64,000 nucleotides of DNA from Alloascoidea hylecoeti (taxonomy: Eukaryota). The position numbers and the translations under genes were made by a program. The stretch covers positions 895,566-959,565 of the forward strand of contig BCKZ01000004.1 of NCBI GenBank assembly GCA_001600815.1, in the 5' to 3' direction. Of this stretch, positions 1 through 64,000 are shown in pieces (position 1 is the stretch's first letter; each line of letters begins with the position of its first letter). Below the pieces are notes generated by a model. The model saw nothing but the letters and a program-made list of their open reading frames with translations, was not told the origin of the DNA and did no database searches.

Positions 1-325
1 CCTACCACTGAAGCTGCCCCTACCACTGAAGCTACAACTGAGGCTGCTCCTACTTCACAAGCTACAACTGAAGCTGCTCCTACCACTGAAGCTACAACTG
101 AAGCTGCTCCTACTGAGGCTGCTCCTACTACTGAAGCTGCCCCTACTGAGGCTGCTCCTACTACTGAAGCTGCCCCTACTGAAGCTGCTCCTACCACTGA
201 AGCTGCCCCTACTGAAGCTGCTCCTACTTCACAAGCTACTACTTCACAAGCTACTACTGAGGCTGCTCCTACTGAGGCTGCTCCCACTACACAAGCTACT
301 ACTGAGGCTGCTCCTACTACACAAG
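1..325 (+). repeat. Coding minisatellite (15-18 bp units such as cctactactgaagctgc)
   Basis: Repeated actgaagctgctcct / actgaggctgctcct units. Confidence 0.9.
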
Positions 326-492
326 GTACTACAACACAGTCGGCAGAAGGCAGTACACCTGCTACAAGTGTTTTCCCAATCACTACTACTCCATCGGTGA
401 ACCCAACATACACTGGGGGTGCTAATTATCTAAAAATCAGATCTCCATCTATCGGTGGTGCAATATTCATTATTGCTGGTTTATTCATCTAA
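1..492 (+). CDS. 3' end of a Thr/Glu/Ala/Pro-rich GPI-anchored cell-wall protein or adhesin (5' truncated by window)
   Basis: Frame 1 is open from base 1 with (P)TTEAA/PTEAA tandem repeats, ending ...PTYTGGANYLKIRSPSIGGAIFIIAGLFI* (TAA 490-492), a typical GPI omega region plus hydrophobic tail. Confidence 0.85.
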   Translation, partial: PTTEAAPTTEATTEAAPTSQATTEAAPTTEATTEAAPTEAAPTTEAAPTEAAPTTEAAPTEAAPTTEAAPTEAAPTSQATTSQATTEAAPTEAAPTTQATTEAAPTTQGTTTQSAEGSTPATSVFPITTTPSVNPTYTGGANYLKIRSPSIGGAIFIIAGLFI

Positions 493-1882
493 AATGTCTA
501 TTCCAAAGTTTCGTATTCTATTTTAAAGACTTCTTGTGTTCCTTGGATAAATATGCAATATGCATATGACCATTTTTAGCGCTCTCCATGGAACTGGATA
601 TATAATCCAATTTTTCGATTTTATTCTAAACTATTTCTTGTACTCTATGGATATTTTACTTTTCACTATTCATGGATATTTTTCATTCTAATTAATACAT
701 CTAATTATCGATTTTTATATTTCTCATACTTTTAAACTATTATTTCTTCTTCTGTGAAACTTCTTCTTCTATTAAACACAATAACTTTCTACCTTAAAGT
801 TTATTTTTCCTCTATATATAGCCACAGCTAGGTTTGCATAGATATTGATTATTTATTTTTATAAAGAACTTTAATAAATACCAACTTTTTAAATCAGTAG
901 CTGACACTTGTAAGTTGTATTGATGATCATAATTATTATAATGGGCAAATCATACATTATGTAGATTTTACTTTTTGAAAGTCATTCTATGGTACTGATT
1001 TCCAGAGAGTATTTTCGCCTTGAAAAAGTAGTTCATCAATTCTTTAAAATAATTCCCATTTTTCTTATAGGTTTACCAAGATTGTTCCTTCCAACAAAAT
1101 TTTGCCGAAAGCTCTGCTGCCGATATAATTTGATTATTTGGTTAAGCTTGTAATTAGTTTCTAACGAATGATTTTGAACATTATTAACCCGAATCATACC
1201 AGTCGAACCTGCCCTTTCCAAAACTAAACCAACAAACAGTCTTGAAACACACAAAACAAGTAGTATGAATATATTACAACCCTTAAGATTTAAGCCTTTC
1301 TTCTTTAAATTAATATTCACGTGGACACATTAGTCAGATAAAAATTGTGTAAACTTTGCAATTGTTGTGCTGCTGTCCCAACCCCTGATTATGTTTTGGT
1401 AAGTTCAAGGAAAGAAGAGCCACTACATAAAGTTGAATCATATCATTCATTAATAAAACAGCTATCCCTTTTAGCTAGAAGATGAGGAGCGATATTTGGG
1501 TAACTATAGTTGTTTGATTGGGGTTTCACCTGACCTTCCTGAGTTAATTAAAAGAACAATTGCTTAATCCGGTTACAAGTTGTTAGTATTTACAAGTGAT
1601 CTGATATGTCTTATATTATCTGGATACTGGACAGTTACTACTGTGTAGTTAGTTCACTTTCATTACTAAATCATATTTGATTAGTAGGACGACAGCTTCT
1701 TTATGAACAAACAAAAAGTAAATATAACATTATACCATTAAATTTATACTTTCAATTCCTTTTCCAACTCAACCAGTAAAACTAATAATTATAAGCCATA
1801 CAAAAGAATCTAATATATAAGTCATATTGGTTAATAAACAAGAAACAACAACTTATACACTCAATTTAATGAAGAATATCAA

Positions 1883-3520
1883 TTAAGACCAAAGTAACTG
1901 TAAGTATTGCCATCCTTTTAATGGTGGGGGAACAACTGCAGGATATTTCGCAGCATCTTCGAACAATGATTTCAAATCAACTTCGGATGATGGTATGAAT
2001 TTAGATCGTTTAATGATCTTAGCTGCCAAATAGAGAACCGCAAAAATCACCGCAGTGAAGTATGAAGTGAAAAAGATTTGAAAGTTCCAATGTCCATGAA
2101 TGAAAACTCTGAAGCCAGCAGTAATGAAAATGATAAATGAAAATACGCCGGAGATCCAACCTGGCCATGCTCCTAAGTTTCTATAGTTAAACGGAAGATC
2201 AGTTTTAGAATATCCTTGTACCTTCATTGCACGATGTAAAGCAACATGGTTTGCTGAAATCAGCATCCATTGAATCAATAGTTTTGAAGAGGTCATACTT
2301 TGGAACCAATTAAATACATTAGCCGACTTTGAAGAGACTGACATATATGCTAACGGAATAAAAAGAGCTGAGAAGATAACACCAATGTAAGGTAACCCAA
2401 ATCTATTTGTTTTTAGAAAAATCTTAGGAGCCATTCCTTTTGCGGCTAAGGAAAACAAATTTCGAGAACCATCAAGCAATGAAAGATTGGCAGCAGACCA
2501 GGCTGAAGTTAACACAACAGCATTAATAATACTAGGGATCGCCTTAACTCCTGCTCTCTGGAAAGCGATAACGAAGGGGGAAGATGCGGCATTTCCTAAT
2601 CCAGTTGCAATTTTTTTGTCGTTATATGGGACAATGAGAGTCAAAATAAAAACTGTGAGACAGTAGAGAGAAACGGTTCTGTAAATAATTCTTTTAGCTG
2701 CAGTGGGGATTGTATGCCTTGGATTAGCTGTCTCTCCTGCTAGTAAGGCAATTGACTGAACTCCACCATATGAATAAACGGCAGATGTTAACACACTCCA
2801 GAACCCCAAGAACTTCCCGAGATTACCAGGTTTTAAATACTCTGCAAATGGACCGGGATCTCTCCAATAATGGAATCCTAATCTCTCTTGTCCCTTAACA
2901 CCACCTAAATCGATACAAAGACCGCCGATAATGAGTCCAACAATTAAAGAAATTTTGAGTAAAGCAAAAAAAAATTCAAGTTCTCCATAGAATCTGATAC
3001 TAATACAATTACTAAGAACAATTGGTGTGGCAGCAACGGTAATCCAAACAGCAGGGCTAATATCAGTCCAATAAGAAATAATAACTGGAACAGCCGCAAT
3101 CTCTGTTGGCAAGAGACTTGAGTAAATTGTTAAGTAACCATAAGCAGCACCCAATGCAGGGTCCAGAAAATGCTCAGAATGTCTAACCGTGGAACCAGTA
3201 ACTGGCATCAAACTTGCGGTTTCAGCCATACTAATTTGATTGAATGAAACTAAAGCTCCGACAATAATGTAAGATAAGAGGATACCTACTGGACCTGCTT
3301 TTGCAAGAGATCCACCGGAAGATAAAAATAATCCTGTACCAAAGACACCAACTAATGATATCATTTGAACGTGTCTTTGGTTAAGACCCGTCACCAATCT
3401 CTTTCTATCTTCTGAAAAAATGCCGACCTCCTCTTCAGTGTCTAATGAGACTACATCTTGTATTCCAATGTTTTTTTCCTCATCAGTTGAACCGATATAC
3501 CCTACTTTGTTATCACTCAT
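1883..3520 (-). CDS. Amino-acid permease (APC/YAT family), paralog 1
   Basis: 545 aa, ~12 hydrophobic segments, GLNQRHVQMISLVGVFGTGLF, YGELEF, GFHYWRDPGPF and AGET motifs. Confidence 0.93.
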   Translation of the reverse strand: MSDNKVGYIGSTDEEKNIGIQDVVSLDTEEEVGIFSEDRKRLVTGLNQRHVQMISLVGVFGTGLFLSSGGSLAKAGPVGILLSYIIVGALVSFNQISMAETASLMPVTGSTVRHSEHFLDPALGAAYGYLTIYSSLLPTEIAAVPVIISYWTDISPAVWITVAATPIVLSNCISIRFYGELEFFFALLKISLIVGLIIGGLCIDLGGVKGQERLGFHYWRDPGPFAEYLKPGNLGKFLGFWSVLTSAVYSYGGVQSIALLAGETANPRHTIPTAAKRIIYRTVSLYCLTVFILTLIVPYNDKKIATGLGNAASSPFVIAFQRAGVKAIPSIINAVVLTSAWSAANLSLLDGSRNLFSLAAKGMAPKIFLKTNRFGLPYIGVIFSALFIPLAYMSVSSKSANVFNWFQSMTSSKLLIQWMLISANHVALHRAMKVQGYSKTDLPFNYRNLGAWPGWISGVFSFIIFITAGFRVFIHGHWNFQIFFTSYFTAVIFAVLYLAAKIIKRSKFIPSSEVDLKSLFEDAAKYPAVVPPPLKGWQYLQLLWS

Positions 3521-3654
3521 GTTTAGAACTAGTTAACAGAAAGCTTAAACCAACAAATTAATAGACAGATCACCACCTTTTATATTATTTTCGTTATAAA
3601 AGTAAATCAATAAAACAAATCAAAAAGTCTGAAATGTAATATTAAAGTTTTAAT

Positions 3655-3806
3655 CTTATCTAATATTGCGATAAATGGCGACATAATTTATATTTTTAAT
3701 TTTAAAAGCATATCTGTATAAATATATCTTAATTAAATGCGTAAGGCCTAAATTTAACCTTATCAGTCGTGCCAAGATAAGAATATTATTCAACTATTAA
3801 GATAAA
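3655..3806. promoter_or_regulatory. Cluster of GATA sites (nitrogen catabolite repression, Gln3/Gat1 type) upstream of permease 1
   Basis: CTTATC 3655, GATAAA 3670, CTTATC 3759, GATAAG 3776 and GATAAA 3801, 135-290 bp upstream of the ATG. Confidence 0.55.
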
Positions 3807-4469
3807 ACTTAAGTCTCTTCCAGAACAAAACTCATTTACAACTACAATTCCTTCAAATACTATTTTTCATTTCAATATAAAATATTAGTCTTTCTTTTTT
3901 TATAAGAAAAGGCTTAAATTGGGTGCCACAATTGTCATGAAACAAAAATGGAACGCATAAACTTAAGCAGGAAGCAGATTTGAGGTTTCGTAGCATACAA
4001 GGATAGCTATAAAAAATGAATTCTACATTTTTCTTAATCTTTAAAAAGCTTGAGAATCTTATGGAAACAGGAATTGTTTTTATATAACTATAATTTTCTA
4101 GATCCGGTAATAAAAGTACTTTTTTTAAAATTTATAAACTCATATATGAATTAGAATTACTTATGTAGGGTATGTTGAGCTATTCCTTTGGGAAAACTAA
4201 AAAGCAAGACATATGTATATGTATTAACTACATGTATACTTTTCAAAAATTTCTAAATATCCGAAATAAAAATAAAAAATATAATTTTATGTGTTTTTAC
4301 AGATAATCAAGTGGAGAATCAGGTAATAGTTTCTTCAGGGACTACACTGGTGGGCTCTTTGACATTTAAAATGAATTTTATTTCTTCAATCATATCTTCT
4401 ACTAGATGTTCTGTGGACAAAGAGCGATTGCAAAGATTCCCGTTACGCTAGTTAAGTTGCTTTACAAAG

Positions 4470-5600
4470 GCATTTCATATTTGTGTAGTTAAATCACTGA
4501 TAACGTTGAGATCTAATACTTGAGTAAAGTGATTCAACTCCAATACAATTTAAGTCTACCAGTACAAGTTCCATGAGTTTTAGTTGCCTCATCATTTACG
4601 ACCGATATCGCACACTCTGATTAACTGTTCTTTCCATGGGTGGCTTTATCAAATGTTAATCTCGGGCGTGATGTTTTCCTTATCTTTAGATTTGTTGATG
4701 ATAATACTATATAATCGCATCAGATGGGTAGAAACCAGTTGATCTGAAACAAGATTTTTTACAATCTTAATATTCTGGCCCTTTTATATATATAATAAAA
4801 ACCGTTTGGAATCGATGTGATTGAGACCCGGTTAAGTAAAAGTTCTAACTTCCTTCATGTAAATATTTTCTCTATAGAGAGAAGCAATAAACCTCAAGAA
4901 CTTGTGATACCTCCGACCTATATGCTAGGATAATCAACAAGTAGGTCCTATAAAATTGCATTTCTTACAACTACATGTATCTACAAATTCATAAGTTACA
5001 TGAGTAGAATGCCTGACGAAGCTAATTAAGAAGTAATTTTCCTTTTTTGAAGTAAGGCTTCTTCATCCATATGTTCATTAAGTAAGAAGAACTATAACCA
5101 CTATTTGAACACGTAACAAAACATTTATTTCTCTTATCGTCTCTGAGATCTTTAGACCACGAACTCTGGACTTTTTCAGTTTAAAAATGACCATAGAGGT
5201 AACAAAATTACCTATGGGATTGACGGATGCAATGCAAGTGACTGTGTATATTTTCCCATTATGAGAGATCGAGGAATATATGGAAATTCGACTGGAACCA
5301 ACACTTTCCTGGACTTTCCAACATACCCAACAATAAAGCCAGTCTCATCTTCATTGTAAATATTGCATGGCTTGTATTTCTCGTATAGATCTATACTTTT
5401 CACGTCACCATTTGAACCATTTAAAGAATAATTCCATGTTATCCTTGTTCTTTGCAAAGAGTTTATACGAATCGAGGACTTGAGGCAGCTTGAAAACACT
5501 CTTCACGATGGACGATCTACTCAATAAAAGATGACCTATTCATCTCTAGAGCTCACATAATGCTCATTTGTCATTGATACCTGTCTAGACCTTCGTAAAG
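4470..5600 (-). mobile_element. Degenerate pogo/Fot1-type (DDE_1) transposase remnant
   Basis: Minus-strand fragments in the expected order: IYNEDETGF (~5340-5365), frameshifted TVTCIASVNPIGNFVTSMVIFK (~5180-5250), NHFTQVLDLNVISDL (~4490-4535, QPLD-like); stops and frameshifts present; ends not defined. Confidence 0.75.
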
Positions 5601-6235
5601 TTATCTGATCTCAAACATCGATTATCCTTTTCTTGCTTTGAATTAAGGGATTTTTTGGCATGGGTGAATCTGTGATTAAAAGAAAATTAAGTTTCACAAA
5701 CATTTTTGGGAGCTTTGTAATTTTCCATGCAAGAAACGGAAACGAATATCATAAATGCAGGGTAAAAAAGCTTATGCATCTTCTAGGATCTGAAATCTAG
5801 GGTGCCATTACTAATTAACTTTACTGCCGTACCTGTGATTTTTCCCAGCCGTTCCACATCCAAATTGGAATTGACACTAACAAGTTGTAACAACGGATTC
5901 ATTGACATGCCCTAAAGTATCTATGCAAATACATAACGCAACTGAGCATCTCTCAGCGCCAATACACATTATTACTATTGCACAGGCACAGTGATGGATA
6001 AAAAGAAATCATTATATTTAGAAGCAGAATTAATACATTATCATCGGATCTACTAAAATTATAGGCCTATATGCCGTACAGATATAGATATATAGCTATA
6101 TATATTGTCAAATAACTTTTTTTAACATGCACGTAAAGGAATGGAAATAGAAGCGTCAAATCTAGTTATGCTTGAATGACAAATGAAAATTTCAGCCTCG
6201 ATTAAATATTCAACACGAATATATTAATAACACGT

Positions 6236-7909
6236 TTATGACCATAATAAATTAATATACTGCCATTTCTTCATTGGAGGAGGAATGATAGCTGGGTTCT
6301 TTTCAGCATCCTCGAATAATGTTTTCAAATCAACATCAGATGAACGCACAAATTTAGTCTTCTTAAAAATCTTCCAGCCTAAATATAAAACCCCAAATAA
6401 TACAAGAGTGAAATAGGATGAAAAGAATGTTTCAAAATTCCAAAATCCGTGAATAAACACTTTAAATCCAGCAGTAATAAAAATAAGGAATGAAGCGATA
6501 CCTGAAATCCATCCAGGTAAAGGACCCAGTTTATAATTGAAAGGGAGATCCTTCTTACTGTATCCTTGAACTTTTAAAGCTCTGTGTAATGCAACATGGT
6601 TTGCTGCAATCAACATCCACTGAATCAATAGTTTTGAGGATGTCATATTTTGAAACCAATTAAATACATTAGCCGACTTTGAAGAGACTGACATATATGC
6701 TAACGGAATAAAAAAAGCTGAGAAGATAACACCAATGTAAGGTAACCCAAATTTATTTGTTTTTAGAAAAATCTTAGGAGCTAATCCTTTTGCGGCCAAA
6801 GAAAATAGATTTCTGGAGCCTTCAAGCAATGAAAGATTGGCAGCAGACCAGGCTGAAGTTAACACAACAGCATTAATAATACTAGGGACCGCCTTAACTC
6901 CTGCTCTCTGGAAAGCGATAACGAAAGGAGAAGATGCGGCATTTCCTGATCCAGTTGCAATTTTTTTGTCGTTATATGGGACAATGAGAGTCAAAACAAA
7001 AACAGTCAATAGATAAAGTGCGACAACTCTGTATATAACTCTTTTAGCTGCAACAGGAATGTTATATCTTGCGTTGGAAGTTTCTCCTGCTAATAGAGCA
7101 ATTGTTTGAACACCACCAAAAGAATACACAGTTGAAGTCAATACACCCCAGAAACCTAAGAATTTTCCCAACGATCCTGTTTTTATATACTCTGCGAAAG
7201 GACCCGGATCTCTCCAATAATGGAATCCTAATCTCTCTTGCCCTTTGACACCGCCTAAATCAATGCAAAGTCCACCAATAATGAGCCCAATAATCAGAGC
7301 TATTTTAAGTAATGCAAATACAAATTCGATCTCTCCATAAAATCTGACACTAATACAATTACTAACAACAATTGGTACGGCAGCAACCGTGATCCATACT
7401 GCAGGACTAATATCAGACCAATATGAAATAAGAACGGGAACCGCTGTAATTTCTGTAGGAATAATAGAACTATAAACAGATAGATATCCATAAGCAAATC
7501 CGAAAGCAGGATCCAAGAAAAATTCAGAATGTCGAACAGTAGCACCAGTCACAGGCATCAATGCTGCGGTTTCGGCAATACCAATTTGGTTCAGAGAAAC
7601 AATAACGGCAATTATAACAAACGATAAAAGCATACCAACTGGCCCAGCTTTTGCCAACGTACCACCAGAAGATACAAATAAACCAGTACCAAACACACCG
7701 ACCAATGAAATCATTTGAATATGTCGCTGTCCTAGCCCTTTTGATAACCTTACTTTGTCTTCATTGAAAACACTCGTTTCAGTAGTGTCATCAGAAATCG
7801 TCCGTCGAAGTTCGATGCCTACATTCTTTTCTTCATCAGAAATGTCATGATCTGATATCGAATCCTTCGTTCCTAAATTATAGCTTGTTTTATTTGTTTT
7901 GTCCGTCAT
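6236..7909 (-). CDS. Amino-acid permease (APC/YAT family), paralog 2
   Basis: 557 aa, colinear with and highly similar to 1883-3520 (GLGQRHIQMISLVGVFGTGLF, GFHYWRDPGPF). Confidence 0.93.
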   Translation of the reverse strand: MTDKTNKTSYNLGTKDSISDHDISDEEKNVGIELRRTISDDTTETSVFNEDKVRLSKGLGQRHIQMISLVGVFGTGLFVSSGGTLAKAGPVGMLLSFVIIAVIVSLNQIGIAETAALMPVTGATVRHSEFFLDPAFGFAYGYLSVYSSIIPTEITAVPVLISYWSDISPAVWITVAAVPIVVSNCISVRFYGEIEFVFALLKIALIIGLIIGGLCIDLGGVKGQERLGFHYWRDPGPFAEYIKTGSLGKFLGFWGVLTSTVYSFGGVQTIALLAGETSNARYNIPVAAKRVIYRVVALYLLTVFVLTLIVPYNDKKIATGSGNAASSPFVIAFQRAGVKAVPSIINAVVLTSAWSAANLSLLEGSRNLFSLAAKGLAPKIFLKTNKFGLPYIGVIFSAFFIPLAYMSVSSKSANVFNWFQNMTSSKLLIQWMLIAANHVALHRALKVQGYSKKDLPFNYKLGPLPGWISGIASFLIFITAGFKVFIHGFWNFETFFSSYFTLVLFGVLYLGWKIFKKTKFVRSSDVDLKTLFEDAEKNPAIIPPPMKKWQYINLLWS

Positions 7910-8038
7910 TTAAATTGAAACTCTAGTTAAAAGAAACCAAAGAACTTTTATAAGGAGATTATATATGAATAAGAAATCCATTTTATATATATTTATGGTG
8001 AATATATTTATGGTGAATGGCAAAAAATATTTATAATC

Positions 8039-8108
8039 GAAATGCAAGAAATGCAAGAAATGCAAGAAGTGCAAGAAGTGCAAGAAGTGCAAGAAGTGCA
8101 AGAAATGC
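8039..8108. repeat. 9-bp tandem repeat (GAARTGCAA)x~7.5 in the promoter of permease 2
   Basis: gaaatgcaa x3, gaagtgcaa x4, gaaatgc. Confidence 0.9.
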
Positions 8109-10365
8109 TCATAATTTTTAGCTGATATTTCTTTACTTTTTTCCATGCATTATGTGCTTAAATCTGTGTTATTTTTCTATTAAAGCTTGTGTAATGAAAT
8201 TCGATTCGTTTTTAATGATATCGATGTAAGTATGTAATACTCAAAGCTACATATCTAAGCATTTTAGATATTAGATATCACAGTAGTTTAAGAAGTATGT
8301 TTTAATCACGATTATTAGGTATTCAACTGATACTGTATATCCTCTTTGGTAATATTAATGATTAAACTAAGAGGAGGACTATTAAGTTACCTATAACATA
8401 ATTATAAAGGTGCATGGATATTTAATCATAAATTGCGATTGCGCCATACTCTTTAAATTTGACCATATACCAAATGATTTTATAATAAAAATATAATGCA
8501 GAATATCTCTAATTCTTTCACATGGCATATTAACTAACAGTAGATATAAAGTTAAAATTTCCGGTTATCTGCTATAATATGATAATTATAATTATATGGT
8601 ACACTAGGGAAAGTTGAAACCCCATATCATGTCTCAGTTGCAAAAACTTTATTACAATAGGTTCGTCTTAGACTCGTCTATAGACTCTATACTGATCTAT
8701 TAAGTTCATAGAATTAGCAAAATCTGAAGTCAGAGTTGAATAAAAGTATACACAAGTGCATAAGTATCTTATTATTTCTTAAACTTCGCGATCTGCTTTA
8801 ATTGCGGTAGTATTCACTCCTTGTTCATGATATTTTTTTTCTCTTGAATCCTTTACCGGTATAGTTATTATACAGATCGATATCAAAATCCAATGATCTA
8901 ATCTCGGTCGTGTCCATATATATTATGTATATCAAATTATCATTATATCGGTTATAGCACTATTAATAACATATTTAAAAAATCCTCCGCCATGTTTTAT
9001 CAAATTAACATTCGAATATCTAATCCATATGTCACTTTCAATTATATGTCCGAATGTGGAATGAAAAATTAGCACATCATCTGCGTTTTTTTCGTGATAT
9101 CATCACTGATAACGTAATGTTCAATATTTAAACGTTGCAATTGTCATCTATATATAAGATTTATTAAGATGCATATATGCAGGTTTAATAAAGGAAATAG
9201 AAATTATTAAAATTAGAATGATTTTGTAACATGTAGGGCCTACGTATACATGTATATCGTTATCATAATATAGGCTTATATGTTATAGGCCTATACTTAT
9301 ATGTTATTAATATCGATAATTATAAAACTTATATATAAATTTATAGATTGGCTCCGAAGTAAGAAAGTGTCTCGTTTAGTCATACATGCAATTAATTATT
9401 CAATGATTTCTTGATTAAAAAATATTGATATCTGATATTGATATTTGTAAGACTTACATGTGCGGGCGAGAATACGAATCGTATTCCCGACCGGGTATGG
9501 CAACGTTGAAACAAACTAACAAGTTCATTAACGTGAAAATCTAGAGAACTTAATTATAGGGAATCCAATAACATTTTCAATATAGTTCAAGCTGTCTTAA
9601 ACCTATACTTTTGTTTTGGTGACTTTCAGTTCCTTTCAATTTAAGATTAGAGATTCTACACCAGTACCGTTAATTATAACGTAACATTAACAGCTATTGA
9701 TCCTTTCTGGAGCTCGGACATCGCTTAAGTACTGCAACTAGTGCCAATACAAAATGAAATAAAATCGTTTAACAACATCAACATTACTTCCTACTAAAAA
9801 ATCAAAATAGAATCGTCATTTATGAGTCTAAAGTCTCTAATTAATAAGTAGTAATTTGGTGATCTAGAAAGCTGGCTATAGCTATTCGTGTAACCTGAGA
9901 AGTAAAATTCGCGAGAACTATGTATAGCATTCGTTTTATTTTTTAACAATTCAATTTTGTGAATAATTTAGTTCATTTATCATAGAAGATTAATATTCGT
10001 GATTGCTTAATTTTCTTAAGCTTCCAGGGAATTGATAGGGATCCTTAATTACACCAGATCTTAATATCATCTTATACGTATCTTATTCACTGATTAGGAT
10101 AAAATGTGAGCATGATACCTCCTTGTAACGTTTAAAATACTTCCTAACGTCCAAACTTCTCAACAAGCAAAAACAGGGTGGTTGATCAACAAATGAGTGT
10201 ATAATTGGGGTCCTGTTTATGGTGCCTATAGTTCACGTTTGAGGTTATGATGTAACACTCATGCTTTAATCATATAGCAATAGGAAAATGCAGAAGATAT
10301 TATTTTTCATCAATCCATTCTAAAGTATAGAAAAAATCAATTTATAATTATACTAATACTATTAA

Positions 10366-11422
10366 TTAAAACTTGAAGACTTGATTCTTGGTATAGCCTA
10401 GGTCCTTTAAAGCACCAGAAAGTTCACCTTGATCGGAGGGACTAGCTTTTTCTCCCGAGAAGGCCTTACAAAACCCAGGTGGTCCACAGACAAAAGCCTT
10501 AATATTATCAGAAGAGGACTTTGGAATTGTTTTAGCCAAAAAGTCTTTAGTAATTATACCTGTGTTACCTGACCAATCAGAAGTCGGTTTGTCAACAAAA
10601 TAATGAACTTTAAACTGATCTGGAAATTTTGAAGTTAGTACATCTAGTTGTTTCTTCAAAATAATATCATTAGGTGATAGGTTTCCATAAATAAGAGTAA
10701 CCTTGGTTTTATCGGCTGGATTTTTAGTAATTTCTTGAACCAATTGGTATAGTGGAGTAATTCCCGTACCGGCTCCTAATAATGCAATTTCCTTATGTTT
10801 ATTAGCTTCCCATTTATATTTCAAAATTGGACCTTTGACAGCCAGCTTATCACCTTTCTTTAGATCGAAGATATGAGTTGACATGGCACCCCCATCGTAT
10901 TTCTTTATTATGAAATTTAAACTTCCCTTACTGTCTGGGTCGGATACTGGTGTATATGGCCTTATCACTGGTTTTCCATTTGAGCCAATGAATTTTGTTA
11001 AAACACACGAAGCTACTTCAAGACCTGCAGTTTGGTCTTGCGATGGAAATTCAAATGTAAAGAGTTTCGACTGTTATTTATTTTGTTAGATAAATCAGAG
11101 TTTCTTTTTTCATGATTAATTGATATTTTAACTAATAAGTTAGTAAATTTGATGCTACATACATTATGAGTAACGTCTTCAATTTTAGCGAGCTATAAAT
11201 TCAAGCGGTTAATAAATGTTATGAAATTAATAATTATAATTAACAAATTAGATCGATATCGATGCTTACTTTTAAATCAACAAATTCTCCTTGAAAAACA
11301 GGTGATAGTGCAGCTGCAGGACGACGATACTGGTGATAAATTACAGCCGAAGCAAAACCAGCACCAATTGCAATTGGAATAAGTCTTTTTTGTGCTAATC
11401 CTAAAATTTCTCTACTTGCCAT
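10366..11422 (-). CDS. MCR1: NADH-cytochrome b5 reductase, Mcr1 type with N-terminal anchor; 3 exons (11422-11270, 11192-11163, 11070-10366)
   Basis: RPYTPVS, GTGITP, CGPPGF and C-terminal QVFKF motifs; GTAAGC..TAG and GTATGT..CAG introns join the exons in frame; hydrophobic IPIAIGAGFASAVIY segment. Confidence 0.88.
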
Positions 11423-11817
11423 TGTTGGGTATAATTGTAATAATCAGAAGAGCAAGAAGGTTTATGGCTTTTATATATAATTATAAGCTTGCTTATGCGG
11501 AAGGATATTATGAATGAGTAAGCGTGCATATGGGTATAATTAATTACGTAGTATACACTCATTCCACTTAAGTTAGGCCATATGGTGGACCAAATGTTCG
11601 GTCATCTTTTGATGAATATCGCATCCACAAGTATTAAAGAGATTCTTAACTATATATTAGGGTTTGAATTAATAATAATTAGATAAGAAAAGAATGTAAA
11701 ATGGGTACGCGTGAGGAAGTGAAGTCCTATATCAATACATAATGTATACGTATATTAAATCTATGTTTCTATAAAATATTCTAGTCTCATGTCTAGTTCT
11801 ATGACCACGATGAGGGC

Positions 11818-12774
11818 TCAAAACTTGAAAACTTGGTCTTTAGTGTAACCCAGTTCCTTCAAAGTACCAGTAAGTTCACCCTGATCAGTTGGACTAATCT
11901 TAGGTCCTGAAAGAGCCTTGTAAAATCCGGGTGGACCGCATACAAATACTTTAACGTTTTCTGCAGATGGCAAAGGTATGTTTTGTTCCAAGAAGTCTTT
12001 TGAAATATAACCTGTATTTCCTTTCCAAGTTTCATCTGGTTTATCAACAAAAAAATGAACTTTGAATTGATCGGCATGATTCTCTGCCAATGCCTCCAAT
12101 TCTTTCTTAAGAATAATACCATCTGGAGTTAAATTTCCATAGATTAAAGTGATCTTAGTCTTATCTTCGGGATTAGCAATGATTGTATGAATCAGTTGAT
12201 AAAGAGGAGTAATACCAGTACCGCCTCCTAGCAATGTAATTTCATTATGTTTATTAGCCTCCCATTTATATTTCAGGATTGGTCCCTTAATAGATAATGA
12301 TTCTCCAACTTTTAAGTCAAAAATGTGAGACGAGACAACTCCTCCTTCATACTTTTTAATGATGAATTCAAGCTTTCCTTTGGTAGCAGTGTCAGAAACA
12401 GGTGTATATGGTTTGGCTGCAATTTCACCGTTGGGTTTGGTGAATCTTACAAACAGTGCTGATGCAACGTGAAGGCCTGATGTTTGTTCAGGTGATGGAA
12501 AATCAAAGGTAAAGTGTTTGACCTAAATACCAGAAGTTAGTTTCAGTTCAAGAATTGACATTATCGTATATCTACATCTACTTACATTATGTGAAAGTGA
12601 TTCAATTTTAGATAGCTAGTAATAGTTAGTACAACCAATAGCAATATTAATACCAATGTTCCTAGAATATCTAAGAAAACATACCTTTAAGTCCACAAAG
12701 TCTCCCTTAAAAACAGGCTCAATCGATGGTGATGCAGTCGACATTGCTCTTAAAAAATGTTTTAGTCTGTTCAT
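11818..12774 (-). CDS. MCR1: Second MCR1-like NADH-cytochrome b5 reductase lacking the TM anchor; 3 exons (12774-12685, 12615-12586, 12522-11818)
   Basis: MNRLKHFLRAMSTASPSIEPVFKGDFVDLK|LSKIESLSHN|VKHFTFDFP...KPYTPVS...GGGTGITP...CGPPGF...QVFKF; same intron positions as the neighbouring paralog. Confidence 0.85.
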
Positions 12775-13119
12775 AGTTTGGAAGATTTTTTGTGCTTTAT
12801 ATACGTTGAGAAAAACTTGTGGTTATATATGTTAGCTAATAGGCCTAGGAAATTGCGAGCTTTCTATATAACCTAGCTATCTAGGAAAATCGACGTATTA
12901 GTAATCATATGTTGATTGTTACTAGTATGTTAGTAAGATCTTCCGACTTCTATACAGTAGTCTACTCCGCATACGTAGCCAACTACGGAAACTAAATATT
13001 AAAGAAAATATAACGGCTGAAAGAAGTTAAGGGGATAAAATCCTCGACCTAAAAATATAATCGTGACACTACTCCTGACTACTGATCCAAAATCTAAATT
13101 TTCTATGCCTTTCTTGTTA

Positions 13120-13536
13120 TGGTGTGCCCCACTCAAAATGAACAACTTTTTCGACTGCAGTTTTGGTCACAGAAAATATGTATGCAATTGTACATAATAC
13201 GATATGAGGAAATATCTCAGAATACATATGCATTCACCCATCTAGATAAAGTAATTACAGTAGTTCTAACTTCTACAGCTCATAGTATACAAACGTGGCC
13301 CTATTTGTGTGGCCGCCAAAAATCTGGAGGCCTAGTTAAGATATCAAGACAATTTGACATAAAATTGCAAAAATTAATTTTAAGCGTAACTATTTATATT
13401 TGCCATTTAAATACATTCATCTTTAATATAAGCTTATATTTCAGGTAATTGTGATGGTGTGGTCACATTTTCCACGAGGGGTGTTGAAAATGTTTTGATT
13501 TTCCTGAATGTTGCTCATTTTGAGTTGCACGTACCA
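13120..13536. mobile_element. MITE-like element, copy A (417 bp, ~30-bp imperfect TIRs, TA flanks)
   Basis: Left tggtgtgccccactcaaaatgaacaacttt, right aatgttgctcattttgagttgcacgtacca, TA on both sides; interior homologous to 16296-16730. Confidence 0.65.
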
Positions 13537-14099
13537 TATTACGAAGCTGCAAGACCAATTATAGGAATCGATATCAGAAACAACCAAAAACAATTTTAAA
13601 CCTCATTAATACTGTAATTATATACTTGTATATTGATTGACTTTTCACGGGCCATAATAAGCCTCCAAAACTTCCAATTCTGCGTTGGACTCCATTCTAA
13701 AGACTTTTTCAACATAATTAGGTATCCATGTTGTGAGTAGGAATACCTTCAACCCTTAAAAAATAGATATCCTTAAAGATTTTCTGGGTCCTATAAAAAT
13801 CATACATCAGAAAGGTTCATTCTATTGATAATTTTGGATACACTCTAAGTTTGGGATCATTTCTAAGGGATGAAATTCCAATTCCAATTCACTCCCAATT
13901 ATTGTAATGGGTGTTCAAACTTTAGAAAACAAGTACTAAATACGTGACATTTTTCCATTTCTAAAATACGTATCAACTGTTTAAGTTTAACTACGATTAC
14001 AAAAATTGTAGAAATACCCAAATATCACGAAACCATCTTCCGAATTAGGAGTCTGTAGGACCTGTACAAGAGTGTCCAGGTACAATGCCGAAAAGGACC

Positions 14100-14490
14100 A
14101 CCTCGTCTGAAACTTTCAATGACAAGATAATCTTCATGAAAGATAATTATAATGTTCCTATTCATAAAGCTGGTGTTATAATGTCATGGTTTGAAAGGGA
14201 AGGAATTGAAGTGATAAATATGAGTGGGCTGTATATATTCCGCATCTGAACCCAATTAAGAAGGCATGCAAAAAAAATTATCAGCAAAAATGAACCACCC
14301 TTACAAAACCACGAGGAAGCAAATAAAATAAGATGTGCCAACCTCGGGAATACCCTAGAATATCTCCCGATATCAAAGACAAGAATTTCTATCCTGAAAT
14401 TATGAATGCCGACCGTGGTAGATGATCTATTTAAAAATTTGTATAATCTGTGACTGAATTGATATCTAAGAGGTGGTCCACATTATCCAA
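14100..14490 (+). mobile_element. Degenerate Tc1/mariner transposase C-terminal remnant
   Basis: FMKDNYNVPIHKAGVIMSWFEREGIEV, then frameshifted EWAVYIPHLNPIKKAC, matching the Tc1 FMQDNAPIH...WPxxSPDLNPIE motifs. Confidence 0.75.
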
Positions 14491-16295
14491 ATCAAACATA
14501 TTAATTTCGGTCATATGCATTTGTAGTGTTAAAAGAATAAAAGACATTTTACAAAAACAGCCCTGTAACATATATCAAATCATTTGTTATAACAGAAATA
14601 AACTTACATGCAAATATATGCATTAATTCCAAATATCATAAACTGTTACTTTGTTTATTTCAACAGTAGTACTGTTCCCAATAGTTTCACCATGGTGTTA
14701 ATTCCGACATTTCACAACATTTGGGATATACATGTATTCGAATGTTCTCAGAATATTTTGAGCTCTAGCGCTTTCTAATAAGTATTTTTGACTCCAACTT
14801 TAACCCAAAATGGTAAAATAACAAAGAATCAACATATGGAAGCCGCTACTTTATATAAAATATTTCTAATCTAGATGAGTTACACGAGAATCTAGAAGTT
14901 TATTTTTTATCTAGTTTAATGATACCTTTAGTTCAGCTGCTTCAACTTCTTCAGCATGTCTTGATGATGAAGGGATATCTCTAAATCATTCACCATCTAC
15001 ACGGCTTCATCAAGGTTGAAAATTGGTACTTTTACTATATATTGAACCATTTATCACTCATGAACAGTATATTTTTGTTTCAACTGATTACTACTGCCTT
15101 TGGAAACAAATAACCCTCTAACGTAGTCATATTTGTATAACACCACTTTTCTGTTCGAAAGGAACCTTTTGGAGGCTTTCAGGGAGTCTGCAATCGAATA
15201 CGTTAACTCTGAATGCCGTTTATCGCATTTATTGAACATTTACTGTTCATATAGTGGTCGTTCGTGGGTTTGTCAAAAGTTTTCGGATTGCTTTTTTTTT
15301 TGATTTTCTCAAAATACGCATCTCGATGTACTGCAAAATGCTTCCTGATCCTGAATATTCTTTGAGATTTCGGCTTCCTTGTTAATTGTAAGGGTTTCTT
15401 TAAACAGGTTGCCGACATCTTTGGAAAGGGCTCTATTTATTAGGGTTCCTAGTGTGATCGGATTTACTCAGTAATCTCTTGTGACCCGTCAGTGAATACC
15501 TGGACAGTGTAGCGGCTTCTATTTTTCGAGCCTTTCTTAATATATAGGAATTTCATAGAAGCAATAATAGCAACATCATGCACTATTTAGCTTTTTCGAA
15601 TTTTTTTCCGGTTAATTTGGGGAAAAATATTTCGTTACTTTTAAGACTAGCTATTGGTTGAATGATAAATTATTATATCTATATATTTGGTACCTATTGG
15701 AGGGAATTCGAAGTCTTCTAAGGGTTTTATAACGAATGTTTTGTTCTTTTCAAGATATAGTCTGGGGTTTACAAAATAATATTCTACTTAAGGTAAAGTA
15801 TATTTTACAACTTAAGAAGTGTTTTTTAAATAACAGAATCTAAGATGATTGGATCGTTTGAAAAATGTTATTTCCTGAGTTTCACGAAAAATAATATTCA
15901 TGTCAAGAATCATTTTTTAAGTTTTTTCTTATAGTTATTACTATTATATTTCAACATTGAATCATTACAGATTCACTTTACATTTAGTTCAAAAGATTTC
16001 ATATTAGGATATTTTCTAAATATCATATCATTGCCCATCATCGTTTCAGCTGATTCTAATGTTTGATACTGCGGATCCCATAATTGTATGTCAGGCTAAA
16101 TGTAACCAAATGATAGTTTTAATAATGCTATTTATTTCTTTTAATTAATTTTTTTTCGTAAATTTAAGCGTTTCAATTTCCAGTGGAAATTCGATTAAGG
16201 TCTTTTTAGTTTTAATCTTCTTTGGTTTAATTAAATGTTTAATCATTGATACACATGTAACCATAGGCCTATGAAATAGTATGCATAGCTAGATA

Positions 16296-16730
16296 TGGTG
16301 CACTCCGCATCACTGAAAATGAACAACTTATATAGATCTATAATGGTGTTCAGAAATTTGCACCAGAAGTGTATATTACGCAATGAGGAAATATTAGAGC
16401 ATATATATGCATGCCCTCATCAATAAGGCATTATAGCTTCTACGAAATTATATGCAAAAGTGGCCCTAATTATAACTATGCATACATGTATGTGTATCCA
16501 AATATCGCGGTCTTACAAATAGTTCAGAAATGGAGACAAAATATTAATATTTGGCAAAGAAGTGCAAAAATAATTTGAAACTATAAGATTTTCACTCGTC
16601 ATCTATCTACCTATTGTCGTCTTTAATATATAATTGAAGTGATTTTGGTGTTGTGGTCACATTTTGCGCGAGGGGTGTTCAAATTTTTTTAATTTTCCTA
16701 AAAGTTGTTCATTTTCAGTGATGCACACCA
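16296..16730. mobile_element. MITE-like element, copy B (435 bp)
   Basis: 22-bp perfect inverted repeat gcatcactgaaaatgaacaact (16307-16328 vs 16703-16724); shares atgaggaaatat, gtggcccta and tgtggtcacatttt..cgaggggtgtt blocks with copy A. Confidence 0.65.
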
Positions 16731-17204
16731 TGAATTATATTATAAATTTTCTCGATCTCTAACCAATCACCAGTATATTATTAATTATTGTATATGATCT
16801 AATTATAATGTACCCGTAGCCAATTATTTGATCATGTCATATAGAAATATACCCAATCTATTCAATATGGATTGTATACGACCTTTTTAACCAATGAACA
16901 AGTTTGGTAAACGCATGTATTTCAAGAAGCTTAGCTAGCTATAATCTTATAGCGCTAGCCTATATCAGAATATCATTTAATGATTACAGAAGCTAATCGA
17001 CACTAAAAATAGAATGAAAAAAATATCACCAAAACGTGCACTCTCTAATATTATAAGTCCAAATCAATTAATGGAGTAACATATTTGGGTTATCTACAAT
17101 ATATATAAGTTCTTATATAAATATTAATCTCATAAAAAATTTCATAAACATCAATTCAAAGGCAAGTGCAAAAAAAAATAAAAATTATTGTGGACTAATT
17201 TAAT

Positions 17205-18821
17205 TTAATTCCAAATTGATTTTTTCATATTGGATAAATTATGAGCAACGACGGTCCTAGTTGGTAAAGAAAAGATATCATCAATTTCCTCTAATGTTTT
17301 ATTTTTGGTTTCGGGCATATAAAGTAATTGATAGATCCATCCAAGAACAGCAATTCCTCCAAAGAATCCAAGCATAAGTCCCGTATTAGTCATTGCCGAT
17401 TGCATAGATGTGAAGTTATAGGTGATGATAAAACAAAGTAGATACAAGAAAGCAGAAGAGATCGTCATACCATATGATCGAAGATAAGTAGGATATACTT
17501 CTGAAGGAACAACCCATGTTAAACAAGCATATGAACCGAAAAATCCCATGTATAGAATTAATCCGGTGAGATATAAACCTTCGGCTGCTGCTTTGTGGGT
17601 ATTATAGTCGATTCTATAACTAATTCCAATTAATACCAGCCCAACAAAAAATCCAGGTAACATGTAGTTGGCCCAAGTACGACGACCATACTTGTCCATG
17701 TATAAAATTGCAGGAATAGCTCCTAGCAATAGTGAGACACCACCAACAAGAGACATGAAAACCGAGTTCTTATCAGAAAATCCAATATTCTGTAGTAAAG
17801 TAGACATATAATACATGACACCATTAACACCTGTAAACTGACCTAGGAAAATCATAGCATTGGCGTATATTAAAGATCTCCTACATCTTGGAACTGTGAA
17901 AAAATCTAACCAAATATATCTCCTTTTGTTTTCACTTAAATTAGATTCTTTTTCTAAAATTGCTGCTTCTTTCATCTCAAAAAATTCCACTTGATTCTCA
18001 TGATCATTTAAATCTCTTAATCGTTTCCAAACTCCATAAGCTTCACCAATTCGTTGTTTATGCATTAGATATCTAGGACTTTCTGGAAGGAAAAACAATC
18101 CGAAAAATAATATTGTGGAAAATAATAAAGATGAACCAAGTGTGAATCTCCAATTCCCTTTAACATTCAAAAATATAGCAGCGATAGCATATCCAAAAAC
18201 TTCCCCAAGCGCTATATTAAACTGATATAATGAAACTAAAGAACCTCTCACAGACGATGGAACACACTCTGCAACATAAATACCAACACACCCACCTTCT
18301 ATTCCGACTCCTACTCCCAGTAAGAAACGACCAGGGGCCATTTCAGTGAATGATTGAGAGGCAGCTTCAAGAATAGCACCAACAGTATAGAAAACACATG
18401 ACACTATTAAAGACATTCGACGTCCAAAAAATTCATTAAGAGGTGTCATGATTAATGAACCAAGCACAGCACCAAGTGGCATCAGACTACTACACAACGA
18501 TGATTCTCGAGATGTTAAATGTAAAGCGTCTGGCATATCCAAGTTAGCACCACTGATTAAAGATTGATCAACACCAGATAGAATTCCAGCCATACAAGCA
18601 AAGAACCCTAAAACATATACCATATGAGTTTTATTTTCAAAATGGAGTTCATATTCAAATAATTGAACCCTTTGCCAGAACGTTCTATTTTTCTTTACCT
18701 GTTCATATTCTTTTTCTAAAATCTCAAATTCACCTTTATAGTCAATATTAGCAACATCTTCACCTTTTGCTTCATCAACAAAGTTAGATTGAACACTATG
18801 TAAACTGTTTTGTTCACTCAT
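17205..18821 (-). CDS. FSY1: MFS sugar porter of the FSY1/FRT1 fructose:H+ symporter type
   Basis: 538 aa; GILSGVDQSLISGA, SSLMPLGA, GVGIEGGCVGIY, SLYQFNIALGEV and PESPR segments match the Fsy1/Frt1 subfamily as recalled. Confidence 0.8.
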   Translation of the reverse strand: MSEQNSLHSVQSNFVDEAKGEDVANIDYKGEFEILEKEYEQVKKNRTFWQRVQLFEYELHFENKTHMVYVLGFFACMAGILSGVDQSLISGANLDMPDALHLTSRESSLCSSLMPLGAVLGSLIMTPLNEFFGRRMSLIVSCVFYTVGAILEAASQSFTEMAPGRFLLGVGVGIEGGCVGIYVAECVPSSVRGSLVSLYQFNIALGEVFGYAIAAIFLNVKGNWRFTLGSSLLFSTILFFGLFFLPESPRYLMHKQRIGEAYGVWKRLRDLNDHENQVEFFEMKEAAILEKESNLSENKRRYIWLDFFTVPRCRRSLIYANAMIFLGQFTGVNGVMYYMSTLLQNIGFSDKNSVFMSLVGGVSLLLGAIPAILYMDKYGRRTWANYMLPGFFVGLVLIGISYRIDYNTHKAAAEGLYLTGLILYMGFFGSYACLTWVVPSEVYPTYLRSYGMTISSAFLYLLCFIITYNFTSMQSAMTNTGLMLGFFGGIAVLGWIYQLLYMPETKNKTLEEIDDIFSLPTRTVVAHNLSNMKKSIWN

Positions 18822-19380
18822 TTGATTTAGTTTTGAGTTAAATTAATGAGAAGTAAAATAGAGGAGAAATATCGGAAGCAACATAGCGACTATAACGAGC
18901 TTTATAGTTAAGATTTTCATCTGGAATTAGAATTAATTGTAACTTTGTATACATTTAATTAAGTGGAGTCATAATGCATATGCGGTATCTCAAATACTGT
19001 GTAACAATATTGCAATCAGTAAAAATTTAAACTTAGTCGTGACTTTGACACCAAAATGAAAGTCAATTTAGATCATTGTTTATGCGTACTTGAACTAACA
19101 CTGTGTATATATATACCATATTCGTATCTGCACTCCACAGAGTCCACAACATCATTCAAAAACTCGATAGATAACTATATATGAATATTTTTACGAACGT
19201 AGATTTTCACTTCATGATTTATATATCTACAGACAAAAGGACTATGAATGCATTTGTCTATTTGAAGAATATTTGATCCTCGGATAATTTCAAAAAGTGC
19301 CAAGAATGAAACCAGCCAAGCTCTAATTAGCTTCAATGCATGCATATAATAATATAATTAATTGCAAAATATTCTTTCTA

Positions 19381-19421
19381 CCCCACGCTTGCAGCACAGT
19401 TTATCCGGAGACATTCCGGGG
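19381..19421. promoter_or_regulatory. Putative Mig1/CreA (SYGGRG) glucose-repression sites upstream of FSY1
   Basis: CCCCAC 19381, tttatCCGGAG 19405 and acattCCGGGG 19416 form a GC island in AT-rich DNA 560-600 bp upstream of the ATG. Confidence 0.45.
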
Positions 19422-20639
19422 GCGACAGGATCAATTAATAATAAAATATTTGTATTTGTACAGTACACGTATTTTCGTATATACTGTTTAAATTTTTTCT
19501 TTCGATATATATATCGATCGCAATATCAAAAATATGGTCTTAACCAATTATTACAGCATATTTATATTTTATAACATCTGGTTTATATATTTCACTCTGG
19601 CAAGTTGTCTATTTGTTAATTATAATACCCCTAAAAGTAATGAAAATCATTTTTCCGTGTATCATATTAAAATTTTATTAGATAATCACAGCCAATTACG
19701 GTTCATGGGTCATCAATATGTATAATTAAATATTCAACCGAAGTATTATTTAATTATAATTATAAGCCACCTCAACACTTCATGATCAATAAAACTAGGG
19801 CCGTTTGTAATAATTCACACATAAACTATTATGATGATAGTAAGCGATCATGAGGAAATTACCCCTTCATCAGGTTAAACCATGCTCCTTGAATTTATGA
19901 TTATAATTTTACGTATACCTTAAAATTATTAGTTGATAAAGTAAACAGAAAGAACTATTGCAATTATTGGCTAGCTTAAGATTAGGCTTAAATTTAAATC
20001 AAATTAAATTGAGGCCTTTTAGAATTATTTTTGTGTCAAAATTGGGGTGCTCAAAATCTGCAACGCTGTTTTATCTTTTTTGGATTTTAAAATTTTCTGT
20101 AATAATCATGATATGGATATGATCATCATCAGGTTGGTTACCCTATATAAGCTTTATCAGCTTATAATTAAGGGATATATAAAATTTAAAGCTGCTCAAG
20201 ATCCTATTTATTTATAATTTTTTATTTAAATTCCTATCTCTTATACATATTATATATGCTCTATAATCTTTCATTATTTTTCTGAAGAATTCCATTTAAG
20301 TAATGGGGTCAGTCATTATATTTGGAATATAGGCCTATATCATACATGCACTCCGATTATTTAACTGACCATCACACAAGGCCTGTACATAGTATATCCG
20401 GAAAGGCTGATCTGCCAATTTTGGCCACAATGTGATTGAATTTCAGTGAACCCTGAGCCGCACTTTCTACAGCAAGGCTGCAAACACTTAGCTTGCCGTG
20501 TCTCGACTTCAAAATTAATTCCGTGTAGCTACATCCTTCGCCTAAAATTCATCCGGATTCTACATACATAAATATGTATCCCCTTGTTCTTCACCGTACC
20601 ACATTATTATAAAAAGCCGCCTTGCATTAAAGTTCCAAG

Positions 20640-21354
20640 ATGTCCAACTCGATCTCTTATATGTCTCCCAAGGGAAGAGTGGGTGCCATTCCAATGTCAT
20701 GGGAAGTAATCAATCAAATCATTGGTAAGTTTTATCATAATCACATTGTTCAATCGAAATATTAATATGATATAACTTATCGTTTATATTTGTACAACTT
20801 CATACTAACTTCAAAGTAAAGCTGAGAATAAAATTGAAGAACTTTATAGAGAGCCCGGATTATTAGATACTTATTTCGATTGGAAAGTCGAAATTAATAA
20901 AAAATACGGAGGAACATTTAGATACGTTTTAATTGAAAAGCTTGGCTGGTTATCCTCAACTCACATAATTGGAACGCCAATTCATATTAATTCGGTTAAT
21001 TCTGAGTTTTTAGGGTCTTATAAAGATATTAAAATTCTCGAAAATGATTTCCCATATTACATTGATAATGGAATCAGGCATTTAGTTATTTGGTTCAAAT
21101 GCCCAATTCCTCTTCAGTCAAATGTTGATGATATGACCTTAGATGCAAAAAGTGAATTTGAAAAATTTATTGATGATTTATTTTTCCAAAAATTAGGAAT
21201 CGAGAAAGAAAATTTGGCTTGGTTTAGAAATACTACACCTTTACAAAGTATTAAAGAAATAGGCCATCTTCATGTTATGATTAGAGATATTACAAATGAA
21301 CATAAAAGTAAGATTGATGAGTTGATAGGAACCTCTGGCTTGGTGGATGAATAA
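20640..21354 (+). CDS. DUF3605 / YPL067C(HTC1)-like HIT-fold protein; 2 exons (20640-20724, 20822-21354)
   Basis: GTAAGT...TACTAAC...AAG intron; motifs KILENDFPYYIDNGIRHLVIWFK and WFRNTTPLQSIKEIGHLHVMIR. Confidence 0.75.
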
Positions 21355-21573
21355 TGATGAAATTAAAAAAGAAAATAAAAATAAAAACAATTAAGTACAA
21401 ATTTTATATAAGAATACAAAGATTATAGAGAGTATAAACAATCAAAAAGACCATTAAATAACATTAGTGGAACTTATTGATTCTAGCCGCGGCCGGGAAA
21501 CTACCCCGCTCCATATCTTTTTAAATTGGCATATCCGGACACCTAAGCTTCATCACCGCTTTTCCGTTTTATA

Positions 21574-22959
21574 ATGGAACACTTCACTATTGTTAAGCAT
21601 ATTTTCAAAACGGTTATACCGAGAAGCTTGCCCCGAGTAACCAACTGCTTTCATGACGAATTGGAAATAGTGGCGAAATTATATACTCCAAAAAATCGCA
21701 CTTTAAATGAACATAAAAATGATGAGATAAAGACACCCAAAGGAAAATCTCCACGGCCATCATTTATATATTGTCATGGGAATGGATTTCCAAAGGTATG
21801 AGGTCGGTGATAATCTTATGATTCACATTCGAGAAATATTAACATTCATTGGGCCGGTACACGATAGGAATTGTTTGAACCTTTGATTGATAGATTATAT
21901 GAATCTTGTGAAAAATCAAACATTGAAATAAATCAAATCTTAACAATCGATGCATTTAATCAAGGTGAATCCTGCATTTTGAATGAGAAAAAGTTGGGTG
22001 ATTCTTGTAAGTTTTTCAACCGATATTTCTTATAATGGATATCTTGTGTTTTTACTACAATCTCAACTAACACTATTAATTATAGATCCTTGGTTTGACT
22101 CATCCAGAGATTTAGGACCCATTATTCATGAATTAAATAAAATAGATAATTCATTTTTCCATGGCCCAAGTATTGGGATAGGACACTCGATGGGAGGAAC
22201 AACATTGTAAGCTTGAGTCTAGCCGTTTACTATAATATTTTTAACTACTAACTAGTATGAATAAGGCTTTATTCCTCATTGATATATCCCACAATATTTT
22301 CTGGTATAATAGGTTTAGATGCTATCATGGTTGATTCAGTCCATTTTCCCCGTCCAGCTGCGGCACTAACTTTGCGTCGTCGAGATGTATGGTCAGATCG
22401 TGAAGAGGCCTTTGCTAAATTTAAGAAAAATCCATTTTTTTCAACGTGGAACGACAAAGTATTAGAAAATTATGTAACTTATGGTTTAAGAGATTTACCC
22501 ACACCAACATATCCTGATTTGAAGGAAGGTGTAACTTTGGCAACAACTAAAAAGCAAGAACTAATCACGTTTGTATCCCCACAAGGTACGTTAAAAGAAG
22601 GCAATATCCAAAGGCCAGAACCTGTTTACATGTATGAGAATCTTCATAAAGTACCTGTCCCTGTTCAGCTAATAGTAGCAAGGAATGGGTCCGTAATAAA
22701 CCATATTGAAAGATTTGAACAAGAAGTGAAGAACATGAAAATCAAAGAATCTGAAGTTGTTATTATGGAGGATGTTTCTCATTCATTACCATTTGAAAAG
22801 CCAAATGAATTGGCTGAAATTCTTACTCCCTTCATCAGTAAGATATGTGGGATTTGGACAGATAAGAATAACAAGAAGTATTCAGGTACTTTGCATTCAA
22901 TAAATGATGATATTGTATCATATATTCAGCAATCGACTAGGCCTAAGAGTAAAGAATGA
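21574..22959 (+). CDS. Alpha/beta hydrolase (LPX1-like family); 4 exons (21574-21795, 21868-22006, 22086-22206, 22266-22959)
   Basis: HGNGFPK|ELFEP, IDAFNQGES, GHSMG nucleophile, RRRDVW, SHSLPFE; three GT-AG introns restore the frame. Confidence 0.8.
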
Positions 22960-25900
22960 TGATATTCATATTTCTGTCTGTATATGATAATATATAGATT
23001 TACTCACATCTAAATTTACATTTAAAGTGGCTAAAGAATATTTCCAGCTATAGCCCTTCACTCTATCTTCCTAAAATATATTATATCGTATATTACTCTA
23101 TCCTCAAGTTCATTATTATAGTTATATCTGTATAGCTAATAAATACTTGTATAATACTCATAATATATTGACAAGCGGTTAAATTTTCAACATCTATAAT
23201 TTGAACAGTACATTATCATCATCTATGAGTTACACTTACATTCAAATACATTAAGTCATGCGAAAATGCAGTATAGAAAAATTGAATCATCTAACGAATG
23301 TAATTATGATTATTGACCAAAATAGATTCTGAACGCAACCAATCTATACCGTATGATTGCATGAAATTAATCTACTATAGCACTTTTCGGATTTATTGCA
23401 AATACAGTTCTTGCATTCTGAATTCGCAATATTTAAGGGAATATTTAGCCATGGAAGTGTTTATTTTCGGCATGATGGAAACTCACAAGGTATAGGGCGT
23501 CGCCGATCTAGTTATTTAATATATTTCGTAAAGTCCTTTTCGTACCCAGATTCGACATATATGTAAACTTTTTTTCACCAATAGGTAGGATAATTCGCTC
23601 GGTTCCACAATGACGCATATTTCTCTAGTTTATTATATTACGTCACTGGGATGGCATTGAATTTGGGTCTTGTGTTTATGATTATTACGTCATTTGATTC
23701 AAACTTGTTTCATGATTTGACTTTGATTAATTCACCCAATAGAAAAATGATACATTCGCTACTCAGTACAGTAGAATTCGTCGTCATGATATATTCCATT
23801 TTCATTGCACGAATAATATTTCTCGTGAGAAAGGATAAGGGGCCCTAACTTTGTATGATTTTTCTACTGAGATGGTATGATCAGTGTCTAAATCTTGTAT
23901 TAGCCCTGGAGTACACATAGATAAAAAGGAGGGATTAATACTTAAATTCAGAAAACGATGAAGGAAACCCCATAGGACTATTGTGGGGATGTTTGTAGAT
24001 ATTCAATGTTCTTTTTTTGATAAGTGTCTCAAAATAGGGATCCATTTTATTTATTATTTAACACTTATAAAGCCTTATATTTGAATACATATAAGATACA
24101 GACCTCATATATTTTTGAAGTTTTGAAAGACTAAGTTTGGTTTACTGAGTGACGAATTAAAGATTTCCTATATGGTGTATTATTCTAAGCTATATCCTGA
24201 AATAATAGTGAAACAAATGAGGTGATAAAGAAATGAAATGCCTAAATTTATTGCCATCCCAGTGGCGTAATATAGTGGAGAGTAACGGAATATGTGCATG
24301 ATAGAAATGAACGGCTTGCTCTACATAATTATGAAACTAGATTTGCACATATGTCGAATTTGGAGACGAAACAAATGTTGAGCTTATTGCGAAATATACT
24401 GGAGCTACATAACGAAATAAAATGTCACTATGAGTATCCAATATGCCCAGAATACACACACTATGGCTACTAAATACTTCCTCCAACTTAGCTAATTAAG
24501 AGTGGAAATCTCAGCCACTAAAAATATTTGGCCATGTGGATGAATAATTATCCGCTTCATGCTCTGCTACGATTTGAACAGAATATTAGGCAGCATGATG
24601 AACTGATGTTCCTCTACGTTATCCACTAAATAAGCATCCGCTTGATTAAATAATCGGTCACGTTGTTGAATAGTTATCAGTCACCATTCACTACTTTTTG
24701 GGCGCTTATACCGATATCTATGGATCACGTAGACGAACTTTAGTCCATCAAGCTTCCCGAAATTTTTTTTCAAAGGTAATAAATTTAAATGGCCCATCTT
24801 AAAATTTGGTAAGTACACACGTTTTAATTTTGGATGTAATCTAAAAGTAAAATAAGTGGTTCTTCTGAGTTGGAGTCTGGAGAAAACAGGACAGGTAGAC
24901 AAGAACTAAAATACTAGCCTTCCTTTCCCCACATTTTGGTCTGTTGGTTTATTTACCAAATTATATGGGAAAATGACTGTAATTAGCTCTTAACCTGTTA
25001 CACAAGTTTATAAATTTAAACGCAAGGGTTGATTTGATGATTATATAATTGTAAAAATGGGTTCCAGGTTAAACTAGTTAGAATTCCGTTTGATGGATAA
25101 TCTATTTTCAATCTCAAGAATTTTTTTTGGATATGTTATTAAAATGCATTCAGTTTGTTGCTTTCTGAAGTATGGTTAGAAATATTCCTCACATCCCCAA
25201 TTTTCCAAACCAAACTATGTGAGTATTGTAAATGTATTGCTTGCTATAGCCACTTACCTATAAGGAATACATATGATACTTTAATTTATATATTTGATTC
25301 TAGAATCTAAACTAACGTATAAATTGTGATGAAAGTTAATCTCGGACTCGGAGGTAATATTAATAAATTCCCGTTTATTTTAATGATTTTCTTGGTACGT
25401 GTATCAAAACAGTAGCTTACGATTGCATTGAACATTAATATATAATTATATATATAAATTTTAAGTTAATGAATATAAATCAAGGATAATGGTAATTTGT
25501 AACATCCAAAATACACTTTTTTGTTTTATATTTTGAATTACAGCACCAATTGCAAAGGCGCTTTTTGCATATTACATTAGTAATTTAGTATATATCATTC
25601 CTATATATTGTACTATGACAGTCAGAGTAACTTACATTCATTCATAGCTACATAAATCTGTTCCTCAAAAACCTTTAATAAAGTTAATTCAGTCCTATCA
25701 TTCCCACTAAGAATATTCATATATAGGTGTGGGAATGTGGAATTGAAATTTGCTTATTACATGCATGTAAGTTACCCTGATTGTTATATATAAAATTATA
25801 CCCAAATATCACAAATCAATTGTAATGCGATTATTCTATCAAGTTCAGGCCGCTGTATTATTATAACTAATACCATACTCATATTAAGCTACATATCTTT

Positions 25901-26998
25901 CTATTAAATATTTGACAAACCTTAAATGTTTTTGATGGCAGAGAATTGCTAGAATATGTTTTTATTAGGGTAGACTTACATAATCCGACCTAAGCTTTTA
26001 CTTAATACTTGCTCGTACATTCTCTAGATCTACAGTTTCACCACAACATAAAGATAGAAGGTAATTAATGTATAGATTAATCTGCGTTGTTATAATTATA
26101 GGTGATAATTTTATATTTCCACCGATGAGGTTATACAAGCTCAAGTAAATATACGGTTCAAGGTTGTCCGTGTCTCCTTGCAAGTGAAGTTCAAAAAATG
26201 AATATGACAGATCTTCTCTACATTAATTGTATACACTTTATAATTATAATATTACATATAATCTATACTGTATCCATAAAACTTTTCTAAAATGGAATAA
26301 AGATGAGACATGTCTTGGCTTATGAATTCCGAACAAACTATATCTTAAGTTTAATGTTGATCTGTTATGATTATCATGAAATTTTTTTAAAATTGGTGTC
26401 TTAAAAGTTAATACATGTAAATAATTTGGTGCCTTAGCTTATCGCATATTATTGTGAAAGCTTTAGCATATAATGAACTGTATTTCTTAATTAGGAAAAT
26501 TGGATTAATTTGGAAGTCTAACGAGAGATAGCGCACCGGAAATAACTAAACATCATGCAGATAAAACATGTTCTTTGCGTCTTGATAGCTATACTACTTT
26601 TGGTTAGTTATACTTAAGTCTACGTACTAGCTTTAAGGGACACATATAATATTATGACATTATAATAACAAGTATAGGCTACCATATAGCTATAGTTGAC
26701 GATGTAGATAATGCATTTTTTGCAACTATAGCTATAAGTATAAGGTACCACATTTCGGGGTATTCGATAATCTGCAGTGGTATGCTAACCCCGGATTAGA
26801 GTGTCTTAATATAATTATCTTTGAATGTAAGTTATAATGAATAAACAGAATAGAATAGCAAAACGGAGTCTTGTCAATTCCTGCTTTATTTTTGTATTTG
26901 ATTAATTCGATTTAATAATATAATAACCCTTAAATGGATATAAATTCAGATTTAATCAACAATTTATAAGCTTCCTAATTTTTCTTCAGTATTAATTT

Positions 26999-27175
26999 AA
27001 GTGTGTCCAGGAGTAGTTTTCTCTTAAATTTAACCAATAATCAAAGTAGTTTTTACCAGCGGACTTTGAATTCGTGTTGAATTTCTTCAATTTATATGAC
27101 ACTTGATAGAAGTGTAACACTATTCTTGCAGTAAAATGATGTAACTCTATAGAATACCAGTTTAGACACCTCAAA
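26999..27175 (-). ncRNA. Candidate H/ACA-like structured RNA
   Basis: Two hairpins whose G-U pairs favour the minus strand (gaggtgt/acacttc plus tattct/agaata; gtccgctggta/tactcctggac), ANANNA candidates between them, ACA+3 nt right after the last stem; upstream TATAAAA, poly(dA) and RRPE-like motifs. Confidence 0.35.
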
Positions 27176-27901
27176 AATTATAACATGATCATGATTCATG
27201 ATTAACGCAAATATTCAATATTTAGTGTGATTTTCAAAGAGATTGACCGGTCATTGAAAGGAGCTTGGTACTTTTTTATTAGTGTAGTTGTCAATTTTTT
27301 TTTTTTTCTCGTATCATTATTGGCGTTTTTTATATTAAACGTGAAACGTGTTTGCGCGTTCTTTTTAGCCTCTTTTCTCTAAGCTCATGTTTAAATTAGG
27401 GATCATCCAATAATGATGTACTTGGCACTTAACCAACCCAAAACGATACTTATTAAGTAATTATCTCGTTTCCATTCCCGATAAATTTTTTCATTTTCCA
27501 ATATTAATTTTTTTCATACCGTTTCATTTCTATTTGTAGGTATTGTTCCACATAAAAATACAGGCACATAAGGGCATAACAATAAGGCGCCATCTTATTG
27601 GCTCAATCCGGATGAGGATCCCCTTGCCAGATTAGAGACAAAACCCGCTTTACGCAATATTCATGCGATGAGCCGAAAGAAAAGGCAATTTCGGATGATT
27701 TTTCATGATCAATCCTATGTAAGTCAGAATGAAAGCCTGTTAAACCTAATATTAATTGATTAACATTTGTTTGACATGTATTATCATGTATCAGACATGC
27801 GGCCCGTACATTAGCATTGTATTCTACCTGATTATATAAATTGGCTTGCTCCTCCTTCGTAGAACTCGTTCGTGTTGCCCTTTTCTCACACTCTTCCCAG
27901 A

Positions 27902-29272
27902 ATGATCCAACCTACTCAGTCTGCCTCCTCGGAATTCAACACTTATTCCCCTCCTCCTAGCTTCTCAATGATATCCGAAGACTCTTCCACCTCTTCTGCT
28001 TCCTTCATAGGTCACGATGCCATCTCCGTCAAAATCAAAAATAATGATCCCATGTTCGCGTTAGGTATTGCAAAATCAGCTTCTTCGCAGAATCTAAAGT
28101 TCCCACATGCAAAATCAGTTCTACACAACGATGCCATTTTAACTCCACCGCCGGAGATAAATGTCGTTGACACTCTCAATATGGAGCCTATTACCGTAGA
28201 GCTGGATCTGACTGATCATGAAAAATCTATTTTGAGAGAAACATGGCAATATTTAATGGATGATACCTATGTAAACGATGTTGGTTCAGCTGCTGCTGGT
28301 TCTACTGGTGCTAAAGTAATAAAGCACCCAAAACGGCCTGATATGATAAGAATTACAATGAATAATGCTTCAAGTGGAATCGCTTCAACTATTTTCTGTA
28401 GGCAGTTTTATGGTACTCTTTTATCAACTGCTCCATATCTAGAGGAAATGTTCCCATCTATTCGCCATCAAGCTGTTGCATTTGCTGGGGTTCTCGCTAC
28501 TGCAATTACCCAGTTAGACCATATTGATATCTTGGCTGATTATCTCACATCTCTTGCGAAGAGGCATTCACGAATATTGAATATTGAACCTGTCCATTTC
28601 GATTTAATGGGTCAAGCCTTCATACAGACTCTTAGTGACAGATTTCAGCATGATTTCACTCTTGAATTAGAGGATGCCTGGGTAAAATTATATTCATATC
28701 TGGCTAATAAGTTATTGCAAGACGGTATTGATCCTATTGTTCCTCATTTATTATATAAAATGCCATCGCAAACAAGTCTAAATGATTCTAGCTCGGAAAG
28801 TGATATAAAATCAAATACTTTAGATAGAGTATCTACGGTATTATCATCACCTGAGAAATTGAATTCAACAAGTTCTAGAGCTTCATTGCATGGTGGTAAT
28901 AAAGGTTCACAGTCTAAAAAATCATTAACAAGGCTAATATCAAATTATAAATCATCAGCTAGATCATCAACTAGATTTTCAAGATTTTCAAGGAATAGTA
29001 AAACATTTGATACTGATGCAAATACTACCGACCCTGCTTCTGGAGAACTATTAATACGCACTCTATCGGTTGAATCTGAAAGGTCTGATCAGGATTCGAT
29101 CATTTCATCGGCTACTCAAAATAGTAGGAATCATTTGTCCAAATTTAAAATGCGCCCATCAATGCCAAGGTTGGATGAAGAATTCAAAACTAATTATAAC
29201 CCCTCAAGAGCTTATGGAAGTTCAATGATCAGAACTAATCATGCTCAAGACGGTGAGTGTGTTATTGCATAG
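27902..29272 (+). CDS. Globin-domain protein with Ser-rich flanks and a C-terminal CaaX (YNL234W-like)
   Basis: LRETWQ...FCRQFYGTLLSTAPYLEEMFPSIRHQAVAFAGVL...LAKRHSRILNIEPVHFDLMGQAF...AWVKLY globin helices; ends CVIA*; first ATG at 27902. Confidence 0.8.
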   Translation: MIQPTQSASSEFNTYSPPPSFSMISEDSSTSSASFIGHDAISVKIKNNDPMFALGIAKSASSQNLKFPHAKSVLHNDAILTPPPEINVVDTLNMEPITVELDLTDHEKSILRETWQYLMDDTYVNDVGSAAAGSTGAKVIKHPKRPDMIRITMNNASSGIASTIFCRQFYGTLLSTAPYLEEMFPSIRHQAVAFAGVLATAITQLDHIDILADYLTSLAKRHSRILNIEPVHFDLMGQAFIQTLSDRFQHDFTLELEDAWVKLYSYLANKLLQDGIDPIVPHLLYKMPSQTSLNDSSSESDIKSNTLDRVSTVLSSPEKLNSTSSRASLHGGNKGSQSKKSLTRLISNYKSSARSSTRFSRFSRNSKTFDTDANTTDPASGELLIRTLSVESERSDQDSIISSATQNSRNHLSKFKMRPSMPRLDEEFKTNYNPSRAYGSSMIRTNHAQDGECVIA

Positions 29273-29500
29273 CTATGGAACACTTGACCATGATGCATTC
29301 CTTTTATCCTTCAAATTGCTAAATTATACTTGTACCTATCTTATCTATCATCATTTGCAATTTTTAACTTGCATGTGTTTCTATATCTTATACATGCTTC
29401 ATGCTTTTCACCTTTTTATCCTACCTTTATCATTAATATTGTATATTGTCTTGTCATTCAGCTATAGACATTTATGATGCTGTTTTTTCTTTCTTGCTTG

Positions 29501-29604
29501 TTTTTATTTTTATTTTTATTTTTATTTTTATTTTTATTTTTATTTTTATTTTTATTTTTATTTTTATTTTTATTTTTATTTTTATTTTTATTTTTATTTT
29601 TATT
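29501..29604. repeat. (TTTTTA)n hexanucleotide microsatellite, ~17 units
   Basis: Direct inspection. Confidence 0.95.
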
Positions 29605-30566
29605 TATATTCCTTGTTTCCGTTTAAAGTTTAATCTTAAACTTACAAGCATCTTGCATTTCGTTTTAATGATTAAATTAATTTATATACTTGTTAAAAAT
29701 GATTTTTGGTACTGGATACCAAATCCTATCACAAATTATAATTTCTAAAATTGTCATTTTATATTAATTATAACGTTAACCCATAGCTATAGCTTTTTTA
29801 CCCCATGTTATATAAATAGATATTGATCAAGTTTATGTGTAACAGAAACAATTATACAATTAGGTTTACAACTTCACAGTAAGCGGCAAATCTATACATA
29901 CAGTAAACCTTAAGAAGGAACTATAAGTCTATAACACAAAGCATAAGTACAAGTTGTTGGGTATCATTAAATAAGCCCAGCCCCATGGCAAACTTGATAA
30001 TAATATACAGAACCCTTGATCCCTATCGTAATTAAGGTGCTCATACTCAAAATGCTTTAAATGCACATAATGTTTATTATTACAATTGACGATTTAATTT
30101 TGTATTTTAGATGATAGTACCGATACTACTATCATATGTATAAGTTATATATATATTATATAAACTATATTAGCTCTCTTAATTTAGCTGTATTATTTAT
30201 TCTGTAATTTCTCTATCCAAAGCGAGTCTTCAATTTATTGCAAATTGATTAATATTGTTAATTAAGTTTTAGTCGCAAGTGTGCCTATTTTCATACTGCT
30301 ACTGTTAAAATGTCTCTACGATATTGAAAGTTATCGGGTTGCTGATATTTACGACAACAATTTATAGTTAAAATAAAAGAAGAAATATGGGTTTTCTGAA
30401 AAATAGTTATATATGATTAATTAGTGTAATTAATGTAATTATAAGTTATAGTATTACGTTTGCAAGCTATTACTATATTAGCTACAATTTTTCCATGATC
30501 AAACTATAGTTGTTATCTTGTCTTCGTACATACAAATATTACCACTCAATATACTGTACAGATAGA

Positions 30567-32096
30567 TTAATTTTTAAAACAAGAGCCCATAACAATATTG
30601 AGTTGATCATTAGTAAACCTGAGTGGTGGTTCATGTTCAATACCGAAAGAGAGAGGCAGCAACGAAGCCTCATCTGGATATAAATTGTGAGCTATTAATT
30701 GTTTGTAAAAAGTAGGACTAATATATTCAGCCCTTCCATCTTGTCGAACAATCCATGTTGCAACGGATTTTATGTTACCTTCAGTATGGTTTGTATAGTA
30801 TACTGACGTCTTTCTTTTTAAAAAGTCAATCAAAATCAAAAATTGCATGGGGACGCCAGTTACTTCATACATAGCAAGAACAAACCTTTGACAGGGTGAA
30901 ATAGTAGATTTAATCACCGATACATTTGGAGGAAAGTTCAAATCTGAAAATGTCATGTATTTGTACCACTTGGCCTTAACAATCTGTCCCCTACGCTCCA
31001 AAGTTTCAGTTGATTTAAGCCATACTCCATCATTACTGAATAGAAAAAGATGATTTCGAGTACTCTGTAATTTGAATGTTGTCAATTTACCCCCTTTAAA
31101 AAGATTCAAATCTTGAGGCAAATTAAAACCATTAATTAAATCATGTTTCCCCTTTGTGAGATGTTTGCAAATAAAATTTGGCTCGTGTTTACGTAAACTA
31201 GTTTGTAAGCGCTTTTTATGATCAAGTGAGAATGCAATAAATGATGAATCAAAGTGAGGTCGAAAACCCTTATGCGATTGGAGCATGTCTATTTCCACTT
31301 TAACTGACAAATCCTCTACCAAATAAACTGATCTTTTATCTGATCCAAATATTGTGTATGTATCCTCCGTAGATTCAATTATTGGGTGCTGAAATATCCT
31401 GTTAGGAATAAGTTTCCATAAATCTTTGGTAAGTAAGTTTAATGATTCATTTTGGTTATAATAATTGTACATCTTGTGCTCTTCAAATGATAATTTGTCA
31501 GTTTCAGGCATTTCAATCATTGCCTCATGTATTATTCGAGGATCATATACGCAGAATGATGGGTGTTCCCCGGCTCCATAAAAACACTGTATTTTCTCCA
31601 AAAAAGGAAGGAAATCTCTCGGCGGTTCACTACCAGTGAAATCCGTATAATTGTGACATTCTAAACGATCATTACACATAAACATCTCCGACACTTTTTG
31701 TAATCCAATATAACCTCTAACTCCCGATGGCATTTGTATACATTTGATGTATTGTTGGTTTTGAAACCAATTCATTTCGCGAAGATGAGATAAATGAGCT
31801 TCTGTCTCCCAATAATTATGTGGGGCATTAAACCGCATAGATTGTTGATACGCAATGGCTTCATGTAGACTTTTGGCTTTAATAAATGTAGGCGCTTCTA
31901 CCATTCCCTTTTCAAGAGTTTTTGTTTCAGCATCATATTGTATTATTTTTAAAGCGCTATAATTCTCACGGGTATTTAAAGGTTTATCATAAAAATCAAT
32001 TAGATCAGGAACTCTCAGTGTTCTGTTAGCAATTCTAAGAGCAGAGTATTCTTGTTGCATTTCATGAAATGCTGGCTGGATTGAGATAGTTGACAT
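30567..32096 (-). CDS. Orphan 509-aa intronless protein; C-terminal half beta-strand rich
   Basis: Long uninterrupted ORF in AT-rich DNA with ATG in acaATG context; no family recognised. Confidence 0.7.
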   Translation of the reverse strand: MSTISIQPAFHEMQQEYSALRIANRTLRVPDLIDFYDKPLNTRENYSALKIIQYDAETKTLEKGMVEAPTFIKAKSLHEAIAYQQSMRFNAPHNYWETEAHLSHLREMNWFQNQQYIKCIQMPSGVRGYIGLQKVSEMFMCNDRLECHNYTDFTGSEPPRDFLPFLEKIQCFYGAGEHPSFCVYDPRIIHEAMIEMPETDKLSFEEHKMYNYYNQNESLNLLTKDLWKLIPNRIFQHPIIESTEDTYTIFGSDKRSVYLVEDLSVKVEIDMLQSHKGFRPHFDSSFIAFSLDHKKRLQTSLRKHEPNFICKHLTKGKHDLINGFNLPQDLNLFKGGKLTTFKLQSTRNHLFLFSNDGVWLKSTETLERRGQIVKAKWYKYMTFSDLNFPPNVSVIKSTISPCQRFVLAMYEVTGVPMQFLILIDFLKRKTSVYYTNHTEGNIKSVATWIVRQDGRAEYISPTFYKQLIAHNLYPDEASLLPLSFGIEHEPPLRFTNDQLNIVMGSCFKN

Positions 32097-32372
32097 TGTT
32101 ATATATTGATTCCTATAAAGTTAATAGTTAAGGTTAGTGGATGCTCTTAGAATCAAGTATTTATGAGAACATACACTTAATATAGGGAAAAGAGTTTTCA
32201 AAAATTATAGAACCTTTATATAACAATTCTTGCGTAAATTGAGATATTATATGTTAGCGGCAAGTTTTGATTTGAGTACTTAAAGGAAATTAAAACTTAT
32301 AGTGAAAGGTTTAAGTAGTTGTAGGAGGTCTGCAGGTTAGCTGCAGGTACAGTCTTTTCTTGCAACTATTTT

Positions 32373-32610
32373 CTAAAATAATTAGCATAAAGCTTGGGAG
32401 TTAATTGGACCTCAACTTGGAAAATAATTAGTGATATTGAAGATAATTATTTAGCGTTACTTAGGTAATTAATTAATCACAAGTTGGTCTGGGATTTAAA
32501 AATAATTATTTAACTAATACGTTGGAAATTAATTAGCACTAAGGTATGAAATTATTTGGCGATCTGCTTAAATTAATAATTAGTCGTTTCTCAGATAATT
32601 AACTGGTGTA
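32373..32610. repeat. Degenerate ~22-bp periodic array with a TAATTA/AATTA core
   Basis: Cores near 32377, 32400, 32421, 32443, 32465, 32500, 32526, 32548, 32570 and 32594. Confidence 0.55.
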
Positions 32611-32944
32611 TGTTTTGTACGAAACATATATTAAATAAAAACCTGTTACGCCAAAAAGCCGAACGACTTCTGGTTGACAGGCCAATATCCAACAATATAT
32701 TTGGTGACTTTGTTAAAGATTAATTAGTTATACCTTTGAAAATTAACAACAGATCGGCCTTTAAATATGAATATGGGATCCAATTATACCCATTATCCTT
32801 CAGTTGATTTTAATGAATGTTAATAAAATTACTATCAAAGAAGTTATAATTCATTATACATAATAACTCTAAAATTATATATCTAACTTATGTCTATATC
32901 TATATTTTTATTACTTAATTAATATACTGATTCTTATGTTTTAT

Positions 32945-34227
32945 CTATAGTTCATCATGAAGAAATTTCGTAACCGTTGAAATGAATTCAGTCGGTTTTT
33001 CACTAATCACTATTCAAGACAAGTAATTTGATATATTAGTATAATGATTCCGATTAATCACAAAACAGATTATAATGTAAACTTACCCCAATGTCCTGTA
33101 TTAAACGTTATAACATTTGAATTCGGAAAATATTTCGATATTTCCGGGCATGGTTCAGGAACACTATATGGGTCTAGTTAGCTTTAACCCTCCAAAATAA
33201 AGTAGCAACTCAAAACAAACTTACAATTCAGATTGGAATGCTCTAATAAAAAGCGTTTTCCCCTTAAATGCTCCATGCTCCTCGAAGGGAAACGGGAAAT
33301 CACCAAGAGCACCGAGTGATTTATCTAAAATATTCAATGGAACTCTAAACCGAACATAATCATAAGGAGTTACCGTATGCAATGATGAATGTAATTGAGG
33401 TTGAGAAGTGATATTTTTTGAGAAATGAGTAGATAATCTGGGATCTGAAAGCATTTGATTTTTGGAGTATATTAGATTTGAACAAAGAAATACCCTTACC
33501 TTTTTATCCTAATGTTTAAAATTTAGTGGTTAGTTTAGAATAATTGCAATGAAAACAAGCCAAAAATATTATAACCTTTTCAAATCGTTCCATAACTGTC
33601 ATTGCTTTCTTCAAAGCATTGGGATCATCTAATTTTAAACCTAGGGACTGAACATGAGCCATAGCCCTTACATCTTTATAGAACTGTTCACCAATATCTT
33701 TAACAATCGGAGCATTATCAACACTGATAACCCGAGATATTAAATCGGGATACTTCAATGCTATTCCCATAGCAACTTTTGCACCCATTGAATGTCCCAA
33801 TATTATAGGCTTGTTGTGATCTTCGGAGCCATTCAACTTGTGTTCTTCGAGGAAATTAAGAAGATCAGACACCATTGTAGAATAACTATGAGGAGACACA
33901 TGGGGAGATGAGCCGTGATTCCGGAGATCTGGAGCAAAAACGCGAATGCCTAAATGTCTTGAGAAGTGTCTGATAAGTTTTTTTAATACATCCATTCATG
34001 AACATTAGTTATAGAAGGATTTGTATTTATGCTTACTTTGCTAAAGAACGATAATTTTGCTTTGAGCCAAGAAACCCGTGTAATAGAACAAGAGTTTGTT
34101 TTGAGCTGGTGGCAGTTGGTTTATACTCATCAAAAGACAATCTAATGTTTCTATCAGAGTGAAGACACCTTTTAAAGAGCCAAGGCAGCTGTGTGGGTAA
34201 AATGCTCACTTTGCCAGTTCCTATCAT
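32945..34227 (-). CDS. EAT1: Mitochondrial ABHD11-family alpha/beta hydrolase (Eat1/Imo32 family); 5 exons (34227-34037, 33969-33576, 33508-33225, 33163-33087, 33009-32945)
   Basis: LLHGFLGSKQNYRSL, DLRNHG, GHSMG, VDNAP, TGHW|VISEKP motifs; divergent from a YGR016W-like gene, as EAT1 is in S. cerevisiae. Confidence 0.7.
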
Positions 34228-34343
34228 ATTAAATTACTTAATGTAAGAGTTTATATAAATATTTCGTTGATATATTTGGTTGTAAGGTGGTTGTGGTAGC
34301 ATCTATCTCAGCTTCAACCTTTAAAATTTAATTAATTAAACTA

Positions 34344-34889
34344 ATGTCAAGACTCCGAAAAGCCTCAAGAAGAATATTTACTATTGATGATCATGATTCT
34401 GATTTGTACTCATCGGTTGAAGATTTTCCATTAGATGAGCAAGAACAAGAAGAATTGATCCATCGGCTAAGATCAGATAATGAACAAAACAACGAATTTT
34501 TTAAAATTGCTTTTATTACAATATTTTTATTGCCATCCCCTGTATTGATTACTTTACCTTATTGTCGACGCAATCCAATTGCAAGTCTATTCTCACTGCT
34601 TTCATTAATAGCTTCAAGTTATTCTATTTATTTTGATAATGATAGTTTGGGAAACGAGCAGTCCAGGAAAAACAAAACCAAGATATTAAAATTTTCAAAC
34701 TTGGGAGTGGCGTTAACCATTTTGATTGCAAAGTTATTCGAACATTGGCCATGGAAAGGTTATGATTATATTTGGTGCTTACCTTTAATTTCATCCTTAA
34801 CTTCGATTTTTATATCCCATTTAATGCATGATTCAGACGATGTTATTCACGATCTTAATAATTTGAAATACAAATACAAAGGAGCGTAA
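34344..34889 (+). CDS. Conserved small multi-pass membrane protein (YGR016W-like)
   Basis: 181 aa, PLDEQEQEELI motif, four hydrophobic segments, C-terminal KYKYKGA (KxKxx-like); synteny with EAT1. Confidence 0.7.
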   Translation: MSRLRKASRRIFTIDDHDSDLYSSVEDFPLDEQEQEELIHRLRSDNEQNNEFFKIAFITIFLLPSPVLITLPYCRRNPIASLFSLLSLIASSYSIYFDNDSLGNEQSRKNKTKILKFSNLGVALTILIAKLFEHWPWKGYDYIWCLPLISSLTSIFISHLMHDSDDVIHDLNNLKYKYKGA

Positions 34890-34985
34890 GAATTAAGACT
34901 ACAAGATATTTATTCATATTCTTTTTTTGGTAGCTATAGCTTTTATTCATTTATGTTCTGTATCATCCATAATCAGACTGAAATA

Positions 34986-36569
34986 TTAGTCAGATCTTTC
35001 ACAATGCAGTTCATCATTATCAATCACATTCTCAAGATCTAGTACATCCTCTGAAGAAATATCAACATTACATAACATATCATCATTAATATTAATACTA
35101 CCACCCTCAAGAACATCCTCTGACGAAATATCAATATTACATAAGGTATCATCATTATTATTCATACTGCCACCTTCAAGAACATTCTCTGAAGAAATCT
35201 GAACATTATACAATGTATCATCATTCTGAGAATCAAACACAGATTCCTTATAATTATTAGAATCATCATCTTCATTAGAAAAGAAAAGTTCTTTATTGTC
35301 ATTATTCAACAATAATTCTGTATTACAAATACTTCCAAAATGTGCAAGGTTTAATGTTTTCTCGGTATTATATCCATTTTTCTTTATTTTATTCATCAGA
35401 TATCTCTTTCTTTCTGGATTTTGTGCTATTTGTTTTAAACGCTCCATAGAGGGGAAATGCTTTTTAGAAACCGAAACAAAATTGAAAAATAAAAGGGGAT
35501 TCTAAAACAAAAATGGTAATTAATATTTGAATTTCTTGAAAGGGTATAACATATAAAATAAATTAGACGCACATTGTTATCATTGGTATTATCACCATAT
35601 TGCTTTAAGATACTCGATATCGTTGGAATGTATGGATATGAAAATTCAAACCTCTATCAACAAAATTGTAAGAATTATATCTTTTGTAACGAAATATCTC
35701 AATATTTTTCTTACCCGTCTTGCTTCGAAAGAGAAAACTAATGGCATTAATTGTTCAAATTTATTCAAAATCAGAGATCCAAAAGCTTTATTTATTAAAC
35801 TCGCAGTGCTCAGTAATAAATCCCTTTTATAATACTTTTCTGTTTTCTTAATATCAAACAATAAATCCACTGTAAGTTTATTAAGACTTAGAATATGTTG
35901 TTTTAAATCTAAATTTGCACCTTCTGTAACTTTGATACGTTTTTTATCATGGGGTAGTGCTACTTCTTGTGATTCCAATAAAGAGTCTAGTTTGGTATCA
36001 CTGATTAAATGACATATTAGCATAACTAAACGATATTAATGTTAGTATCCTATAACCATTTCTCTAAACAATCTTGGAGTCTCATGAGTCTTCTTGCCTT
36101 TGAAAGAATAAGCATTTTGAGTCCCTAGTTTTAAGCTTGCTTCATATCCTAAATCTTCCCAAAACTAAATCAATAAGTACACCGGTCAATTAGTATAATT
36201 TCTGACCTCTATCTCGTTATAGTTATGAACTTTATGTGAGATCAAAAAACTAACCTGTCCTTTCTGTATTAAATGCCCTAATATTTCGAATATGTCGTTA
36301 TAATCATTACAGTCTGCATTCTTCCAATGTATTTTGAATATAATCTATAAAGGTTTGCTTAATATGAAGCATATAAGTTTAATAGTTATTTCTCGTACCT
36401 CAAAATGTGGCAATTTAGGAATAATCGTACTATCATTCAATAGAGGCGTAATTCCAGGTGAAGACGGTGTTTTATCATCTTCTTTATATCTTGATAATTC
36501 TAAATTAAAAGTTGAATGTAAACATAAACGAGAATCTTGAATTATTATAGGATCCATGGACACCTTCAT
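34986..36569 (-). CDS. REC102: REC102-like meiotic DSB protein (Spo11 partner, TopoVIB-like); 6 exons (36569-36399, 36344-36255, 36164-36098, 36025-35715, 35653-35573, 35501-34986)
   Basis: Spliced product IIPKLP..FWEDLGY..LICHLISD..FGSLILNKFEQLMPLVFSFEARR|RF parallels recalled S. cerevisiae Rec102 (YIPLLP..FWEEQLFY..LKCTILTD..FSSLIVSQLEFEYPMVFSMISRLRL); lies near NMA1 as YLR329W does to YLR328W; all five introns keep the frame. Confidence 0.72.
35043..35225 (-). repeat. 69-bp coding tandem repeat x~2.7 (NDDTLxNxxISSExVLEGGS)
   Basis: Units at 35043, 35112 and 35181, period 69. Confidence 0.85.
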
Positions 36570-36678
36570 CGTGAGTCTAAGTGAATGGAGGTATAGTTTA
36601 TTGAGGCACCAATCGATGAATGTGATTCGATGGCTGATCTGATGTCATTATATTCAAAAGAATCACAATGTAGCTCTA

Positions 36679-36686
36679 TTACCCGG
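36679..36686 (+). promoter_or_regulatory. Reb1-type site TTACCCGG in the REC102/IRC19 bidirectional promoter
   Basis: Exact consensus; the same motif occurs at 43408, 45263 and 49159 in other promoters. Confidence 0.55.
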
Positions 36687-36740
36687 ATATCAAAATATTG
36701 AAAAGCACAAACAATAATAAACAATTAAATCACCAATTAC

Positions 36741-37277
36741 ATGACATTATCAGATCCACAGCTTAAAATACAAATAACACATATCTATCGAAAGCTATTT
36801 AAACTCAGAAATGCAGTTACAAGTAAAAATGCTGCCAGGAAAACTTATATAAGCCTTCTTCGATCTAGATTTGAAAAGGATGATTATAATGAACGAAGAC
36901 AATATATACTTAAACAAAATCCAACAGAAAATGAATTAACAAATGAACAAATTTTTAAGTCAATTGAAAACACTTTACATTTTATTGAAAGATCAACGAT
37001 TTCAATAAATACAAAGTTCAATAAATCAAAACCAACAACTGAAAGTAGAATTTTAAAAAATATTTTATTTGTAGAATGGAATAGATATGAAAGCGTTAAA
37101 AAGTCAAAATTTACGAATCTTTATTCAAAAAATTATATTTCTGAAGCTGAAGATGTAATGGAATCAATTAAAAATGGAAAAAAACCTGACAAAAATTTAA
37201 GTGCTAATTTAATTGCATTTAAAGATTATGAATATGCATTAATGATGTTTAATGAAACAATGAATTTACGGTTGTAA
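36741..37277 (+). CDS. Basic mitochondrial protein, IRC19/DUF1763-like
   Basis: 178 aa; IYRKLFKL, TYISLLRSRFEKDDYNERR and C-terminal FNETMNLRL resemble the family as recalled. Confidence 0.55.
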   Translation: MTLSDPQLKIQITHIYRKLFKLRNAVTSKNAARKTYISLLRSRFEKDDYNERRQYILKQNPTENELTNEQIFKSIENTLHFIERSTISINTKFNKSKPTTESRILKNILFVEWNRYESVKKSKFTNLYSKNYISEAEDVMESIKNGKKPDKNLSANLIAFKDYEYALMMFNETMNLRL

Positions 37278-38799
37278 ATATATATAAAAAAAGATATTTT
37301 TTCAAACAACTTTATAATAAAATTATATGAGAAGCTTGTCTATAAGGCCTTATATACCTATTTAGATCTATAACCCATATCTAATTAATTAATTAATTAA
37401 TTAATTATTATTATTAGATCATAAGATCAATTTATGGCAATATAGAGTACTCCTCGTTATCTAAGATTATACTGTCGCTGCAGCTGTCATATTATATTAG
37501 CTATGAATTTATATCTGTTAATATAGCCTATATAGTTCAGTTGCCATATAGCCTATAACTATAGCTAGAACAAAACAGTACTGGTTCTGACTATAATCTT
37601 ATACATGTATGCTATTAAATATTCAATGGAAACATGTTGATTATGTTTTCTATATCTTTAGTTTATACTTAATTTAATTATTAAAATAGCTTAAAATTAT
37701 GCGGCATTCAATTGCAATATAAGATCTTATATTACAGTACAACGTTTTATCGTTTATCACTTCCCCAGATCGCACATTCAAAATAGGTTTAATTATCAAT
37801 CAAATTTAGATAACTTAAATCAATTTCTTTTGTCGTAATCGAAGCAGATTAGATACAACCGCTATATCAATATTCATATGTTTAGTCAAAAAACGTCATA
37901 ATTATAACTTGATAAGATTTTATAAACTTTAAATTAGATCATCTGTTGCCAGGAATATAACTTACTGTAAGATTTTATCGGAAAATAGAAGAATAGCTAT
38001 AATAAATAATAAATAGAGCACTAGAGTCACTTTTTTGAAACATTTCTATAGTGGTTCAATTATTGTGATTTTTTATATAGTTTTTTTCCTGGTATCTTCT
38101 CGTGGTTGGTAGCACATTCACGATTGGTCAACTTACCCTATACAGTATACCCCCGATCTAATTTCTTGGTGTTATTACTATTGACTACAATCAACAAATA
38201 AATTAATTACAATTAAACCGGATCTGATAATCAGTCCAACCGATATAAAAAAGACTTACACTATACCTTATGTGTTTCAATTATTAGGTTATTTGATTGC
38301 ATTTAATAGTGCAGCTGACGTATAAATTTCAGTTGCTCATATTAATAGTTGGGATGTGGATAACAATTACGGAATTTGGAGTTTTAAATAGAACTTCCAA
38401 TTGCGATAATATATATTTTGATATAATTCTATTTATTTTGTTTACAATTGTATATGATCATAGCAGAATGTATTATTATTATATTTTTTGTAAGCATGAT
38501 ACATCACCGGTTTTTGCAGCATTTTCGATGATGACTAAATAAGATAGATGAGTAATATAACAGTAGCCAAACCCCGATTTAACTTTAGAATATTATATAG
38601 TTCATAATAACTTCTGAACTTCGGGGGAAAGATAAAAAGAATAAATAGAATCCATATCCGCCTCAAATTCCAACTTTTATATTGTATTTTTGTGTTCAAA
38701 AAAAGTAAAAAAAAACACCAAAATTGGCAGTCTCCCCTCATAAATTTGGCATTGCGCACACTTTTTTTTTTTTCTTTCCCCCACTGATCTCATACCAAA

Positions 38800-39825
38800 A
38801 TGAGTTTTCAAACACAACAAAGCGAATACAGTGAACATCCAGATGCTGTTCAGTTTCCAATTCCCACAAATTCAGTCCACAATCGAAGGTCAATCCCACC
38901 TGGACTATCCGATTCCGGCTCGGAGTCGGGCTCACTGGAGACGGCGCCGGACGGTATACAGGACATCACTAGAGTGGTAGGTCACACGGCGGATCTCGAA
39001 GAAGTCCCACATGGAATTTCAAGGCAATCAAAAACATTAGAAGGTTATAAGTTTCCTACTCATAGATTAGCAAAGTTTTTGTATGATGATACAAAGTATC
39101 CGCTGGTCATTGTGGCGTGCGGATCATTTTCACCAATTACCTATTTACATTTACGGATGTTTGAAATGGCTCTTGATGCCATTCGTGAAAGTACACAGTT
39201 TGAAGTAATTGGTGGATATTATTCTCCAGTATCTGATAATTATAAGAAAGCAGGGTTGGCTCCTTCATTTCACCGGGTACGAATGTGCGAATTAGCTTGC
39301 GAAAGAACGAGTAGTTGGTTAATGGTCGATGCTTGGGAATCTTTACAGCCTCAATATACTCGAACGGCACTCGTTTTAGATCACTTTAACAATGAGATAA
39401 ATGTTAAAAGAGGTGGTGTTAAAACGACATCAGGAGTCCAAAAAAGTGTTAAAATCATGCTTTTAGCCGGTGGAGATTTGATAGAATCGATGGGTGAGCC
39501 TAATGTTTGGGCAGATGCTGATCTACATCATATTCTAGGTGTTTACGGGTGTCTCATTGTTGAAAGAACTGGCTCTGATGTTCGAAGCTTTTTATTATCA
39601 CACGATATCATGTATGAACACAGAAAAAATATTCTAGCAATCACACAACTGATCTATAATGATATTTCTTCAACCAAGGTTAGACTATTCATTCGACGAG
39701 GGATGTCTGTTCAGTATTTGTTACCGAATAGCGTTATTCGTTACATTCAAGAGCATGGACTATATATTGGGGAAACAGAACCTGTTAAACTAGTGCTAAG
39801 TTCTAAAGATCAACCACGATTTTGA
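38800..39825 (+). CDS. NMA1: Nicotinamide/nicotinate mononucleotide adenylyltransferase
   Basis: GSFSPITYLHLRMFE, SSWLMVDAWES, ISSTKVRLF motifs. Confidence 0.95.
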   Translation: MSFQTQQSEYSEHPDAVQFPIPTNSVHNRRSIPPGLSDSGSESGSLETAPDGIQDITRVVGHTADLEEVPHGISRQSKTLEGYKFPTHRLAKFLYDDTKYPLVIVACGSFSPITYLHLRMFEMALDAIRESTQFEVIGGYYSPVSDNYKKAGLAPSFHRVRMCELACERTSSWLMVDAWESLQPQYTRTALVLDHFNNEINVKRGGVKTTSGVQKSVKIMLLAGGDLIESMGEPNVWADADLHHILGVYGCLIVERTGSDVRSFLLSHDIMYEHRKNILAITQLIYNDISSTKVRLFIRRGMSVQYLLPNSVIRYIQEHGLYIGETEPVKLVLSSKDQPRF

Positions 39826-42046
39826 TCCCATATTCAATTTACATCATTATGATAATCATATAACCAACAAAATAGAGAATTGGGGTAAAAGGATGGGGAT
39901 CAGATTATTGCTACTCTTAAATGCAATCATTTGACTTATTATTATATTAATTACTATATTTATTTATTTATTTATTTATTTATTTGTTACTTTTATTATT
40001 TTGACATTATTTGTTAATGTATTTATTTATTTATTTATTTATATCTAGAGATTCTCTGACTTCACATATTCGTTTCAATTTTTAACTATAACAATTGATG
40101 GAATTTGATTCAATTTTTTTTATTTATATATCAATTTTCTATACCAGTAAGATGACATATCCCAGCTCTACTTGAAATGAAGTGATCTTATAACATTTAC
40201 TCATGTTTATACCATATCTAGTGGTTTTATCTCATTTGAATCCATATAACTTGAATTCTTTCCATATCTTGATCAAGTTGAAGACTTCCATTCACTCTTA
40301 ATACGTTATATGCAATTGCAATTTTTTAATTGTTTATTGATCGCACTAACGGCATAATGAGGGGTTCAAAGTCAACTCTATCCTAAACGCAATTAAGTGC
40401 GCGGTTTGTTGAGCCGATAATAATTACAAATTTAAGACATTTTAATTATAAGGTGAACCTCATTTTTAAGCAACTACAAGAATCGGGAGAAAAGCTTATG
40501 ATGTGAGGCTCATAAGTATCTATTAAACCATGCCCATGTTGTGAGATTGAACCAGTTCTTTAAAATGGCCGTGGCTTAGAATTGATTTCATAAACTTTAC
40601 TATGACGTTGTCAAATGCATTATTAAAATTTGAAATATCTAATATTAAGATTTACGCAGCGTTAACGATAATGCAAACATAAAGCATATAAAATTTAAAA
40701 ATGTACCATTTTATATGATCTCCGGAAAGCTAATATTAATATTAACATGATAGCCATAGATCAAACCTTCCTAATCAAATTAAATCAATATTGTTGAAGG
40801 ATAAAACTGATATTATGAAATTACTGTGGAAAGTTTGAAACGTTCTCATTGAGAAAGTTTAAATTGAAATTCATATTACATCAAGCATAAAGGCAAATGA
40901 GTTTATGGAGTTAGAGAATGATACATGTATTCTAATGGACCATTTTACCGTGACCAACTTAAAATTACTTACTAGAATCCTTCGAATTAGTAATGTTGAG
41001 TAAGCTATATAATTATATCCATATTGACTCATTTCCGAGTGAGCTGGTTAGTTATAACGTTTGTATTATTGATCCTGGAATCTCAAAAGAATATATACAT
41101 GAGACTTCATATAGCATACACACAAATTATTCAAAAAGATATTTATGATGAATACAACTGCAACTAGATTAAGCGCATCTAAAGACCTATCAAAAAAGTT
41201 ATTTATAAACATTAACATATTATTTATTCATTGATAACAAAAGAATCTGGCTGTAACATGGTCAGTATTATCAATGAACAAAGCATTTTTGTTACTTCTG
41301 GACTCTAGCGCTACAGCAGGTACTGACATATTTAAGTTGTAGCCATTTGAGTAATTGATCATTTGTTGCAGATAATCCTACTCTTAAGTATTTGTGTTGA
41401 AGACTATCTCTATGAAATTTGTTTTCTCAATACCTATCGATATCATTAGAATACATTTTCAGGCTATTTAATGAAATACATGTGAATAACATTCTGTAAT
41501 AAGCCCTATATAAACCACTTATTATAACGATCTAAAGATCTCTTTATAATTATCTTTAGATTTTGTTACCGGTATATGAATCTATAGCTAGCTATAGAGA
41601 CGTTTAAGATATACAAATAAAAAAAACTCTCATGCATCCCACTTTATACTTCTGCTAAGTTATAGTTACAGGTAGGCTAAAACAATGTGTACGGCCGTTA
41701 CTACTACAGCGGCTACGGCCTTACAAAACTCTTAATAATTACAGATTTAATGAAATTTAAACATTATTACTAGCTACAAGGTGTACAGTTTGAATTATGT
41801 TATGTTCTATTAAGAAACATTGTAAATACACGTGTGATGAGCATAAGATATATTTAAAATATATTTGATAGCAATGATGATACTTCGATATAGGAAAAAA
41901 GCAATTCTATATATTATTTAAAAATACACAAATTCAAAATAAATAAAAAATGCTAAGGAATACAAATGAAAGTTAAATGAACCTAATAATAGGATGTTAT
42001 AAATAAGGTCGTTAATATAGTAATGAATGATGATTTATAATTAATA

Positions 42047-43294
42047 TTAAATCGGTGTATTAACTGTTGATGTTGATGCAGATTGATAACTTTGAGAGGC
42101 AGATCCGTTCCCATTCAAAACAGAACTTGAAATTGATAATGGGGTTGCTTCATTAGACTCTAAAACATGAAACGATTTAAATTTCTTCATAGCTTCATTT
42201 CGGCTATTATTGTTATTGGTCCCTGAAATTTGAATAGGCATAGATCTACTATTAAGGGTATTTGAGTTTGAAGTAAAAGTTGGGTCATGATACGTTTCTA
42301 TCATTGCCTGTTTTCTTTCTCGTTTCCCATAATACCACCATTGAAATAACATGATCAAATCAAATCCAACAGTCCCGGCACTACCAATTAAAAATGGCAA
42401 TTCCTTGATGATGAAGTCCGAGCCATTCGGCCCCGTCGCATTTGGACTTGTTAAAATGGATATTGTATAAAAGATGTTACCTGATAAAGCGGCCATAAAC
42501 AGTAAAATTGAAACACCAGATGTAGATTTGCGCTTATAATTTTTATATAATTGCGGGGATCTAGAAGTAAGGTATAAAATGGTGCACGTCCATGAAATAT
42601 ACGCGCCTATTATGTCCGTATTTAGAGATAACATCTTAAAGAACTGATCGGGTGTTAAAGTTTTTGTATCATCTGAATTACCATATCCGGAAATAGGAGC
42701 CCCAGCGGCCTTTGTAAACAATGAAAGAAAGGAAGAGGATAAAAGCATAGCTGAGGAAGATCTGCGGCTCTTGTTTATAGGTTGAATTTCGGCACTCCCT
42801 GATACCCGATCTTCTTCATAATTATCGGGAATAACAGTATCTATCGTGCACGTGTCAGGCATATTTTCAGGAATCTGTCGTGTCCTATGATTATTCTGTC
42901 GATGATATGCTCTATGTGCACCTCTGCCCCTCGTGTAATAATAATATTGGCCACCGAGGATAACATCAATAAATAGATAATATAAGGCTAAAGCCGTTTG
43001 AAAAGGAAGTTGATGAGTTAAGAAACAGCCCAAAAAGTTTGTAAAATCACCCATAAACCAATTAAATAGAAAGTAAGGGGAAATACCTTCAACTGAATGG
43101 TTTCTGTAATTTGCTATGACTTGTGGTAGTTGAGCCCATAACCAACAGCCTAATGACAGATAACCGGCAATGAGAGATACCAAGGATAAATTCCCATAAA
43201 CACAAGATCCAGTGAGCTTATAGAACCAAAAGACTAAATCCTCCGATTCCTGAAAAGGCTCACACTGAACTGATGTAGTATTGGAAACAGACAT
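42047..43294 (-). CDS. YPQ1: PQ-loop vacuolar cationic amino-acid transporter (Ypq family)
   Basis: Two PQ loops (AQLPQVIANY, SRSPQLYKNYKRKSTSGVS), 7-TM pattern. Confidence 0.85.
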   Translation of the reverse strand: MSVSNTTSVQCEPFQESEDLVFWFYKLTGSCVYGNLSLVSLIAGYLSLGCWLWAQLPQVIANYRNHSVEGISPYFLFNWFMGDFTNFLGCFLTHQLPFQTALALYYLFIDVILGGQYYYYTRGRGAHRAYHRQNNHRTRQIPENMPDTCTIDTVIPDNYEEDRVSGSAEIQPINKSRRSSSAMLLSSSFLSLFTKAAGAPISGYGNSDDTKTLTPDQFFKMLSLNTDIIGAYISWTCTILYLTSRSPQLYKNYKRKSTSGVSILLFMAALSGNIFYTISILTSPNATGPNGSDFIIKELPFLIGSAGTVGFDLIMLFQWWYYGKRERKQAMIETYHDPTFTSNSNTLNSRSMPIQISGTNNNNSRNEAMKKFKSFHVLESNEATPLSISSSVLNGNGSASQSYQSASTSTVNTPI

Positions 43295-43509
43295 AAATTT
43301 GAAGAAAAAAGCCGAGGAAAGTGTAGAATTACGGGCATTTCGGGTTATTTATAGAAATTCCAAGGTAGATAACAGTTTGATAAGGTTATATGCGTCATAC
43401 TTCAGAGCCGGGTAATCCCATACACAATGTACTATTTTCGGCGGCGCCGCGTTAACCTCAAAATTAGCTGGGCGTGGCTTAATAAAATATACCTTAAGCT
43501 TAAGTGTTG

Positions 43510-45138
43510 TCAGTGAAATTTGTCAAAGTCTATCTGAACAGGTGAGAGACCCAAACCTCCTTCAACAAGCAGGTCGTAGTTGGTATCTTCTTCTTGCTTG
43601 ACGGCTACTATAGCTGAGGGGCTAGAAGAGGCGGCAGGGATGTCGTTCAATGGGGAAATATTCCCGGCATCTGCGGCTGTAAGCAAGTCATTTTCCCGAT
43701 CTGTATATTTATGTATGGGTGGCTGTTCTGAATTCAAGTCTTCCCGTAATCCAGAACTGTTGTAATTGTAATTATGATCATGTTCTGGATCATATGTAAA
43801 CTCTTCATTGCTCCCATTATTCTGTTGCACGTCATGTATAACATTATTTGTTGCATATCCATCCTCAACATCGGGTAAAATCGTACTGAAATTATGTTCA
43901 TTCGCCTTGCCAATCTCATTATGGGGATTGTTAGCTAATGCCACATCGTAATAGGTAAATCCAGACATAATAGACCTTTCTAGCATCATTGACCGTTCTT
44001 TCTCCTCTTGTAGTTCTGTTATAACAGTTGAAAGTTGTTGTTCTAAATTTTCAACGCGTTTCCTTAGTTCACGCGACTCATCCTCATGATCATGGTCACT
44101 GGCTATATCACTAACCGTTTTCGATTTCTTCTTTGAAACAAGAGTTGCTGAAGAACTTGAAGTCATTGAAGATTTATTGACATTACGCGTCTCTAATTCG
44201 TTTGATGTTTCAAGATTTGTTTTTTTGACCTTATGCCTATATTTTTTATCTTTTTCTTTTTTTGAACCCAATTGTTGCGAACGCGTATTAGACTTTTTCT
44301 TGTTCATATCATTTTCTGATTTATGTTCTTTCTCATTGCCTTTAAAAATGTTAATTGTGTTATCCTCCTCCTTTATTTCCAAATCCTTTACTTGAGCATC
44401 TGCATCAGATACCAAACTTCCTTTCGAGAACTTCATGTAAATTTCTGCTCGCGTTTTATTAACATCATTAGTATTTAACTTTGCATGCCCCAATTGTTTG
44501 AGCTCAGCATTATTTTCCATTCCAAACTCATCTTCTTTATTAGAAGTAATCCCATCTACAAATGACCTCCATAATGTACTTGTTAAGCTTGATCCTTGTT
44601 GTTTTTTATTAATATTATTATCTGTTTTATTAGTTTCGCTATAACTTTTGCTTTTTTGGACCATAGGCACGTTCACTTTGGGTTTAGTTATCCTTCGTTT
44701 CTTACCAGAAGCTGTGATCTCCACATATTCTTTTTCCGACAGGTCGCGTTTTCTGGGCCTTTCTAATGGCGTTATGAAAAAACCAGGAAATGAACCGGGC
44801 ATCTTCAATGATGATTTAATAGTGGATGGACCGGACTTTCTATTTAATTTAAATGGAATATGTGGTATTGTGGTTGAATTCTTCTTGTTTACAATCGTTT
44901 TCGAATTTCGTAGGAACATTAGTTGATTATTCACAGGTTCATTTGAGCTTAAACTATGCTTAGGCTCGATCTTGTTATGTTTATTACCGAATTTATCCGC
45001 TGTTTGTGATTTCGATCTTTCTGCTTTGAAACTTTTGTGATCCCTAGATCTAGACGAACTGCTTGGTGAGGCTGAAGTAGCATCAACTGCCTCTTTCCAA
45101 GCGTCTTTAACACCGGATACTAAATCCGACCAAACCAT
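43510..45138 (-). CDS. NBP1: Nbp1/YPR174C-like spindle-pole-body or nuclear-envelope coiled-coil protein
   Basis: N-terminal amphipathic-looking MVWSDLVSGVKDAWKEAV, KKRR NLS-like motif, coiled coil ELRKRVENLEQQLSTVITELQ, C-terminal LSPVQIDFDKF; same position and orientation as YPR174C next to DPB2. Confidence 0.55.
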   Translation of the reverse strand: MVWSDLVSGVKDAWKEAVDATSASPSSSSRSRDHKSFKAERSKSQTADKFGNKHNKIEPKHSLSSNEPVNNQLMFLRNSKTIVNKKNSTTIPHIPFKLNRKSGPSTIKSSLKMPGSFPGFFITPLERPRKRDLSEKEYVEITASGKKRRITKPKVNVPMVQKSKSYSETNKTDNNINKKQQGSSLTSTLWRSFVDGITSNKEDEFGMENNAELKQLGHAKLNTNDVNKTRAEIYMKFSKGSLVSDADAQVKDLEIKEEDNTINIFKGNEKEHKSENDMNKKKSNTRSQQLGSKKEKDKKYRHKVKKTNLETSNELETRNVNKSSMTSSSSATLVSKKKSKTVSDIASDHDHEDESRELRKRVENLEQQLSTVITELQEEKERSMMLERSIMSGFTYYDVALANNPHNEIGKANEHNFSTILPDVEDGYATNNVIHDVQQNNGSNEEFTYDPEHDHNYNYNSSGLREDLNSEQPPIHKYTDRENDLLTAADAGNISPLNDIPAASSSPSAIVAVKQEEDTNYDLLVEGGLGLSPVQIDFDKFH

Positions 45139-45322
45139 TACGTTTATTTCGGTCGCACCTATTTTGAATAACTGATAAATTAAAATTGACACAGTGGGTA
45201 CTGTTACGATAATTAGTTGTACTATTGTATTCCCTGTTTGAATAACAATAAACCATCCTAGTCCGGGTAAATTATTCAGTATAAGGTTACGAAAAATGAG
45301 AGATTTGAGTGGATCTTACAGA

Positions 45323-45352
45323 ACGCGAGAGTAAAATAAATACAAGTCGCGT
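45323..45352. promoter_or_regulatory. Two MCB-like (ACGCGA) G1/S elements between NBP1-like and DPB2
   Basis: ACGCGA at 45323 and TCGCGT at 45347; Reb1 site at 45263. Confidence 0.5.
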
Positions 45353-45368
45353 CTTTCATCTTCTTCTT

Positions 45369-47741
45369 ATGAACCCTTCCTATTCAAATAAATCAACAAG
45401 TCACAAAATGACACTGACAACAACTAAAATTTCTGAAAATATTGAGATGGGAACAAAAACTCCAGCTGTACTATTAACTGAACTTCAACCATTAAATATA
45501 CGGCCGATGGCCTATAGGATATTTAGTAAAAAACATGGACTTAATATAAAATCTAATGCTTTGAAAGAACTGGCTGATTATTTAGGCGCAAAATTTGGTG
45601 CTGAATGGAAAGGCCCAAAAGCTTTACAATTCTTAGAAGAGGTAGCAAAATTATGGAAAAGTCAGAATCGAGGTGTGTTTTTAGAAGGTGAAGCCCTCGT
45701 TACGGTTATGAGGGAAGTCACAGCCAAACACAGTATCAAAAAGAATACCGTACAAAGAGACGGCAACCTAGACAACTTTTTTGGGAATAAAGCTGAAAGA
45801 TCGGATACGGTTGTCGATGAGGTAAATACGGATATGGATATGGATATGGATACAAATGTTGCGATTAATAAAAGACCTCCCCATCCATTTAGAACGGGAA
45901 AATCATTTATTGATTCATTTTCGGCAAGAACGAATAGCGAATCTGAGGTCATAACAGAGAAACCGATTGATTGGCAAGACTATTTAAAGGTTATTGATGC
46001 ATATTCACAACCAAAATTTCATTATAATCACATTAGGAAAACATTTGAATCATTGCCCCGGAGTGAAGTTATATCATCTGAATCTAAAATAAAACTCTTT
46101 TCAAATACTTCACTTAAAGATGGAATTTCTCTATTTTCAAATAGGTATTATTTAACAAATGATAGATTATTTAGAAATGAACATTTTCAAGCGCCGCAAA
46201 TTAATGCCATGTCTAAATATTCATTCTATGGTAATTCCAACTCTGAAGATAATGAAATAGAAGACCTAAGAAAATCTTTCACTATTACTGCGATTAAAAA
46301 TCTTCTTGGTCGAAATGGTCAGCATTTTGTCCTTATTGGATTACTTACAAAAAATATGAAAGGTAATTGGAGCTTACAGGATACAACTGATCGAATTGAA
46401 TTGGATCTAAATCAAGCTTTCCCACACGATGGCTATTATTATGCTCCTGGATCTATTGTTATAGTGGATGGGATTTATACAGGAAATGGGAAATTTGTTG
46501 TTTCTTCAATATATCATCCGCCACCAGAGAGGAGAGAAAAGGCAATTGAAGCATATGGATATTTAGACTTCTTGAGTGTCCATAAGTCTGCAGCAGCTGG
46601 AAACTTATCTACATTTGGTGGTAGAATTGATATGGGATTGAAGAAACGTTTACATTTACTTGAAAAAAAATATACAAAACATAAAATTGTGTTTCTTGGT
46701 TGTAATATATACCTTGATAATCTAAATACATTCGATGCATTAAAGAAAGTATTTACTAAACTTTCAAATAATGATGATGAACCGCCTGTTGCTATTGTTT
46801 TTATGGGAAATTTCACATCTATTCCATTTTATCCTTCAACCTCATCATCTTCTACAACTTCCTCTTCGTCACAATATAAAGATGTATTTGATTCCCTTGC
46901 GACGCTTTTAGAATCTTTCCCTAGATTAACAGGTAACTCAACATTTATTTTCATTCCAGGAGATGGTGATCCATGGTCTTCAGCGTTTACAAGAGGGTCA
47001 ACAGGAACTTGGCCTCAAAAACCCATTCCATCTATATTTCGTAATAGAATCAATAGAATCGTTAGAAAATGCATTTGGGCAACAAATCCATGTCGATTGG
47101 TATATTTATCACAAGAGATTGTAATCACTAGAGATGATATTGGAGGACGGTTTAGGCGGCATCAAGTTATTTTCCCTCAGAGCTTAATCCCAGATGATCA
47201 AGACGCAAATATGACAATTGAAAAGGAATCTGATGAAGGACCGAATATGACAATTGATGGAATTGAGGTTAGATCTTCGACCCCTCAAGTTAGATTCTCG
47301 GCATCAAAGGTGGAAACACTTACCGCTAATGATTTGGAAGCAAGAAAAGTAAGGACATATATTATTAGGTTAAAATTCGATATTCAATGAACACTAACTA
47401 ATTATTCTTTTTAGATCGTTCGAACAATATTTTCTCAAGCACATCTATCGCCATTTACCTCATCTATTAGACCGGTGGTTTGGGGTCTTGATCACACACT
47501 TAGCTTATCTCCTGCACCCACAACAGTAAGTATATCTCGATCGTTTAATACTAATTATTGTCATATTAACATTATCATTACATAGTTGATACTTGCAGAT
47601 ACTACAACACCAAGTTTTAAAGTTGTCTATGAGGGGACTACTGTCACTAACCCAGGATCATTCATTCATGGTAACAAAGTCACCTGGTGTGAATATGTTC
47701 CTTCTACGAAACATGTTGAGGTGGAAAATGTTTATATTTGA
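45369..47741 (+). CDS. DPB2: DNA polymerase epsilon subunit B; 3 exons (start-47348, 47415-47525, 47586-47741); start ATG 45369, 45408 or 45447
   Basis: IRPMAYRIFSKKHGLNIKS, FIPGDGDPW, NPCRLVYLSQEIV, QAHLSPF and NPGSF motifs; two GT-AG introns complete the C-terminus. Confidence 0.92.
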
Positions 47742-47882
47742 AATGCATAGACTTCTATTTTCATTTTGTTATATATTATTAATGTTTCTATTTTAATGCA
47801 ATAATTTATCATAATATGAGCTCATTACTATTGTATCATCATGATTTTTTTCAAACCATATGCATATTTATATATTCTTGAA

Positions 47883-49102
47883 CTAATTTTTGTAAGGGAA
47901 TTTTTTAATCTTATTTGTTAGCTCATAAGGTAAACAATAAACAGGATCAATAGCTATTAAATTCTCATATTTCATTAAACTCAATCCAGCAATTCCAAAT
48001 ATTGTATGATATACGTCAACCACGTTTCCTTCTCTATCAGCAATTCCACCCTTTTCAGGGTCTTGTGCATCTAGAATAAACTCACGAAGTTTAGCGTGAT
48101 CAATCCAGTCCAGCTTTCCAATAATATCTAAAGATGATAAAACCCACCAACTATAACAAACATCAGGTAATTTTTCCGGTCTTCCATTCAATCCACCACT
48201 TGATAGTTGACGTTCACACAGCCACCAACCTAATGTTTCTTGATCTACAACATCAAGTCTATTTACAATTGCTAGGGCAGCCAAACATGTGAAGACCTGA
48301 GCAGCATGACTCTCAGCACCAGGCATTAAACCGAAGCCACCGTCAAAGTTTTGGCACTTAGATAAAAATTCGACGGCCTTATCGACGTTTAGTCTATCTA
48401 AAGTTCCTAGTAGGGAAAGAGACTGAATTGCAATGTAAACGAATCGTGTATCAATTTCACCAAAACTATCACCCATTACAGCACCAGTATCAGCTATCTG
48501 AAGACTTACCACAACTAATGAATTATTATTATGAATTGTTAGATTATATGATAATTGAAATATGATGCAGTACTAAATAGAGCACTTACATTTTGTCACT
48601 TTTTCAGTATCAATTTGACTCAGAGCATCTTCCATATAAAGGATCTGTAATGCTGACAATGTAGAAAGTAAATGAGCATCGTGTCGAGGAGCAGCTCCAA
48701 ATCCACCTATGAAATTAACAATACATTATAATTAGTGAATCATAATTTCACAATTAACTTTTCAATAGATCAACTTACCTGATGGTGTTTGACAAGATAA
48801 CACATATTTGACCACATCTTCTTTTGGTAATTCATCTTTAGCTCCCATCATATATAAAGCAGTGAGTCCCCAATAAAGACCATCTTTTAGAGTATTTAGT
48901 TAGAATTGGAAGTCATTTGTAGAAGTGGTAACTTTTCGTACTCATTCGGAGATGTTCAGTCAACCAATACTCTAGTCTATCGGTTTGCTAAGGATTATTG
49001 TTAGAACCAAAATTAGAAAGCACCATCTAAAGTATAACAGCGTACCTGATCTAACGATTTGATAAAATCTATATGTTTCTGCTTTAAAAATTGTCTCGTC
49101 AT
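47883..49102 (-). CDS. BET2: Rab geranylgeranyltransferase beta subunit; 5 exons (49102-49046, 48987-48942, 48883-48779, 48706-48590, 48514-47883)
   Basis: [45 protein letters not shown]. Confidence 0.92.
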
Positions 49103-49236
49103 GCTTGTTCTTCATAGTATTATATCTTACTTTTGTTATATTTTGGTGTAGTCAAAAATTACCCGGCTGCTCTGTATGTTTCCTCGAATTCATCTTCTGC
49201 TACTGATAACGTTAAACATAAACATTAATACTGACA

Positions 49237-51162
49237 ATGGATCTTAATCGCATTTTAGACGGCACCCCGGAACCTCCGATTCTGGATCCGTACATAGAAA
49301 GTCACCTAGCACAAGCGAATACCTGTGGTGAATATTATTTGTTAACGCCTCTCACCGATTATCAACAAGAGTTAACTGATCAAATTGTTTCATTGCATTA
49401 TAGTGCAATTTTGAAATATTTCAAACTTCAGTTTTCTGATGACCCACTTTTAGTTGATTCACTCAAGGTTATGTACTTGAATACCCAATTGATGGCCACT
49501 CACCCCTATTTATTGGTTGATCATTTGATGCCAAAAAGCCTGTTAGCAAAAGAAACTGCATCTAGGGTAATTTCAAACAGTGGGAAGTTTTCTGTCTTCA
49601 GTGATATATCTAAAATGATAAGCAAACTTCCTTTTAATATAGCCGTTATATCCCGGGAAGGTAGAACCATGGATTTAATAGAGGCATCATTATTAGGGAA
49701 GAAGGTAGGGATCAAAAGATATCATGGGACTATACTGAAAGAGTTAACAAAAATAAAAGAAGGAGCTTGCCATTTTCATTTATTTCCTTCCAAAAATCCG
49801 GAACATATGCCATCAAGACATGTTAAATTTGATTTAATAATTGCGTTTGATATAACTTATGATGAAAAAGAAGAATTTGTTAATGTTATAAGATTCTCAA
49901 ATCGCGAAAAATCAAATCCAGCTCCAATTATTCATTTAGTTTCCTTTGATTCGGTTGAACATGTTGTACTGAACTCCCCATCTATAAAAGGAAAAGATCA
50001 TAATGACAGGACGTTCCTCAAAAATGTTACCGCCGCTACTGTTGTTTTGAGAGATCGAGTTGGTAATATTCCCCCGGAATTGAGGCCTATTTACACACAA
50101 GAGTTATCTTATCTTAAAGAATGGTTATCTACTTGTTCAGGTCCATGGCCATTGCCTAAAATTCCGGATATTCGTGAATATACTTCAAAGGACGTTGAAG
50201 AATCTCTTCTCTCGGAGGTTAGGCACGAAGCAGCATCTCCATCACTAGATGAGAAACAACCAACATTTTATGAAACCAAAAGGCTAGAGAGAGACTATAG
50301 TTCCAATCCTTTGAAGCAAGATACTTCGATGCTAACGGGAATTTCTGTAATTACTCAGAAAAGTTATCAAACAATTTTGACCCATCAGTTAGTTCAAGCA
50401 TATACAGATACTTTTAGATTAGCATTACTATTAAAAAGGACAATAGAGTCTTATGATGAATATGAAGATTTAAGAATTAAGGACATTGAAATGACTAAAA
50501 AGGCAATGTCAAAGGTGTTAAATGATGTCATGTCTGCCGAGGCAAAATTGGCAGCAGAAATCTCAAAATTTGAGAAGAAAAAGGCAGAAATTATCAGGAT
50601 GGAGGATGAAATGGAAGAAATGGAGAAAGAAATTAAAAGTTTCAGTATTGATATTGATAATTTAGACGAAACCCACAAAATGTGGCTGGATAATGATAGA
50701 GAAATTGACAATTTGGAACAGCAATTGTCAGGTTTAGAAGAAAAACTCACGACTCGAAAGTCTGAAAGAAATTATACTAAAACTGAAGTTGAACATGTAC
50801 AAAAGTTGATCACAGAATCTGAGTTAGAAACAACGAAACTTAATAATGAAATTAGTGATATGGAGAATGAATACCAAAAGCATGTAAGCTACGTTAAATC
50901 TCTTAATTGGGATGAAGAAAGCGCCAAATTTGATGAAGAGCTCAAGATATCTAGACAGGAAGTCACAAAGCTTCAACAACAATTAGAGGACCAACTACAA
51001 AGGTTATCTCAAACTCCCAAACCTAGAAGCAGATTTACTGGAAGGTTAAGTTACGAACGACCAAGAACCAATAGTCCAAATGTTGGTGTTAGATCCAGGG
51101 GTCAATCTCCAGCTGTTTCTAATTCACATCCTTTACAAAATGTTACTATTTCACGATGGTAA
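49237..51162 (+). CDS. HDA3: HDA1 histone deacetylase complex subunit
   Basis: MDLNRILD..PEPPI, YQQELTDQIVSLHYSAILKYF, ATHPYLLVDH, C-terminal coiled coil; synteny with PRP4 and BET2. Confidence 0.85.
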   Translation: MDLNRILDGTPEPPILDPYIESHLAQANTCGEYYLLTPLTDYQQELTDQIVSLHYSAILKYFKLQFSDDPLLVDSLKVMYLNTQLMATHPYLLVDHLMPKSLLAKETASRVISNSGKFSVFSDISKMISKLPFNIAVISREGRTMDLIEASLLGKKVGIKRYHGTILKELTKIKEGACHFHLFPSKNPEHMPSRHVKFDLIIAFDITYDEKEEFVNVIRFSNREKSNPAPIIHLVSFDSVEHVVLNSPSIKGKDHNDRTFLKNVTAATVVLRDRVGNIPPELRPIYTQELSYLKEWLSTCSGPWPLPKIPDIREYTSKDVEESLLSEVRHEAASPSLDEKQPTFYETKRLERDYSSNPLKQDTSMLTGISVITQKSYQTILTHQLVQAYTDTFRLALLLKRTIESYDEYEDLRIKDIEMTKKAMSKVLNDVMSAEAKLAAEISKFEKKKAEIIRMEDEMEEMEKEIKSFSIDIDNLDETHKMWLDNDREIDNLEQQLSGLEEKLTTRKSERNYTKTEVEHVQKLITESELETTKLNNEISDMENEYQKHVSYVKSLNWDEESAKFDEELKISRQEVTKLQQQLEDQLQRLSQTPKPRSRFTGRLSYERPRTNSPNVGVRSRGQSPAVSNSHPLQNVTISRW

Positions 51163-51355
51163 ATATGTATCATTTTTGTGTGAGGCGAATGACTTATGAT
51201 CTGTAATTTACTGTGCTATTAGAATTGAACTCATCATATATTTAATTTTTTTATGTTTTTTTTTTTTTTTTTTTTAGAACAGGTTTGATTACCACGATTT
51301 AAAAATATTTATGACTTTATTTGAAACATTACTTTATAGTTAACTACAAGATTAA

Positions 51356-52867
51356 TTACAACACAATATTTTCGTCCGCCCATAACTTTACAGATTTATC
51401 CCAACCACTACTTGCAATGAATTGACCATCGGAAGAAATATCAACACTGATTACTCTATCTGAATGTCCTTTTAAGTTGGCAACATTAAGCCAATTATCA
51501 GCACTAAAAATTTTCACGCTGCGATCATACGAACTGGAGGCTAGATATGTTCCATTCGTTTTCATTCCCTCGAGCTCATTATCTGCTCTGAAGAATTTTA
51601 GATCCGATACCATTTTTTTATGGGCTGGGATAGTTGCTTCTGTTTTAACAGCTCTTATATCCCATATTTTAATTGTGCAATCTCCACTACCTGTAGCAAC
51701 CTGATAACCATTTGGTGAGAAATCGAGGGCATAAATCTCTTTACAATGACCATCTAGAACCATTATAGCCTTTCCTGATCTTATATCCCATATCCTGCCA
51801 ATTCCATCAAGACCTGCTGAACCTACGAGAGCACCATCATCCTGAAATCCAATGGTATACACTTCTCTATCGTGCCCCTCTTGAAATAATAATTGTTGTT
51901 GGGTTTCTACATCCCATAATCTCCATGTGGTATCGTACGAAGCAGTCCCAATATACCTACCTGAAGGATGAAATCCCACTCGACAAATTCGTTGTGTATG
52001 ACCTTGGACGATATCAGTCTGACACGGTATTAGAGCCAATGGTTCATTTTGTTCTAGTGACCAAAATGCAATGTTTCCTTCACCTCCGCCACTAATTAAA
52101 TTTAATGCTGATGAAGTTTGAGTTTTTCCTGATTGAGGATGCCATGCTACACCACCTATTTTCTCATCATGTCCCTTTGTAAATTCTAATTGTGTTTCTA
52201 GATTTGGTACATCGAGAATCTTAATATTTCCAGTCCATGACCCTTCTGCTAACAACTTTGAGCTTGGAGAAAATCTAACTGCTGACACAGCCCTTCGAGA
52301 AACAAGCTGACTACCTAACAAGTTGTATTGGCTTAACTTTTCATTAATTTGACGTCTATGTTTAACCTGTTTCAGGATTGATATTGTTGCATCTTGTTTC
52401 TGTGTTATAATTCTCTTTTTTGCCTTTTCTAAAGAAAAAGTTGTTATAATTTTTCTCGCTTGTAAAAGTTCAATAGGACCATAGGAATAAGTTTCCTCTT
52501 CTTCATCGTCTTCTCCATCACCCATTTCTACATCTTCAGATCCTGTTTGTAGTGTTGGCTCATCGCCAAACTTTTCCATCACATATCTTTTCAACCTCTC
52601 CCTTCTATCAGCTTTGTCCTCTCCAAAATATGTTATAGGTTCTCCGAGATCTCTTAATTTCTTTCGGACTTCGCCATCATTTGTAGGTACAGCTAAATAT
52701 CGACTTTGCTGTTTTCTCTCAATGTCCTTTAGCATATCTGCCATCTTTTGACTGGTACCTCGTACTTCAAAGTTGTGATCTTCTGGGAGATCACTATAAT
52801 TGATATAACCACCTGTATTTGTATTTTCTTCATCAGGGACATTTTCTAATGTTGGTATTCTTGACAT
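51356..52867 (-). CDS. PRP4: U4/U6 snRNP WD40 protein
   Basis: VPTNDGEVRKKLRDLGEPITYFGED (PRP4 motif) plus seven WD40 repeats. Confidence 0.93.
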   Translation of the reverse strand: MSRIPTLENVPDEENTNTGGYINYSDLPEDHNFEVRGTSQKMADMLKDIERKQQSRYLAVPTNDGEVRKKLRDLGEPITYFGEDKADRRERLKRYVMEKFGDEPTLQTGSEDVEMGDGEDDEEEETYSYGPIELLQARKIITTFSLEKAKKRIITQKQDATISILKQVKHRRQINEKLSQYNLLGSQLVSRRAVSAVRFSPSSKLLAEGSWTGNIKILDVPNLETQLEFTKGHDEKIGGVAWHPQSGKTQTSSALNLISGGGEGNIAFWSLEQNEPLALIPCQTDIVQGHTQRICRVGFHPSGRYIGTASYDTTWRLWDVETQQQLLFQEGHDREVYTIGFQDDGALVGSAGLDGIGRIWDIRSGKAIMVLDGHCKEIYALDFSPNGYQVATGSGDCTIKIWDIRAVKTEATIPAHKKMVSDLKFFRADNELEGMKTNGTYLASSSYDRSVKIFSADNWLNVANLKGHSDRVISVDISSDGQFIASSGWDKSVKLWADENIVL

Positions 52868-53050
52868 TTGTAGTTTGTGATTATAATGTGAAAATCAACA
52901 ATAGTCAATTGTAGTTCTTCAAACTACAACAAATTCGGAATCATCTATTTTTAATTCAAAAAAACCTATTACTCAGCATGAATTATATATTACATAATCT
53001 GAGAATTACTCGCAAAACACTGTACTTAGTCCCACGCGTCAGCTATTATC

Positions 53051-54501
53051 ATGATGTCAGAAACAGAAATTAGGGAACAAAGCCAGATAGACAATGGTCT
53101 CTCAGCAGGTATTTTTGTTAAAATTAACCACTGCTTATTTGAATATCGTTTTTTCTAACAGAACCATTTGTAATAAGAGGAGATTGCATTGTATGATAGA
53201 CAGATTCGATTATGGGGACTGGAAGCCCAGGCAAGGTAAGTTTAAAAGTTAATGAAATAATTCATGAGCTGATTCTAACTGTTTGATATTTAGAATGAGA
53301 TCATCTCATGTTCTTATCATCAATCTTGGAGGAATTGGAACGGAGGTTTCTAAAAATCTAGTTCTTGGTGGTATTGGAAAAATCACAATCCAAGATTCTC
53401 ATAAGTTTAATCTTTCGGATTTATCATCAGGTTTCTTTTTTAGACCTGAGTACGAAGGTGAATATGTATGTTTTCAAAACTGTCAATTTGTTATGTGAAG
53501 CATACTAATAGACTAACAATTGAATAGAGAGTCAAAGCAGCACTTCCCCAAATTCAGAAACTAAATAATAGAGCAAACCTTACCATTGACACCGAAGAAT
53601 TGAAATTAGATGACTCTAAGTGGTTTGCTCAGTTTGATATTGTTGTCGCTACAGAACTCCGTTTTGATAAACTGGTAAGTAAATCTCATCAATCAGCTTT
53701 ATTTAATCATATGCATTGTAGTATTTCTAACCATACCCTAATAGCTTAAACTTAATGACATTACTCGAAAGTACAAGATACCATTTTATGCTTCAAGTAT
53801 CCATGGATTTTATGGGTTCATCTTTAATGATTTAATCAAGTACACTTTCACCTTGTAAGTATAGACTCTTTTCAACATTCTACATTCTATGTTATGCTAA
53901 CATTTCTTTTAGTGAGAGACAAAAACCTAATATTGAAACAAAAATTGGCCCAGAAACAGCTTCTCGTACAATTATATCAAGCAAGATTCGTAGAAGTGAA
54001 GAAGCTTCATCAACAGTCAAAGGTGGTCATGACTGGATCGAAACACTTACAAAGGAGGATAGTTTTAGTTCTCTTTCAGAAATTTTCAAACCAACCAAAA
54101 CTGATAATTCCACATTTTTAAGTGGAGGTGTTTTCAAACACAAATTAAGACCCCGTCAACTATTGAAAGTAACACCTATTTTGCCTCTTCTTTTTGCGAC
54201 ATGGAATCTCGACACCCAAGGCATATCGAACGAGGAAATCAAAAACATCGACACTGTGAAACTTAAGGAATTAGCGATTATTGAAGCCTATAAAAATGGA
54301 ATTCCATCTAATATTATTACTGATGATATTGTTGGCTCATTCATACGGAATTTACACGCAGACTTCTCACCATCAGCTGCAATTTTGGGCGGTATATTGG
54401 CTCAAGATGTCATTAACATCTTAGGTCAAACTCAACAGCCTTTGAATAACTTATTGATTCTAGATGGGGTTGAAGCCAAAGCTCCATTTTATACGCTGTA
54501 G
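53051..54501 (+). CDS. AOS1: SUMO E1 subunit; 6 exons (53051-53108, 53178-53235, 53294-53465, 53528-53674, 53745-53854, 53913-54501)
   Basis: EIALYDRQIRLWGLEAQARMR, GTEVSKNLVLGGIG, AAILGGILAQDVIN; synteny. Confidence 0.88.
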
Positions 54502-54851
54502 AATCAAGAGTTGGCCTGTAAAACAATGAATCACATAGCATATAATATTTTATATCTGTATTAAAAAAATTATGTCCTAACATAACGATGTCTTCAAAAG
54601 AATTGCTAGTAATCCTCTTCGAGTACTATAGTAGTTCTTTAATTCCGTAATTAAAGAGAACTCAATTCAACTCAATATTAATGATGCGATGCGACTACCC
54701 AATTGCAAGTTTATGTGAATTAACAGGAGTAAAATCAAAGAAAAAAATATTAATTTCGAAGTAAGCACTATATAAATTGGCAAATTAGCTACAAAATATT
54801 ATATTCAATATTCCATTTTTTTTTCTATTATATTAATATTGGATAATTGTA

Positions 54852-57128
54852 CTATGATGAACCAGCTACTGCTAATTTCGTTAAATGTTGCATAAATGTC
54901 TGTAAACTAACATCATCAGTAAGTACAATAGCTGAATCGACTACCGCACCACCATAAGCATCACCTGTATTTTGATATGAATTAGAAGGATTCAATCTTG
55001 ATAATAAAAATCTAGCTTGCGATCCACCAGCTTCAGTATCTATAAATCTCGGTAGTGGAAATCTATCAACCAGTAATTCGGCGGCTTCTTGTCTAGGTTC
55101 TTCCAAAGTAGATTTAAAATCTTCGTATTCTGGATCATCTTGATATCCTTCTTTTCTCCATGCAGCAATAGTCTCGCCATGATAAATTAGGATATGGAAA
55201 AACGTATCTAAGAGTAATATTCTATCAGGTTTGATTGAAACAGAATCTAATAATACAGGCTCAGGTTCTTGACCGATTCCAAAAGCTGTTAATGTTGGTT
55301 GTATCATAATTAATGAGTTTGTGACATCTTCTCTAGTCAATACATGCCTATAAAAAGCAGTTTCATCAGGAGAATTATTGAAAACTTGTAGAAATTGAGA
55401 TCTTCTCAGATGAAACATAAATTGTGGATATAAACTAAAGTTTGGTGCTAAGCGGAAACTTGCTGGATCATCTTTATGATAATCTGCGAATTTTTGACAT
55501 AGTCGAATCAACATTCGATCTGTCCATCTGATAATGTCAGGACCATCATCAACTTCAGCTTTAAATACAGCGATTCGAGACATTAAAACTGCAGCAGCTT
55601 CTTGATCAAATGAACCAGAAATGCTAGGATCTCCACCGCTACATAATTTCCGTCCAACAGTTGTAACACGAAGTCTATATGTACCACTAGCGTGTTGATA
55701 ATGTGTCAAGTATTGAATCATACCTTGAGATTGTGCTTGAACAATAGCTGAAGAAGAGGTGTTTGCAACATCAAAGAAAGTAGCATAAGTTAGATTTGGG
55801 GATGTTGCACATAATTTCCAAGAACACGTATTACCGATACCAACTTCAGAGTCACCGACTGAACTAGAAGACTTCTTTGCTGATACAGCGGGACCAATAA
55901 GACCAGATATCTTTAATTCCTTGGAGGTCAAAATCTCCAAAGAACCATTGAAGCCCATTAATAAGAATCCATCATCATCTTTATTGAACATTCTTAAGAA
56001 CGATTGTTTGAAAATTGCAGTTGTAAAAGCATCTGCCAGAATCATTACACCACCACTTTGGTTTGGTAAAGATTTCATTTCTTGAATACCGATTTGATCA
56101 TAACAACCAGTGAAAATATCAAAAGAATGACCTGCGGTTGTTAACCTAGCAGCAATACCTTCAAAAAAGTTGACGGATTTCTTATAATGTTTAGCATTAT
56201 CCTTATCAATATCATTATGGGATCGAATTGGCTCTTTCAATTGAGGACCTACAATCAACCCTGGACCGGTTGTTCCTGGACCACCAGCAAAAAGCATAAC
56301 TCTAGCACCACATCCACTAAAAGCAGTCTCCAACATAGAAACACCAATTGAGATAGCAGCACCAGTTGCTCTTAATGCTCTTCTGTCATTAGCGACTGGC
56401 CATGGGTCCTTTTCCAAATTTTCTAATAAATTGGTTAATTGAAAGTCGACTTGGTCCACAGGTAAGAAGAATCGAGTTGAGGAAATAGTAGGTCTCCCAT
56501 AGGCAGGTTTTGCAGCAGCGGAAGGACCTGAACTAAGCAATTCATTGATGAGAACTGGAGAATACTCCTTATCACCACGGAATACATATGATTTTGGACA
56601 AATTTCATATCCCAGATCATGAACATGAACCATAGTTCCATAAGTGATTAGACCAATTAAAGCATTTGGTGGCAACAGACTAAGCGAGACAATCAAGCTT
56701 TCCTTTAAGGCTGCTAAATTTTCATCATCTTGACAAATATCGACAATGTATAAAAAAACAGGTGGTGTTTGGACTGGTCTTGTGAGGATATATTCAATTG
56801 TCGAGCTCTTTACATCTAACTCAATTGGTAGATTATTTGCACCAATTCCTTCATATGCTGGAGGTAGCGGATTTCTGTTCATACAGAAAGGACATACCCA
56901 TAACCTCGCTCTGATGTCCAATTGACAGAAGGGATTCAGTACAGCCCGACAAGGAGTACGACAAGTAATTGGATCATATTGGGCCGTTGGCAAATCTTCG
57001 CGTTCTTTCAAAGGAGTATAAAGAGCACCAATCGGGACCACCGTCCTACCAGCCTCAATTCTGGTGGATGGGAAAGCATTCCAGGAAAACCTTAATCCGT
57101 CCAGTTCCTCGACATCCTCGAAATTCAT
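54852..57128 (-). CDS. SEC23: COPII coat subunit Sec23
   Basis: 758 aa, zinc finger [40 protein letters not shown]. Confidence 0.97.
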
Positions 57129-57289
57129 TTTTTTGTAGGTTTGTGTTTCTGTCAGAGGTGTTGAAAGTTAGAGATCGGAAGCAGAAAGGACAGCGTAGAC
57201 GTTCGTGTGTACGTGCTGATATATACGCACCCTGGCCCACCACCCTTCGCGACTTCTACAAGTGCGGTAGCGGCGAAGTGCGATTGCCT

Positions 57290-58555
57290 ATGGTTATGCT
57301 TGAAATTCTATACGTGGGTGCCTTTCTCGGGAGACTTCTGGTACTCCACCAGTTTCCATCGGTATCACGCCTTCTGGATAACCGGGTGGAGGTCTCAACA
57401 CCAGTCACTTCTTATAAAAGCTTACTTGAAGGAATATACATGTTACAACATCAAATCGACCCATATGACGGAGGTGTGTTTCACCAATCTCCAGTTCTTC
57501 TATCGTTGTTCATAACAATATCCCAACAATGTGGCCGTTACTCAGACTTTGTTGTGAATTTATTATATGCTTCACTGGACATGCTGATTGCTTACAAAAT
57601 GGCTTCGATAGCAAAATTATACTCATCAAAGCACCCCGAATTTTATAAACCTTCTACTATAGTGTTGGTCTACTTATTCAATCCTCTCGTGATATTGTCT
57701 GACTTGTCAAAATCAACAATTATATTCAGCAATTTTTGCATCGTTTGTGCAATCGTGGCTGCCATCGAAGGTAGAGCGTTTAGAACCTCCGGTTTCTTGG
57801 CCCTTGCCTCACATCTTTCCTTATACCCTGTCTATCTACTTCCCCCACTGGTTTGTGCTATTCACGAGTCTAAACAAAGAAATTCTGGTTCTACAAAAGT
57901 ATCATGGTTGGCTTCTATCTCCCAAACAGTTGTACCATTCGTCATCTTCACCGCAACTTTATTCTACTACGGTTTCATGTTTACTGGCTCGTGGCAGTAT
58001 TTAGAGTCAACTTTTGGCGTACATATATTCTTCACAAAATTACAACCAAATCTTGGGTTATGGTGGTATCTTTTCACAGAAATGTTTGAATTTTTCATTC
58101 CATTTTTCCATGCATTGTTTCAATTCAATGTTGGAATTTATGTCTTACCAATTACATTACGATTACGACACTCACCTGTTTTTGCAACTGTAATTATAAT
58201 CGGGTTGTCCTATCTATTCAAATCCTATCCTGTTATTGGAGACTTGGGATTTTTTCTAAGTTTTATTCCATTATTTAAATACTTGACCCCATATCTCCGT
58301 TACCAAATTGTTTCGGTATTGGTCTTATTACATGCTTTTGCTTTAGCACCCACATTTTATCATTTATGGATCAATTTAGGATCTGGAAATGCAAATTTCT
58401 TCTATGCTATAACCTTGGTATTAGGCCTTGGTGTTGGTTTGCTGATATCTGATCTAATATGGGCTGAACTACGAGTAGAATATGATTTCCAAGCATCCGG
58501 AGGAAAAGGTAAAAAGGAAGACTTGCATCCAAAAGCTGGTATTACCCAGATTTAA
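57290..58555 (+). CDS. GAB1: GPI transamidase subunit PIG-U
   Basis: RVEVSTPVTSYKSLLEG, PYDGGVFHQSP, PNLGLWWYLFTEMF, GSGNANFFYAITL; first in-frame ATG at 57290. Confidence 0.92.
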   Translation: MVMLEILYVGAFLGRLLVLHQFPSVSRLLDNRVEVSTPVTSYKSLLEGIYMLQHQIDPYDGGVFHQSPVLLSLFITISQQCGRYSDFVVNLLYASLDMLIAYKMASIAKLYSSKHPEFYKPSTIVLVYLFNPLVILSDLSKSTIIFSNFCIVCAIVAAIEGRAFRTSGFLALASHLSLYPVYLLPPLVCAIHESKQRNSGSTKVSWLASISQTVVPFVIFTATLFYYGFMFTGSWQYLESTFGVHIFFTKLQPNLGLWWYLFTEMFEFFIPFFHALFQFNVGIYVLPITLRLRHSPVFATVIIIGLSYLFKSYPVIGDLGFFLSFIPLFKYLTPYLRYQIVSVLVLLHAFALAPTFYHLWINLGSGNANFFYAITLVLGLGVGLLISDLIWAELRVEYDFQASGGKGKKEDLHPKAGITQI

Positions 58556-58713
58556 GTAAATTTTAATGAGAAAAAATGTATATCATCTATTTCTATAGTC
58601 ATATATTTCAGAACAGTGTAATTGTGGGAACATGCTTCAATATTTCATCACCAAAAACTTGTAGATAATTTTAAGAATCCAAACACGACAATTTTACTAA
58701 ATCTCTTTCATTA

Positions 58714-59136
58714 ATGTCCGTAAGTTTTCTCTAATTAATATCATTCTCAAAATATACTGGTTATGCAACCATACTGACAATTATTTTTAGTTCAATCCTG
58801 TTAACCCTAAACCCTTCTTAACATCTTTAGTTGGAAAACCAGTTACAATTAGATTAAAATGGGGTAAAACTGAATATCAAGGGACACTACTATCAACTGA
58901 CTCGTATATGAATATTCAACTTGATAATGCTGTAGAGTTCGTGAATGGGGAAGAGAAAGGTGCTTTGGGTGAAGTATTTATTAGGTATGATAAATGTGAA
59001 TTTAAAAAACAAATTCGCGAAATTAATTCATAATAATCTAACCTTTTAATATCTTAGGTGTAATAATGTTTTATGGATTAGTGAAAAAGCAATAAAAGAA
59101 GAGGTGAAGGAAGAAGATACAAATATGGAGGAGTAA
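58714..59136 (+). CDS. SMX3: Sm protein F; 3 exons (58714-58719, 58791-58984, 59058-59136)
   Basis: [12 protein letters not shown]...[24 protein letters not shown]...[13 protein letters not shown]; absent from the ORF track. Confidence 0.92.
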
Positions 59137-59721
59137 CTTTTTGAAAACTTGGTATTTCTACAGAATTTTTCTACAAAATTAGATAAGATCATGGCCATTT
59201 GTAAGTCATTGGGTATTAATTAATCTCAGGTTTCTTGGGCACATTAAGAATTATACTAAAATCAATTACTTCCAGGGCTCAAGTGAACTAGACTTCTTTT
59301 TCATCTATATCTATCTGTATTGTTTTTAATTGCATTATAAACGGTATTTCTATGTAATATAATATATAAGACTATCATAGTATTGAATAAAAATGAATGA
59401 CACCGTTTCAATAGATTACAATGTTAAATGATTTTGGATCACGAACAACTATGAACTTGAAGCAGAGTCACAACTTGAACTAATCACAATACACGTTATA
59501 TTATTGATTTATAAGTAACTAATTACAACTATGAACTTTTATGTATTATAGAAAATGAAATTTAGGTTTTCAATTCACTTCATGCATATTCCATTATATT
59601 GGAATCATTTCCCTACATAATGGTTTGTTTATTTTTTTAATCTACATTTTCAAATATCCTTTATAAATTTTTATTATTGTTATTATTATTTTCATGCTAA
59701 TTACTTACAAATGCGACTATT

Positions 59722-61019
59722 TTAAATCAAGTCAGACAAGTAAGGTAATTCATGGATTTTACCTACAACAGCTAAATTTGGTTTAGTCAAAGATGAAACT
59801 GCCTTTTTGACTTCTTCCAACGTCGTTTTACTGTTAACCGTAGCAAGAGGTGAACCGATCAATGAGTTGGCGGTAAGGAATTCATGCTTTTCTTCAGCGG
59901 CCAAAGCATCAGCAAATTCAGCTTGAGCAATGGCTTTGCTTAATAAATCCGAGGTGAAAGATTGAAGGGCTTTGACGGCACCCTTGGCTGTAGCAGAAAC
60001 AGCAGAAGTTTCAGTACCAGAAATTGTGATTGTGAACAAACCAGAATCACCATAATCGACAAATTCAGACTTAGTGAAGACGTTGTTTTCAGAGCTGATG
60101 ATTCCTAATGGTGATAATCCAGTAGAAAAGTAAGCAGATGGACTGCCACCGAGACCAGCTGCCAAAACTTTGTAAGCAGATGATGGAGCTGAGACTGGGA
60201 ATGCAAGAGTGACAACATTGTTACCGGAAAATTTGATACGGGTTTCACCAGAAAAGCTTCCGGAAGCATTATCTTTCACTACTGCACCTGTTGGGAGAGA
60301 TGAAAATGCTGATTCACCCAAAAATTTAGCTAAATCGGCTTCGACAATTCCGGATCCAACAATAGCAATGTTGGATTTAGTATAGACAGAAGAGGCAAAG
60401 TTCTTAACTTGCTCTAAAGTGACTGGATTAGATGCATCGGCATACAATTGGTTACCAAGACCAGTGTGGAAAGCTGAAGCATGAACGGCTTCAGAAGCCA
60501 AAAAATATGGATCTTGAGCAGCATTTTCTGCTTGGACCTTAGCATAATGACCAGCCTCTTCAGTTAGCTCATGTGGTCGGAAACTTGTTTTAGCGAGAAC
60601 ATCACCTAAGGCAGTGACAAAGTATGGCAAGTTTTCTTTTAAAAAGACACTCTTAAGAGTAATTGCATTTCGGTCAATGGTTGAGGAAACTGAACCACCC
60701 AACAATTCAGTTTCACGGATCAAACGCAAAGCTGATCTTTCGGTTGTGTTCTATTTAAAGGTCATTAGATAAAATCATTTACATTTATTATTTCGTTGAA
60801 TGTAGATTGAACGAAGGTACTTACTCTGAATGCGAATTTTTCAAGGGTATGGGAAACACCTGGAGCTGGGGAGAATCTTGAACCTGCTCTGATGACAACT
60901 GATAACTCTGAAAGTCGACTTCCATCATCACGAGTAGAAATTTTAATTCCTTCAGCAGCAGTAGCCATAGAACGAACTCCCCGGAGGGCAGTTGGAATAG
61001 TACGGGTAGATCGAAGCAT
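59722..61019 (-). CDS. QCR2: Cytochrome bc1 core protein 2; exons 61019-60825 and 60750-59722
   Basis: Mitochondrial presequence, AGSRF..GVSHTLEKFAFR|NTTERSALRLIRETELLGG, C-terminal LPYLSDL. Confidence 0.92.
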
Positions 61020-61374
61020 CTAAAAAAACAGGTTAATTCTTTCCAATTAACAAATTATTTTGAACCACCATCACTTGTTGTACTAAATTTCCATTCTTCA
61101 TTCCTTGAATTAACGAATACCAAGGATTAGAGGAAATTTTCATTTGAACAATAACCATAATATCATCTTTCAAGCAAAATTGTATTTTCAACAGATCTGG
61201 TGGTTTGAGCCATAAAATAGCTAGGTATTGAAAACTTACTAGTACTGTTATTGAATTGAAGGTGTAAGATGAGCACCGCTGTTTGGGATATTTTCTTTAC
61301 TGTCTTCAAAGGCTCCCAAAAGTGTGAGGAGTGTTCTGTTTTAATGTATCTGACGGATTTCTTTTCAACTCCTA

Positions 61375-61382
61375 TGATTGGT
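61375..61382 (-). promoter_or_regulatory. Hap2/3/4/5 CCAAT box (ACCAATCA) upstream of QCR2
   Basis: Plus strand TGATTGGT; fits a respiratory-gene promoter. Confidence 0.55.
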
Positions 61383-61517
61383 CGATCAGTCCCGGAATAT
61401 CATTTGTAAATGTTACGGGATACTAAATCAAAACCCGGAATCTCAAACATCAAACATACGGCGTCCCATCTAGCTAACTGAAAATTTCCACCTACACTTA
61501 CAATCAGCTTTTTATAG

Positions 61518-63428
61518 ATGAAAAAACACGACGCTCTAAAGAATGCCAGATTACAATCTGTGCAGTCTTCGTTGGTCGCTGCAGTGTTGTCTGACCTTCA
61601 CGGAGAAATAGCAGCTAAGCTGGTCACAACTTTAATGACAAAGGGAAGACTAACTGCTTCTCAATTGGCGAAATATTCAGATATCGATCAGAAAACAGTC
61701 AAACAGGTTCTTGTTGCTCTAGTTCAGAAAAGATTTGTCTTGTATTGGATCGAAGGGGTATCTCCCACTAATTCTAGATCTCAAACTTATTATTACGGAA
61801 ACGCACAAGAAGTCCTTAATATCTTATACACTGGTGATATATTGGAACTAATTTCAACTCTATACCCAAACCCATCTCCAGCTCCTGAAATTGTGAAAAA
61901 CGTATTACTCTATGGATATATAAGACCTAAGGATTACTTGCAAGAGGATGTATCCAATGATTCTGCAACTATGCAGATAAATTCTACTTTTGTCAACTTA
62001 TTACAAGATAAGTTTCTTATACCACTTCTGCCTCATCAATTCTATCCGGTTGAAGAGCTATACTCTCGGGAGTACGAAAAGGCTTTGAAGTCTATTCCAC
62101 AGGGTACCGCTACAAGTGAGGCCAAACGTGTCACAGAAGCAAAAAGCCAGGCTAGAAAATATATTCATGATCTATTAACGGCGACACCAGAAAATCTATA
62201 TACTTCTATGAAGGCAAATGGTAATGACACAAATATCCCCGCTGCCTCTAAACGTGTTAGACGAAATCAACCCCCAGTGTATACCACTGGAGGTAGAGTC
62301 GTTAATCCCGATATGCCTTTACAATTCAATTATAATAAGTTTCATTTACACAATAGGACTCAAGCATTAGTTAAGTTCGCTGCTCAGAGAGTGGGACCTG
62401 TTACTGCAAAGGTCTACGAAGCAGCTCTTGGAATATTGGAGAAAAAGATGACCCACTGCAAAGATCCATTTATCAAAATTGGTGGTATTATTGCTGAACA
62501 AGATGTCGTTAGCAGAATGAGAAGAGATAATGAAGATAATGAGCTTAGTAGTGAACTATCATTCTCGGCATCTGAAGTCATGAACCGCCTAGGGCCAGAA
62601 GTAAATTTACAGAGCACAATTGTCTTAGCTCCTACAAATGGATATAAACGAAGTGGTGAAAACGGTCAAACAAACGATAACAAACGAGCTCGAATTAATA
62701 ATGGAACTGCGTTACCATTTCAACAAATGGACCAAGACGATGATGACGATGACGACGACGACGATGATGACGATAATGGAATGGATAATATGGACGAAGG
62801 CTCTTCAGCGTCTATAGGATTGGTTATGAATCATTTGAAACTTCTGGCAAACAACCCTACACCTTTTTTGAAGGAATCTAAAAGTGGTATATTTTGCGTT
62901 CAATTTTCAAAGTTGATTCCCAAACTCCAAGGATCTACATATGATAAAATTTTACAGAGTTGTTTATCTCCAATAGCAATGCGTATTCTGCGCATAGTTC
63001 GAGAAGAAGGGCTTGTCGACGAAAAACAACTTACAAACGTTGGTCTGGTTAAAAATAAGGACGTTAGATCTGTAACGTTTGAACTTGTTCGTTGGGGTGG
63101 GGTAGAAATTCAAGAAGTTCCAAGGTCTGCAGATAGAAATCCTGCCAGATCCATTTTTTTATTCCGTCATAAGTCTACTGTCGCGTATAGTATTCTAAGT
63201 AATTGTTTATTAAGTACAATGGCAAAAATGTATGAAAGAATATTAGCCGAGAGAAAGGTACTTACTATTCTGCTTACCAAATGTGAAAGAGAAGATATAA
63301 AGGGTAATGAGAACTTGCTAACTAAATATGAGTTGCTTGAACTTCAGAAATTGCAAAAAAAGGAAATAAAACTTTTAGGACAAATCTCAAGAGCAAGAGA
63401 AATCAATGACATTTTTGAAGTATATTAG
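61518..63428 (+). CDS. RPC82: RNA polymerase III subunit C82 (Rpc3)
   Basis: Winged-helix N-terminus (GRLT..LVQ), EIQEVPRSADRNPARSIFLF, poly-Asp insert; synteny with QCR2 and SKI3. Confidence 0.92.
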   Translation: MKKHDALKNARLQSVQSSLVAAVLSDLHGEIAAKLVTTLMTKGRLTASQLAKYSDIDQKTVKQVLVALVQKRFVLYWIEGVSPTNSRSQTYYYGNAQEVLNILYTGDILELISTLYPNPSPAPEIVKNVLLYGYIRPKDYLQEDVSNDSATMQINSTFVNLLQDKFLIPLLPHQFYPVEELYSREYEKALKSIPQGTATSEAKRVTEAKSQARKYIHDLLTATPENLYTSMKANGNDTNIPAASKRVRRNQPPVYTTGGRVVNPDMPLQFNYNKFHLHNRTQALVKFAAQRVGPVTAKVYEAALGILEKKMTHCKDPFIKIGGIIAEQDVVSRMRRDNEDNELSSELSFSASEVMNRLGPEVNLQSTIVLAPTNGYKRSGENGQTNDNKRARINNGTALPFQQMDQDDDDDDDDDDDDDNGMDNMDEGSSASIGLVMNHLKLLANNPTPFLKESKSGIFCVQFSKLIPKLQGSTYDKILQSCLSPIAMRILRIVREEGLVDEKQLTNVGLVKNKDVRSVTFELVRWGGVEIQEVPRSADRNPARSIFLFRHKSTVAYSILSNCLLSTMAKMYERILAERKVLTILLTKCEREDIKGNENLLTKYELLELQKLQKKEIKLLGQISRAREINDIFEVY

Positions 63429-63595
63429 TCTACCTTTTTTCCTTTTGTACATAATATTAATATAATTTTCCAAGCATGTTTACATTTTATCTGAATTTTA
63501 TTTTACTGCAGATATAACTCTGGCTATACCTATTCATATGTGGTGTAGTACTAGAATAATAGGTATATGCAATCAACAATCATCGTGAAGTTTTT

Positions 63596-64000
63596 TTATC
63601 CTTTCACGACCTTCTGAAAACTACTCCACGCATTTTTATTCCAAGGAGCTAGCATTATTGCTCGTTGATTTGCTCCGAATGTTCCTTGATTAACGTATTC
63701 ATCCGCTAGAATATTAGCATCAATATCCTCAGATTCCGATCCAATCTTTAACGCTGTATTAGAATTAATATTTGTCCATGCTTTAAACCTATTTGGCCAC
63801 AGCATTACCGCTCGTAACCATGGTTCCAATTCGTTAGAGCCTAATTTTTTCTTCAAAACCGATAAGAGATACTGAACATTGTTTTCACTATCTGTGTTCA
63901 GCTCCTCTAAAGATAATGATTCTAATTCCTTAGCGCTAGCTTCAATTAAATCGTCATTACCCTCAACAAAACTCAAAGCCCCTAGTAGTAACACCACCGA
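63596..64000 (-). CDS. SKI3: C-terminal end of Ski3 (TPR protein; 5' part outside window)
   Basis: WLRAVMLWPN..W and QRAIMLAPWN..AW tail; convergent with RPC82 as in S. cerevisiae. Confidence 0.65.
   Translation of the reverse strand, partial: SVVLLLGALSFVEGNDDLIEASAKELESLSLEELNTDSENNVQYLLSVLKKKLGSNELEPWLRAVMLWPNRFKAWTNINSNTALKIGSESEDIDANILADEYVNQGTFGANQRAIMLAPWNKNAWSSFQKVVKG

Follow-up and report, generated by a model that had tools for sequence, protein, structure and literature searches.

The list of open reading frames for positions 34986 to 36569 of our window (the whole 64,000-nucleotide stretch of DNA analysed here) holds nothing but fragments of 74, 125 and 153 aa, and the locus raises the question of whether these belong to one split gene and, if so, whether that gene is REC102, as a sequence-only reading had proposed. 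Our answer is that five introns, within the coordinates given by that reading, join six exons into one 411-aa open frame, and that the gene is very probably the only REC102 orthologue in the genome of a budding yeast that is rich in introns, reads CUG as Leu and falls outside the S. cerevisiae NMA1/NMA2 cluster.

Results

A split reading frame with five candidate introns

Read on the minus strand from ATG 36569 to the stop at 34986, the candidate gene gives a spliced open frame of 411 aa from six exons and five introns (54, 90, 72, 61 and 71 nt). Four introns are GT-AG and one is GC-AG, all five acceptors being TAG. There is no stop or frameshift inside any exon, five of the six exons share one reading frame and the DNA of the locus occurs only once in the 24.8-Mb genome. 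In window positions, with ranks from the junction test described below, the parts of the gene are:

36399..36569, minus: exon 1 with the start codon (36569), aa 1-57; weak match to the Rec102 N-terminal strands
36345..36398, minus: intron 1, 54 nt, GT-AG, phase 0; rank 1/9; no branch motif by the pattern used
36255..36344, minus: exon 2, aa 58-87; strand D and the following helix by alignment
36165..36254, minus: intron 2, 90 nt, donor GTTAGT, branch TACTAAT; rank 1/7
36098..36164, minus: exon 3, aa 88-109; opens with a FWED motif, the equivalent of Rec102 W91 (the Trp of WKxY)
36026..36097, minus: intron 3, 72 nt, GC-AG, phase 1, branch TACTAAC; rank 1/7
35715..36025, minus: exon 4, aa 110-213; carries strands E and C, the switch-loop region and a stalk that has a PLVF kink motif
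35654..35714, minus: intron 4, 61 nt, donor GTAAGA; rank 1/12 by a wide margin; weaker branch motif
35573..35653, minus: exon 5, aa 214-240; provides the counterparts of the Spo11-interface residues R199, W202 (Phe) and L214
35502..35572, minus: intron 5, 71 nt, donor GTGCGT (weak) and branch motif TATTAAT; rank 1/14; the least secure junction
34986..35501, minus: exon 6, aa 241-411; about 50 basic and hydrophobic residues, then an acidic tail
35044..35225, minus: 2.6 tandem copies, within the tail, of a 69-nt (23-aa) unit, with 85% matches

An alternative genetic code was ruled out, as all three stop codons (TAA, TAG and TGA) occur among the interruptions and these lie within inserts that look like introns. 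CUG reads as Leu, aligning with Leu in NMA1 in 44/49 and 36/49 matches.

Resemblance to Rec102

As reference we took S. cerevisiae REC102 from the metagenome NMA1 loci L005 and L006, and with this gene as starting point six Saccharomyces-group proteins were obtained; its exon 2 matches chain B of PDB 8URU/8URQ. Exon 4 alone reaches the Pfam REC102 profile (PF21736) with 29.1 bits (E 9.1e-7) at a gathering cut-off of 27, and reading through the in-frame introns gives 31.6-32.8 bits and extends the match over exon 3. This compares with 177 bits for S. cerevisiae REC102 exon 2, against 29-33 here; the match covers profile positions 43-154 of 197 only and exon 4 has some 20 residues more than the profile. 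The profile exceeds its cut-off at one place only in the genome. Together with the first rank of the modelled introns at five of five junctions, this HMMER/Pfam result bears out the REC102 identity that the sequence-only reading had suggested.

Globally aligned to S. cerevisiae Rec102, the spliced model scores z = 8.2 (300 shuffles), and hhalign against a shallow Rec102 alignment gives a score of 35.7 with 49% probability, the maximum of 40 shuffles being 18.8. Used as a tblastn query, the spliced model matched only the REC102 frames of L005/L006 (E 0.25) among the loci then compared. Model residues ~30-229 are collinear with Rec102, identity to the S. cerevisiae protein being about 24% over 177 aligned columns, and residues 187-229 align with S. 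cerevisiae 172-214 without gaps (15/43 identical, including P189, V191, F192, R197, R199 and L214). W89 in FWED aligns with W91 of the WKxY motif and the kinked stalk, which reads EYPMVF in Rec102 (10.1101/2021.09.30.462231), keeps P, V and F here, with M replaced by L and with E and Y differing. In Rec102, R199 has been described as essential for recombination and Spo11 binding, and W202, L207 and L214 as further parts of the interface (PMC11746154); R199, W202, L207 and L214 correspond to R214, F217, I222 and L229 within our ungapped block. Since the R199 equivalent and the block downstream of it come only from exon 5, they support intron 4.

The earlier claim that the motifs follow the order of S. 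cerevisiae Rec102 thus stands only up to about residue 214: for the second hairpin helix and the C-terminal extension (220-264, with D231, S233 and Q239) no significant similarity was seen in exon 6, which has no Pfam match either. Among single-query searches, S. cerevisiae Rec102 found nothing in this genome, phmmer with exon 4 or the read-through did not retrieve 8URU/8URQ, exon 4, the read-through and exon 6 had no significant match among PDB sequences and no relatives emerged from protein searches that used exon 4 or the read-through. A DUF4957 repeat protein, which came up in the full HMMER search along with the window's own ORF, was rejected as spurious. So was a Rec102-Rec104 fusion, which found no PF17378 or PDB support. 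In the ESM Atlas exon 4 had no usable match, and a query with S. cerevisiae Rec102 itself did not lead to a Rec102 cluster either. Folded alone, exon 4 is predicted as three helices (pLDDT 56) and, with two homologues, as strands plus a long helix (pLDDT 34); fold searches with these predictions, confined to exon 4, returned noise and no meaningful matches.

Junction tests and codon use

The five-intron model had first been chosen by eye and with an expectation of Rec102 motifs. Each of its junctions was tested with the other four introns fixed, by substituting each possible GT/GC-AG intron of 40-140 nt that leaves an open frame (9, 7, 7, 12 and 14 alternatives at junctions 1-5) and aligning the candidates to four Rec102 sequences. 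In alignment to Saccharomyces Rec102 the modelled intron scored highest at 5/5 junctions, by 2, 3, 2.5, 14 and 3.5 score points for introns 1-5. With flat signals a spliced aligner recovered intron 4 and no other, by homology alone; with splice weights, which were set by hand after the introns had been seen, it recovered introns 2, 3 and 4 plus the donor of intron 1, and differed from the model in another intron 1 acceptor, an additional intron within exon 4 and a different last intron. The spliced-alignment score at REC102 (81.8) compares with a mean of 41.8 (sd 7.9, maximum 62.0) over 69 other strand-stretches of the window.

A codon model trained on 40 AT-rich ORFs finds exons 1 (LLR +12.8), 3, 4 and 6 (+14.5 and +32.3) coding-like and exon 5 neutral, while exon 2 is non-coding-like (LLR -8.6) and so counts against our model; reading on through intron 5 is non-coding-like as well (LLR -19.1 over 45 codons). 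Piecewise similarity to Rec102 is weak for exon 1 (21/1000 shuffles score higher) and for exons 1 and 2 together (15/1000 shuffles), not significant for exon 2 alone (453/1000 shuffles score higher) and not significant for exons 5 and 6. Neither exon 6 nor the read-on frame has significant local similarity to the Rec102 C-terminus.

For comparison we used 21 other meiotic introns of the genome (DMC1, SPO11, PCH2 and one of REC114), several of them placed by eye, with the frame checked to be open. These measure 56-112 nt (median 71) and have varied donors and loose branch sites, and the REC102 introns fit in size. AAG acceptors occur in 7/21. The donors GTTAGT (also in PCH2) and GTAAGA recur in this set, from which the other three REC102 donors (GTACGA, GCAAGA, GTGCGT) and any further GC donor are absent. 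Three unrelated metatranscriptome runs yielded one 40-nt piece, which lies outside the REC102 gene.

Intron 5 has a GC content of 0.23, a branch motif and a T-rich acceptor, and we consider it quite probably real, if less surely so than the other junctions because exon 6 carries no significant likeness to Rec102. Taken as a whole, the exact five-intron model appears likely.

Alternative gene structures and identities

If REC102 had only four introns, translation would continue across the intron 5 stretch and end at 35435, the 153-aa ORF from 35447 would be separate or spurious and the acidic tail would not be part of Rec102. That frame is indeed open, its 285 aa come near the S. cerevisiae length, local tests score it much like the five-intron form (HMM 16.7 vs 15.2 bits, local 77 vs 77) and both the unusual GTGCGT donor and the lack of significant likeness between exon 6 and the Rec102 C-terminus speak for it. 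Its global score, however, is 38 vs 56 for five introns, its read-on codons fare far worse than the two parts of exon 6, the base composition, branch motif and acceptor of intron 5 are those of an intron and a separate gene would have to begin 13 nt inside the end of the first one; we regard such a form as unlikely. Changes further upstream, whether they move junctions of the 5' half or put one more in-frame intron (35938-35870) into exon 4, are fairly unlikely. The margins at junctions 1-3 are just 2-3 score points, the spliced aligner favoured acceptor 36321 together with the extra intron, exon 4 exceeds the Pfam profile and AAG acceptors are common in this genome, yet the modelled introns come first at every junction and the stretch that the extra intron would remove is coding-like in codon use (+9.4) and aligned with strand C.

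Doubts about the nature of the gene, as opposed to its borders, weigh less. It is very unlikely that an unrelated gene matches PF21736 by chance through one amphipathic helix: although exon 4 lies just 2 bits above the cut-off and pairwise BLASTP to Rec102 spans 25 residues, the matches are collinear across separate exons, the modelled introns take first rank at five junctions and the gene sits near NMA1. A REC102 pseudogene in decay, in which stops could pass for introns 1-3 given that 5/6 exons share one frame and in which the donors are weak, strikes us as extremely unlikely, for the interruptions are 54-90-nt insertions with donor, branch and acceptor signals rather than point lesions, the exons are free of stops and shifts, this is the only REC102 copy and open frames are found in SPO11 and in the other meiotic genes that were checked.

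Linkage to NMA1

Three neighbours frame the gene:

34344..34889, plus: convergent ORF of 181 aa, without significant Pfam match; its stop and that of REC102 are 96 bp apart
36741..37277, plus: divergent 178-aa ORF; no Pfam match; 171 bp between its start codon and that of REC102
38800..39825, plus: NMA1-like NMN adenylyltransferase gene; PF01467; 80% identity to L005/L006

The name NMA1 was taken from likeness to the gene that precedes REC102 in L006, where S. cerevisiae REC102 lies directly downstream of NMA1 on the same strand. In our window REC102 lies upstream of the NMA1-like gene and on the opposite strand, with one ORF (36741-37277) between them, so the linkage is kept and the order is not; the synteny noted earlier amounts to proximity, order and strand being rearranged. 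None of the other S. cerevisiae neighbours that were scanned has a counterpart in the window's long ORFs. In 11 other yeast-like loci (72/133 ORFs scanned, flanks up to 8 kb) the NMA genes had no REC102 next to them, and a six-frame profile search over 13,998 frames gave none apart from L005/L006. In an NMA1 tree the window falls among yeast-like rows and outside the S. cerevisiae cluster, its placement in the tree being unresolved. Intron 1 is of phase 0, as is the single intron of S. cerevisiae REC102, and lies two codons away from it in the best alignment; an exactly shared intron was dropped from consideration, as the two coincide only with a two-residue gap.

Elsewhere in the window we observed ORFs of 509 and 542 aa without significant Pfam match (30567-32096 and 43510-45138, minus), a tandem pair of amino-acid permeases (1883-3532 and 6236-7909, minus), a tandem pair of FAD/NAD-binding oxidoreductases (10366-11073 and 11818-12522, minus) and a protein of 456 aa in which long Ser-rich stretches flank a central globin domain (27902-29272, plus).

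Meiotic genes elsewhere in the genome

Reading gene names from Pfam matches, we found SPO11, DMC1, HOP1, REC114, MND1, MER3, SPO22, PCH2 and six MutS loci, so the meiotic machinery that had been predicted for this species is present, REC102 itself adding little to the case beyond the easily found SPO11 and DMC1. SPO11 (G000:C29, ~140.6-141.9 kb) is intact (335 aa, 4 introns) and has YY and QRQLFF motifs, which we take to be the catalytic and the Ski8-type motif, respectively. The Rec114 PH domain is encoded at G000:C18, ~455.8-456.4 kb. PCH2 is intact too (548 aa, 5 introns; donors include GTTTGT, GTTAGT and GTATAA) and stands head to head with SPO11 (L096 3886 minus and 3965 plus; G000:C29, ~141.9 kb). 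Because just 78 bp separate their start codons, the two probably share one very short promoter. DMC1 (L087 707-2513; G000:C4, ~749.0-750.8 kb) contains 11 introns, and spliced alignment to its paralogue RAD51 defined ten of these; six of the 11 have AAG acceptors, and RAD51 has an uninterrupted frame of 291 codons. Meiotic genes look especially intron-rich in this genome. DMC1, MND1 and REC102 all lie on contig C4 within 190 kb, and SPO22 and HOP1 are ~12 kb apart on G000:C10 (444.5 kb and 456.3 kb).

Searches run without a positive control found neither REC104 (PF17378) nor MER2 in the genome; Rec104 is described as detectable only in Saccharomycetaceae (PMC11746154). The URS1 core was absent from the promoters checked, in which set the MER3 stretch was misplaced.

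A Mer1-type motif in the last intron

One further element lies inside intron 5:

35540..35547, minus: putative Mer1 enhancer at +26 of intron 5, an exact sequence match to the consensus AYACCCUY

In S. cerevisiae the Mer1/Nam8 regulon is reported to comprise AMA1, MER2, MER3 and SPO22, and the enhancer to lie ~25 nt downstream of a non-consensus donor (PMC3082912). Intron 5 resembles this arrangement in having the non-consensus donor GTGCGT and an exact enhancer ~25 nt on, and differs in that S. cerevisiae REC102 is not a target. The last intron of PCH2 (L096 5784-5859, plus) has the exact motif at +26 too, but a consensus donor. At this position the motif thus occurs in 2/26 introns vs 0.036 expected or, counting the independent case alone, in 1/21 (P 0.03). 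Genome-wide the combination of donor and enhancer shows no excess, with 88 matches vs 162 in a reversed control, and several matches sit by housekeeping genes. Six of the 88 belong to a dispersed repeat (L123, L143, L146, L182, L188 and L197) with a near-identical 29-31-nt start, probably the end of a mobile element. No exact AYACCCUY occurs in the 9 kb with MER3 or in the 4.2 kb of SPO22, whose 3' end may lie outside. MER1, which has been reported beyond Saccharomycetaceae (PMC8567612), was not found: 17 KH matches fall in six genes, none of them, by our reading, single-KH and Mer1-like, though a split, diverged KH domain could escape such a search. We consider regulated splicing of intron 5 quite unlikely.

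Discussion

Comparison with S. cerevisiae Rec102 (YLR329W; PF21736; chain B of 8URU/8URQ) reveals a predicted transducer-only protein with the conserved Trp, PxVF, R199 and L214 in common, encoded near NMA1 and with an intron at about the same place and in the same phase. It also brings out differences: five introns rather than one, 411 aa rather than 264, an insertion before strand C and a gene that lies upstream of NMA1 on the opposite strand instead of following it on the same strand, in a genome where no Rec104 was found. By analogy with the cryo-EM structure (PMC11746154), the protein would act as a transducer-only Top6B-like subunit that binds Spo11's winged-helix domain and supports break formation.

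The sequence-only reading had further seen in the gene a missing link toward Rec6/TOPOVIBL, and here we disagree. Mouse TOPOVIBL and archaeal TopoVIB have a transducer domain binding Spo11/Top6A (PMC9665070, PMC11746154), as predicted for our protein, but there is no GHKL or GHKL-like domain in the latter. Nor is there room for one upstream, with 171 bp to the divergent gene and a lone upstream ATG that opens a frame of 16 codons, and PF15091 (TOPOVIBL) gave no match in a search without positive control. Loss of GHKL has already been described for S. cerevisiae and S. pombe (PMC9665070). Moreover, REC102 has been named in two Ogataea species (PMC6692504), and Rec102/Top6BL homologues have been reported from S. 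macrospora by BLAST and from N. crassa by modelling (PMC11746154), so that the family was already known outside Saccharomycetaceae. The S. macrospora homologue, too, had been hidden by a mis-annotated splice site (PMC11746154). REC102 is scored as present in all 21 species of Table S3 in PMC8567612. PMC12642689 and PMC12203943 contributed nothing specific to the REC102 question. A literature search that reached few subscription journals found no paper on a five-intron REC102; yeasts of this lineage may also appear in the supplements or figure alignments that belong to PMC11746154 and PMC9665070.

The C-terminal tail is absent from the 264-aa S. cerevisiae Rec102. It comprises ~120-121 aa of acidic, low-complexity sequence (26% D+E, 2.5% K+R), and our guess is that it is disordered and specific to this lineage, an extension that is neutral or else serves as a docking arm. 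Mouse TOPOVIBL also has a disordered C-terminal domain after its transducer, which binds REC114 and for this purpose requires W562 (PMC9671922); exon 6 of our gene has no Trp. A bolder scenario would make the last intron a meiotic switch that, through its weak donor and Mer1-type enhancer (found at +26 in the last PCH2 intron too), adds the Spo11-binding C-terminus and the tail in meiosis only, with the tail replacing Rec104, for which this lineage gave no match, or the TOPOVIBL C-terminal domain in cis for Rec114 recruitment. We think it quite unlikely but, if it were true, it would suggest that Rec104, whose origin has been called unclear (PMC11746154), goes back to a C-terminal arm, or took the place of one, and not to the GHKL domain.

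To our minds, and going by its sequence, the gene is a very diverged addition to the known Rec102 family with an unusual acidic repeat tail. Finding it repairs an annotation gap, as the gene escapes single-sequence searches and looks like three unrelated pieces when ORFs alone are viewed, and leaves knowledge of how meiotic breaks are made unchanged; it would matter more if the tail stood in for Rec104. For the family it means that the linkage of REC102 to NMA1, and probably one of its introns, are old.
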